A stretch of 64,000 bases of DNA, from contig OX638151.1 of assembly GCA_951804945.1 (NCBI GenBank), positions 31,620,001-31,684,000 on the forward strand, in the 5' to 3' direction. Under the pieces are notes generated by a model. The model was given only the letters and a program-made list of their open reading frames with translations. It searched no databases and had not been told where the DNA came from. The position numbers and the translations under genes are program-made. Source of the DNA: Podarcis cretensis. Lineage: Eukaryota. This document shows, one piece after another, positions 1 to 64,000 of this stretch (position 1 is its first letter; each line of letters opens with the position of its first letter).

Positions 1-939
1 TTTACAAAAGAGCAGTTGAAATCTCACATCAACTCAATATTGTCAGAACATATTGTTGGAATTAACTCCCAGCATGGACCCACACCAGTCCCAATAAATG
101 CAAGATTCCTTAGACAGAACCAATATCTGATCGGTATTCTAATAATCTTTATGGAAGAACTCGCTGCAACGTCTCTGGGTAACTGCCCTAAAATTCTTAT
201 AGTTGGAAAATCCTTTCTGATATCCAGCTTAAATTTGCTTTGCTGCAATTTGAATCCACGTTTTTCATCCTTTTTTTTTTTTTTTTTTTGTACATCTGGT
301 AAGCATGTGACCTCTTTGTCATGGCAATGGTCTACTTATTTGGCCCTCTTCAGTCTTCTTTCCTTTAAGTAAATATGGCCAGTCTTTTACCTTTTAATTG
401 TGTCTTGCATACCAGATAAATCTTCTTCAGTTTGTTGGTGCTAGCCTAAAAAGTGGATATAACTCTTCAAGCACAGAGTAATACAGTACTGTTTCCTTTT
501 ATGTCCGAGCCACCGTGTTTGAGTTAACTGGGCCCAAAATTACATTTCCATGTTTTGCAATCTAATTACATTAAATCCCTGAAACCCTTTACAGAAGAGC
601 TGGAGCCTAGTCCTTCTCATGTTCTAACATTGTATGGGGTTTACTTTTGGTATTGAATTTGGAAATACTCTGACCAGACCAAAAACATGAACTTGAGGAA
701 GAAGTTAAAAAAATCTCACAATACCCTGGAGCAGATTTAGGGGACACAGGGGAGACTGCAGGTAGAATGAGAGGAAGCAGTAGTCCTGTTGCATTCGTGC
801 AACATTGGTTATCAGCCTGATGTATTTTGGAAGTGCCACTTCTAAATTGCCACAAACATTGTGGTAATTGTTTTTCTTTTTTTTAATTACCTTCATGAAT
901 TAAAAACAGATTTAAAGTAAAATTTATCTTCTTCTTGGT

Positions 940-942
<3 letters not shown>

Positions 943-974
<32 letters not shown>
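943..974. repeat. (AC)16 microsatellite
   Basis: Directly visible. Confidence 0.95.
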
Positions 975-976
<2 letters not shown>

Positions 977-1014
977 CTTCCCCCTTTTAATAGTTATTTT
1001 CCATTTTCTTCTAG

Positions 1015-1138
1015 CTATGCAGCTCTGATAGCTGACTGGCCGGTGGTGGTTTTAGGCATGTGTACTGTGTTAATTGTGGTGTGTGCATTGGTTGGAATAC
1101 TAGTCCCAGATCTTCCAGACTTCTCTGATCCATTATTG
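1015..1138 (+). CDS. DISP1: DISP1 internal coding exon (TM1 region: [41 protein letters not shown])
   Basis: Pyrimidine tract + ctag acceptor (AG 1013-1014), TTG|GTAAGT donor, 124 nt, phase 2 to 0; peptide matches recalled vertebrate DISP1. Upstream exons lie outside the window. Confidence 0.95.
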
Positions 1139-1783
1139 GTAAGTAAACATTATCATCTTGTGCTGTCAAATCGTTGTGTTATTTCCAGCAGTAATGGTAA
1201 GCAGAGAGCTGTAAGAATTCTCAGCAAATGTATTATATTGCTTTCAAATACAGATGTGTGCAAATCAAAACGCCAAATCTGAATATTTATGAAGTTTGGT
1301 AGTTGAGCCCAGATGTCTTCAAATATGTCTGCGCAGCTGCTGAACCTTTTAATCAATAACACACAAATTGAAAAGATTTCTTCCAGCAGCACCTCTGAAA
1401 ATAATTTGAGTTTTGAATGTGCTGTATAGAAGGCAACTCCAGTAAAAGGAAGATTATGGGTTTATTAAATGGTAATGACTAGATTATAGAGTATAACACC
1501 ATCAGTGTTATGAAATGGTACATGGAATATCTATCCTGTTAAATTTTAAAATTCGTTTACCAAAAGTATTGTGTAATCATATTTGGAGTAGAAGCATTGA
1601 AGTCAATGGGTGGAGTTCAACATTACACTATTAGAAACATTCTGTCTGTGTAAGCATAACAGCTCACCCAATGGAACAATCCTCTTCCCCTCCTGCTTGC
1701 TGACCCCTCCTGAGGCAATTTTGGGAGGATTCAGTTTGTGGGGGCGGGGAGCCTTTGTGAAGAACTTCTGAGTATCTTTAGTT

Positions 1784-2208
1784 TTGGGGTTTTTTAAAGA
1801 CATTTTATTAATTTTACAAATAAAAAGTACAAATAAACTCACATCAGTAGAGTAATACTGTATGTGGAGATTCTCTGAATCTTGCGACTTCCCCCAATCC
1901 CATCCATGGAGTCTTATTTTGAACATCTACAACTGCATATTAATGTGTACTCCAGTTTTTATATCAAACCATATTATCCACAATGTTTTTTACACTACAA
2001 GTGTGTCAAAATCCTGCTCTTGTTTACATCAGCTTGCAATGGTCTCCTAAATAACTTGTAAATTTTTTCCATCCTTTTATAAAGTTTTAATCCTCTTGGT
2101 TTCTGAGTTTTCCAGTCAGCTTTGCCATCTCTGCATTAGTCCATCAACTTGGCTTGCCATTCTTCTCTGGTAGGGACTTTGTCATCTTTCCAACTATGGG
2201 CCAATAAC
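1784..2208 (-). mobile_element. 5'-truncated L1-clade LINE 3' end
   Basis: Minus strand encodes degenerate MLLAHSWKDDKVPTREEWQAKLMD..AEMAKLTGKLRNQED (L1 ORF2 C-terminus type), A-rich tail, 10-bp TSD ATCTTTAGTT (1774-1783/2209-2218). Confidence 0.75.
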
Positions 2209-2451
2209 ATCTTTAGTTGAGATTCCTGCATTGCAGTGGGGTGAACTAGATGACCCTTGGGGTCATCACCCAGTGGGGTTTTTTATGTTACATTTATATC
2301 CCTCCACTTTTCCTCCCAGAAGGTACACATGTCTCTTCCCCCACATTTTCTCTTCACAACAACCCTGTGAGGTAGGTCAGGCGAAACACGCCCAAGATCA
2401 CCCGGTGAGCTTCACGGCTGGGTGGGGATTTGATCCCTGGTCTCTCAGGTC

Positions 2452-2727
2452 AAAGTGGTTAGGAGCGGTGGACTCGTAATCTGGGGAACTGGGTTCGCGT
2501 CTCCGCTCCTCCACATGCAGCTGCTGGGTGACCTTGGGCCAGTCACACTTCTCTGAAGTCTCTCAGCCCCACACACCTCACAGAGTGTTTGTTGTGGGGG
2601 AGGAAGGGAAAGGAGAATGTTAGCCGCTTTGAGACTCCTTCAGGTAGTGATAAAGCGGGATAACAAATCCAAACTCTTCTTCTTCTTCTTCTTCTTCTTC
2701 TTCTTCTTCTACTACTACTACTACTGC
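2452..2727 (+). mobile_element. Squam3(B)-like tRNA-derived SINE with (CTT)n/(CTA)n tail
   Basis: tRNA-like head with B-box (gggttcgcgtctcc), body gggtgaccttgggccagtcac, end aaatccaaact(ctt)n. An older related SINE lies in the opposite orientation at ~2290-2450. Confidence 0.75.
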
Positions 2728-4184
2728 TACCCCACAATGAAATCATTGTAGTCTTCTATTCTTGCCTGGCATTTAGCCTCAGTGGTCAGGCATTTTGTTA
2801 ATCGGAGACAGTAAAGAGGATAACAGTGGCAATACAGCAAATGATCCAGGGGTTGTAGAAATCACAGCCTGCTTAACACAATCCCCATGACTGCATAACT
2901 TGGCTGCTCATGCAGCAAACTACTGGGTGCAGATTTTTGCACATGTATTGAATGTTGTCAGTTTCTCTCTGTACTGCAATGAAACTGTGATAGGGTGTTT
3001 TTACATCACATGGAGACAAACCAGATGATGGCAGCCAGTAGTGGGGCACTTTGTACTGATGGTTCGCTGCATGTAGCAACTATTATGGAGGTGGCTTTGC
3101 ACAGTCTCAGGGGTGTTTTTTTCATGTGGAGCACGTCTACACATGCTTAGGTTATTGGAGCTTCATACATTTCAAAGCCCAGTGTGAGCAATATGGGAAT
3201 TGTGTGGTCTCTCGAGACAGAGACAACAGAGCATGCAAACAATGGGAGCATGAAGATGAAAGAGGAATATTTGGTTAGTAATCGGCTTTGCTAACAATAA
3301 AAAACAAGCCATCAAAGGTACAGAGAGTCTTCTGGGCTGGGGGCAGGGGGAGAGAATAACTACACTATTAAAAGTTGTCGCAGAACCATCTGGTTGAACT
3401 ATTTAGGTGAAGTCGGCTGTAGCGTGCTCCTCATTAGACATTACATGTGCCACTGTTGGCATAGACATAAGAATCCATAAATGGTTAAACAAGGCAAGGA
3501 TTATGAGTCCAAACCCTCTAATTTTATCTTATTTTTAAAGAAACAACCGTTGGCAAGCTTTAGACAGTTTCATTTTATTGCAGGCACACCTAAAGCTATA
3601 TTTCAGTCAGGGTCTAGACATCACAGTTTGTAGGCTTATTACTTGAGCAGCTATGTTTTCCCTCTTGGACTACCATAGGGATTGAATACATTGTAGGAAA
3701 ATTCTCAAACAACTAAGAACCACGCTAGGCACACCATTAATTGCATGAATGGTGTTAACGAGCAGCCTGGGGACCTTGGACTAAAGAAGTTTCTCTCATA
3801 TTTGCGCTCTCGCGCTCTCTGCCACAATCCCAACAAAAATTATCCCTCTGAAGTTTCAAGTGAAATCTCCATTGTCACCTATGGGACATTCCCTTTCAAT
3901 GCAAATAGCAGCTTCCCAAAGGTGGCATTTGCAAGGCCCCCGGTGGAGATGGAGAGGGAAGAGGGGAGGATAATTAAACATTTCTATCCACTGGTCCCCA
4001 GAATGCTCAATCTGTGTCTACCTTCGCCTATGGAAGAGCAAGACTTGGTGGTAGTGAATTTGTTGCATAGGACTGCAGAGAGAGGGCTTTCTAATGAAGG
4101 TTTCTCATCAATTGGACTTGCTAACATCCTTTTCAAATAGAAGGATGGCATGCGCTAAAAAAGCTCTCTAATGTTTTGCCATAG

Positions 4185-4312
4185 GGTTTTGAGCCAAGAG
4201 GAACTGCAATAGGACAGCGGCTGGTTACCTGGAATAATATGGTGAAAAACACAGGCTACAAAGCAACCTTAGCAAACTATCCTTTCAAATATGCAGATGA
4301 GCAGGCTAAGAG
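4185..4312 (+). CDS. DISP1: DISP1 coding exon ([42 protein letters not shown])
   Basis: catag acceptor, AG|GTAAGA donor, 128 nt, phase 0 to 2, in frame with flanking exons; not in the ORF track, translated by hand. Confidence 0.96.
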
Positions 4313-5169
4313 GTAAGAGCTTTTCAACCATGTTCTCTTCTGCTGTTGTTTTCCACTTACATATCGTATGAAACTAAATGTGGGAACTTATTTTAAACCT
4401 CTCCTCTCCCCCCCCCCCACCATACAACAAAAATAGCACTGCACACTTTTAACATCTGGCTCTCTTAATCATAAGCCCTGGTCAGTGTTAATAACAAGGT
4501 GGCATGCTAACAAACATTTACAGTGATATAAAAAACTATTTTGAATATTTGAATTCTTAAACCCTGGAAGTCATGTGAAACTTGATTTATTTTCTTAGGG
4601 AATTCTTACTTTATCCAGCGGCCACAGCCGAAAATGCGTAATGGAGCAGTATGCCCATATTAGTATAAAAAGCAGAGAACAGAGAGTAATGATGTTGTTG
4701 ACCCTGTTTTATGTTAGTGTTCTTTTAATGATAGAACTGTTCTTGAAAATCATGGTAGGAGCAGCTTGTTCTTTGTTTGGTTGTGGATAGGTATTCATCC
4801 CCCCTCCCTCCCGCATTCAGCTATATTTTAATTAATTTATTTTTAAGTGATTCATGGTGGGTTGCTCCACCCACCTGTCAGAGTTATCCTGCAGGTCGTG
4901 GGAGACATAAGTTCCCCATCCCTGCCAAAAACTGTTCTGCCAACCAGATTTTCCTGACCCTAACCAGTGACAACCTCAAGAAGTTCCAAACATCTGAGTA
5001 AAGAGGTATGTCTTTAGCACCCAACAAAACTGGAATACATTTATCTTCATGGCACTCCCCCCTCCCCCGCCACCTTTTTGTGCAGTTACTATTGAAACAA
5101 AGATAACTGTTAAAAGTGTAAGCTGTTTGACTGCTATATTTTAAAAGATGAAAAATTGTTCTCTCTTAG

Positions 5170-5267
5170 CCATCGAGATAACCGATATTCAGATGATCAC
5201 TATGAAAGAGAGAAGAGAGAAGCAGACTGGAATTTCCACAAGGACAGCTTTTTCTGCGACATTCCAA
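5170..5267 (+). CDS. DISP1: DISP1 coding exon with furin site ([32 protein letters not shown])
   Basis: ctctcttag acceptor, CAA|GTGAGT donor, 98 nt, phase 2 to 1; REKR at 5207-5218. Confidence 0.96.
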
Positions 5268-5310
5268 GTGAGTGTTAAGTGTGCAAAAATGTTAGGAAAT
5301 GAATCTAAAG

Positions 5311-5427
5311 CAGGCATAGGCAAACTCGGCCCTCCAGATGTTTTGGGACTGCAACTGGTCCTGTTAGCTAGGGATGATGGGAGTTGTAGTCCCAAAACAT
5401 CTGGAGGGCAGAGTTTGACTATGCCTG
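5311..5427. mobile_element. Palindromic hAT-type MITE
   Basis: TIRs CAGGCATAGGCAAACT/AGTTTGACTATGCCTG, long inverted arms, perfect 8-bp TSD ATCTAAAG (5303-5310/5428-5435). Older relatives at ~11478-11598 and ~59480-59619. Confidence 0.9.
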
Positions 5428-6558
5428 ATCTAAAGCATGTGAGGAAGATGAACTAATATTTTACTTACAGTTGGTGCTATCTGTTGACCTTTTCAATTTC
5501 CCAGGAAATGTTCTTTTCAGTTTGTGAAAAGCAAGGGATGATTACCAAGCTACAAGTTCTTACTACCTTTAAGAGATTATCACCATAGTAGTGGCATTTA
5601 ACATGCACTTGTTTCCCCCCACCCATTAGATGATACGAAAATGTGCATGGGTGGAATTCAGTGTCCTGGTACTAGAAAGAGTGGGTCTACACAAGCATAT
5701 CAGACAGAACAATCCTCTCTCCCCTCTGCGGTCACTGTCTAGGGAGTCTCTAGATACACCCCCCCAAGCCCATTGTGGGGGGCACACAGGGAAGGAGACG
5801 TCACACAAACAGAAGTCCTGCACATGGCTTCTGCTATCAGGGTTCATTAGATGAATCCTCCACAATATTTCCAGGAAATCAATTTTTTACTTCCTTACCA
5901 GCTGCAGCTTTGTGAAGTTTGTGGTGTGGGAAGAAAGGGCATTTTGCATGTCCTCCTTTCTCACCACTGGAAGTAAATGGATAGCTGAATGCTTGCTTCT
6001 CCTTGGTGCTAGAACAAATGGGAGAGGTGTAAATGCTCCTCCTTCTTCTTTTAGCCCAGCCCACTCACACCAATAACACATTGGTCCCTTTGGCGCCATT
6101 TTTCAAAGTGTATTGATACTGAAAGTGTATGCACTAAAGTAAGACACTTGACTCTAGCAACTGATTATTACAAACTCAACATTTCTGAAAATGAATGTTA
6201 ACTTTATAAAACACCCCCCAGTTTCTATGTGCTGCTTTTCTTGGCAATTAGTTTCTATATGTTAATATAGTACAGAAGATGGTTTAGGCACACCAATTTA
6301 GGTAGGCTACATATTTTTATTATTAATAATAATTATTATTATTTTATTCATTACATTATAATTCCGCCTTTCCTCCATGAAGTTCAGTACTGCGTAAATG
6401 CTTCTCCACACCCATCCTATTCCCACAACAACCTTTTGAGGTAGGTTAGACTGAGACAGAGTGTCCCAGGGTGCTACTGAACTGAGAACATACCCTACAC
6501 TTTAACTCTCAAGGTCTTTAACATCAGAAACCTTCTTGATATGTCAATCTTATTTCAG

Positions 6559-6656
6559 GTGATCGCTATTCCCGAGTGGTATTTACATCAGCAGATGGAA
6601 ATAACTTGTGGAATTTACCTGCAATAAAATCAATGTGCAATGTGGATAATATGAGA
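6559..6656 (+). CDS. DISP1: DISP1 coding exon ([32 protein letters not shown])
   Basis: tatttcag acceptor, AGA|GTAAGT donor, 98 nt, phase 1 to 0; matches recalled DISP1 ECD1. Confidence 0.96.
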
Positions 6657-8408
6657 GTAAGTACAGATATCAAATTTTTATACGACTAATTGTGAAACTT
6701 CGTGTTCTTGTCTTTGATAATTACTAAAGTCTTGCTTGTCACAGCGTACTTATTGGCAGGCAACCATTAGGACAAAAGAAACTTTGCCTTTTACGCTGGT
6801 AATGATAATGCTGCCCAACATTTCTTTATGACCCCTTCTCAAGGTTAACAGTGCTGTCTGCTTCATTTTTTCCTACCCATTCCTATTCTGAATACTTTGT
6901 CTGAGGAGAGGAGCAGGATTTAGTATGCATTTTTCAGAATAAGACTTTGTCTTTCTCATTGATTGTTTTGTCATCTTGGCGAGGAAGCATTTTTTGCCCG
7001 TTTACAATACTCCTTAAAGTAGTTTTGTTGTGTGTGATTCCGTGAGTTGCTTAGGTTTGTAAGTCCAAAAGGGAATAGGTTGGCAATAGGGAATGCAGAC
7101 ATATATACAGTAACTTGCGTAAGTACCCCCCTGCAGCCCCCCAAAATAATTCAATCCAGATCGTGGTGTTCTGAGAAAGCAAAGTTTGCTTCCTCTTCAG
7201 AGCACAGGGGGATGAAAGAAGACACTTTGGTCTTGACTGCTCTGATCAGGAGAGAATGTTTTCCATCATCAAAATAGTTAGGGCCTTTTTTTATTCCCCC
7301 AAGGAACCAAAATGTAAAAAGTAACAGGCAGCCTCAGGGACTTCGTGAGTTCCTCCTGCATGTGTTAGAAGTTAACGTTGCATATAGTTGAGAATGAAGT
7401 CTGGTTTTAACTAATGGACCTTAACTGATGCAAGGTCTTTGGTAAAGTGAAGAGTATGTTCATATTGTGTATCTATGATATGTGAGCTTGTCACTCTCTG
7501 AATCTACAGTAGTTGGTATACTTTGACAGGTGCTGGAGCCTCAAAAGATGGTTGGTTCATTGTCTTGATCCGGATTGGATCACCATGCAAACTGCATGTG
7601 CTGGTGTCCAGTCCAGATTGGGACTCTAGCAGGAGAGAAAAGGGCTGTTGTCCCCCTGCTCCTCTCACCATGGTCCCAATCTGGGCCTGGTGTCCTGTGC
7701 TGGCTATTTCCGAAAGAAAAGCCACAGACAAACCACATGATTGGTGTCACGTGTAGTTTGCCCCTCGCTGTGCTGCTTGGCGGGCTGGTAGGGAAATGGA
7801 AAACTAGATTTTTGTGGGTTATCAGATTGTTATGTCCAACAATGCAAGAATCCATGCAAGTGGAAGTATGAGCACTCAGTTGTGGGATGTGTGTGCAGGA
7901 ATGAATGGGTAATAACTTATTTAGGGTTCACGTAATCATTCATTGTTGCAAGGCTTTCGCAACCCAACCTGCACGCTAGCTATAAGGGGAAATGTTTCAG
8001 TTACTGCTTAATACTAATATCTGCTTTTGAAAAAAGAATGAAAGAAAAACCTGCTTTTGAAGCACCACAAAATTGCAAAAGAAAACTGAATTCAAGCTGA
8101 AGAGCTTGTAATAGTGCTTTAATTTTTTTTCCAGTTCTAGGTGATTATAATAAAGCAAACAAGCCATTTATTTTATAACATAATTTTATTCAAGCAGCTT
8201 GACAGCTTTGCAGCACACTTGCATGGATGTTTACTTTAGAGGCACTTGAATAATTCTTATTATCATCATGATGACGAGGACGATGTCTAGCATAATCCCA
8301 ACTGTGGTTGAGTTGAAATCGTGGGCTACTTTTAAACCAGATGATAGCTTCTCAAGTTATTTGCTATCTTTGTAGACTCTATCATGAGTATTTGGAGAAG
8401 TAGCAATA

Positions 8409-8505
8409 CAGTGGTATCTTGGGTTAAGAACTTAATTTGTTCTGGAGGTCCATTCTTAACCTGAAACTGTTCTTAACCTGAGGTACCACTTTAGCTAATG
8501 GGGCC

Positions 8506-8545
<40 letters not shown>

Positions 8546-8659
8546 GCCGTGGCCGCGCAATTTCTGTTCTCATCCTGAAGCAAAGCTCTTAACCCGAGGT
8601 ACTATTTCTGGGTTAGCGAAGTCTGTAACCTAATGCGTCTGTAACCCGAGGTACCACTG
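8409..8659 (+). mobile_element. Tc1/mariner (Tigger-like) MITE, family A, with internal (GCT)12
   Basis: TA TSDs, TIR consensus CAGTGGTACCTCGGGTTA; five copies in the window. Confidence 0.9.
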
Positions 8660-10108
8660 TATTACCCAGATATTAAAATGATGGCTTCTGGTTAGAAAAG
8701 CTTTCAATACTGAATGAGCTAGGGGAATGGGAACTGCATTTAGTTATTCTAACGGAATTATTTTTTTAAAGTTTCATTGGCTGTTCAAGCCATATGGAAA
8801 TAGGTGGTGTTTTTAAGTGTGTGTTGTATTTAGAAAACAGCTCTATCCTATTGCAAACCTCTGGATCTTTGAACTGAGGCTGTCTTGCCCAGTAATGAGG
8901 CATTGATGTCTTCTGTGGTCTTTCATCTTTATTAATGTCTCTCTCTTGTTGCCTGCTATCCGTATCTCATTCCAGTTCATGTTCCTTTAAAGGCCTGACT
9001 CCTCCTGTACTCAAGTCAATGCCATTAACTCATGTGGAAGCAAATCCAACTCATTTGGTGTTTTGAAAGTTTAAGTTTAAGGTCTGCCATATTTCCTTTC
9101 TGTGCCATTATGTGTTTTAATGGAAACTTTGATTAAATTCCCAGCATTTCCATAAGAGGGGGCGGGATATTATAAATTGTATTGCCAGCTGTGTACCAGT
9201 CATACACAAATTGTCTTGGGCATGCAGTATCAGCTTTAGCCATCTGGCTTACTTATGCTTGGGAAAAGATCCTATAATTCTTCACACATTGCACCCACAT
9301 AATCTTAATGTTAATGCCATATGCAGAATGGCTACAGGATTCAGCCCCCAGTTTGTATATTGCTAACGTTTAAGCCCTTTTAAAAATTGATCATATGCTT
9401 TTAGATTTTAACTGACCTAGAAATCTTCTCTAGGGTGCTTCCCAAAAACAGACTCACAAGTGAGATTCCAGTATAGGAAAATCCTGCTGCAAGTAGATGT
9501 ATAGATTTGTCTAGAACTATTTCAATCTGGGTTTAGAAGAGGGTTTGGGACTAAATTGGCCTGGAGAGGGAGAGGGGGAGTGTGACCCTGCTGCTTCTGG
9601 TTGATCTCTCATTGGCTTTTGATATTATCAGCTCTTGGACCAACCTTGGGAGATTGGCACTGGGGGCACTGTTCTGCCATGGTTCTGGTCTTATCTCCAG
9701 GAAAGGTTCCAGAAGATAGTATTGGATGGGTGTTTCTCAGTTTCCTGGCTTTTGAGTTATGTAGTGCTGCAGGGCAATGTATTAGCTTCCAGTGCTATTG
9801 AACATCTATAGGAAGTTAATGGGATTGGTCGTTAGGAGATATGGGGTGAGGTGTCATCCATTCATTGCTGGTACCCAACTCTGTGTCACTGTAACAGAGA
9901 ACTGGAACTGGCTAAGCGAGCACTGAATCAATGTCTGGATGCACTGGTGGGCTGGGCGAGGGCTAATAACCTGCGTGTGAATCCTGGCAAGCAAGAAGCT
10001 CTGTGAGTGCGCAGTTCCCCGGTGAGGGAAGTCAGACAGTTGCTTGCCCTGTATGATGTTGCACTATCCTTGAAGAAGCAGGTGCATAGTCTGGGGGTTC
10101 CCCTAGAT

Positions 10109-10488
10109 CTGGGGGTGCCCAAACTTTTTTCAAAGAGGGCCAGATTTGATGAAGTGACCATGCGTGAGGGGGCAAACCCAAGTTGTTGAGCTTTTTTTAG
10201 CATTGAAGTTACAGTGGTACCTTGGGTTACAGACGCTTCCGCTAACCCAGAAATAGTACCTTGGATTAAGAACTTTGCTTCAGGATGAGAACAGAAATCA
10301 TGCAGAGGGAGGCCTCATTAGTTAAAGTGGTACCTCAGCTTAAGAACAGACCTCCAGAACAAATTAAGTTCTTAACCCGAGGTACCACTGTACTGAGTTG
10401 TTTTTTAGGATTTTACCCCCAGACATATACTGCCACAGGGTTCCAGCGGGCCGAATTAAGCCCCCAAAACCGAGTTTTGACATGCCTG
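10109..10488. mobile_element. hAT-type MITE (hosts a mariner MITE)
   Basis: 8-bp TSD CCCTAGAT (10101-10108/10489-10496), imperfect TIRs ctgggggtgcccaaac / ttttgacatgcctg. Confidence 0.8.
10212..10390 (-). mobile_element. Mariner MITE family A, internally deleted
   Basis: TA-CAGTGGTACC...GGTACCACTG-TA; reverse orientation to 8409-8659. Confidence 0.88.
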
Positions 10489-10655
10489 CCCTAGATGCAG
10501 CTCTGTTACTGATGGTCTTGGAGTGCCTTCTACAGACTTCTACAGCAGTTTCTCAATCAGGACAGCTTGACCATGCAGTGGTAGCCTCAAGTTTGAATTG
10601 CTGCAGTGTTCTCTCTGAGGGGGCAACCCTTGACATTGTTCTGGAAGCTGTAGCT

Positions 10656-10979
10656 CAGGGGTCAGCAACCTTTTTCAGGCGTGGTCCGATCCACCATCCT
10701 GCAGACCATGTGGTGGGCCGGACTATATTTTTTTTTTGGGGGGGGGGGGGAATGAACGAATTCCTATGCCCCACAAATAACCCAGAGATGCATTTTAAAT
10801 AAAAGCACACATTCTACTCATGTAAAAACACCAGGCAGGCCCCACAAATAACCCAGAGATGCATTTTAAATAAAAGGACACATTCTACTCATGTAAAAAC
10901 ACGCTGATTCCTGGACCGTCCTCGGGCCAGATTGAGAAGGCGATTGGGCCACATCCGGGCCTTAGGTTGCCTACCCCTG
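10656..10979. mobile_element. hAT-type MITE with internal 64-bp duplication
   Basis: TIRs CAGGGGTCAGCAACC/GGTTGCCTACCCCTG, 8-bp TSD CTGTAGCT (10648-10655/10980-10987), direct repeat 10768-10831/10839-10902. Confidence 0.9.
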
Positions 10980-11601
10980 CTGTAGCTGGTGCAGAATATG
11001 GCAGCTAGGCTGCCTGTGGGGAGCGAACTGCAGCCAGCACACAACACCTTGTCTGCACGATCTACAATGCTTGCTAATTGCTGCTAGGTCAAGTTCAAGG
11101 TTTTGGTACTAGCATACATGGCTTGAAACAGTTTGGGGACCAGGTGGTTTGAGGTCTTACCTCTTATATACCCAGGAGGTCGCTTTGTTCTGCAAAAGAA
11201 CCCCTCTGTGAAGTCTCTAAACTGTCAGAAGCCCCCGTCCACAGCAGGGCTTTTACTGCCACTGCCCACATCTTTCTATTGTATGATTGTTAATCACCTT
11301 GAAATTTATGTGAAAGCCAAGTCATAGATTAATAAACAAACACGTAGCAACTGCTTTCAAATTGTTTTCTGAGGAACTCTGGGGTTTCTTGGAAGCGTGT
11401 CCTCATTCTCCAGTGTGAAACATAGATAAAGTCCCCTAAAAGACAGGTCATCTGCCATTACCAGTCTTCTCTTAAAACAGAGATGGCTAAACTGCTGTCC
11501 TTCTGATGTTGTTGGGCTTCAACTCCCACCAGCCCTAGCCACCATAAGTAATGGAAGATGATGGACATTGCAGTCCAGCAACATCTGCAGGAGCAGAGGT
11601 A

Positions 11602-11742
11602 CTGTATTTTTAATACGCCCCTTATTTTGGGGGACTCCAATTTAAGAAAATGGGGGGAGATCCATCCGTGTATAAGACTCCCTGAAATTTTGGACATTAT
11701 TTTTTAGGGGGGAAACCTTGTCTTATACACAGAAAAATACGG
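11602..11742. mobile_element. Tc2/pogo-like MITE
   Basis: TA-CTGTATTTTT...AAAAATACGG-TA. Confidence 0.7.
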
Positions 11743-12993
11743 TAAGTTCCTCCTTCTGTACAATATAGTATTACTAAGAAATGTGTGGGTTCTAGAGCAC
11801 ATGGTCACATTGGAAGTGTAAGAAATCTGAAAACCACGGAGAGATAATTTAAGCACAATGTTTTCTTTAGATGTTGCAGAACAAGTGGAAAACATCACAA
11901 TGATACATCTAATCTCGCATGCACAAAGTGGCCTTGGCAACACCTTTTGATGTAGCAACAAAACAGACCCCAACCCTTGCATGTGTTAGCAGTATTTCTA
12001 AAACAATGCTTTCATGAGGTATTTTGATAAGTTCCAGGCTAAGTCTCTCTTTCCAAGTTCTAACAGCCAATTTATCTTTATCTTTTGTGAGGCTTACTTT
12101 AACAGCAAATATGTAAGGTCTGCAATGTCTTGAGGAATAGCAAGCAAACTCACAGTTTCAGATTGAACTTGAATAAGTAAAGTGGATGATAGTTTTTTTT
12201 TCCTCCCAGCTTGTCTGGCTGACCTGAAGGGCTTTCATGTTGTATCCTCCCTGATACAACTGGACATGGGCCATGAAAAATAAAGAGATGGCATTCCAGT
12301 GCTTCCTTTTATTTATTAGGTTGTTCATTTTTTCCTGAGCTTGCATGTGTGAGTGTTTTTATCTGGAAACAATCAAATGTGAATTATCCTGTTTTTATGG
12401 AATGCTAGGTCATTATTGTTCTGAAATTGTTTGACAAAATTAAGGCCATATTAAATCTTTTATAACGATCGGGAGAATTCCTAAATCCTGCTCTTTTTTG
12501 CCTCTGCTATAAAAGGATTGCACATAATCAGCCAAAGCAATTTCAATATGACTCAAAACCAGAATGTTTGGATGTCTGAAATGTGCCTGGCTTTCAAAAA
12601 GCTTAAGCACATGTGTAAGTGACTTAGTAAGACTAATCCTCTGATAATATTGGGAAAGTACATAAGTGTATCCAGGATTGGTCCTTTGTTATGCATTCCA
12701 AGTAGGAAATTTGACTAGTGAGTCCAGATGTACATTAGGCACAACTTAATTCTGAAGCTTTGCAGGCCTAACTAATGAGTATCCTGGCCCTTTGAATAGC
12801 AGTGCCACAAAGACCCCCTCACCTCAGTAGGTGTGCCAACACAAATTAAGGAGCCTATCCCTCCTGTATTTCTATAAATATATATATTCTGATTTCTGGG
12901 AGTGATGGAAGGAGTCTACATATCAGTATATTCTCCGAAAGCATTGACCAGTTAGGAAAAGGTAACAGTGGGGTTTTTTTTGGGGGGGGGGGT

Positions 12994-13536
12994 TGTTACA
13001 GGTTTGTTGCTCTTGTGGGATATAGTATGTACATACCCTCTTTGTCACATCATGTTACAGTTGTTAAACTTGTCCAAGGAACTCTCTCAGATTTTTGGAG
13101 ATTCATTCCCCGTGTCTGCAGTCATGGGATTGTTGCCTATCACATGACTGTGTATGTTTTGACTCCACAGAGTGGGAAGTGAGGGAGACCGTATGTTTGT
13201 GTTACTGTGTTCTGTGAAGTGGGACTATTGTCCTCTGTTCTTTCTCTTAGCTCCTTCCTCTTTCTCATCAGACAGCAAAGTCAGAATGCTCCGAGTGCTT
13301 TATATGTAAATAAACGTAGATTAGCCAAATGCTGAGCTACTGAGTTCTGTTACACCGACTGCGCAAACTCTGCGGATCCCTAAGTGTGCTGATGTCTGTT
13401 GGCATCAGTCGCTGTGATGTTCGGGCAGAAGAAAGCTTTTGAAGCTCCCAAACGATTGACCAGGAGGGGAGAGAACATGCCAGTTGGGCATGTGTCTCTG
13501 CCAGGGTCCTACTCGAGAGTAGGATGGATCCTGACA
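12994..13536 (+). mobile_element. Possible solo LTR
   Basis: TGTTACAG...CCTGACA termini and internal AATAAA near 13309; no clear TSD and left end uncertain. Confidence 0.35.
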
Positions 13537-14445
13537 GATATCTTCCAACATTCCCATTGCAAAAAGATAGCATGGGAACTAGTTCAAAAGACTAGTCTGA
13601 AAAGGTCTTTACCTGCGTATTGAAGCCTTGCCACAGTTTGTGCCAGTTAACTTCTAAATATGTCTAGGAAAATGACTTTCCTGCGGTCATCAGCAACTTT
13701 AATAGATGTGTGATAACCCTAGAAACATTGTGAAACGGCAGCCGTGTCAAGTGATTGAGAAATTCAAGTACCACATAAACGCTTAACCAAGCCACTTACC
13801 TGCCTGCCTGCATTGTTGCCTTTTCTTGATCTGGTGAAGAAAGGATTCATAGTCCTGACTGAAAACCAAGGAAAGAAGCAAAATTTAATTATAGTTTTGT
13901 CCACACAAGTCAGCCTGTTTTATATCAGATGATTTTTCTGTTCTTGGCTGTAGTTAAAGATACACTCAAGACTTCCAGGTGACCAGTTTTAACCAATTTG
14001 CACTCACATTTGTATAAATGTAGCTACAGCAGTGTGCTCAATTGAGAATTCCCGGTGCCTGTATTTTCCTTTGCCTTCAGTATACAGAGAAAAAATATTT
14101 CTGACGGAGTATATTGACTTTTTTGGTATGTGTTCAGATGAATCTACAGTCTCCAAAGTATGTTACCTTTAAAATGACATCTCATTTGCTATCTGATTGC
14201 TTAGTATAAATTGCTCTTGCTAAATGTGCATAAGGGAAGGACAGAGCTCAAAAGTGTGTGCAATTAGTGATCATAAAGAATTGGTTCCAAATCACTCAAA
14301 TGCTTCTTGAGAAATACCACAGTTGGAACTAATATTTTTAGAGATGGTAAGAAGATTTTTTTGTGGGCAACGAAAATGTTAAAATGGTGTTTGAGCTTTG
14401 CACTTCTGCTTCTTATTATAATTCTTTCTGTCTTTCTTTATGCAG

Positions 14446-17355
14446 ATACGATCCCATGCTCAGTTTGGTGATCTCTGCCAGAGGACCACTGCTGCTTCGT
14501 GCTGCCCCAGCTGGACGCTAGGCAATTACATTGCCATTTTAAACAACAGATCATCCTGTCAAAAGCTTGTGGAGAAAGATGTTTCTCACACTCTGAAGCA
14601 GCTCCGTACATGTGCCAAATACTACTATAATGGGACCCTGGGACCAGATTGCTGGGATATGGCAGCCAGAAGGAAGGACCAACTCAAGTGTACAAATGTG
14701 CCTCGTAAATGTACAAAGTACAATGCTGTTTACCAGATTCTCCACTACCTAGTAGACAAAGATTTTCTAAGCCCAAAGACTACAGACTATGTCTTACCAG
14801 CTTTAAAGTACAGCATGCTCTTTTCACCTACTGAAAAAGGGGAGAGCATGATGAATATCTATCTGGATAACTTTGAGAACTGGAACTCTTCAGATGGAAT
14901 AACCACCATCACAGGGATTGAGTTTGGAATAAAGCATAGTTTGTTCCAAGATTATCTTTTAATGGATACTGTGTATCCTGCTATAGCCATTGTGATTGTT
15001 CTCTTAGTCATGTGCATATATACTAAGTCCATGTTTATCACACTGATGACTATGTTTGCAATAATTAGCTCTTTGATCGTTTCTTATTTTCTTTATCGGG
15101 TAGTATTTAATTTTGAATTTTTCCCCTTTATGAACCTCACTGCACTGATTATTCTCGTCGGTATTGGGGCAGATGATGCTTTCGTATTGTGTGATGTATG
15201 GAACTACACAAAATTTGACAAGTCTCAAGCTGCCACTTCGGAGACGGTGAGCATCACCCTGCAGCATGCTGCCCTTTCCATGTTTGTCACCAGTTTTACC
15301 ACCGCCGCTGCCTTCTATGCCAATTATGTCAGCAATATTACAGCAATCAGATGTTTTGGTGTTTATGCTGGCACCGCCATATTGGTGAACTATGTATTAA
15401 TGGTAACGTGGTTACCTGCAGTCGTCGTGCTACACGAACGGTATCTACTCAATATATTTAGTTGCTTCAGAAAGCCTCAGGCAAGTGTGTACAATAACAA
15501 AAGCTGCTGGACAGTGTTGTGCCAAATGTTCCGCAAGGTTGCTTTCGCAGCCTCGGAAGCATCCCGGATATTTTTTGAGAAAGTGTTGCCACACGTAGTT
15601 ATCAGGTTTCGCTACATCTGGTTGGTCTGGTTCCTGGCCTTAACTGTTGGGGGAGCATATATCGTCTGTGTGAATCCAAAGATGAAGCTGCCATCCCTGG
15701 AACTCTCCGAGTTTCAAGTGTTCAGGTCTTCCCATCCTTTTGAACGCTATGACGCCGAGTACAAAAAGCTGTTCATGTTTGAACGTGTCCATCACGGAGA
15801 GGAGCTTCATATGCCAATCACTATTATCTGGGGGGTCTCTCCTGAGGATAACGGGGACCCCCTAAATCCCAAAAGCAAAGGGAAGCTGAAACTGGATAGC
15901 ACTTTCAATATTGCAAGCCCAGATTCACAGCTCTGGATTCTGAAGTTTTGCCAGAGGCTGAGAAATCAGACCTTTTTCTACCAAACGGAAGAGCAGGACT
16001 TCACAAGCTGCTTCATTGAGACGTTTAAGCAGTGGATGGAAAATCAGGACTGCGACGAGCCGGCTCTCTATCCGTGCTGCAGTCACTGGAGCTTCCCCTA
16101 TAAACAGGAGGTTTTTGAGTTATGCATCAAGAGGGCTATCATGGAACTTGAAAGAAGCACAGGGTACCATTTAGACAGCAAAACCCCGGGGCCTCGCTTT
16201 GACATCAACGATACCATCAGAGCAGTAGTACTGGAGTTCCAGAGCACCTACCTCTTCACCTTGGCTTACGAGAAGATGCATCAGTTCTACAAAGAGGTAG
16301 ATACCTGGATTGCGGATGAGCTGAGCACTGCCCCTGAGGGTCTAAGCAGTGGTTGGTTTGTGAGCAATCTAGAGTTCTATGATCTCCAGGACAGTCTCTC
16401 TGATGGCACTTTGATTGCCATGGGTCTTTCAGTGGCTGTTGCGTTCAGCGTAATGCTGCTCACAACATGGAATATCATACTGAGCCTTTATGCAATAGTT
16501 TCGATAGCAGGAACCATTTTTGTCACAGTTGGATCATTGGTCCTTCTTGGCTGGGAGCTAAATGTTTTGGAGTCTGTCACCATTTCTGTTGCTGTCGGCT
16601 TATCGGTAGACTTCGCGGTCCATTATGGCGTTGCTTATCGTCTAGCTCCCGATCCTGACCGAGAAGGGAAAGTAGTCTTCTCCCTCAGCCGCATGGGTTC
16701 GGCAATTGCTATGGCTGCGCTGACCACATTTGTAGCCGGCGCCATGATGATGCCTTCCACCGTTCTGGCATATACTCAGCTCGGTACATTCATGATGCTT
16801 ATAATGTGCATTAGTTGGGGCTTTGCGACCTTCTTCTTCCAGTGCATGTGCCGTTGCCTTGGGCCCCAAGGCACTTTTGGTCAGATTCCTCTGCCGAAAA
16901 GGCTGCAGTGCAGCGCCTTTCCCCAGGCGTTGTCGGGGAACAAAGGAGATGGGGAACAAAACAAAGCTCAGCCTGTCAGTAAGTATCAGTTGGACTCTAG
17001 AGGTCAAACAACGGGCATGGAACATGAGCATTACGAATTAGAGCCTTTGGCATGCCATGCCAACAACTGCAGCGCATTAGAGAAGAGAACCTATGAAGAA
17101 ACGCACATGTGCGGGGAGTTCTTAGATGGCAGGCTTGCAAATGAGCACGTCCTTCCCCAGTCAGCGTATAACAGCGACCTGAACGTAAGCAGCAAAAATG
17201 AATTCAGGATAGGCATGTTGTCTTCCGGTGAGCAGGACACCACTTGCCAGCTCTTATGTCAAAACCAGCAGTGTAGTTGCTCAGTTGATTATAAGCATGT
17301 GAGCATGAAATGGAGCCCCCATTCATGTCAGCAGTTAAAATTTGGGGTCAAATGA
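14446..17355 (+). CDS. DISP1: DISP1 large terminal coding exon (rest of ECD1, sterol-sensing domain, ECD2, TM8-12, shortened C-tail)
   Basis: Long pyrimidine tract + atgcag acceptor (AG 14444-14445); 969 codons [11 protein letters not shown]...LKFGVK*; RND motifs GIGADD (15160-15177) and GLSVD (16597-16611). Confidence 0.97.
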
Positions 17356-18039
17356 AACTTCATGCTACCTCTCTTCTCCTTTGTCCGGGAATGTGCATAG
17401 CCAGAGTTCTGTAGTTCGCGCAACTGCTTTGCATCATTCTTTCGATAGTTATGTGACTACCGCCCCAGCAAGTTCTGCACTGTAACTGTCTACAAAGCAG
17501 GTTAAAATTGCCCCTGAAATATTTTTTCTCCACTTACAGCAACTGTTTCAATCCCAAAGTCTTCCAAATGCCAAGAAGAACTTGAGAACTCCTCCAAAGG
17601 AAGCAAGTTCTTCTCCGTTTATCTTCAAGGGTGTTGGTACACTCTTGTTGTGAAATGGAGAAAAACGTACCTAATAATCGGAAGGGACTCTTGTGATAAC
17701 TGCAGAGACAAATGGGTTGTAAGAGTCACTGAAGTAAATGGGAACGAAAACAGAACGTCGAAATAAAAGCAAAATCCACAAATTGAAACTGAGTGCCTCC
17801 AGAACTTACAACAAACTGCTTCAGGTGTGAGGGCTAACCAGAATAAATGGAAATATACAGAAAACAGTACATCAACAAAGGCTTGGTTTTGAGTTGTGGC
17901 CTGAAAATTCCTGGTATTGTAATAATAAAGTGCAATTCTGTTGAGTGTCATATGCCAAACAGTGAAGCCCATGTGCCTGCTGTTGTTAGCACACCCAGAA
18001 CTTTCCCATGAAAGTTTGCTAATAAAAAAAACACTATAA
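17356..18039 (+). pseudogene. DISP1: Degenerate (frameshifted) remnant of the ancestral DISP1 C-terminal tail, now in the 3' UTR
   Basis: DISP1-like peptides in three frames: CYLSSP..VVRATALHHSFDSYV (17363 on), QQVLHCNCLQSRLK (17466 on), KCNSVECHMPNSEAHVPAV (17928 on), LAHPELSHESLLIKKTL* (17986-18039); compared with recalled human ...KCNSVDCQMPNMEANVPAVLTHSELSGESLLIKTL*. Confidence 0.88.
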
Positions 18040-18080
18040 TAAATCTTAAACTTGTTGGTTCTGTCTTTTTTGTGGGGGGA
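18021..18080 (+). terminator. Candidate DISP1 polyadenylation region
   Basis: AATAAA at 18021-18026 and 18038-18043 followed by a GT/T-rich stretch (cttgttggttctgtcttttttgt); a further AATAAA at 18273-18278. Confidence 0.6.
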
Positions 18081-19319
18081 TCTTTTCTCTTTTTAAAAGT
18101 AAGAATATTCCAACCTGCCCAAGCTGTCAAACACAAAGACATTAAAGTTAACACTCTCAAATTAAATGCTTCCTTAACTCATACAAATTAATTAGGTATT
18201 GTTCTCAAGAATATGAAGCCATGTTTAATTTAGGTCTTGGTGGAAAAAACAATGCATCCACACAAGTTGAAAAATAAAACATTACTAATCACCTTTTGGC
18301 AAGAGAAGATTAGTCATTGAGGTTATAATTATGCTGCTGAGGGGTTCTTGCAGTGTGGTCTGCATAAGTGATGGAGGCTCCGCCTTCCCCAGAGGAATAA
18401 AGTCGCAGCTGGCAGGGAAACAGGAAGGTCCCAAGCAGAGGAAAGAGACAGGCAAGGTACTTGAAATGAGCAGAGAATCAACATGTGGGAATGAAAGAAG
18501 CAGCAAGAAAAAGGAGGAGGAAGCAAGAGAATGCATTACAGGCGGAAAAAACATTTCCTGGTCTGCCAAGACTCTCCGCAATTTGCAAGTGGTGTGGGTG
18601 TAGGTGTGGAGTTTCTAAACCAATGTGCTGTATTATTCTGCCATTACTTACTATTCTCTTCTATTATCTATCTATTTACATTGGGTCAGCTAGAGACATC
18701 TCTTAAAGGATCAGGGAGGCTAATAAAACGACAAAATTCCCTGCACACAGATTATCTCATCTGCTTTTAACATTGTAAAAATAATCTGCTTCTACCATAT
18801 GTATCATGTTGCACGTTGACTTGGATCTAAAGAGATTACAGGTTTAAAATGGCACCAACACGCATTAGCTATTGGCATGATTTCATAAATGAGATCTGTT
18901 AAAATTTATTGCTTGTATAACATTCACAAAGAAGACTGAACCTAATCAGAAGCACAAATTGTACAGACTCTAAATGTTACCAATCTGTTTCACAACTCAC
19001 AGAATAGTACCATTGGGTAAATTAGTTCAAACAAATGCTTGAATTTTTATGTGTTTCTCACTTTACATTCCCCAAGAGTTCCAACCAAAAAAGCACTTTC
19101 CTCCTGCTCTTTTGGCATAAATGAATGTCATGGGCACCTATTTGAATAGCAATTAAATATAGCCCGCTCTTCATGAGTTACACTCCCTCTGAAGGAGCAG
19201 GTATGCAACTTGGGGATACTTCTGGACCCGTTGCTGTTGCTTGAGGCTCAGGTGTGACACAAAGTGCCTTTGATCAGCTTCAGCTCATGTTCCATCTACA
19301 CCCTATCTGGACACAGGTA

Positions 19320-19490
19320 TCCTAAGTTCTGTCGTCTATGCTCTGGTAACCTCTAGGTTAGTTTACTGCAACACATCATATATAGGGCTGCCTCTGAAGA
19401 CTGTTCAGAAACTTCAGCTGGTGCAGAATTCAGTGGCCACGTTGCTCTCTGTTGCTGGATGCTTTGAGCACATAGTACAAATCTATATTG
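19320..19490 (+). mobile_element. L2 LINE fragment
   Basis: Translates VVYALVTSRLVYCNTSYIGLPLKTVQKLQLVQNSVATLL, a typical L2 ORF2 block. Confidence 0.75.
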
Positions 19491-19783
19491 TGGCCAGTTA
19501 TTCCATAAAATCAAGATACCAAACATCATGGAGAAATTACCAGGTTGCAAATATCCTATACTCTTTTTTGGAGAATTCAGGAAGAATTCGTTGTTTGCTA
19601 CATTCCAGTCGTGTTATTTTCCCATGCAAAATTGGATCTAAATTCATGATTATCATTGCTCTCTTCTGGAGAACACAGCGCATGCATGCCCCCAATACTG
19701 CTTCATCACCAGCACAATGACAGTCCATATCTGTTTTCCCATAGTTTTCTACAGGGAAAGGAAGACAAGGAGTAGTCTTCCTG

Positions 19784-20083
19784 CATAGAGGAGGGAGAAA
19801 GGTTGTTTTCTGCTGCTCCAGAGAAGCGGACACGGAGCAATGGATCCAAACTACAAGAAAGAAGATTCCACCTAAACATTAGGAAGAACTTCCTGACAGT
19901 AAGAGCTGTTTGACAGTGGAATTTGCTGCCAAGGAGTGTGGTGGAGTCTCCTTCTTTGGAGGTCTTTAAGCAGAGGCTTGACAACCATATGTCAGGAGTG
20001 CTCTGATGGTGTTTCCTGCTTGGCAGGGGGTTGGACTCGATGGCCCTTGTGGTCTCTTCCAACTCTATGATTCTATGATTCTA
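19784..20083 (+). mobile_element. CR1 LINE 3' end
   Basis: TRSNGSKLQERRFHLNIRKNFLTVRAV-type C-terminus and (ATTCTATG)n tail. Confidence 0.9.
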
Positions 20084-20676
20084 GGATGTTCGTCCCACTT
20101 GGCTACATCCCAAACAGGATAAGTGCTGCTACTTCTTTTTCACCTTCCTCCTGCCCACGCCCACCCACAGGCCATCTGACTATTTTATGTGGTTGAACTG
20201 GCATCGATCTACACACAGGAGGAGGTATTGGAAGGCTCTGGGAAACCAAGATTTGTAGAAAAATAAATGATATTGTGTGAGGAGCCTAGGTGGGGTACCC
20301 TCCACCCAAAAGATATATCAATAAGGAGAACATACTCACTGGAATGGAGTATCCTGGAAAGGGATGTGGTCCACTGGCAGGCACCCTGAACAGGAGCACA
20401 CCACGCAACAGCATTTAAAGAGTACTACCAATATATTGAACTGTGCCTGAAATAGAAAGCCATTACAGTTGTTAAAGTGTTGCCGTAAATACAACTCTCC
20501 TGTTATACAGATTGCTTCCAGTATGTCAGCAAGGTAGAAAGGCACAATTGGAAACTAAATCCTGTCACTTGTTTGAGATCCTTATCACCCATAGCCACCC
20601 TAAAAGAATAATAATTATGACTTGCCTGTTGTTGCTTGCTTTAATGCCAAGGGAGTCTTTATTTAGAAGGTTTAAA

Positions 20677-21430
20677 TAATAATAATAATAAATTTTATTT
20701 ATACCCTGCCCTCCCCAGCCAAGACCGGGCTCAGGGCAGCTAACACCAGGTATAAAAACAATTGATTGAAATACAACTTAAAACCACAATTAAAATACAA
20801 CATTAAAATGCAGCCTCATTTCAGTAGGAACTCAAATCAAAAACTTTTTACTCTCTTGGGATGTAATTCTGAAAGCGCTAAAATACAACAGTAAATCAGG
20901 GCCAAATCAAAGCCACAAGCGTTGACACAAATAAAAACAAATGCTAAAACATGGAGAGGCTGCCTAAATAACATTTTTAGCCACCTGTTTAAAAAAGGGC
21001 AGGCTCATGGTTCCAGAATCTTAGAGCCAGTCCTGAAAAAGATGGTTCAGCAGCGTTCTCCAGCCTGAGACCAGTGAAAGGTTCTCCGAGTGAGAAGGCA
21101 TCCCTGGTCCAGACCACGAAGGTCTTTAAAGGTGAGCATCACCACAGCCCAGAAACAAATCAGCAACAAGTGAAGTCTGTGCACATCGTTCCTTTGGCTC
21201 ACATTAAAAAAAACTTTTTGCCACTGCATTCTGAACTAACTGCAATTTATATGAATGCTGCCTTCTAGGGCAGCCCCCTATAGAGCACATTAGTGCAATT
21301 AAACAATTACCTGGACATGTGTCACAGTGTTCAAGAACAACTTTCTCTTAACTGAACATGTTGCATTAAATTCAACATGGCGGTAAACCAGTTATCTCCA
21401 GTCTTTCACTGGACTTAACCATCCAGGGGT
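20677..21430 (-). mobile_element. L2 LINE remnants (3' end plus older ORF2 fragment)
   Basis: (TAA)n-associated end, ttatttataccctgccc 3' motif, reverse-strand LQLVQNAVA block near 21220-21290. Confidence 0.6.
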
Positions 21431-21484
21431 CCTTTATCTTTTATCTATCTTTGAAGTACAAAAAGTGTTTTTCAGCCTTGGGTC

Positions 21485-21487
<3 letters not shown>

Positions 21488-21532
<45 letters not shown>
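21488..21532. repeat. Compound (GT)n(GA)n microsatellite
   Basis: Directly visible. Confidence 0.95.
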
Positions 21533-23297
21533 CAGGTACTTTAAGAATTCTAGTGTGAAAATCTCGTAATTTTGCTCACCTCTTTAAGCAGAACTGAGCA
21601 CTGAGTGGGTCTTATATGACTCAAATACAGGGATCTCTGTTGGCCGGCATCTGTAATCACTAACTTCCGTAGTGAAGTGACTGACAATCGTTTTCTGCAA
21701 AGGAAAAGGCAAGTCACACATTGCTGGTTCATATCTCACTAGTGTTTATTTTTGTTCTTTTAAAGACTAGCCCCAAGCAATGTAAGGGAAGAGTTTAGAA
21801 GAGTAGCTGTGTTAGGGCGAAATTACATGTGTTATTAGTCATGTGTTTAAACAAGTGTGCTTAACCTTTCAGAGAAAAAGCAACCTCAGGGCCCCAATCC
21901 ACGACTGATCTCACACTGTTATTGTTTTTCACTGAAAAGTGCTTACGTCTTACCTTTTCATTTAGTTTCTGTCTACTCCAAAAAAAAGTAAGGCAAGCAA
22001 TGCCACATTTTATTAATTTATTTTGGAACAGAAAGAAATTGAATATGCAGCCAGCTTATTCATGGACATAACCATGCCTGCTCTTCTCACCTTTGGAGTT
22101 CAGATTTCACTATTTTGCAGTATAAAACAGCCAAACCTTTGACAGACAAAACATTTTAGTAGTGAGCAGCCATACTGAGGAGAGCTGGTTTAAAAAGCGA
22201 TTGGGAAAAAAAAACCCTGAACAAAATTAAATGCTGATCAATTAAAATAAAAAACAACTGAACACTCTTACAACATAAATGCATGAGGAGAAGGTAGAGA
22301 AGAGAATGGAGAACACTATTTACTACCTATAATCAAAATGGTTTAAAAAGTTTAATTTTATTATCTTTTTATATCCATTTAAACACATTCAGGATTGAAA
22401 TCAGAACAGAAAAGCGTAGTAGCAGCCAAAATCCATCTCAAGTGTTTCCATTTGAGCTAGTACTGCAGAGAGCACTAACATGGGGGCTCTCCAGTCCCAG
22501 ACCAATCTTTGATCAGAATAGAAAGTGAAGTGGGACTCAGTGTGAGCTAAAAGCAACAACAAAATGACAAAGGAATTAGGATTTTTGTTCTGCTCAGAGG
22601 AGAACCCAGGACAGTTAAGTCTGGTGACAGGATCTAGGATGAAGTTCACGGTACTTGATAAAGGGGGGGGGGGATTTACACTTGTTTCTTAGTACCAGCT
22701 ACTAAGCACCTTTGATGAAATATTCAGCATATCCCAGTGGTTTAATACACCACCTTGTCCTAGAATATTTAGTTTATGGACATCAAACTACAGAAAACGG
22801 TCAGTTGCACTCCCGTTATTAAACACTTCATTACCCTGTCACAGCTGAAATAAAAGCATTCTAAATTTAGTTCTGTGATTCTTTGTAGAACTTAAAATAA
22901 AACAAAGGGGGATGTAGCCAAATGTTTGTTTACTTTCTTCTCTTTCCAGTATCCTCCATCCCCAGTCCAGTTCTGAACTCATCGCGGGACATCTGGCATA
23001 GACTCTAACTTGCACTTGATTAAATTAGAATGAGGATGTTCCCTTGAAAATACATTTGGAGCACATTGCTTTCTGCCAGATGGAAATGGAGCAGTCAGTC
23101 CAAGAAAAATCTGTGTGAAATTCAACAGGACCATGGCTTTAATATTTGGATAGGGAGAAGGGATTTATCTAGTTACAGAGAGCTGATTAAAGATGGAACA
23201 ATGATTTAATTTTCGGTGGTCAAGGAAGCAGTACAAAATGTTAAAATACACTGATATAAGTCTGAAATATAATATTCACATTTATAATGGAGAATGT

Positions 23298-23659
23298 AGG
23301 GACACAGGTGGCGCTGTGGGTAAAACCTCAGTGCCTAGGACTTGCCGATCGTATGGTCGGCAGTTCGAATCCCCGCAGCGGGGTGAGCTCCTGTCGTTCA
23401 GTCCCAGCTCCTGCCCACCTAGCAGTTCGAAAGCACCTTTAAGTGCAAGTAGATAAATAGGTACCGCTTTCTAGCGGGAAGGTAAATGGCATTTCCGTGT
23501 GCTGCGCTGGCTCGCCAGCTGCAGCTTCGTCACGCTGGCCACGTGACCCGGAAGTGTCTTCGGACGGCGCCGGCTCACGGCCTCTAGAGCGAGATGAGCA
23601 CGCAACCCTAGAGTCAGACACGACTGGCCCGTACGGGCAGGGGTACCTTTACCTTTACC
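23298..23659 (+). mobile_element. Sauria (Squam1) SINE, full length
   Basis: A box tggcgctgtgg, B box gttcgaatcc, aagtgcaagtagataaataggtac core, (ACCTTT)n tail, 15-bp TSD TATAATGGAGAATGT (23283-23297/23660-23674). Confidence 0.93.
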
Positions 23660-24245
23660 TATAATGGAGAATGTGGCAATGAGAGAACTGAATCAGAAAA
23701 CTTAAAGAAAGGCAAACTTCAATTGTCTAAGACATTGGTTCCCAAATGGGTGTCTGGTCCGCAGAACACACCCAGGGTGTCCATAGCACCATCCCCTGCC
23801 AGGGGACTCACTTATCTTGTTAAGCGTACAGTGAAAGCTTCTGACAGATCATCCAGCCTCTGCTTCTGACCAGTACCTGCTTGCTAGCCAGGGAAAAAAC
23901 TTGTGAAAGAGTTGTTGGATGGCAAGTGAGCTGGGATTGAGAAAAAACCTCTGACGCAGTTTCTTAGGGCTCTTGCATTTGGGGCGAGGAGCAAATGGCT
24001 TGCTCCACAGGGCAGGTTCACATGCCTATATTTTTAAAAAGTAAGGGTTCCCTTCCCCTTGCTCTCTACTTTTTAACTGCAAAGAAGTTCTAATTGCTTT
24101 CAAGGACTAGCAGGTATAGAGTACTCTCCCACTGCTTGTGAATAGGGTTTTCAGTGAATCTTGCCTTTTGAGTTTGGGATTCATGTCTCAGCTTGGAAGT
24201 CCAACAGGGAAAATAGTTAAGCAAATGGCCACCCTCTGATGATTT

Positions 24246-24593
24246 AGGTAAAGGTAAAGGGACCCCTGACCATTAGGTCCAGTCGTGACCGACTCTGGGG
24301 TTGCGGCGCTCATCTCGCTTTATTGGCCAAGGGAGCCAGCGTACAGCTTCCGGGTCATGTGGCCAGCATGACTAAGCCGCTTCTGGTGAACCAGAGCAGC
24401 ACACAGAAACGCCGTTTACCTTCCCACTGGAGCGGTACCTATTTATCTACTTGCACTTTGACGTGCTTTCAAACTGCTAGGTTGGCAGGAGCAGGGACCG
24501 AGCAACGGGAGCTCACCCCATCTCGGGGATTCGAACCGCCGACCTTCTGATCGTCAAGTCCTAGGCTCTGTGGTTTAACCCACAGCGCCACCC
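24246..24593 (-). mobile_element. Sauria SINE
   Basis: Reverse complement of the family; AGGTAAAGGTAAAGG tail at left. Confidence 0.92.
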
Positions 24594-25113
24594 AATTTTG
24601 TTTTCTTGTTTTCTGTGTGAAGCTATGCGGCTACATTTGGGGGTGGGAGGAAACAGATGTACGGCAGAATCCTAATAAATTAAAAAGTTGATAGTTCTTA
24701 TTGGGTAATCAGCAAGAATAAAATCCTCACTCCAAATAAGTACTGTATTTAACTAATTAATCTCTTTAAGCCAGGGATGAAACTTGGGCACAGAAGGACT
24801 GTATTATTATAAATTACTACTACTACTATTACCAACATTATATAATTCCAGCTGTTTTCTATTCGGTCCTCACCAATACTTTATCAAGCCCTGACCAAGC
24901 CTTCACCTATGTCTTGAAGGTGCAAGATCCCTCAGTTAGCTGCAAAGCTTTGCTAAAATGTACCATCTCAGATTACAAGTAAGGAATAGCATGTTTGAAT
25001 ACTCTCTCATATAAAAAGCCTTCTGCATACAGAACACTTGCAAGCTAGGGACACAGTTTCTTTTTTTTATTCAGTTGTAGAGGAGCAATGAAGACAAGTT
25101 TTTTCTACTGTCT

Positions 25114-25250
25114 GGGGATAAGCAGAGCTCAGCAGTAGAGCATCTGTTTTGCACATGCCCTGGCATCCCTATCTGAAATCCTGGAGAACTATTTACTGCC
25201 AGTCACTGTAGAGACAACACTGAGCCAAATGGATCAGTGGTCTGACTCAA
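25114..25250 (+). mobile_element. Old tRNA-headed SINE with CR1-like tail (relatives at 31508-32533 and 40575-40735)
   Basis: agctcagcagtagagcatctg..tttgca head and ctgccagtca.tgta body shared by the three copies. Confidence 0.6.
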
Positions 25251-26379
25251 TGTTTTTTTCCTGACAGATTCAAAATTTCATGCGATCAGCTGAATAACTT
25301 TGCATGGTCGTGTATGGTAGCCTACTTAGCAGATGTGGTCACATACGTGAGCTCTCTCAACACAAGCCTTCAAGGTAGTGATGTGAATATTTTTTATGTT
25401 GAAGATAAGATCGAGGCAGTGATTTTAAAAATGGTGGTTATGGGCAAGCTGAGTAGAAGGTGGCAGCCTCACTAACATCCCAACACTGGAGACATTTCTG
25501 GGGGCCACTGACAAAGAATTGATACCAGAAGTAAAACATTACATCACTGACTACCTGCGTGATTTAGTGACTAGCTTCAGAGATTACTTCCTGGCACCAA
25601 ATCGTGAAAACTCATGGGTAAGGAATCCTTTTGAATGTGGTGATGGTACAACTAACAACTATCTGCGGAAGAGCAAGATGTACCTGTTGACGTGATTTGT
25701 GAGGGTTCATTGAAAGCATTTTTTCAAAGAATGTAGACTGGGCCAATTCTGGGCAAAGGTTTTTTGCTGAAATGCCTAGTTCCCTTTTGTTCCCTTCCCT
25801 AGTTGCTTTGAAATGCCTAGTTCCCTTTTGTTCCACATATCATTGTGAAAACACATTTTCAACATTTTGTTATATGAAGAACAAGCACAGAAAACGACTT
25901 ACTGTTGAACCAGACTGGAGAATAAAAGTAGGATGTGGAAGGGATGTGGAACCGGATGTGGAAGGGACAAAAAGAGGCATGGTTTCTCCCATCACATTTA
26001 GGTTGACTGTGCTTTTAACATTTTGTTGTGAGCTACCCAGAGTGGCTCCCAACCAGATGAGTGGCATATATTTAGGTTTAGTAGCTGTTGGACATGTCAT
26101 AATTTGTTCACTTGTACTATGCATCAATAACATTTAATTTGCCCCCTCCCCCAACTAAATCTTTGCATTTTGCGAAGTAATGTCACAAATTTTATGGTCC
26201 TAAAACCCTTCGCTTATTAGGGGTTACCTCACATTTCCTTAAAAAAAAAAATCTTGCACAGGTAACTACCGTAGAGTTATAAAATTTTTCAAAAGTAGGG
26301 GGTCTGTGGCTTGCCTTTTGAAAAATAGGGGGTCCTTTAGCTAATTGGGAGCCACTGATCTAATATATCTCCTCTGTTA

Positions 26380-27060
26380 AAGTATGATTGTGAACAGGAA
26401 AACATAAAAGAGTATATGATAAGGTGAGCTCAGGACATAGAAAATAACATAAACCTAAAGGTGTGGGAGAAATTGTGGTGAAAAGATCATCCATTTTATC
26501 TGAATACGAAAGGAGGAAATTGTTTAAACGTTATGGTATGATGGCATCTGACACCTATAAATTATTGGAGCAATAAATACATCATAGTCAAAAATGTGCT
26601 GGAGATGCAAAAAGGAGAATGGAAAATATTACCGTATTTGGTGTACGTGTAGTTATGCGAAAAATACTGGAAGGTAATAGCATCATAATAACATAGAATA
26701 ATAAAATATGAAGTTCCATTAGATCCATTATTAATTTGGTGGACCATATATCGCCTATCACTGGGGGGCGGGGACCCACAAAGAATTTGCATTCCTATTT
26801 GTTAACAGCCACAATGATGTTATTTGCTCAAAATTGGAAAGTTACCTCCTTGGAAATAATGGCTTGGTAAAGTTTGGCGCTTGGCTATGAAGGCAAAAAT
26901 AACATTTAAGAGTGAGAATTGCAAGTGAATATAGGAATAAATTTGAGGGAAACTGGTTGCCCTTTCTACAATACTGTCAAGAAGATAATTACGGTACCTG
27001 CTATGAATGCAAAATTAAGTCGGTTTTGAGTTGGTGTTAGAATAAATATTGTAATTTTAT
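26380..27060 (+). mobile_element. Old L1-clade ORF2 3' remnant
   Basis: Degenerate WHLTP, CWRCKKENGKYYRIWCTC (zinc-knuckle region) and SYLLTATMMLFAQNWK blocks. Confidence 0.7.
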
Positions 27061-30000
27061 GTTTTCACTGGATAGATCATGACCTACAACCTAGCCACAC
27101 TGTGACAATTTATCTCACTTTATTTTAAATTCAGAGGAGAAAATAAATAGAAAAAAACTGAAACTGGGAGGAGAGAAATGCATTAACTTTTTCTTTCTTT
27201 CTTCTTCTTCTTTTTTTACCATAAAATGACTCATGGGTCTGAAGACAGCTGCTTTAAACAATGAGAATCTTATGTGTTTGGGCAGTTTTGGACAGGACTT
27301 ATGATTGTTATTCACATCTGCTTACTCTCAAATATAGTCTGCATTTCAACAGTCACTGTAAATATCACTTGCTATTTTATTGCAGAGTGGATACAAAAAG
27401 TATTCTTTTATGGTTGGTTTATAGTGCCACGCAAGTGCTTTCTGAGCCTATTTAATAACCTATCTCTGTGATGATGAGTTTTACCCCCTTCAGATCTTTG
27501 ATCTTACGTAGCTCTATCCTTTTGCTTAGAAATCGACCTGATCCTGGGATCTTCAGCAACATTGTCCAGGCACTTTACTGCACCCCGTGAGTGTCGTTTG
27601 ACATCTTCTTTTACATTAGCATACAGGAACAAGCATTGAAGTTCTTATTTCACGCCTCACCTTGACTGAGAGTTGTAGAGAACCAACTGTAGGGTCGTCC
27701 CTACCATTAGGCCGAGTGAAGCAGCTGGCTCAGGTGGAAAATGGGAAGGGCAATGGTGGCAATCCACTCGCCACTCCTGAGACTTCCAGCTCTTCCCCAA
27801 TGTTGGAAGACGGTGTCCCATGTAGTCTTGTCCTGCACCTCTCAAATAGCCTGCTGGACTGGAGGATGGGGTCCCAAAGTAAGATTCCACAGCCAGCCTA
27901 ATCTTGACATTATTGACAATAGGCAGGTGCCCTCAATATATTATTTTAGACACCTGCTGCAAAATTATCAAGCCTATTCAGACACATGATTTAGTTACTT
28001 GTGTTAGTTTTAAGTTTTATTGTTTATATCTTTAGTTTTTAATGATGATGGTTGTGGGTATAGTTGCATTGAATTGATTTATGGCTTTAAGCCATGTTTT
28101 ATCTATATTTTTAGCTTGGAGAGCTATTGTCATTTTCTTAATAAGTGGTTTTCTAAGTAAATAAAATATTGTACAATAGGAAGCATGGAGGGGAAGGCGG
28201 GAAGTCCTGAGATTTGGAGAAATCTCAAAATATGGATATGCAATTTGGATTGTTAAAAACTAATATTTGTAAAAACCAAAACCATTATACAATGCTAAGT
28301 AAATGAAATAAAATAAATAGCCTGATTTTTGTATGTGGAAGGGTATCCTTTGTCTCAGGGAGCAAAATGTCCTGGGCTGGCCTTGAGCAGCTGTAGGCAA
28401 AATCTAATTTCTTTCCCTTTGCATGCTCTCAAGATGACTTCTTTTGTACATTGGGAATGATAATCCACTGTCATTTCTCCTTTCTGGAAAGCAAAGGCAA
28501 TTAAATAATGATCATAATTAATCATATGCTCAGTGAAAGTAGGCCAAAGAACCGCAGAAATGGCTTACAAGGGTCCCACATCTGCTGGTGAGCAGATGTC
28601 CCTACCTAGTCTCTTTTCCTGATGCCTTGCTAAGGAGCCCAAGATTCCTTTCAATTCCTCTTCTGTGTAGCCCATTCATGCCATTACAATCACCTGCTTT
28701 TCATTAAATCAAATAATGATGGTAAAGCGAATGAGTGGCTTTTCTCCTTACCTCCCCCCCGCCCCCCGCTTTCTCTTTTTCCTCCCTCCTTTTTTCCTTT
28801 CTTTCTTTCTCCTCTGGGTGAAGGGAAGCCATCTGCACATAATAAACAGTTTCCTTACCCTTTCTTGGGAGGGAACTAATTATTTATATTTTAAGAGACT
28901 TGACTCTAGGAATAGCTATGTAGGCACAGATCACAAATCCTCTATAAAAACTGGAAAATTCAAAAAGCCAAGCCTTGGCATCTATAAAAGTTATCAGGAA
29001 AGATTTGGGGTAAATTCAATTGTTTTGAACGAGCGTATCTTGCCAAAGGGGGGGAAACGTCTTAATGAAGACAATCTCTCAAGTGTTACTTGGCTGATCT
29101 CATTGTTTGCAGAGAAAAATCGAGGCATGAGGTTTGAAGTAGGATATTTTAATGGCAAGATATATAAGCCCTGAAGCCAGAATTTGAGACAGCGCAGTGG
29201 GCAACCTGGACAGCTTGGATCTACAGCCTTCAATTATTAGACCAATAAAAAGCAAAAGAGCTGTGCCCCAGAGCCCAAGTGCTTGTCAAAATATACTGGT
29301 GAAGTTTAGTTTAACACTATTTTTTTTAATTCCTCCAATTCCAGTTTTCTTAAAAAGCATCTCAGGGTATGAGCTCTGAGCCTTAGGCCAGCCATCTTAC
29401 TTCGGCCCTCACCCCTTTGCAATATGGGAATAACAGCTGCCTGCCTTTAAGATGTAAGTTGATTGTGTTTAGGTCCCACTGAAATGAATGGGGAAAGGTA
29501 GTCACAGCTAAGAGAAGACTCACTGGTTGCATTTGAAACTAAGTTCAACTAACCAATGCTCTTGTGAGGATTCCTGAGGTGATGGTTGAAATCCAAAAGC
29601 CATGGTGAAAACTGGTCAAGTATGTGTGCTTTGTGTCTTTGGCTTCACTGTTTTTGAAACATCAGTATGTTCTAAATTGCTACATAACTGCCGAATTGTT
29701 TTATGGTGTTTTCTAAAGTAAAACATATTTACTTGAAGTTTGGGGCTTAAACAGGGACATTCATGATGTGCAATTTTTATCCAGAGGTAAAGAACAGTGG
29801 CAGGCTTTTACACATTAGGATGGTTTAAAAGAAAGAATAAACTACTTAAAATGTAAACACAAGCAAAATATCATTAACTAAAAGGCTGGGGGGGTTTGGT
29901 GCTGAAAATGTAGTTTGGATATGCAGTTTGGATGCCACCACAGAAAAGGCCCTCTTTCTGGAAGCCACCTGTTTGACCTCAGAAGGCAAAGGCACCTGCA

Positions 30001-30317
30001 GGAGCTCTTACCATGAAGATCTTAATATACAGGTAGATGGAGACTCTTTGAGTACATTTAAGGTATGATTAAAATGCTAAGCTCTGTTTAGTCTGAGTGA
30101 AGGCAATGAATACAGGCTGTGGGGAAAACAGAGAATTCATATTCTGAATCAACTGAAAATTTAAAGAAACAGTCATGTTGACGAAAGTCATTCTCACAAG
30201 TGATGCTTATTTTCTGCATCTGTAATTTTGAAGGCAAAACAGGCATTGCCTAGAAAGTAAACTTGCTTATTTTTTTAATGTATTTATTTCACAACATTTA
30301 TATACCACTTGATTATA

Positions 30318-30563
30318 CAGTGAGTGGTACCTCGGGTTAAGTACTTAATTCATTCTAGAGGTCCGTTCTTAACCTGAAACTGTTCTTAACCTGAAGCACC
30401 ACTTTAGCTAATGGGGCCTCCTGCTGCTGCTGCGCCGCCGGAGCACAATTTCTGTTCTCATCCTGAAGCAAAGTCCTTAACTCGAAGTACTATTTCTGGG
30501 CTAGCGGAGTCTGTAACCTGAAGCGTATGTAACCTGAAGCGTATGTAACCCGAGGTAATGCTG
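30318..30563 (+). mobile_element. Mariner MITE family A
   Basis: Near-identical to 8409-8659, TA flanks. Confidence 0.88.
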
Positions 30564-31581
30564 TAATAAAATCTCAAAATGGTTTACAAAAATGATGGAG
30601 TAGTTTACAAAAAGAATAAAATTGGGCCCACTTTCAGCAACCATCCATTATCAACATTCCCAAGTGTTTCATTCCAAATGAAAATGTGTTTTTAAGTATT
30701 AATTCTAAATCATCTTTGGCAGAAACAGCCAACTTTGGTTCATTAGTCTAAAATCCAAGAATATTCTTTGAAAGTAGTGATGTCAAAAAACAAAACCTCA
30801 ATCCAAAAGAGCGCTTGTCGAAGTTCAGGACACAGGATGTCCTGAACTGTTGATCACTATAGGTAACTCCAAGGTGAAAGGGTTACTTGTAGGCTAGTTT
30901 AAGGAAGCCTGTGTTGTTTTTCCTGCCTGTAACAGGATGAGTGTTGTGACCTGTATTTGAACTGAGCCTGATCCCTTTAAGAATTGTGTTAGGACATGCC
31001 AGTGAAAAACTGTTGCCTGGGAAATTGTGGATGCTCTGAAGATCTTGCGAGAACATATACCACTTACTTTCCAGTGTATGCTTTGTATAAGTGTCCTAGA
31101 ATGTGATTGGTGTGCACAGAATTTGTACCTAATACAGGAGATACCCTTTTAATGTGGCACTAAAATTTACTAATCAGATCTTGCCAATTTGCTTGAAGTT
31201 TTGTCATAGTACTGCTTCTGTTCAGGGCCCAGAACATTTAAAACTGTTCACCCATGCTTTGCTCTGACCGCGTGGAAGGAGGCTCTCAACATGAATGTCA
31301 GCTGTCCCAGTGAACACATTGGCACTGAAGACTTTCCGCTGGATTGTTAACTTACTTAGAACTCTATCCCCACTATATAGCTCCTAGATGCTCTCCGAGC
31401 AGCTTACAAAAAGTTATTGCAGTACAATTGCAATGAAATGTAATACTGGACAGAGGAATAACACTGTCCATATGGTTCTGGGATTCCTATTCTCATCCTT
31501 GCTCTTTGGGGAAGAATCATAGCTCAGCGGCAGACCATCAGCTTTGCATGCAGAAGGGCCCAGGTTCTATCCCTGGCCAGA

Positions 31582-32413
31582 TGTCACGAACTGGTTGGGC
31601 ACAGAGGAACCGTGTGAGAAGCCCCCAAGGGAAGAAGGATCAGAGTCCAGGGGTTGGTGGTGGGACAACAGTGAGTGGTTTGAAGGAGTAGACTGGGAGG
31701 CGGAGGTGTCAAAAGCTGAAATATGCTCGGAGTCGACATTATTTACACAATGGGCCCCATATGATTGGCTAATTCCGGGATTCACCTGTAGGCCAATCAG
31801 GTTGTGGATTCACTTCTACCTGGAGCTGGATTGGGTGGCTCCTGTGGACCAATCAGACTGCTGGATTCTGGACCCTATTGTTCTAGGACCAATTCTGCAT
31901 TCTGAATCCTATTGTTCTAAGACCAATCAGACTACTGCCTTTTGGATCCTATTCAACTCAGGACATAACAAAAGCAGAAGAGGTAACAGGGCTGAATGAG
32001 CAGGAAGAATCTGTGGCAGAGAGCAGTCCAGAATCAAAGGCAGAAGCTAAAGCAGGACAGGAGAGGCAAAGATGAATCTGGCTGGTGAAGAGGCACAGGT
32101 GTCTCCCCCTCCTGCTGCGACAAGTTCCCCTCTCTCCTCGTCTCCCAGAACTGGGAGAGGCATGAAGAGGGCAGAGGAGCAGTTAGCGTCATGCAGGCAC
32201 AGTCTCAGATTGCTTGGCAAAAACCCTGGAAAGGAGGGAACTTAGGCAGCTGTGGGAAAGCAGGGACCTTCAGCCTCTGCAATTGCTTCAGACCTGCCAG
32301 AGATGAGTTGCTGTGCTCATTAGACCGGCCACTCCTGTACTGTTTGTGTTTTTGCTAATAAAGAGTTAATTCCAAATTGCTCAGTATAATTTACTGCTGG
32401 CTTGATCCTGTCA
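31582..32413 (+). mobile_element. Solo LTR (family X)
   Basis: TGTCACG...CCTGTCA ends, AATAAA near 32357, 5-bp TSD CCAGA/CCAGG. Confidence 0.7.
31717..31970 (-). mobile_element. Solo LTR (family Y), nested and internally deleted
   Basis: Reverse complement of 46510-46804; TG..CA ends, perfect 5-bp TSD AAAGC (31712-31716/31971-31975). Confidence 0.88.
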
Positions 32414-35015
32414 CCAGGTGGGACTGGGAAAGAGAGTCCAAACCCCTGGAAGCTCCTGCCAGTCAGTGTACACAGAGCAGAATGAGATGGACCCAATTGC
32501 CTGTCTCACTATAAGGCAGCTTCCTATGTCCCTTCCCTTTGCCTAGTAGGCAGCACAGTCACTGAAAACCTCTGAGGCAAGGGAAGAGGGCCTAGCAACA
32601 AGATCTTGCTCAGCTAATGTCAGAAGAAAGTGTTGCCAGGCTGCCTCACCCACCGTGATCCTCTGAGCAAGGGAACTGGGTGGAGTAGCTGGAACCTGCT
32701 CTGCCTACGATGGAAGCAAGTCTTCTGTAATGGAGTGATCCACATGTCAAGGAGCAGCTTTCCAGCATGATGGCCTTTGCAGAGCTTCTGTCATGTGGCA
32801 GCATTTTCATGTGACAGCCATAGTGTTTGAATTGACCATCCGTTCTCCCCATGTCCTGTCTGCTGCCCCTAGCAACAGAAGCCAGCATGGTCAAGAGGTG
32901 CTATCAAACTTCAAAAGAATCTCCCCGGTTTGTTTTAATCTTCAGCTTCCTTCCTGTATTTTTACCAACACTTTGTTGAAACGGTGGGCATGCCTTTGTT
33001 CTGATTTAGGCTTTTGATTAACAGGATATGCTTGTTGCTAAGGGATCTTTCTGCCTTGAGACAAGACGAATAATTATTTTTATTTTTGGTCCAATTGGCA
33101 TGCATCAATTCAAGATATTTCAGTTTTCAATTTCCAAATCTTACCCTTAGACAGTGGGCTGCCACAAAGTGATCCATCTACAAACTGAACCCTGTGATCG
33201 TAGACGAGGACAGTTTGATGATCTACTTAAAGCCTTCAGACCTGGATTCTCTACATGTCTTCTTTCGAAAGAAATGCAACATTCCTTGCAAAGGGGACAA
33301 GTGATTCACACATCATGGCCTGACATTTTGCAGTCAGGGTCATCTTTTTCTTTCTTTCCCCGACAGGCATCAAGGATTTCATAATTTGTGTGAAATCCTC
33401 CCCAGGCCTGTGTAATATCAGTTCCCTGTGAAAAAATATTTGTTCCTGAAACACTTGCATGAGGGTCCATTTTAGGACTTGGCAACTGAGGAGGGGAGGA
33501 GCGAATGGACCATGAAATGCACAATCTATTGCCATGAAAAAGAATACAGCCTAATTGCACAGAAATGAAGCTTCTCCTCCTTTCCCTTGGGGGGAAAAGT
33601 TAAGGCTCCAGCCTAATGGATATTGCAGCAATTTATTTTCCTGACATTTGGTCTGAATTCTTCCTTTCCTTGCTGTCCTTTGGCTTCTCTGCTCGCTCCA
33701 CCAAGTGTTATTCGCACTCTGAATCCCCTTAAGAGTGTGTTTATCATCGCCGCACCTCATTACACAGAACGGAGCTTTTGGCGCTCTCCTTCCCCTTAGC
33801 TGGCAGCAGCTGCTCTTGTCCATCATGGCACCTTCCTGGTTCACATTCCAAAACGCTCACGCCACTGCGTTGCCCCCGAAGTGCTTGCCAAAGGGGAGGG
33901 AGGCTGACAGGGCCTGCACTTTGGACGGCATCCCAGCTGAATGCAGCTCTTTGTTTCTTTCGTTAACAACAACAGGGATTTCAAATACATCTCGATGGGA
34001 ATTGGTTGACTTGGTCAATACCTCTGCCGGAGCCTGCGCCATCATCACAGAGGCTATTCTGATTACACAAACATGTAATTTCTTCCCTTGTTGCATGTAA
34101 CGAACGATACACCCTTTCTTCGTTCAACATGAAGCAGAGGAACCAGTGTGAATTCCAGATGGATGCTACAGCTCTCGTACTTGCTCTGGTTTCACACTGT
34201 TATGATTTAGGATTAAGAGAACAGAGATCAATATCAGATGTTTCTCATGACCTCCCTCCCTCCCTCCCTCCCTGCCTGCCTCTTTGCACTTTTTGCTTTC
34301 TGTGCATCTTCTCTTCCTTGGAAATTCAGAAACCAAAAAACTGGAGGTCCTTTGTGGTTTAGGGGAGAAGGGGCTGGGCTTTTCTTTAAGGGTTTGGGGC
34401 TTTTTTGTAACGGGTATTTGTAGGGTAGAAAGAAAAGGTTTGAGGCTCAGAAGCTACACTTATAACCAGCTTTGTGTTCTCTCTAGTGCAGGGTTTCCCA
34501 AAGTAGTTGAAACTGACCCCACCACAAGTCAGTGGGACTGCCCAGAGGGTGACTAAGGATTGAAACAGAGTCCAAGGTGACAGAAAAGGAGCTCATGAGG
34601 CACAGTGTGAAAAAATTACTTAGGAGCTATGGGCCTCAGAAATAAAGGGTATATAAAAAGTAGACCTCCAGTGAGGAACCTCCCTATTTAATAAGATGAT
34701 ATCACAATGCAACAGTATTCTCAGACCGTGCTGCTTTCCTGTTGTTGTTTTTTTAAAAAAATACTGTATTCAGGTGCACTACTTTTGTTTACAGTGGCAA
34801 AAAATAATTCCAACACTCCTTTTAAATATAGCTATGTCTTGATTTCATTTACATTTCTAAGAACTTGGGTTGGAGTCAGTAACAACTTTATAAGCTCATA
34901 GAGGGGTTAATGAACTCAGAAATTTGGGGCACCCTGCTCTGGCGAGAGATTAGTTCTTGATGAAGGGCTGTGTCAGATGAAGGCTTGCCTCCTCCTTTGC
35001 CCTGAGTGGAAGGTA

Positions 35016-35387
35016 CCGTATTTTTCGCTCTATAACACGCACCAGACCATAACACGCACATAGTTTTTAGAGGAGGAAAACAAGAAAAAAAAATATTCTA
35101 AACGAAATAGTGGATATATGATTTTTGTGGTTCATGCTGTGGCCACAGACATGTGATCTGACAGTGAGTTTGGAATAGCCCAATGCAAAAATCCTGAGGA
35201 TCCATGTGGATCCATGCTTTGTAACCATGGAGGAGGGAAGGAAGGGGAAACAATGGATCCTCTGCTCACAACTGCAGCAGATGCCCCCCCCCCCGCCACC
35301 CGCAGGCATTCGCTCCACAACACGCACAGACATTTCCCCCTACTTTCTAGGAGGAAAAATGTGAGTGTTATGGTGCAAAAAATACGG
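35016..35387 (+). mobile_element. Tc2/pogo-like MITE family B (long form)
   Basis: TA-CCGTATTTTTCGCTCTATAACAC...GTGTTATGGTGCAAAAAATACGG-TA. Confidence 0.88.
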
Positions 35388-36936
35388 TATTTACTCTTTG
35401 AGTAGCATGAATGGGCTGAACCCCTGTAAGCAGCATATTTGGTTTCATTTGCCAGTGGTGTGAAGGATGGAAGAGCAAAGGGGAACCCAAGAATAAAATC
35501 CAGACTTCCTCACATGTCCAAACCATTAATGGGTAATTCCTGTGAGCTGACGTCCACTTCTCAAGGGCTGATGCATCTTTCTCGATAATAACTTCATAAC
35601 AAATGTGTTTCGGTGCATCCTCCACCTGTTCTGTTACCAGTGTGATCAAATTAATTGCCCGCCTAAGCTAAACGCTCTGAATCTCCTGCTGTGTTTCCCC
35701 CCCTTAAAAACTGGAGATTTATCCAATCAGATATGAGAGTTAGCAAAGCTGCTATCAATGTCTCTTTCCAAGGGAGGTGTAAATCCTCTTTCTGTATGTA
35801 GTGTAATCATATTATATTCTCCGATGGCAGGGTATGGATTCCTTCTGGCCCTCAGCTGGGGATCAGCTTAAATCTTTTGAGTTCCAACAATGCGGAGCTA
35901 TCCTAATACTTATCCCATCTAGTGTAATGCCAGATGCTGCTGCTCTTTATAGAGGCTGTCTAATCCGGCTTTGTATTCTTCGAGCTGCCTCTCTAAAGGC
36001 TAAATACGGGAGGAGAACAAACCAGAGATGCAGTTGTGGTGCTGGGTGAGCACAGTGTTTTGTCAATTTGTGTGCTAGCAGTTGCGGGTTTTCCCTTCTT
36101 CAGGGTTTTGCTTCCTTTCGCCTGCAGCCTCTCTGAAGATCTGGCATCAGCCTCTCATATTTTTGTGTGTTCCTAATAATAATAGTGTTGCGGAGAAGTT
36201 GGGGCCTCCCCACTGCAAAATATTGACACGACCTCAGGAAATTACATGCGCTGCTGCCAAAGCAAAGTTGTGCTCAATCAAAACACAGATCAAACAACTC
36301 CAGTTCAAGTGAGGTAGGAAGTCGAAGTCTTCCCCCAAACCATTGTGGTTTAGGAATTCCTTCTGCGTGCTTGCCAAAACCCAAATTTGTCTGAAAAAGC
36401 TATTCAACGAGTGCAGCAAATTCCGTACAGGATCTTTAGAGCGCCATTGTGATGTTCTTAGAGTGCGACTGAAAAGAGTGCTACTGTTTTTTGGTGTCCC
36501 TCTGCTATCTTCTCATTCTCTCCTGCCAATATGAACATCAATGCTCTGGGCTGTATGAGGACATTGAAACAGCTTAGCTAGTTATAACAGGGATGGGGAA
36601 CGTCCCGATGCACATTGCAAATGTGGGCTTCCACACCCCTCTACCTGGCCATGCCCCTCACCAGCCTCCTTTGATGGTGCTTGCCTGGCTGAAATGCATT
36701 CTTGAACTGTGATCATGCCTCTTGGCTGCCAGAAGGGAGTAGTGGATGTATGTTCTATAAATAAATTGATGGGTGTGCGTTTGTGGGTGTGCATGCTCTA
36801 CCTGTTGCCTCTGCTGCATGTTGCTGTGGGGAAGGATTTTTTTTTTTAAATAACAATTTTATTTTATTCTGAAAGTATAAAATTATAACAATACAACCAA
36901 AAGCATCCACATTTAAAGATTCCTCTGAATCTCTGG

Positions 36937-37283
36937 GGGACACGGGTGGCGCTGTGGTCTAAACCACTGAGCCTAGGGCTTGCCGATCAGAAGGTTGGCA
37001 GTTTGAATCTCTGTGATGGGGTGAGCTCCCGTTGCTCGGTCCCTGCTCCTGCCCACCTAGCAGTTCGAAAGCACATCAAGTGCAAGTAGATAAATAGGTA
37101 CTGCTCCAGCAGAAAGGTAAATGGCATTTCCTTGCACTGCTCTGGTTCTCCAGAAGTGGCTTAGTCATGCTGGCCATGTTTGCAGACAAACGTCAGCTCC
37201 CTCAGCCTACAGAGTGAGATGAGCGCCGCAACCCCAGAGTTGTCCGTGACTGGACCTGACGGTCAGGGGTACCTTTACCTTTA
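36937..37283 (+). mobile_element. Sauria SINE
   Basis: Full length, 12-bp TSD CTGAATCTCTGG (36925-36936/37284-37295). Confidence 0.93.
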
Positions 37284-37498
37284 CTGAATCTCTGGACTTC
37301 CCACCTTCCCCTCTGTGGGTCCTATTATTAAACCTTTTCTACTGCATATTTTTCAATAGTCCATATTTTATATAAATCCATTATCTCCATAGTACTTGCT
37401 GCATTGCAAATGTTATTGCAATCCTGCTAACGTTTTCATCTGCTTACAGTGGTCTCCAAGATAAATTGTAAATTTTCCCCATTCTTTGTTGAAGTTTT

Positions 37499-37801
37499 TT
37501 TTTTAAAAAAATAATTTTTATTGATTTCCAAATTTTTAACATACACAAAAACAACATAAAAACAAACACAAAAAATCATATTTTCTTTACCTTATTTCCA
37601 TAAACCTCTTTTCCCGGACTTCCCCATACCTTCCCCTTTTTGCATCCTTAATTTTAAACAATTGTTCAGCAACCCTTTTTAACCAATTAAATATAAGTTC
37701 ATTCTCCTTTTCAATTCCACCCTAAAATCAAACACAAATTACCGCTGCAATTCTACGTCTTCCTTTCCCTCAGCATTTTAGCACTCCTCAATTTTATAAT
37801 A
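37499..37801 (-). mobile_element. Second L1-like 3' fragment inserted into the first
   Basis: 15-bp TSD CTTTGTTGAAGTTTT (37484-37498/37802-37816); A-rich tail with AATAAA on the minus strand. Confidence 0.75.
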
Positions 37802-40800
37802 CTTTGTTGAAGTTTTGGTCTTCTTGGTTCCTGAGCTTCCTGGCCAGTTTTGCCATTTCGGCATAGTCCAACAGTTTGATTAGCCATTCTTCTCTTGGTA
37901 GAGACTTTATCTTCTTTCCATCTCTGTGCTAATAGCATCTGTGCAGCACGGATGTGGGGAAGGGATTAGCTGGGTGAAAAGAAAAGGACCTGGAGGCTGC
38001 ACCTACTGACGTGGACTGAAGAAGAGGTGAATGAGGGAATTTATCCCATGATTCCTATATTGATATTGCCAAGGATTTCATTTCCTAACAGAGTTGACTC
38101 TCTGCCTCTAACAGGTGAGATACAGTGTCAGAAGCAAAGGCAATAAACTCCCCCTTCTCTCTGAAGCTTCCTGTTTGGAAGTGTGGAGTGAGTGGGAGGG
38201 TAAGCTTCCCCTGTTGAATTTGTGCCCGATCCTGACCACTTCAAAACAAAAAGAAAAAGATTGCCCTGCTACATACAGAGACTTGATGGCAAGGAAAGAG
38301 CAAACTTGAAATGGGGATTGGCCATGCTCACGTTATGGCCTTCAGTAGTAGTAGCACAAACATTCCCTAAGGCTTCTGTAGGAAGTTTTGTTATTTGAAA
38401 ACTGCAGTTGAAAATGGAAGCAACAGCACTGAAGAAACCTGCATTTGCTGAGATAGTACATGCCCTGATTGGATGTGTAGTTCTGTCGGAAACTTTTGCT
38501 GAATGTAGAAGGCCTGAAGGAAGACAAAACTTCTCTGTTCCCTTTTCCTTAAATTCTACAGTGTTTTGGTCCAGTTTCCTTTGTAACTCGGTAAAGTGTT
38601 ATCAGGATTTATTTTCTCTCTGGACTCCATCTGCATTATTTAGGCAATGTTGCTACCAAATAGCATTCGAAGCAAGCATTTTTACATGGCATATGTATTG
38701 AGCTGCAAACTATATCATCAAATTCAGAGAAATGCAAAAATCGGAGGATAACTTTGTTATGATTCTGAATGAAGACCTCAAGAACAATTGCTCTATGTCA
38801 GGCAGTACCATTGATCCAGTTGACACTCTGCCAACTGAGTTTTCCAAATGACTCTCTAGCTTTGCTGCTCAGTTTTTGCTTGACCTGGCCCTACTTACCA
38901 GGGCTCAAAGGAGACTCCAGTTGTTGTGGAGTCGGCAGTTGTTGTCTAGGTGAACCTTACTTCCGAATGATATAATTGCAAAGGGAGTATATACTTTTCA
39001 TTTACTACTTTGCTCCTGGAAAGGATTTTTATAACTGGACGTTTAACAGCAAGGCCAAGTAATATCCTTAACAGTGCCATGCATTTAACAGTTTAGAAGA
39101 CTGCACAGCAGGCCATGGTGAAACATTAGTTATTTCCTTTCTTTGCTTTGAAGAAGAATTTTGTGTCACCCAAAAAGTAGGCTTTTCCAGCATTTAATGT
39201 GCTAATCATGCCCAATAAAGACATTGTTCAATTTGATGTACATCTTTTGCTTTAGTTGGATCAACCAAGCAATGATGATTCCTGTTTTACTCATGATCGG
39301 CTCTTTGGAATTTCCTAAATTGGAGGGGAGGGATCTCTGCCTTGCCCCAGAAACTGAATGCTATTCAGTTAAACCTGCATCTGCATAAATCCTCAGCTGC
39401 TCAAGAGAGAGAGAAAGAGAGAGTCAACCACTTCTGCTCTTTATACAACACTCTTCTTTCCATTCTGTTACACAAAGATCTCCTTTAATGAAGGCATTCT
39501 GCTTTGTCAAATAACCCTCTGAGGACTCTGCCTTTTTGTTTTTGTTTTCTCAAGATGGGATGGAGTCATGCAGCTTAATTGGCCAGTTATTGACATTTTG
39601 TCCGAACAAAACACTTCTGTCCAAAGGGAAGTAGTAATAGGTTTGGAATGGTGCATTTCAGCTAGGAAAAACATTTTTTTTAAAAAAAACCTAATAGCAT
39701 TTGATTGGGGACCATCAATGGCAAAATGCTTAGTTGATAATTTGATTCACTATAACAAGACATCATCAGACTCTCATGGTGAACCCAGAATTGCAAATGT
39801 GTCACACAAGGCATCACATTTGAGTTGACAGGAGTTTTCCTTTCCATAGCGTATGCACACCATTTTTTGTCCCATTCTTGTTTGTGGCTAAAAAATGTAT
39901 TGTAGGTTTTTGAAATAATACAAAACTTCTTTGCCAGAGACTATAATGCAGTGTTCTCTTCAAGTCTTAGGACAGGAGAAATCACCTTTCAGCTTTACAG
40001 AAGTCTAGAGTTGAAGGTTAAATTCCCATGAACACTGCCACAATCCATCACACAGATAGTGGGACTTGATTATTGTTTCACAAGATTTATTGCTATAAAA
40101 CCTCAAAGTGGTTTACAAATGAAAAAAAAAACAACTACTGAAAATGTTCAAAAATATTTAAAATCAATGAAAACCTGAAAACCAAATTAAAGCAACATTC
40201 TACATGTCTGAATAGGCTTGCCTAAAGAAAAATGTTTTTAGCAGGCACCAAACAGAGTAGTAAAGCAATGGAGCCTGCCTGATGTCAATAGGTAGGGAGT
40301 TCCAAAGGGTAAGTCCTGCCACACTAAAAGATCAACATCTTACCAAAGCAGAACAAGCATTATGTGGCACTGCCAGTTTCAAAGCAGTTGAATATGCAAT
40401 CTTGCAATTATAAGCAACTGTGCATCGGATTTTATCCCAGGTTAGCTGCACCTTGTAGCTGTCTGCCTTTGGGGAGTTGCTATCTGTGGCTTAGGAGCAA
40501 GATTATGATGACGGGGGATACATGTGTAAGGATATTTCGTGTCACAGAGATCATGAAAGAGGGCCACTTGATGTGGCTATAGCACGGCTGTAGAGAATGT
40601 GTTTTGCATGCAGAAGGTCCCAGGGTCCATCCCTAGGTAGGGCTAGGAGAGACTCCTGCCTGAAGCCCTAGAGAGCCATTGCCAATCCGTGCTGACAGTC
40701 CTGGTCTAACTCTGTATTAGGCAGCTTCCTGTGCTCTTTCCACCAGCCCATACATCCTCGTTTCATCTTAATGCTGCCAGTGCTCATGGACAAGCTTTGT

Positions 40801-41343
40801 GAGTTTACATGGCCTAGTAAGATGTTCAGGGCTTGCAGCCATATATTTTCATGGACAGTCAAATAGATCACCATGCATAAGTAATAACCCACTATGGTTC
40901 TGCAGCCCTCCACAGGTTGGGTTGTCAACCATCCATTATTTTACTTGCCCAGCTAATAAAACAGCATTCTGGCAGGCAGCTAGAACTGGGATTTGAGCAG
41001 CCAGTGAATTCCAGAAGCAGCCCGACAGTTTCTTTCTTTGCTATGAACCCTGTCCCTAGACCCACCAGACTCTACCAGGCTCTGCCCTTGACCTATCTTG
41101 CCCCAGCTGAAACCTGCCAACACCATCTCTGCCTCAGCACCTCAGGGATCCTTCATCTCTGTAAATTGAGGCAAGAATGCCTGACTCACTAGGGCTATGC
41201 CTGTGCTTGCAGAGCAGCTTGAAATTTCTAATTACTTTCTAATTACTGATTATTATCATTCCACCAGTAAGCAGAGCTGCTTCGACAAGAGCTGCTGTGC
41301 TTGACATTTCGGCACAACTTGATACAGAAATGCTTTCCTAGGG

Positions 41344-41346
<3 letters not shown>

Positions 41347-41381
<35 letters not shown>
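41347..41381. repeat. (CA)n microsatellite
   Basis: Directly visible. Confidence 0.95.
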
Positions 41382-41383
<2 letters not shown>

Positions 41384-42567
41384 CTCACTGTTGCTCTGGT
41401 TGGGATGGGATTCAAGTGAAGCTTAAGCACCTTCATGTATTATCCTAAATGTTTTTAGGTTTACATTCTGCTTGGGAACACATTTGCATTACCTTGTGTC
41501 TTGGGCTTTTCAAACTTCAGCTCTGCTTTCAGGGGCTATTAGAGTTTTATTCATATGTGTTATTCCTCCTGTTGTTGCCAATGTATTTTCACTTAGTATC
41601 TCAAGCTGGTCTCTGACCGTAATAAATTTCATCACTTAGTATCTGAGTTACCAAATGCTCTATCCTGCATCTCAGACCATCCAAGTTCTAATTGTTCCAC
41701 CCAGATACATTGGCAAAGAGTCCATTACAAGACTGTTTTTCTTTACTGATGAGAACAGAAGCTGGGACAGAACTCGGAGGCTTCAGCTGCTGCAGAAAGG
41801 ATACTTTTCTAGATTGAGTCCCACAGAACCAAATTAGGCTTCAGTCAAGGCCCAGACCCTATTATTAGGCAAAGTGAGGCATCTGCCTCAGACACCAAAT
41901 ACTGGTGGGTGGGGCAACAACCCCCCAACTTTCCCCAAGTCCCCTAAGTTAGGCAGCCCTGCACCTCCTAAGCTAGTTTACTGCCCTCAGGAGGGGTAGA
42001 GGTAACTATCTCCTTGCCACGGAAATGGGTTTGGGGACCATGTTGTCTTGTGCCAGTCATGCAGCTTCTGAATCTTGGATTGCTGGTGTTCCTGAAGCAT
42101 GAAGAGGCACTTGGGGACAGGAGCTGAGGAACCATTCTGTGTAAGCCACCAATATACCTTGTCATATTGAGAGAAATCCATAGAGTACCATTGACTTGAA
42201 AATGAAGCTGTGCCAGCATTTAAATCATTGTAGGTGGGATCGTAAGAACATAAGAAGAGCCTTCTGGATAAGCTGAGCATCCTGTTCTCCCAGCAGCCAA
42301 CCAGGTGTGTGGATAATGGTATCAAAAATAAAACCTGCCTTCATTTTTCTCAGTGAAAATGGCAAACAATGTAGAAAGGGACAAGGTGAGGCTAGAGAGT
42401 AGATCATACAATATTGGGGTTGTTGGATCAAAAGCAAGCCAGAATGCCCATAGTAACTGCATGTATGAATGCTGAACTAGCATTCCAGTGCTTTTAATAC
42501 TGCCTATGGGAAATACCAGAGGAGAGGCAATTTTCCTCTGAGTATCAGACCTGAACAAAATAAGGTA

Positions 42568-42736
42568 CCATATTTTTTGCACCATAACACTCACTTTTTT
42601 CCTCCTAGAAAGTAAGGGGAAATGTCTGTGCGTGTTATGGAGGAAATGCCTATGGGTGGCATGCCTACGGATTTTCCTCCTCTAAAAACTACGTGCGTGT
42701 TATGGTCGGGTGCGTGTTATAGAGCGAAAAATATGG
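42568..42736 (-). mobile_element. Tc2/pogo-like MITE family B (169-bp short form)
   Basis: TA flanks, same TIRs as 35016-35387. Confidence 0.88.
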
Positions 42737-43691
42737 TAAGTAGTGGTGGGGATGCTCACAGGTAACAGCAGTCAACCAATATCTAAGCAAATGTGTTGCA
42801 CTTAGGGAGGACGGGGACACACACAGCATACCTCTGAGCCCTTAAGGAAGGAACACGAAGCAACTGGTTGAAGTGACAAAGCAGATTTACGTTGGATATC
42901 AGAAACTGCTTCCTAATATTAAAAAAGTCATGCGGTGAGGTGAGGCCTATGCTCTGGAATTTCCTTTCCTGGAGGGTTTTAAGAAGACTCAATGGGCACA
43001 TACTGAATGCAGCAATTAACTTCCAGGCGATTGAAATAGATTACCCATAATCTGTCTTCCAGATCCACAGTCCTATGATTTTCTGTCATAGCAATCATCT
43101 CGCAGGCTTTTTATTACAGTTGCAGTACCTCTGGGTTATCCATCCCTTCCTCAATTTACAGATGGAAGACAGAATGACAAAAATATGTACGTGCCTGCAT
43201 GCTGCCTATTGGCATTACAGCCATCATGGTTTTAACATCTGCAGAGGGCCAAAAGTGGTACTTTCCAGACCTTGTTACCCTTTCGCAAGAATGTACAGAG
43301 AGTCCTGCTGGATCAGGCTGAAGGCCCATCTAGTTCAGCACTCTGTTCTCAAAGCAGCTAACCAGATGCCCATAAGCAGGACCACATTGCAATGGTCCTC
43401 TCACCACTTCTGATTCTCAGCAACTGATCTCTAGACATACAAACAGTGGAGTTTGAACATAGGCATCAGAGCCAGTAGCCACTGGTAGGCTGATCCTCCA
43501 TGAATTTGTGTAACTCCCTTTTAAAGCCAACCAAGTTGGTGGCCGTCACTACTCCATATAGGAACAAATTCCATGGTGTAGCCATCTTCCGTGTGAAGAC
43601 ATACTGTCATTTGTTCATCCTGTATTCAGTTCATTGGAGGGCACTGGGTTCTAATATTATGAGAGACAAAACTGCTCTATGTCTACTTTAT

Positions 43692-43913
43692 CAGGCATGT
43701 CCAACCCATAGATCTACTGGTAGATCGCGGGGAGCTCCTGGTAGATCCTGGTTGATCTCTGGCCCCTCAGCAATCTCCTTACAAAAAAAACAAAAACAAA
43801 ACAAAACCCAACTTTGGCTTCCTAAAAAAAACCTCCACAACTTTGGGTAGATCACTGCCAGTTTTTTAAATATTGTGAGTAGATCGCAGTCTATTGGGAG
43901 TTGAACGCCCCTG
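43692..43913. mobile_element. hAT-like MITE within a minus-strand CR1-like remnant (~43270-44060)
   Basis: CAGGCATGTCCAAC...GTTGAACGCCCCTG ends, repeated gtagatc subterminal motifs; no clean TSD. Confidence 0.6.
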
Positions 43914-44314
43914 ATCTACACCATACATAATCTTCTACTCAGTCATATCCTCCCTGATTCGCATTCAAAAACAACACTAAAAGGCTCCAAATGTTGTAGG
44001 CTTCCGTCATAGGGGAGATGTTTCATCCCCTTAATCATGTTGGTCCTCTTTTCACATGATTTTTTTAGCTTACACAAGAGCCATGTACTTTGTCCAAAAC
44101 CCTTTGGAAGTCCTAAGTACACATTGTTGACTGGATCACTTCTATTTTTCATAAAGTTGAGACAGGGCTCATCCTTGGAGAAGCCATTCTTGTTCTTGTA
44201 AGCCGCCCTCATTCTTCTAAATGCTTGGTAGTTGTTGTTTTTTAAATAGTGTCGGAACAGTTGTGGTGTGCGTCTTTTTTGTGCTGCACCAGCAGCAGTG
44301 TTAGACCATACTTA

Positions 44315-44483
44315 CCGTATTTTTTGCACCATAACACTCACTTTTTTCCTCCTAGAAAGTAAGGGCAAATGTCTGTGTGTGTTATGGAGGGAATGCCTAC
44401 GGGTGGCATTCCTATGGATTTTCCTCCTCTAAAAACTACGTGCGTGTTATGGTCGGGTGCGTGTTATAGAGCGAAAAATACGG
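44315..44483 (-). mobile_element. Tc2/pogo-like MITE family B (169-bp short form)
   Basis: TA flanks; near-identical to 42568-42736. Confidence 0.88.
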
Positions 44484-46509
44484 TAAATTAGGAGTCCACA
44501 ACAAGGCTCTTTTACATACAAGTGCCACTGCTGATGGAGAATGTGGCACCTGCAAGGTGAATTCAGGCTTCTGACAGGATCAGAGCAATGCAAAAATGGC
44601 ATGTGTTGCAGTGGCTCTCACACTGCTAAGGTAACTTCTGAAGGGGCCTTCAGAAGTCACCTCAGAATGGTTCTGAAAGTGATGTGCGAGCAGCTTCCTC
44701 ATGATGTAGACTTTGAGCTCATCTATATGGGAAAATTCTTTCCCATGCTCTCATTCCATGCTGTTGAATGCTTCATAAATAAACAAACAATTCCCAAGCC
44801 ATTTTTAGGTCCAAGGTGGTGTGCATTAGTTCGTGCCAGAATACTGCATTAATGTGTATGAGTGCACACTTAAACAGTATCTATAGTCCAGAATGTCTCA
44901 CGTCTACTGTTGAGATAAGATGGGACTGTGACACTGGCAACATGCACGGGTGCCATGTACAAATAAAAATATGATATTTGTACCCAACAACTTCAAAAGC
45001 TCTGTGCAGGAGTATCCTTTTTGTGCCAGATGATTTAGCCAACATGATTTACCAAGACAGCTATAACAAATCTAGGATTCAGATCTAGACACCTTAAGAT
45101 ATTTCAAATCAACAGAGTTATTTCTTTCCCCCAGTAGAGTAGTTTTCAGCCACCAGGAATGTAAAGTGAGGGGAAAACAGCAACTCATTCTGCAAGTTCT
45201 TGCTTCATTGCTCTTATTAATGATGAGGGTTTAAAAAATATCTGCTACTTGAAAACATTCCCCTCTTGCTGTTTTTCAACCACAGCAGAATGTTATTGCT
45301 ACATTTAAAGACAATGACAAGGTCTGAAGCACAGGGAGGAGAACCAAACAAAACAATCATCTGTCTAACATGAACCGAGAACTGACTGATAGTAATTAAT
45401 ATGTTCCTGATCTATCGCATCTACAGACATGTTTTTATCTGCAAAACTCAGATTCCATGCAAATTGCTTAAAACCGATCCATTAAAAGATCATCATTCTT
45501 TTTGGCACTAAAATGCAGAAAACAGGATAAATTTCCTTAGTCAGTGTTCAGAGAATATGAAGTTTGATTCTGGCTTTAAAAGAATAAATAAAAAAGCTAA
45601 ATTTTGAAATGCTAACAAATCTTAACAAGATTTGGGAGAGACATAGGCCCCTCCTATTTGAATCACTGATGCAACAGCTTCAGGGGATAATACATCAATG
45701 AGTGGCAGGATGTAAAAGAGTCTTGAAAATTATTTTGGCTTCAGGGATCTGCCTGTGTTGCTGTTTTGGTTCATTTAGGGGTTAGCATCATGACACAATC
45801 TGAACACACATTCTGAAGAAGTACCCAGTTCACTCTGGTTGCATTTGACACCAGTGTAGAAGATTTTTCCTCACACACTCTTTCTTGTTCATCAGCAAAC
45901 ATGATATGAAATTGGACCAAGGCGCATGGCATGCTTTAATTTCCCTACTCCATCATGCAAAGTCTGCTGGTGCAATGGACATGGGTGCAGATATGCGTTG
46001 TCATTTTGGAATTAATAGCCATCTGCACTCTCCAGTCCCCAAATGCGTACCTAAACAAATAAAATGTATACTAGAACATCGGGTGCACCATCTAATTAGA
46101 CACATTTGAATTTGAAATTCCCATGGTCTATTTTGAATAGTAAATAGTGCTCTTTTACTTCTTTAATACCCCCTCCCCACAAAAAAAAAATCCATGTTAA
46201 ACTTCAGAGTTGGTGAGTGGAATGGATTTATGTGCCGAGAGTATTGGGCCAACGGCACTTCAGTTTGTTTGTTTCAAGTCAGTTTATTTGGTCACTTAAA
46301 TCTTAAACAAAAACGGCATAAGGTTCTCAAGACAAGAACAGTTGGGGGGGGAGCACAATATACATGCACACAAATGTAATTCAAACTTTTTGAGGAGGGT
46401 AAGGAATCTCAGTATGTAGGATTTGCTTCAAACCCCAGGTCTAAAGGCTGGCTCTCGGAGGCACATTTACTACACCAGGGTCACAGAACTCAACAACATG
46501 CTTGCTCGG

Positions 46510-46804
46510 TGTTATGTACTGAGTTGAATAGGATCCAGAATGCAGCAGTCAGATTGGTCCTAGAACAATAGGATTCAGAATGCAGCAGTCTGATTGGTCC
46601 GCAGGAGCCACCCAATCCAACTCCTGGTGGAAGTTAATCTGCAACCTGATTGGCCTACAGGAGAATCCCGGAGTTAGCCAATCATGTGGAGCCCATTGTG
46701 TAAACAATGTATATAAAGCAGACATTTTGGGGGAACTTGCATTCCTCACTACTATGAGCTGAATAAAGAGCATGAAATCCACACTCGACTCCGAGTATAT
46801 TTCA
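46510..46804 (+). mobile_element. Intact solo LTR (family Y)
   Basis: TGTTATG...ATTTCA, TSD CTCGG/CTCTG, five CCAAT/ATTGG boxes, TATATAAA 46710-46717, AATAAA 46762-46767. Confidence 0.88.
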
Positions 46805-47629
46805 CTCTGCTTGAGGTTCGGTCACAGAAGTATGATCTTACATGTGTGAACTTGCCTTCCAGAGGTCTGGCACATTTGATAAAGTTTTAGGCATCCTCTC
46901 TCCTCCCCCCTTCCCTGCTGGTTTCAGGTATTTGAACTTGCCTATGAGAAGCGGGAGACTGATATCTGGCAAAAGGTGCTCTGAGGCAAAGGTTTGGACT
47001 TGGACTTCCAAACCAATAGTTCTACGGTTTATTTTATGGGCTTGGCAGGAAACAAATTGGGTTCAACATCCTATTTTATCCCAAACATTCTTTTTTAGAA
47101 GAAAAAAGAGGTTCCAGTACTTGCTTGGATAGAGTTTGTGCATTTAATAGGCATCTTCTCACAACATAAAAAGAAAAAGAAACCAGCTCTGTTTGCATGG
47201 CTTTCCTCACAGCCGGTTCTGATAGTATTTTAAGCCTTCGACTAATGTGGCTGTAGAATAAATGTTTTGGGGTTCTAATATGACATGCTCTCCAAGGAAG
47301 CACATTTTGAGGACATCATTTTAATGAGTAGGATCTTGGTTCTGTTTGTTCACCAACAACCCTTGAATTCTGTTTTTGGTTCCTTTTTAAATAGGTGGCA
47401 AGATTTTATCCTTGCTCCATAAATATGGATGAATAGTATATAGAAAGCCTGTTCCATATTTAGGATCTGCTAAAACCGGGCACGGCTTCCCCAAGTGATT
47501 TGCCTACAACTGAGCAAACAATAAATATCTGTATAGGGCATGCTCCAGCAAAATTAGTTCCATTGGTTTTAATAGGCTTACTCTCTGGTGTGTTTAGGAT
47601 TGCAGACTTTATGGGAGATAACCAGAAAT

Positions 47630-48482
47630 AGACTGGGCTATGTTCTCCACCATCCGCAAGTTACCTTCTGCCCACATAAACCGTCACGATTATCCCCATA
47701 TAAACGGTCCTGGACTCTGCATTCATCATCTGAGGCCCTTTGTGTGCCTCCCCTACAAGAGGTCCAGAGGGTGGCAACACGAAAAGAGGCCTTTTTTTGT
47801 AATGGCTCCCTGTTTGTGGAATAAAGGTTTGCCTGGCACCTTCATTATATATTTTAGGCACCCAGCGAAAACGTTCCTCTTCAAAAAGGCCTTGGGCTGA
47901 TTAATATTCTACAGCCTTTTAAATGCGTCTGTAGGAAGGCGGTGGGTGGGGTGGGTCATGTTGTGCGGATGCCTGATTATCGTCTTCCAAAGCAACTACT
48001 CTATTCCGAACTTAAAAATGGAAAGCGTAACGCTGATGTGGTCAACAAAAGAGGTTTAAAGATTCTCTCAAGGCAAATCTAAAAAATGTAGTATAAACAC
48101 CAGCAACTGGAAAACACTGGCCTGTGAGCGCTCCAATTGGAGAACAGCCTTTACCAAGGGTTTTGAAGACGCTCAAACTCAGGATGAAAGGGAGAAACGT
48201 GCTAAGAGGAAGGCACATTTGACAAACCCTCACCATGATCAACTCCTGCCCCAATACTTGCATCCCCACTGTGGAAGGACATGTGGATCCAGAATTGGCC
48301 TCCACAGTCACTTATGGACTCACTGTTAAAACCGTGATTATGAAAGACAATCTTATTCAGCTACGATTGATCGCCAAAGATAGTTTTGTTGTTTTTGTTT
48401 TAAACCTTGTGTTTTTATCTTGTATTTTATTCTGTGAACCGTCCTGAGATCTTGTGATTTACCGTGGTATATAAATTTAGTA

Positions 48483-48523
<41 letters not shown>
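47630..48523 (+). mobile_element. L2 3' remnant with (TAA)n tail, interrupted by an RTE element
   Basis: RPFFVMAPCLWN-type L2 block, tttaggca..aaaacgttcctcttc, (TAA)n at ~48482-48523. Confidence 0.6.
47953..48380 (+). mobile_element. RTE-clade LINE 3' fragment (non-BovB)
   Basis: GHVVRMPDYRLPKQLLYSELKNGKR, QQKRFKDSLKANL and terminal PHCGRTCGSRIGLHSHLWTH across frameshifts. Confidence 0.85.
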
Positions 48524-48524
<1 letters not shown>

Positions 48525-50313
48525 TAATTACCTTCCTCCTTTTCCTGCCACCACCAGAGATTGCTTTTAGGTGATGTGTGTCTTTTTTTGCCACTACAAG
48601 ACTATTTGTTGGGCTGGCTGGTGGGGAGCTATACAGCTACAGTACATGCCAGGAGGCTGAAAACATTACTTGGCCACCAATGTTGCCGTGCTTCTATAGT
48701 GCTCCCAAGGAATAGGAGTGGTGGACTGAAGCCACATTTCTCTTGGGCAGCTATGGCTACTCTTGTCTCCTGCTCATTCTGCTTCACTGTAGTCTAAGCC
48801 TCTTGTAGTCTGGTCCAATGCATATTTACGCAAAAGCAAGCCTTGTGGATTTCAGTGGGGCTTGCTCCCAGGGAAGTGTGTATGATTGCAGCTTTAGATG
48901 CTTCAGCTAAAAGTCTTATTTTTTATAGCCATAATTAACTTTTAAGGTTTGAGTTGCAGCTAGTGCCAGGTTCCAACAGGTTTGGAAAGCCACACAGAAT
49001 GCATAAAAGGCAAGTGGCCCTGCCAGGAGATCTCGCCTACTTATCATGCTGAAACCTTTACTTCTCTCTCTCTCTCTCTTTGCACTCTGCCATCTGTGTC
49101 TGTGAGTACATCACGTTTTCTGTATAATCAGTGTTCTACCAATTAGGATAAATTACCGTTTCATTACTGTTAAGTACACTATTAAAATGCCATTCATGTC
49201 TCTTGCTGACAAAGCAATGCCTGCAACTCTCCCCATTTTCAGGGAGATTCATCTAATTTCAGAATGTTGATGGAGGAGCTCATTCAACTGGCAGGATTTG
49301 CCAGCATTTTTGAGCATTAAAAGCTTTCAGGGCACTTAGTTGCATGCCAATTTCACTCTGGGGACAGGCCTTCACAAATGGCAGAAGATTGCACTTAAAT
49401 GTCTGTCTTGGGCGTGATTTACAGTCTAAATGCTTGGGGCAAGGCCTTAGGAGCTATGCTAGTGGATGGTTGAAGAAAGCAACACTTAGAGCAGGGCTGG
49501 GTAACCCTGTAGCCCTCCAGGGACCGTTAACCACAGCGCCCATCACCCCTGAGAATCGGCCATGATGTCAGGTGATGGACCGATGGGCAGCCCCTCCCAC
49601 CTCAAAGCTGGCCTATAGGAGCTGGGGAAATTAGGGATCCAGCCTGCTGGCTGGATCCAGTTCCCAACCCCTGACCTAAGACATCCTTAGCCTAAAGGGG
49701 AGCTTTCCACAGCAGGACTGTATGATTCATAACATCATAAAACTGTGCTACACCTACAGTAGAGGTTCTTCACGTGTTTTTGGTGGCATTGGGCCCAGGA
49801 TGTCGTAAAACATTTTATCTCTCCCATAATTTGCTTAGGCAACAGTCTTCCTCACACGGTGTACTGTACATGTTCTGGCTAGGCACAAGTTGTGGTTGGG
49901 AAATACAGATGAGCTGCCAGATCTTCTAGATGTAAAATCCCCAAGCCAAACCCAAGGCTTAAAATAGAATGTGTATCTCTGAGTAAACTTCCTTGATGTT
50001 CCCCCCACCCCCAAAAAAGTTGTCAAATAAGTGTGCATTTAGTATTTGAATAAAGCTGTGGACTTAAAAATAAATAAAAAATCTGTGAGGCCCATGTGTT
50101 CTGCCACCTAGGAATATGATGAATGAAACTCTTCAGAGATGAACACCAATGAAAAGGACACTGTTAAGTAGAAATTACCACAGAAGCAAGAGCACATGCT
50201 CCGACATTTGCACAGGTTCTTAGTGAACCGTGTTGTCTCTGGGCCTGGCGAATTGGAAAATGTCCTCCTTTCCTGAAGGAAGTTGAAACAGGCATGTCTT
50301 GTGTCTATAATTA

Positions 50314-50528
50314 TAGTGGTAGCTCGGGTTAAGAACTTAATTCGTTCTGGAGGTCCATTCTTAACCCAAAACGGTTCTTAATCTGAGGTACTACTTTAGC
50401 TAATGGGGCCTCCCACTGCCACCATGCGATTTCTGTTCTCATCCTGAAGCAAAGTTCTTAACCCGAGGTACTATTTGTGGGTTAGCGGAATCTGTAACCT
50501 GAAGTGTCTGTAACCCGAGGTACCACTG
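50314..50528 (+). mobile_element. Mariner MITE family A
   Basis: Same TIRs and body, TA flanks. Confidence 0.87.
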
Positions 50529-50867
50529 TAATAGGGAAGAGACTTGAGGTAACAGACTAGCCTGCTGGTTGGGGGTAATGGGAGATGCAGTCCAACAGAC
50601 AGGGGAGGGGGCCAGATAACAGGACAAGGTGAGAAAAGCTACTGCTGCCTCATATTGCAATGCCTTTGCTTTTAAAATATGTTTGTACTTCTGCATTAAA
50701 TGGTGCATGCCTGCAGCGTGAGCTATAGTTCCATTCTTGGTAGAGGGTGTTTGTTCCTCAAATTGTTCTGAAGCGCTTTATGCAATGTGTTAACCTTTCA
50801 CATGTTTCACAATTTGCTTGAATCTCTGTGAATTAAGTTACTCACTTTGTTTTAACTCACTTTGTTA

Positions 50868-51047
50868 CTGTATTTACTCGAGTCTAATGAACCATCGAAT
50901 CTCATGCACACCTCAATTTTTCAGAACCTTGAAGCCAAAAAAAGAATCTGTAGCGAATGTAAACGTGCCATCAAATCTAATGCACACCTTTATTTTCACA
51001 ACATAATTTGGCCAAAAAAGGTGAGCGTTAGATTCAAGTAAATATGG
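50868..51047. mobile_element. Tc2/pogo-like MITE family C
   Basis: ~22-bp TIRs CTGTATTTACTCGAGTCTAATG / CGTTAGATTCAAGTAAATATGG with TA flanks. Confidence 0.75.
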
Positions 51048-51263
51048 TAGTTGTATTGAGCCCATGGGGGGAAAGTGGGATATACATGTTTATTTATGTG
51101 ACTTTGTTAATCATTTAATGTAGAGAGTCCTGAGAGAAAAGTCTTGAAAGTGCTTTACTGTGGAAACTGAACAGAAACAGTGTATAATTTGAGGAGAAAG
51201 GAACAGAAAGGTTTTGTCGTTTTTCCTTCAGCCTTGTGCATAAGACGGTGACATTCAACCAAA

Positions 51264-51454
51264 CATAGGAGCCAACTCCTAGGTGCTGAGGTCCCTTCGC
51301 ATCCCCATAAAATATTTGAGGGGGCTGCCCCCTCCCCAAGTTGATGGACATTGCCATTCAAATAGTGTGTATGCTGTGTCTTGTGATCAATTATGAGGGG
51401 CAGGGTTTACCTCCCCGCCCCACACACAATATTTTATTTAAGTCGGCACCTCTG
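51264..51454. mobile_element. Probable non-autonomous DNA transposon (Harbinger-like ends)
   Basis: CATAGGAGCCAACT...AGTCGGCACCTCTG imperfect inverted termini. Confidence 0.45.
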
Positions 51455-53556
51455 CAACCAAACATACAGAGGAAAACTCCCTCAAGAACTGTGCAGCCAG
51501 TCAGAGCACACACTCCCTCAGTGAACATCATGGGACTTTGCCTGGTTCCTAAGCAACACCTCCACCCCTCCCCTCTTGGCAAGGTGACTTTTAACACTAA
51601 CAGAATGACCCCTGCTGTTGCACTTCCCACATAAATAAGACACAGCTGCATAAAGGAAAAGGCACAGATCAGCCCTAAACTATGTCTGACAGTTTAAATT
51701 TCAGAGAGAGCAGAAACGTGAAGATCCTCTTCCCACCTATGGTTAAGAGATCCGGAGCAGGGATTATACATTTTTTTCACCACCTCAGCCCCTCCTCTTT
51801 CCTAACTAAGGGATTATTGGTTAGCATGTTAATTGCAGCTAACATCAGGGTGCCGCTGTATTACAAAGGGAAGGGAGTACATGTGGCTCTTTGTTTTTAG
51901 CAATGTGTGGGACTGTTACATCTGTACTAACGAACTCATATCTGTGATTCATGAAAATATATCAATCCTTATGCACGACTGCTGTTAAAACTTCCGCAAT
52001 TTAAAATAAAAAAATTTTTGGTTTGGGACACTGTGTCCAGACAGGAAAAGCTATTCTTTCCGTTCAATAATTGTTCATTTCTTGCAGACTGTTTTCCATC
52101 CTTACTGCCTGTATTCAAAGGTTCTTATTAATAGAATAGCAAAACAAACAATGGCTTACCTGGAAGGAAGGAAGGAAGCACGGTCTCTGCTGTGAGTAGA
52201 TAATTGGCCTTTGCATAGCGAAATGAGTTAGGTTATAACTGGAGCACCTTCTGCATTTGAGGAAGCCAAGGATCCTTTCAATGCATCACTTAAATTAGCC
52301 CTCAATCAGCTCAAAAGTGAGGCCTTATTGAGCCCATTTTGTGATTGCAGCGATCACAGGAGATGACAGAGATTTGTTCTTCCTTCTGGCATTCTGTTCA
52401 TATATCCGCTGAATGCTTTTGCTTGCTGCAGTCTCTGAATTCAAGGACTCCTGGAGAGCTACTACTGCAAATTCCCGCTGAGTGCAAGTAACGGCGGGAT
52501 GCTGCGCGGTCTGCCATAGCTGCAACCCAGCTCCATTTCTGCACATTCATAGTGGCACAGTTGTGTGGCAACAGGCATAATAGCAATTCAGAATGCAATC
52601 AGTGCAGGGACTTAGCAGCATCCTCCTGCAGGTTGAAGGCCTCTTGGCATCCAGGTGTACAGGGCCTGATTATAGTGGTGTTCAAGTTGGCTCCCTACTT
52701 CCTATTTGCTCGAAAGCTCAAAAGTCCATCTGTTCCTGTTGTTGTAGTCTCGTTGCTGAGCGACAATGTGCAGAGCTCAGTGGAGTGGGAGGCCAGCCAA
52801 CCAGAAGACTCCCTGAGGTGTACTTGCCTGGAGGCAGAGTCAGTATCCAAAGCCAGGTCCAGTCCCAAGGGCAGATGGTTTAGGGGTCAGGGGCCCCGAT
52901 GATCATGGGGTCAAGATGAGCAGGAAGCAGCTAGGTAGGGCCAGGAGCTACAGGCGTTGTTACCAGCAACTGAAGGCTACTGGAAGCTCTGCTTAGGCAG
53001 ACTGAAGCCAGCTGGTTCTCATCAGTCCCTTCTCCTTTGTGTCATCGAAGGCTGATCAGTTGCAGGTGGAGTCATTCCTCCTTTTCCTCCTTCAAGCTGT
53101 TGTTCAGCAGGTGAAGCTGACTTTTAATTAATTTTATTATTATGGTCACAGACCAGTTCCAGCTCACTTACAATATCAGAAAAATAATAAAACACAACAG
53201 GAATACACTGGATTGCAATTAGGTATAACAGAGACAATTCAGATACAGCGTCAGTTAAAAATATATATTAAATCTTGATCACTAAAATATAACCTAAAAT
53301 TGTCATTTAAAATCTTCATCATTTTGGTAGTGAAGCTAACTCCTAGCCCATGACACCTGAACTCCATAGTAATCCCTGAAACCCCAAATAAATGCTGGGA
53401 TGCCCCATGTCTTATATCAGGATCAGAGGACTCCCTCTTTGAATCACAACAATGCAGATAATCAATTGAAACTAACATGACTGCAAAATGCTCATAAGTG
53501 CATGGTGACAGCACAAAACCATAAAAAATTACTAACTTAGCGTGCACTAGTTCCTG

Positions 53557-53914
53557 AAGCAGGGACAGGGGTGGCACTGAGCCCCTTGGGCTTGCTGATC
53601 AGAAGGTCGGCGGTTCAAATCCCCACGATGGGGTGAGCTCCCATTGCTTGGTCCCAGCTCCTGCCAACCTAGCTGTTTGAAAGCATGCCAGTGCAAGTAG
53701 ATAAATAGGTACTAAAAACGGCATTTCCGTGCACTCTGGTTTCCATCACAGTGTTCTGTTGCGCCAGAAGCAGTTTAGTCATGCTGGCCACATGACCTGG
53801 AAAGCTGTCTGTGGACAAACACTGGCTCCCTCAGCCTGAAAGCCGAGATGAGTGCCACAACCCCCATTTAACAGGACTTAACCGACCAGGGGTCCTTTAC
53901 CTTTACCTTTTTTT
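53557..53914 (+). mobile_element. Sauria SINE
   Basis: Family body and ACCTTT tail; 11-bp TSD ACTAGTTCCTG (53546-53556/53915-53925). Confidence 0.9.
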
Positions 53915-54048
53915 ACTAGTTCCTGTGGGTGCATGGCACACACTCAATGGCAGAGACAAAAAAGAAGAAAATAGCTAACTTATGTAGGGGGAAAATAAGT
54001 AATGGAGAGTGCCCACCCTCAAATATGCTTTGGGACAAGAAGAATCAT

Positions 54049-54256
54049 TTGTTGTTGTCGTTTAGTCGTTTAGTGGTGTCTGACTCTTCGTGACCCCATG
54101 GACCAACTCATGTTGGTAGCTTCAAGAACACTGTCCAACCATCTCGTCCTCTGTCGTCCCCTTCTCCTTGTGCCCTCTATCTTTCCCAACATCAGGATCT
54201 TTTCTAGGGAGTCTTCTCTTCTCATGAGGTGGCCAAAGTATTGGAGCCTCAGCTTC
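54049..54256 (-). mobile_element. BovB (RTE) LINE 3' end
   Basis: KLRLQYFGHLMRREDSLEKILMLGKIEGTRRRGRQRTRWLD, (CAA)-type tail, 14-bp TSD ACAAGAAGAATCAT (54035-54048/54257-54270). Confidence 0.92.
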
Positions 54257-55723
54257 ACAAGAAGAATCATACCCCCAAGCAAATCCACTATGCATCCCAT
54301 CTGGCCCAGACACATGGGGACACATTGCATGGTCAAAGGGAATCTATGCATAGCAATAATAGGCAGTGTGTAGGGGGGGGAATGTAACTGGGGGTGCCCA
54401 CTCCAAAATATGCTTCATGTCAGGACAAATCATACACCCAAGCAAAGGGGAGAGTGTCATATACAAGATGGCAAGGCATCTCACCTGCCCTGGAGCTTCC
54501 TGTGGGCGTAGGGCATGAATAAAGGTCTCTGTGCACACCAAAAACAGCCAAAATATGTAGGAAAAGTAAGTGACTGGTGATGCCCACCTCAAACTATGCT
54601 TTGGGCCACCCACAGATATGAAAGCATGTTCTGTACAAGATACCGTTGGATCCTGCCTGACCCAGAGATTCCTGAGGACAAAACATAAGCTTATTTATCC
54701 AGCAGTTCAGGGACAGGTGAACGTTCCTTCCTTTCCAGTGCTTTGAACTTTCAGGCAAGGAACTGGGAAGTGGGAACAAGCTTTGATATCATCTGATTAT
54801 GCCTGGTTTTTGTGCCTGCTTATCTGGGTGTGTTTGCCTGGGCTGGAACGGAATGTGTCCTTGCAAGCTCATACCGTTTTTTCAATTTGCCTGGCTGCAG
54901 AGGTGCGTGCGTGCGTGCGTGTGTGTGTGTGGAAACTAGCCTATCCCACAAAGGGGAAATTGTTCTGCTTGCTTTTGTCTCTGGTGCCACCCCTGCCATG
55001 TGGCTCCTGGGGGCAAATGCAGTCCTTGACCTGAGAGCTGAGAGGGATTCCCCACACACAGTTAGATGCTTGCATTGTTTCCTAACCTGATATCTTTGGA
55101 TAAAGGGTGGGTTATAATTTTATTTTATTTATTTTATTTTAAAGAGGAAATGACAATCCTACTGGATATTCTTCTCCTCTGTTACCCTCTTTCCCTTGTT
55201 AGGGGGAGAGGAAGAAATGGTGATAAACAATGCCCCAGAAGTGTAGATCTTTGGGGAGATGGAATCCTGAAGGGCAGAAGAAGACACTCTCATAGAACTC
55301 ATCTTTACCATCTTGTGGTTTCTGGTACTGAGTCTCTGGTCTACATCAGTTTTTCTAGGTCACGTTGACAAATAAACTTAACAGAGGATCGCTCTATCAT
55401 ACTCTGTGCCCCTGTTGGAAGCTACTTTCTCTGCACGATAACATTGTTCATCTTCTGAGCAAAACTAGGGAGGGCGTCCTGAACAGGTGCCATAGAATTC
55501 TAATAAAGCTGTAATGTTCCCACTGGGGCTAAAGGGAATCCAACTGATAGTTATGAGCCCAAGTCTCAATTTACATGGGCTCAATTAATCAAGCTGTTAA
55601 AAAGCACGCACTCCTAGAGAGAAGCCTGCTGCAAGTGCTTCTTTCTTCCATTGTTGGGAAACTGCTAAAATAGGAGACAGAATTGAGGGCACCAGTTTAA
55701 TAGCTGCACTGATCTCAAAGGAA

Positions 55724-55855
55724 GCAGCATAGCTCAGTTGGGAGAGCTTGAGGCTCTTAATCTCAGGGTAGTGGGTTCGAGCCCTGTGTTCGGCAAAAGA
55801 TTTGTGCATTGCAGGTCTTAGATGAGCCTCGTGGTCCCTTTCAATTCTATGATTC
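55724..55855 (+). mobile_element. tRNA(Lys)-like head + CR1-tail SINE (Squam2-like)
   Basis: tagctcagttgg..ctcttaatctcagggt..gggttcgagccc followed by ggtccctttcaattctatgattc. Confidence 0.75.
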
Positions 55856-57277
55856 AGCAACCATGTACAGCCTGACTTTTGTGTGTGTGGGGGGGGGGGG
55901 GGGGGTCAAATATACCAATGTTTTATATAGTTCAGCAATGTACAAGAGCCACAATCTCTCCTCCTCCTCCCACCAACAGCAACCAGCCTAGCCCTTGCAG
56001 CTTGCACCATGAAATCCACCAGGTCCTTTCCTGCAGGTGCTTTTTCACACAGCATCTGTAGTCTGTACACCAAGGACGCCAGAATCGACTTGTGTATGTA
56101 CTCAAAATAAACAGTAAATGGCTTCCCTCCAAGAACTGCTTTCGCTAGAGCAGGAGATGGGGGGCCCCAAGCCCATGACCAAATGTGGACTCTAGCCATT
56201 ATAGCACACTGTCTACTCTCTCCCCAGGCTTCAGTGACACACTCCTGCCAGGGGAAAGTCACTTGGGGTATGAGGAGTGTGACCTGGGGAAGGAAGTGTG
56301 GCCTACAAAGAGTTTTGAGGTCCTGATAGGTGTGGAGGGCCACATTTGAACCCTGGGCAGACACTTCCATGGTTCAGGGCTTAATCGACAGCCATGCTCC
56401 CTCTTTTCCTACAGGTATTAAGTTTCCATAATGCCATGAATATTATGGTGTTACCCATTTTTGCTGTTGTGAATGGTCAAAATGCTGCATTTCAGCTTTT
56501 TTGGAGACATATCAGAGATTCGTGTCTCTTGAATTTCATGGCTTTCTGCCCCCAGCTGGCAGCTCCCCCCCCCCCATATTACCAGGTGTGTGTGTACTGT
56601 ATCTGTAAAATTACTGAGTCAAATTCATTGGCTTAAGTGGGCTCTTGTTTGTAAAAAGCTAATGCCATCACAAATCTCTTAGCCTACAAGGAGCCTTTGC
56701 TGTTGTTTTTTGCAATAATTTGTCATTGGAGATTAAAATGGGAATGATAGAGAGCTGGGTCTAGTGAAAAATGAAGTGCAGCCTAATAGACAACCCTGGA
56801 GGAAGCTATTTTTTTGCAAGTCTTCTTAACAAAATTGCCTATTGAAATGCAGTGAGCAGGAAACTTGGCACAACTGGCAGGGCTTTTAAAATCCCACAGC
56901 GCCACCTGCAGTACAAGGACTGTGCCACCACTTTCTAATTTTTATTAAAGAATCAACAGCAACTTCCTTTATGGACAGAATCATATGATATAATTCTCAG
57001 ATATAAATCAGTCATTTAATGTTAGCTTGAGAAGAGTTGACTGCACCTTAAGAAATGTAAAGATGTATTTGTAACTCTCATTTCTAGGCGGCAGGTCTCC
57101 ACCCCACCACCCAATGGTGAACCTTTCTAGCCAGATCTTAACTCCAACCCCCCCCCCCCCCGTGGGCCAGTTTGGGCAGCTAGGTAGGACTACCCACCTG
57201 TAAATCATCTGGCATAATGTCATGTGATTGACACCTATCAAAGTCGGTCTACGGGGGTGGGGGTATAGCTCAAAGAT

Positions 57278-57662
57278 GGGACGTGGGTGGCACTGTGGTC
57301 TAAACCACTGAGCCTCTTGGGCTTGCAGAACAGAAGGTCAGTGGTTCAAATGCCCGCAATGGGGTGAGCTCCCGTTGCTCTGTCCCAGCTCCTGCCAACC
57401 TAGCAGTACAAAAGCATGCCAGTGCAAGTAGAAAAATAGGTACCACTGCGGCAGGAAGGTAAACGGCATTTCCGTGAGCTCTGGCTTCTGTCACAGTGTT
57501 CTGTTGCACCAGAAGCGATTTAGTCATGCTGGCCACATGATCCGGAAAGCTGTCTGTGGACAAACGCCGGCTCCCTCGGCCTGAAAGCGAGATGAGCACC
57601 ACAACCCCATAGTCGCCTTTGACTGGACTTAACCCTCCAGGGGTCTTTTATCTTCTTTCACC
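57278..57662 (+). mobile_element. Sauria SINE
   Basis: Family body, degenerate tail, TSD core ATAGCTCAA (57265-57273/57663-57671). Confidence 0.9.
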
Positions 57663-58106
57663 ATAGCTCAAGGGGCTTGCTCAGCTCTGTCTGCAGTGCT
57701 TCTCAAATGCCTGACAATCAGCTGCCTGCTGGATGCTTGGGAAGTCCTATGCAAAGCCTCTTTCCTTCAAGCCCTGCCCTCGCTTTCCCTACAACTGATT
57801 GTCAGAGGGGCATGACTTGTCCAAAACAGCCTTTTGAGCCAAATGGGGAGGCCTACTGGCCCAAATTTGACCATTCCTTGCCTCTGGTTTTTAAGGGAAA
57901 AGACCTCTGGTAAAATTTCAGAAGATGTGCAACATTCTCAGTACTTGAGATTTAACATCATCCTGCACACACATAATTCCAGAGGAACAAAGTTTAATCA
58001 TTATTAATTGAATTACATCCATTGTTCCCACTAGGCTTTATGCACTTGCTGCAATTTTATTCATGGTCATTTACCTTATTCTCTCAAAGAAGAGGCCCTA
58101 ATAGAA

Positions 58107-58156
58107 TTCCTTCCTTCCTTCCTTCCTTCCTTCCTTCCTTCCTTCCTTCCTTCCTT
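58107..58156. repeat. (TTCC)n microsatellite
   Basis: Directly visible. Confidence 0.95.
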
Positions 58157-59696
58157 GCATTAAATATCCTGGCTGCTAGGCTTATCTTAGTTACTGAGTG
58201 AGCAGATTTTGTTTCAGCTGATCTGTTTGCATCACTGAACAACACCGGCTTAGCGGACAGAAAACCCTTTCTCCCCTAAGGCTTCTCGAATTGCTTGTTC
58301 TTCCCCAAGCAAACATCCAATCCTTCTTACAACCACCAACCACGTATAAAATCTTTACACCTCCAGCACTGCATAATTATTTTACCTCTTTGCCTCTCGC
58401 TTCTGGTTGCTCGGCTTCTGTGCTGGATGCGATGGGTGGAGCTTCACTGACTCCTCCATCCAGGAAAGGACTGGTGATGAAGGGCCAGGTCGCTCTGGCC
58501 CTTGGTCACCACCAGCCCACTGCACTTCTGTGTGAAGGCTCGACCTGCATGCTCAGCTTAGAGAACAAGTGGCCTGTGGCTGAGACCTGGATGGCTCCAT
58601 GGTCTGGTGCTGCATATCTGTGCTGGACATCCGGCATAGAAACACAGCAGAAGGTGCTGGTGTGGTGCAGGGAAGGAGTGCAATCTCCTCTATGCCCAGT
58701 ATAATGGGGATGCAGTGGGCTACCAGAGGAGGAATGAAGCACCCCATGCTGCCTCCACTTCTAGGCTGGGGGTGGGGTCTGTGTTTCCTTGCTGCCCAGC
58801 TCAGAAATACAGTGGACTGCTAGAAGAGGGTCATCTGCCAGCTCACTCATTTGTCTGGGAGAAATGCTAGGTTACCTATGGAGACCATATGAGGAGGGCT
58901 TGATGAGGAGGGCAAGACTGATTTATTCCATTTTATTTACTTCCAATAACATTCATAAGCCAGCAGCTCATTAAAACCATATATAAGGAAGGTGTACCAT
59001 AAAATCAATGAACCATCGTAAAAAAGCAAGATCATAAAATACAAAACAAATTACCAACAGTGAATGTTATTAGGTCTCTTAAAAAGGTTTCCATCAAGCG
59101 ATGGAATATCAAGAGTCGTGGGTGCTAGCTTCATTTCAATAGGAACGGTGTTCCAAATAACTGGTGCCACTGCACGACAAGCCTTTGTTCTCATAGAGAC
59201 TAAATGAAGACTGATACCCTGAGTTTCCATTCCCTTTCAAGCTGGTAATGAACATCTGTGAATCACATAACTAATACCAGCTATAGATGTACAGCACCTC
59301 CAGAAGTCATTAAACTCAGTTATGCACTTACGATTTCAGAACTTCGCATTAAGCAACAGTCCCAAGATTTCTGCCTTGAACCAAAAACCTAAATATTTAA
59401 ATTCATTTGGGCACATGTACAATAACCTGATGTCTTTAGGTCTAAGGAGGTTGCTTTAATATTCCCTTTCTGTATGCATGAGGGGCGAGGAACCTGTGGC
59501 CCTACAGATGTTGCTGGACTTTCAGCTCTCTTCAGCTCCAGCCTGCACAGCCAATAGTCAGCGATGATGGGAGCTGCAGTCAAACAACATCTGGAAGGCC
59601 ACGGGAGTCCCTCTGCCTGCTTTGCAGTCCTTCAAGCTCTTAGGTAGTTTGTTTGAAATACATTCAGGCAGGCACTGGAATTTGTAATGGTCACTA

Positions 59697-59925
59697 CAGT
59701 GGTACCTCTGGTTAAGAACTTAATTCGTTCCGGAGGTCCGTTCTTAACCTGAAACTGTTCTTAACCTGAGGTACCACTTTAGCTAATGGGGCCTCCCGCT
59801 GCCGTCACGTGGCCACAGCGTGATTTCTGTTCTCTTCCTGGGGCAAAGTTCTTAACCTGAGGTACTACTTCCAGGTTAGCAGAGTCTGTAACCTGAAGTG
59901 TTTGTAACCCGAGGTGTTTGTAACC
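59697..59925 (+). mobile_element. Mariner MITE family A (right TIR damaged)
   Basis: TA-CAGTGGTACCTC start and family body. Confidence 0.85.
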
Positions 59926-61110
59926 ATTATGTTTTAAACTGTATTATGTACACTATATACTAACAGAGGTGCTGAACTTGGTTTCTAAACCAGTTCAAAC
60001 CTTGAGGTAGTTGACATATAAAAATAGTTCTAATATAGAGTTGCTTTCCCCCACAAATGACAAACATCAATGTGGGGCAGGGCAGGCTAGGCTCCACCCC
60101 TGGTTTATCCAAAATGAACTCCACAATGCATGGGGGGGGTTCCCCTATGGACATTGTAATGAAAATACATAGGTGAGGAGCGGAGCTTGCCACCACAATG
60201 CCACTTTCCCACTGGAGGTGTCCGCGCATTGCGCATTTGATGGGCAATGAAGGCCCAAAGAGGCCACCATCTTTCACTGACTCAATACTGATATTGTACA
60301 GGAGATAGGCTTAAGAAGGAGTAACCACCTCTGTTAAGATATGAAAAGGTCACAATGGAAAACATAGCTATCTCATGTTTCAGTTTAAGCCTATGCACTC
60401 ACACTGCTTTTCAGTGCCAGGTTTTTAATGCATATTATTGTTATCCAACATGCATATGTATCCCCTACTTTTGTTATAAGATACTATGGTTTGATGCGTC
60501 ATTTTCCAAACCAGCTTCACAGTGATTGGAGTCCCTGAGCCATTTCTAATTCGTCTCTAGCCAAGGTGTGAACACCTTTCTTTAGGGTGTACACATCCTC
60601 GTTCCATGAATGCCCACTGGTGTGTACACAAACAGAAATGGACTGGACACTAATTAGGCTGTGCTGATGTGAATAGCTAGTCAGGAAAGAGGTTTGAGAA
60701 CTTCACTGTGCTCTAAGGCAGTAATGCAATTGGCAATATGTTTTCAGGTCTATGGGCAAAGTAGTGGATCCCGCCCCTCTTAACTAAGCAACTCAATGAT
60801 TAACAATCCTTCAACCAACAAAAGCTTACATAGTTGGAACTCACATAATTGTTACGATAAACATGCAAACTTCCTTCAATTTCAGTCCAGTGTGTGCAAG
60901 ATTCATCAGATGCAGCATACTGATCTATGGAAAGTCTTGGCAGTGAAGGAGGAAATGGCACGAAGATCTTCAGAGTGCTCACACAGTCTTCTCAGTGCAG
61001 GATTTGCCTCGCTCATGTAGAGAGATTAGGGCTCAATGTGTTTAAGGAACAGTATGACACATTTCTCTGACTGGCGGCCATTTCAATGGCCTGGTAGTTA
61101 GAATTGCCAA

Positions 61111-63735
61111 CTAAGAAATGGTAATAACTTTCATTTCCAATGTCTTTGATTTCTTCCTCCTGAGTTTCTTCTTCTTCTTCTTCTGTTTTTTTTTTACTTC
61201 CTTCTTCCTCAGTATTTGGTGAGAAAGTGCATTTAGAAACCATTCCACATCTTGGGGGTCTTCAGGCCACCTCAAGTATTGACCCCTTTGCAAAAACACT
61301 CTGACTGGTTGATACTTCATAAGCTGATATTGCGAAAGTGATCCAGCCACCACCATTATGAGGACATCTTTCAGGTCACAAAAATACCGACTCTGAGCAA
61401 AATTAAAAGCTTCGACGCACCAGCCATCCTTGAGAAACTGCTTTGTCACTACGCAAATTGTTTTCCTACAGTTCCAAATGGCATCACGAATGTTGGTGAT
61501 GTGATCCTCTCCTGGCAAGAAATCTCGCTCTTCAAAGCAGAGAGCAAATTTGTTTTTATCAGAATACTGGATGTCTAGGTGCCTTATCAAGGAGTTCTGG
61601 ACCCACTCAAAATCCTTGCTGCTGTAGCACATGTAGGCATCGTATCTATAGGTCTCTTCCTCCAACGCTGGCTGTTGCTCCTTCAAGAATACTCTTACCA
61701 CGGTCTTATACCAAATGAAGCAGGTTCCTCTAAAGCGAGCAAAAACAATCACCACCGTTAGGAACATTGTCACAGCAACGGTGGTAAAAATGAAGAGCGA
61801 CAACTGCAGAGGCTCCAATATCTTGTCTTCATTGCAATCATCAACATTAAACTCATGAAGGCTTTTGCCAGCAAGATCAGGGGGTCCAAAACAAAACCTT
61901 TCATCTGGTGACCCAGCTAAGGTGACATTGGTTTGGTTCAGCCACACAATTAGGTCACTTAAGAGGCAATTACAGTAAAATCTGTTATAGGTGATATCCA
62001 GATTGTCCAGAGTTGCAAAGAGCTGAGGATCTGGATAAAGCAGCTGGTTCGAGGATAAGTCAAGTTTCCTGAGGCTCACAGGAAAAGCACTGTGAGAAAT
62101 GTAAGTTAAGAGGTTTGAAGCCAAGTTAAGCCTAACCAGTGATACCAGGCCATCAAAGATGCCCTCTGGAAGGAAACTAAGGTAGTTATTATTGAGATGC
62201 AGGACCTGAAGCTTGGACAACGCCTTGAACACATCCAAGCACAAACTTCTCTCCCACACAAGCTTCAACATATTGTCTCCAAGATCCAAGTAGAGCAACT
62301 GGTTGTCTTCTGCTATATTGTTGTACCTGTAGCAGTAGGAGAAGCGATTATTTCTTAACAAAATATACTGGATATCTGGATATTGGAGAAGTTCATAGAG
62401 GTCTCCCAGATTGTCCATCCTGTTTCCTCCCATGTCAACATATGTTGAATTTATAGCCACTATTTTGCTGTGGTCTCCAGACTGTATCCGGTTGCTACCT
62501 AAAAAAGCATAGCTGAGACTTGGGAGTGTTAAGATTACTTTTAGAGCATTGTCACTGAGGTCCACAGTGTGAAGGTTTGGCAAGCCTTTAAATGGAGCCC
62601 TATCAATCACCCCAATATGATTGTGTTGCAGAGCTATAACACGCACATTTAGAAGACCTTCAAAAGTGTAATCCAAGAGTTCTCCCAGCAGATTGTACGA
62701 CAGGTCTAGGTGTTGTAGGTTCCAGAGACCAAAGAATACTTCTTTTTGAATTTTATTTATGTTATTTGAGTTGAGATCCAGCAATTCCAGATCACCAAGA
62801 TATTGAAATACACGTGGGTTAAGAGAAAAGATAAAGCCATGTGAAATATTAAGCAGGCGAAGGCCACTCTGGGCCAGACCTGCAAATGTATTGTTGTTTG
62901 GGTCTGGCATGTTATTAAAGCCAAATGATGAGCCCATGGTGTGAGGCGATATCTTCAAACCCGTAAGTGGTGTTCCCTGAATAGCTGCACAAAATTGCTG
63001 GGTTGTTCTTATACCCCAGCCATTGCTACCAACATCCAGCGTATCGAAGACAATGTTTTTGAAAGGATTGCCACAAGTTGCCCAGTCTTGAGAATCTTCT
63101 TTAAACAAACCATTAGAATTAAGATTCAACAATGTGAAAGCTTTTCCTTGAAAGCTGTAGAGATCTCCCTCACATATGGTTTCAATGCGGTTTAATTTCA
63201 AGTTCAGAAGTGTTAACTTTTGCATGTTGCGCAATGAAGGGTGAGGGTGAAGCCTAGTGATCTTATTGAATGCAAGCTCCAGATATTCCAGAGAGACCAA
63301 ATCTTTAAAGTAATCCTTTTCCAGAATGGATTCGTTAAGATCATTATAGTATAGCAGAAGGTTACTTAACTTCCCCAGCCCCCTGAAAGCCTGTGGATCC
63401 AGCACAATCATTTTATTGTAAGCTAAATCCAGTTGATGAAGATTTGGCAAATTCCTAAAAGCATTTTCTCCTACTGTGACAGGAGAGACCAGCTGGCTTC
63501 CAAGTGAGAGAACCGTCAATGTCTCCAGCAGTGGGAAGGATGTGGCATTCACTTGCTGGATGAAATTGAAATTTAGGGAGAGTAAAACAATGCCTTCAGG
63601 CAGAGGGGGAACCTGTGTGAAGTTGCACCACTCGTAGTTCACAAGCCTGCCTGTGACGGCACACCGAGGATCTGCATTTATTTCTCTGTATGCAAATGTC
63701 AGTCCAATGAGAAATAGTAGGTGACCATGAAGCAT
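61111..63735 (-). CDS. TLR5: Toll-like receptor 5 (membrane form), single-exon CDS, 874 aa
   Basis: Signal peptide, LRR array, TLR5-type loop GSSFGFNNMPDPNNNTF, LRRCT (NRFYCNC...CFGP), TM helix LQLSLFIFTTVAVTMFLTVVIVF, TIR with YDAYMCYS and CFEERDFLPGE, basic tail; adjacent to DISP1 as in other amniotes. Confidence 0.97.
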   Translation of the reverse strand: MLHGHLLFLIGLTFAYREINADPRCAVTGRLVNYEWCNFTQVPPLPEGIVLLSLNFNFIQQVNATSFPLLETLTVLSLGSQLVSPVTVGENAFRNLPNLHQLDLAYNKMIVLDPQAFRGLGKLSNLLLYYNDLNESILEKDYFKDLVSLEYLELAFNKITRLHPHPSLRNMQKLTLLNLKLNRIETICEGDLYSFQGKAFTLLNLNSNGLFKEDSQDWATCGNPFKNIVFDTLDVGSNGWGIRTTQQFCAAIQGTPLTGLKISPHTMGSSFGFNNMPDPNNNTFAGLAQSGLRLLNISHGFIFSLNPRVFQYLGDLELLDLNSNNINKIQKEVFFGLWNLQHLDLSYNLLGELLDYTFEGLLNVRVIALQHNHIGVIDRAPFKGLPNLHTVDLSDNALKVILTLPSLSYAFLGSNRIQSGDHSKIVAINSTYVDMGGNRMDNLGDLYELLQYPDIQYILLRNNRFSYCYRYNNIAEDNQLLYLDLGDNMLKLVWERSLCLDVFKALSKLQVLHLNNNYLSFLPEGIFDGLVSLVRLNLASNLLTYISHSAFPVSLRKLDLSSNQLLYPDPQLFATLDNLDITYNRFYCNCLLSDLIVWLNQTNVTLAGSPDERFCFGPPDLAGKSLHEFNVDDCNEDKILEPLQLSLFIFTTVAVTMFLTVVIVFARFRGTCFIWYKTVVRVFLKEQQPALEEETYRYDAYMCYSSKDFEWVQNSLIRHLDIQYSDKNKFALCFEERDFLPGEDHITNIRDAIWNCRKTICVVTKQFLKDGWCVEAFNFAQSRYFCDLKDVLIMVVAGSLSQYQLMKYQPVRVFLQRGQYLRWPEDPQDVEWFLNALSHQILRKKEVKKKQKKKKKKLRRKKSKTLEMKVITIS

Positions 63736-63770
63736 TGTGCTCTTGTCCTAGAGGAGAGAAAAACAGCATT
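63736..63770 (-). promoter_or_regulatory. TLR5: Splice acceptor of the TLR5 coding exon (exon starts at 63747, 12 nt before ATG)
   Basis: Minus strand reads gctgtttttctctcctctag|gacaagagcacaATG; implies non-coding 5' exon(s) further upstream, probably beyond the window. Confidence 0.8.
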
Positions 63771-64000
63771 GTAATTCACACAGGACTACAGAAGGCTGGG
63801 CTAAACAGCACACAGAGTTTGCTTTACCAGAACTAACCAAAGGCTCTTCTAGCTCAAAAGCCTATTTCCAACAGAGGCCACCCACATGCCCCTGAGCTCA
63901 TTATTTAATTTAAAGGGATTTGTACAGTTCTTGCTCATCAAAGCCCCTGTGCAATTTAAACAGAATAATCAGGGTATAAAGTTTATAGAGCACTCTCTGC

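Follow-up and report, generated by a model that had tools for sequence, protein, structure and literature searches.

The DISP1 (protein dispatched homolog 1) orthologue of Podarcis cretensis has lost the end of its cytoplasmic tail, and the old coding sequence of that end persists as a frame-broken relic behind the present stop codon. The loss is a real and probably fixed cytoplasmic-tail truncation, a new example of a familiar type of event, in which partial C-terminal pseudogenisation has left a coding relic behind the stop. Very probably, an ancestral lacertid frameshift truncated the protein, whose core has been kept while the old tail decays. The frameshift would have arisen in the ancestor of the sampled lacertid genera and cut DISP1 some 230-234 residues short. 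The 12-TM transporter core, together with about 165 cytoplasmic residues, would have stayed under strong constraint. The remaining tail would no longer be translated and would have decayed in an approximately neutral manner within a presumed 3' UTR, where an excess of replacements, a single stop and seven additional frame-disrupting indels would have accumulated. The truncated protein would work, as Scube2-dependent release of SHH would need only the core.

Long-range Hedgehog signalling depends on DISP1, whose cytoplasmic tail measures about 380 residues. A stop codon in the last exon, without an exon junction downstream, escapes EJC-dependent NMD by an established rule. The new lacertid stop lies in the last exon and would have no exon junction after it, and the mRNA should therefore escape this pathway.

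The DISP1 gene and the relic behind its stop

In the window, that is, the whole 64-kb stretch of DNA analysed, tblastn finds five coding exons of DISP1, all on the + strand, with the large last one beginning at about 14440. The gene is orthologous to full-length squamate DISP1 and shares its exon structure in the window, and the core these exons encode is 95-97% identical to that of other squamates.

About 1013-1138, 4185-4310, 5168-5272 and 6552-6677, + strand: DISP1 coding exons 1-4 of the window (tblastn HSPs, 72-100% identity to Rhineura, Salvator, Anolis and Varanus DISP1)
14440-17352, + strand: retained DISP1 last coding exon, holding the second half of the transmembrane core and a cytoplasmic stub of about 165 residues
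17353-17355, + strand: TGA, present stop codon of the DISP1 ORF

The last-exon ORF runs from 14440 to 17355 and yields 971 aa from the first ATG, or 969 codons when counted from 14446. Its best 120 database matches are all vertebrate DISP1, and its 969 codons are 94% identical to DISP1 of Rhineura floridana. Pfam matches to Sterol-sensing (SSD), Patched and MMPL are found on a Podarcis orthologue that is 99.3% identical to the window protein. Aligned by tblastn with eight reptile DISP1 proteins, the interval 14440-17340 forms one ungapped HSP of 89-94% identity, and the 2.9 kb (2907 nt) of coding sequence upstream of the relic contain no frame break.

Behind this point, the same eight proteins match the window in pieces, with tail-matching HSPs at 17351-17647 (frame 2), 17466-17999 (frame 3) and 17692-18027 (frame 1). 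The combined tblastn E for the relic is 2.5e-40 with the Rhineura tail, and ranges from 1e-33 to 1e-10 with the tails of Varanus, Python, Salvator, Anolis, tuatara and gharial. The original prediction had placed the end of the ORF at TGA 17353-17355, which the ORF confirms, and had read tail peptides in three frames up to a final peptide before TAA 18037-18039, which is borne out by tblastn and by frame-aware alignment of reptile DISP1 to the old tail region. The relic end reads ...HPELSHESLLIKKTL, after which the TAA follows. All that the window retains of the conserved cytoplasmic end ...ELS.ESLLIKTL is an untranslated relic with a broken frame, at about 17985-18036. Genome and ancestral coding sequence are colinear from 14440 to 18039 (tblastn, frameshift-aware alignment), and a tblastn search of the rest of the 64-kb window returned no second DISP1-tail match, intact or otherwise.

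The length of the relic agrees as well with what had been argued from the human exon. The interval 17356-18036 measures 681 nt or 227 codons, and the sum of 969 and 227, 1196 codons, fits the 1199-1214 aa of single-exon DISP1 last-exon ORFs of other species in Logan contigs. In base composition, the G+C fraction is 0.49 in the stub, 0.41 in the relic and 0.38 in the downstream non-coding DNA.

The lesions were located with a dynamic programme that tolerates changes of frame, which aligned the C-terminal 300 residues of DISP1 from six squamates to 17149-18036. Full-length squamate DISP1 has a continuous ORF to ...ESLLIKTL, whereas in the window the corresponding stretch is interrupted by a stop and eight breaks of frame; all six alignments agree on the indels. 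In these same alignments, the 63 retained codons before the first break show no change of frame.

17338-17350, + strand: 13 nt inserted between QQL and NET, absent from every intact squamate tail, which shift the frame and make the new end KFGVK
17356-18036, + strand: relic of about 227 ancestral DISP1 tail codons, behind the stop (tblastn, frameshift-aware alignment)
Near 17465 (+1), 17520 (about -19), 17645 (about -8), 17691 (+1), 17884 (+1), 17924 (about -11) and 17980 (+1), + strand: further frame-disrupting indels, known from this one assembly
17764-17766, + strand: TAA in the local ancestral frame of the relic, known from this one assembly
Near 18028, + strand: in-frame 3-nt insertion, an extra codon
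18037-18039, + strand: TAA, ancestral stop codon, after the relic of the conserved ...ESLLIKTL end
18038-18043, + strand: AATAAA that shares bases with the ancestral stop, picked out by pattern scan as a candidate proximal poly(A) signal

A second AATAAA motif lies at 18021. The original prediction had spoken of several frameshifts and stops, mostly outside homopolymers; the alignments give eight frame breaks and a single in-frame TAA, and most of the lesions are outside homopolymers. The net shifts add up to -21, and the final relic segment has in consequence returned to the frame of the ORF. It is the 13-nt insertion that truncates the protein today, and any of the downstream lesions could be older. 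When corrected for frame, the identity to Rhineura is 72.5% over 284 codons (about 63 retained codons plus the relic) and 71.9% for the relic alone.

The truncation in other lacertids

The annotated DISP1 proteins of Zootoca vivipara, Podarcis raffonei and P. lilfordi, drawn from a 90% cluster represented by an Anolis isoform, end in the same ...QQLKFGVK as the window ORF. The last five residues, KFGVK, are new, and are common to four lacertids including the window species. The models XP_034967302.1 (Zootoca), XP_053239065.1 (P. raffonei) and CAI5770922.1 (P. lilfordi) are 99.0-99.3% identical to the window over 969 residues, from which they differ by 7-10 residues. The Zootoca model is 1299 aa long, the P. 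raffonei isoforms X2-X4 measure 1357, 1331 and 1299 aa, and the P. lilfordi models 1163, 1299 and 1561 aa. All three listed RefSeq isoforms of P. raffonei and four models of P. lilfordi end in KFGVK. At 1299 aa, the annotated DISP1 of these three species compares with 1513-1551 aa in the other reptiles examined. These RefSeq and GenBank entries are bare annotation models, which carry no remark on the roughly 230 absent residues or on the relic that persists, and a literature search found no paper describing the lacertid DISP1 truncation.

Outside the lacertids, the ...ESLLIKTL end is intact in Rhineura, Salvator, Anolis, Sceloporus, Pogona, Hemicordylus, Tiliqua and other skinks, geckos, Varanus, snakes, tuatara and gharial. 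Rhineura floridana, the nearest outgroup in hand, has an intact DISP1 of 1529 aa (XP_061481097.1), as do Anolis, Varanus, Tiliqua and Python. Since the KFGVK end is shared, the insertion and the stop were already present in the ancestor of Zootoca, Podarcis and the window species. Judged from these protein ends, the truncation is older than the split of the sampled lacertid genera and younger than their split from amphisbaenians. The event had been taken for a natural, lineage-specific truncation, and so it is, with the refinement that it belongs to several lacertid genera and not to this species alone.

Raw sequence data agree, more weakly, with a truncation shared beyond the window species. 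When 31-letter words were sampled from 16800-18200, 83-85% were recovered in other samples of the same organism and 38-80% in five further organisms. Six runs guessed to be RNA contain any of the stretch; all belong to one organism and have a word share of 0.34-0.37, compared with 0.38-0.39 in its genome runs, which is compatible with a transcribed relic as far as runs only guessed to be RNA can be. To find the relic in other lacertids, five ORFs in or beside it were looked up exactly among the ORFs of Logan contigs, and the antisense ORF at 17628-17972 (115 aa) served as the query of a homology search; neither returned a match.

Constraint, age and competing explanations

The products of the last exon were aligned with MAFFT for 13 species, with the window relic written with X at the breaks. 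From this alignment, three-point branch lengths were obtained at the protein level for the window and for Rhineura against eight outgroups, and changes in the window were counted at positions where eight other squamates do not vary.

Transmembrane core: lacertid/Rhineura branch ratio 0.6-1.1, changes at 5 of 668 invariant sites
Retained cytoplasmic stub: lacertid/Rhineura branch ratio 1.3-4.0, changes at 2 of 52 invariant sites
Relic, frame-corrected: lacertid/Rhineura branch ratio 3.2-6.9, changes at 16 of 81 invariant sites

When each of the eight other squamates is set against the remaining seven, 1-13% of the relic-equivalent invariant sites have changed. The relic is under relaxed constraint and has evolved faster, and the transmembrane core is not relaxed. 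Among lacertid genera the core is 99.6-99.9% identical, and these protein identities would imply a dN/dS clearly below 1 across lacertids.

An approximate age may be derived from the replacements. The relic carries 0.22 replacements per codon, which with about 2.25 non-synonymous sites per codon amounts to about 0.1 substitutions per nucleotide. The squamate neutral rate is approximately 1e-9 per site per year. The relic would then be of the order of 100 million years old, a rough figure that depends on this general rate. Such an age is consistent with a truncation that arose on the lacertid stem or in the early crown, and exceeds the minimum set by the split of Zootoca and Podarcis. By our own estimate, the nine indels of the relic stand against some 67 expected substitutions, which would be an ordinary neutral ratio and is in line with decay that is close to neutral at the DNA level.

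The end of the relic does not follow this pattern. Across its last two segments (17925-18036, about 37 codons), none of 23 invariant sites has changed, compared with 16 of 58 in the rest (Fisher p = 0.004, a post hoc comparison). This is at odds with uniform neutral decay, but we draw no conclusion on function from it. It does raise the question of whether some lacertid transcripts still encode the extreme C-terminus, for instance by splicing out an intron within the last exon so that the ORF is joined to the final relic segment, or whether a non-coding role close to the 3' end of the mRNA preserves that segment. Besides the low number of changes, such a reading could draw on the frame that the final segment shares with the ORF and on the two AATAAA motifs, at 18021 and 18038, that lie near the relic end. 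However, the two well-kept segments lie in different frames and are parted by the break near 17980, KFGVK is the end of every listed P. raffonei isoform (X2-X4) and of the four P. lilfordi models, and the invariant-site statistic was picked after the data had been viewed. We regard this explanation as quite improbable next to that of a decaying, untranslated tail.

The alternative of an assembly or sequencing error, in which the tail would be intact in the animal and the indels artefactual, is extremely improbable. In its favour, four of the eight breaks are net +1, and the break at 17465 falls in a run of four C. Yet the truncating frameshift and the KFGVK end recur in three other species with independent assemblies and annotations, and the adjoining 2.9 kb of coding sequence are without indels. 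Four of the lesions are large (+13, -19, -8 and -11) and most lie outside homopolymers, while other individuals carry 83-85% of the 31-letter words of the stretch. For the truncating lesion, the protein end common to independent lacertid assemblies rules out an assembly error, and the preference for real decay that had been stated from one assembly is upheld for that lesion by the three others. Finally, decay of the whole DISP1 gene into a pseudogene in lacertids, with the tail the first part to go, is rejected as practically negligible, for although the retained stub has changed a little more rapidly in lacertids than along the Rhineura branch, the core is constrained at its invariant sites and among lacertid genera, its branch is not longer than that of Rhineura, and the 969-codon ORF is clean in four lacertid species.

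Dispensability of the tail and its conserved end

The original prediction had described the truncation of an essential Hedgehog-release protein. The tail is indeed lost, but the lost part is a domain-free cytoplasmic tail and the essential part is untouched. In primate numbering, taken from gibbon DISP1 (P0024), which has the same length as quoted for human DISP1 in PMC7362390, the lacertid stop maps to about residue 1290 of 1524. A Pfam search found no domain in the DISP1 tail, and the 380 residues after TM12 are unresolved by cryo-EM (Li et al., PMC8630017). Human DISP1 lacking residues 1-171 and 1249-1524 still released SHH from Disp1-null fibroblasts (Chen et al., PMC7362390), and the same paper, which cites Etheridge et al., refers to previous work in which loss of the C-terminal domain reduced release only mildly. 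Likewise, human DISP1 lacking G1141-L1524 efficiently rescued Scube-dependent SHH release (Li et al., PMC8630017). These engineered deletions take out the same region as the lacertid loss and more, yet mediate Scube2-dependent SHH release in DISP1-null cells, and the lacertid protein keeps more of the tail than both working engineered proteins. The deletions are laboratory constructs in cultured cells, whereas the lacertid truncation represents a test in the whole organism over evolutionary time.

A parallel is found in frogs. At least 12 anuran DISP1 models have 1195-1207 aa (Xenopus, Hymenochirus, Bombina, Discoglossus, Pelobates, Pelodytes, Rhinophrynus, Hyla, Rana, Bufo, Mixophyes and Hyperolius) and end about 18 residues past a ten-residue motif, near residue 1205 in primate numbering. 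The tail is kept in the Ascaphus model (1523 aa), in salamanders and in caecilians, where it ends in ...ELS.ESLC. Like the lacertid protein, anuran DISP1 has naturally lost a long cytoplasmic tail while keeping the core (87-89% identity), but it stops earlier, at about 1205 and not about 1290. The lacertid and anuran truncations would thus mean that the DISP1 tail has been lost at least twice, independently, in tetrapods. A literature search returned nothing relevant on the DISP1 tail of frogs.

Lacertids probably take no harm from losing the tail, since cells in assays can do without it and most frogs lack it. Understanding of the Hedgehog pathway is unchanged by the truncation. What the two long-lived natural deletions, in lacertids and in frogs other than Ascaphus, add is that whole animals with normal Hedgehog-dependent body plans manage without the tail, and the truncated and intact orthologues offer ready material on tail function, such as trafficking and gradient range.

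Mammals, birds and reptiles share the extreme DISP1 end ...ELS.ESLLIKTL, whose counterpart in amphibians, coelacanth, sturgeon and bowfin is ...S.ESLC. Since this end is conserved all the way from sturgeon to mammals, and across jawed vertebrates, it must serve some purpose beyond what release assays in fibroblasts measure. A passage of PMC9768590 credits Etheridge et al. 2010 with basolateral sorting information in the intracellular region of DISP1. Lacertids and most frogs may have independently dropped a motif older than the split of ray-finned fish and tetrapods, and its role, perhaps in polarised sorting, may have been rewired; in the lacertid relic, selection might still act on roughly the final 120 nt, as an RNA element of the 3' end or as part of a rare spliced isoform. 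This whole proposal is speculative and unlikely.

For annotation, the lesson is a simple one. The truncated lacertid DISP1 is already in RefSeq as a model (e.g., Zootoca XP_034967302.1, 1299 aa), and this 1299-aa protein is not a partial model.

Possible sequence conservation at the 3' end of the relic

The DISP1 relic consists of the former tail codons behind the present stop. Its last ~37 codons include 23 positions at which eight other squamates do not vary, and none of these carries a replacement, against 16 of 58 such positions in the remainder (Fisher p = 0.004, in a post hoc comparison). The segment shows no such replacement even though it contains a frame break and two indels.

17925-18036: last ~37 codons of the relic
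18021 and 18038: AATAAA motifs near the relic end

The unchanged sites could reflect chance, or a constraint at the nucleotide level close to the 3' end of the mRNA.

The retained cytoplasmic stub

16860-17337: retained cytoplasmic stub of DISP1, ~165 residues

Among the four lacertids, the stub is 95.7-97.6% identical, compared with 99.6-99.9% for the transmembrane core. The lacertid stub branch is 1.3-4.0 times as long as that of Rhineura, on small counts, and therefore selective constraint on the remaining DISP1 tail may also have been relaxed.

DISP1 tails in amphibians and database clusters

The anuran DISP1 models compared (P0088, P0092, P0095, P0097, P0105-P0107, P0109, P0114-P0116 and P0118) are ~1195-1207 aa long, except for the Bombina isoform P0088 (966 aa), and the anuran C-terminus lies 18 residues past a 10-residue motif. 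The long tail is retained in the Ascaphus model (P0077, 1523 aa), in salamanders and in caecilians. Frogs other than Ascaphus thus appear to have lost the tail independently, at an earlier place in the protein.

The 90% cluster represented by the Anolis isoform P0011, which holds the lacertid DISP1 proteins, also includes a 182-aa "protein FAM177B [Lacerta agilis]", and a 31-aa Brassica protein is included in the Salvator DISP1 cluster; both entries look like database clustering artefacts rather than biology.

The Toll-like receptor reading frame

61111-63735, minus strand: clean single-exon reading frame, 874 aa long, in which Pfam identifies leucine-rich repeats and a TIR domain

This reading frame is a Toll-like receptor, which is consistent with the TLR5 named in the original prediction.
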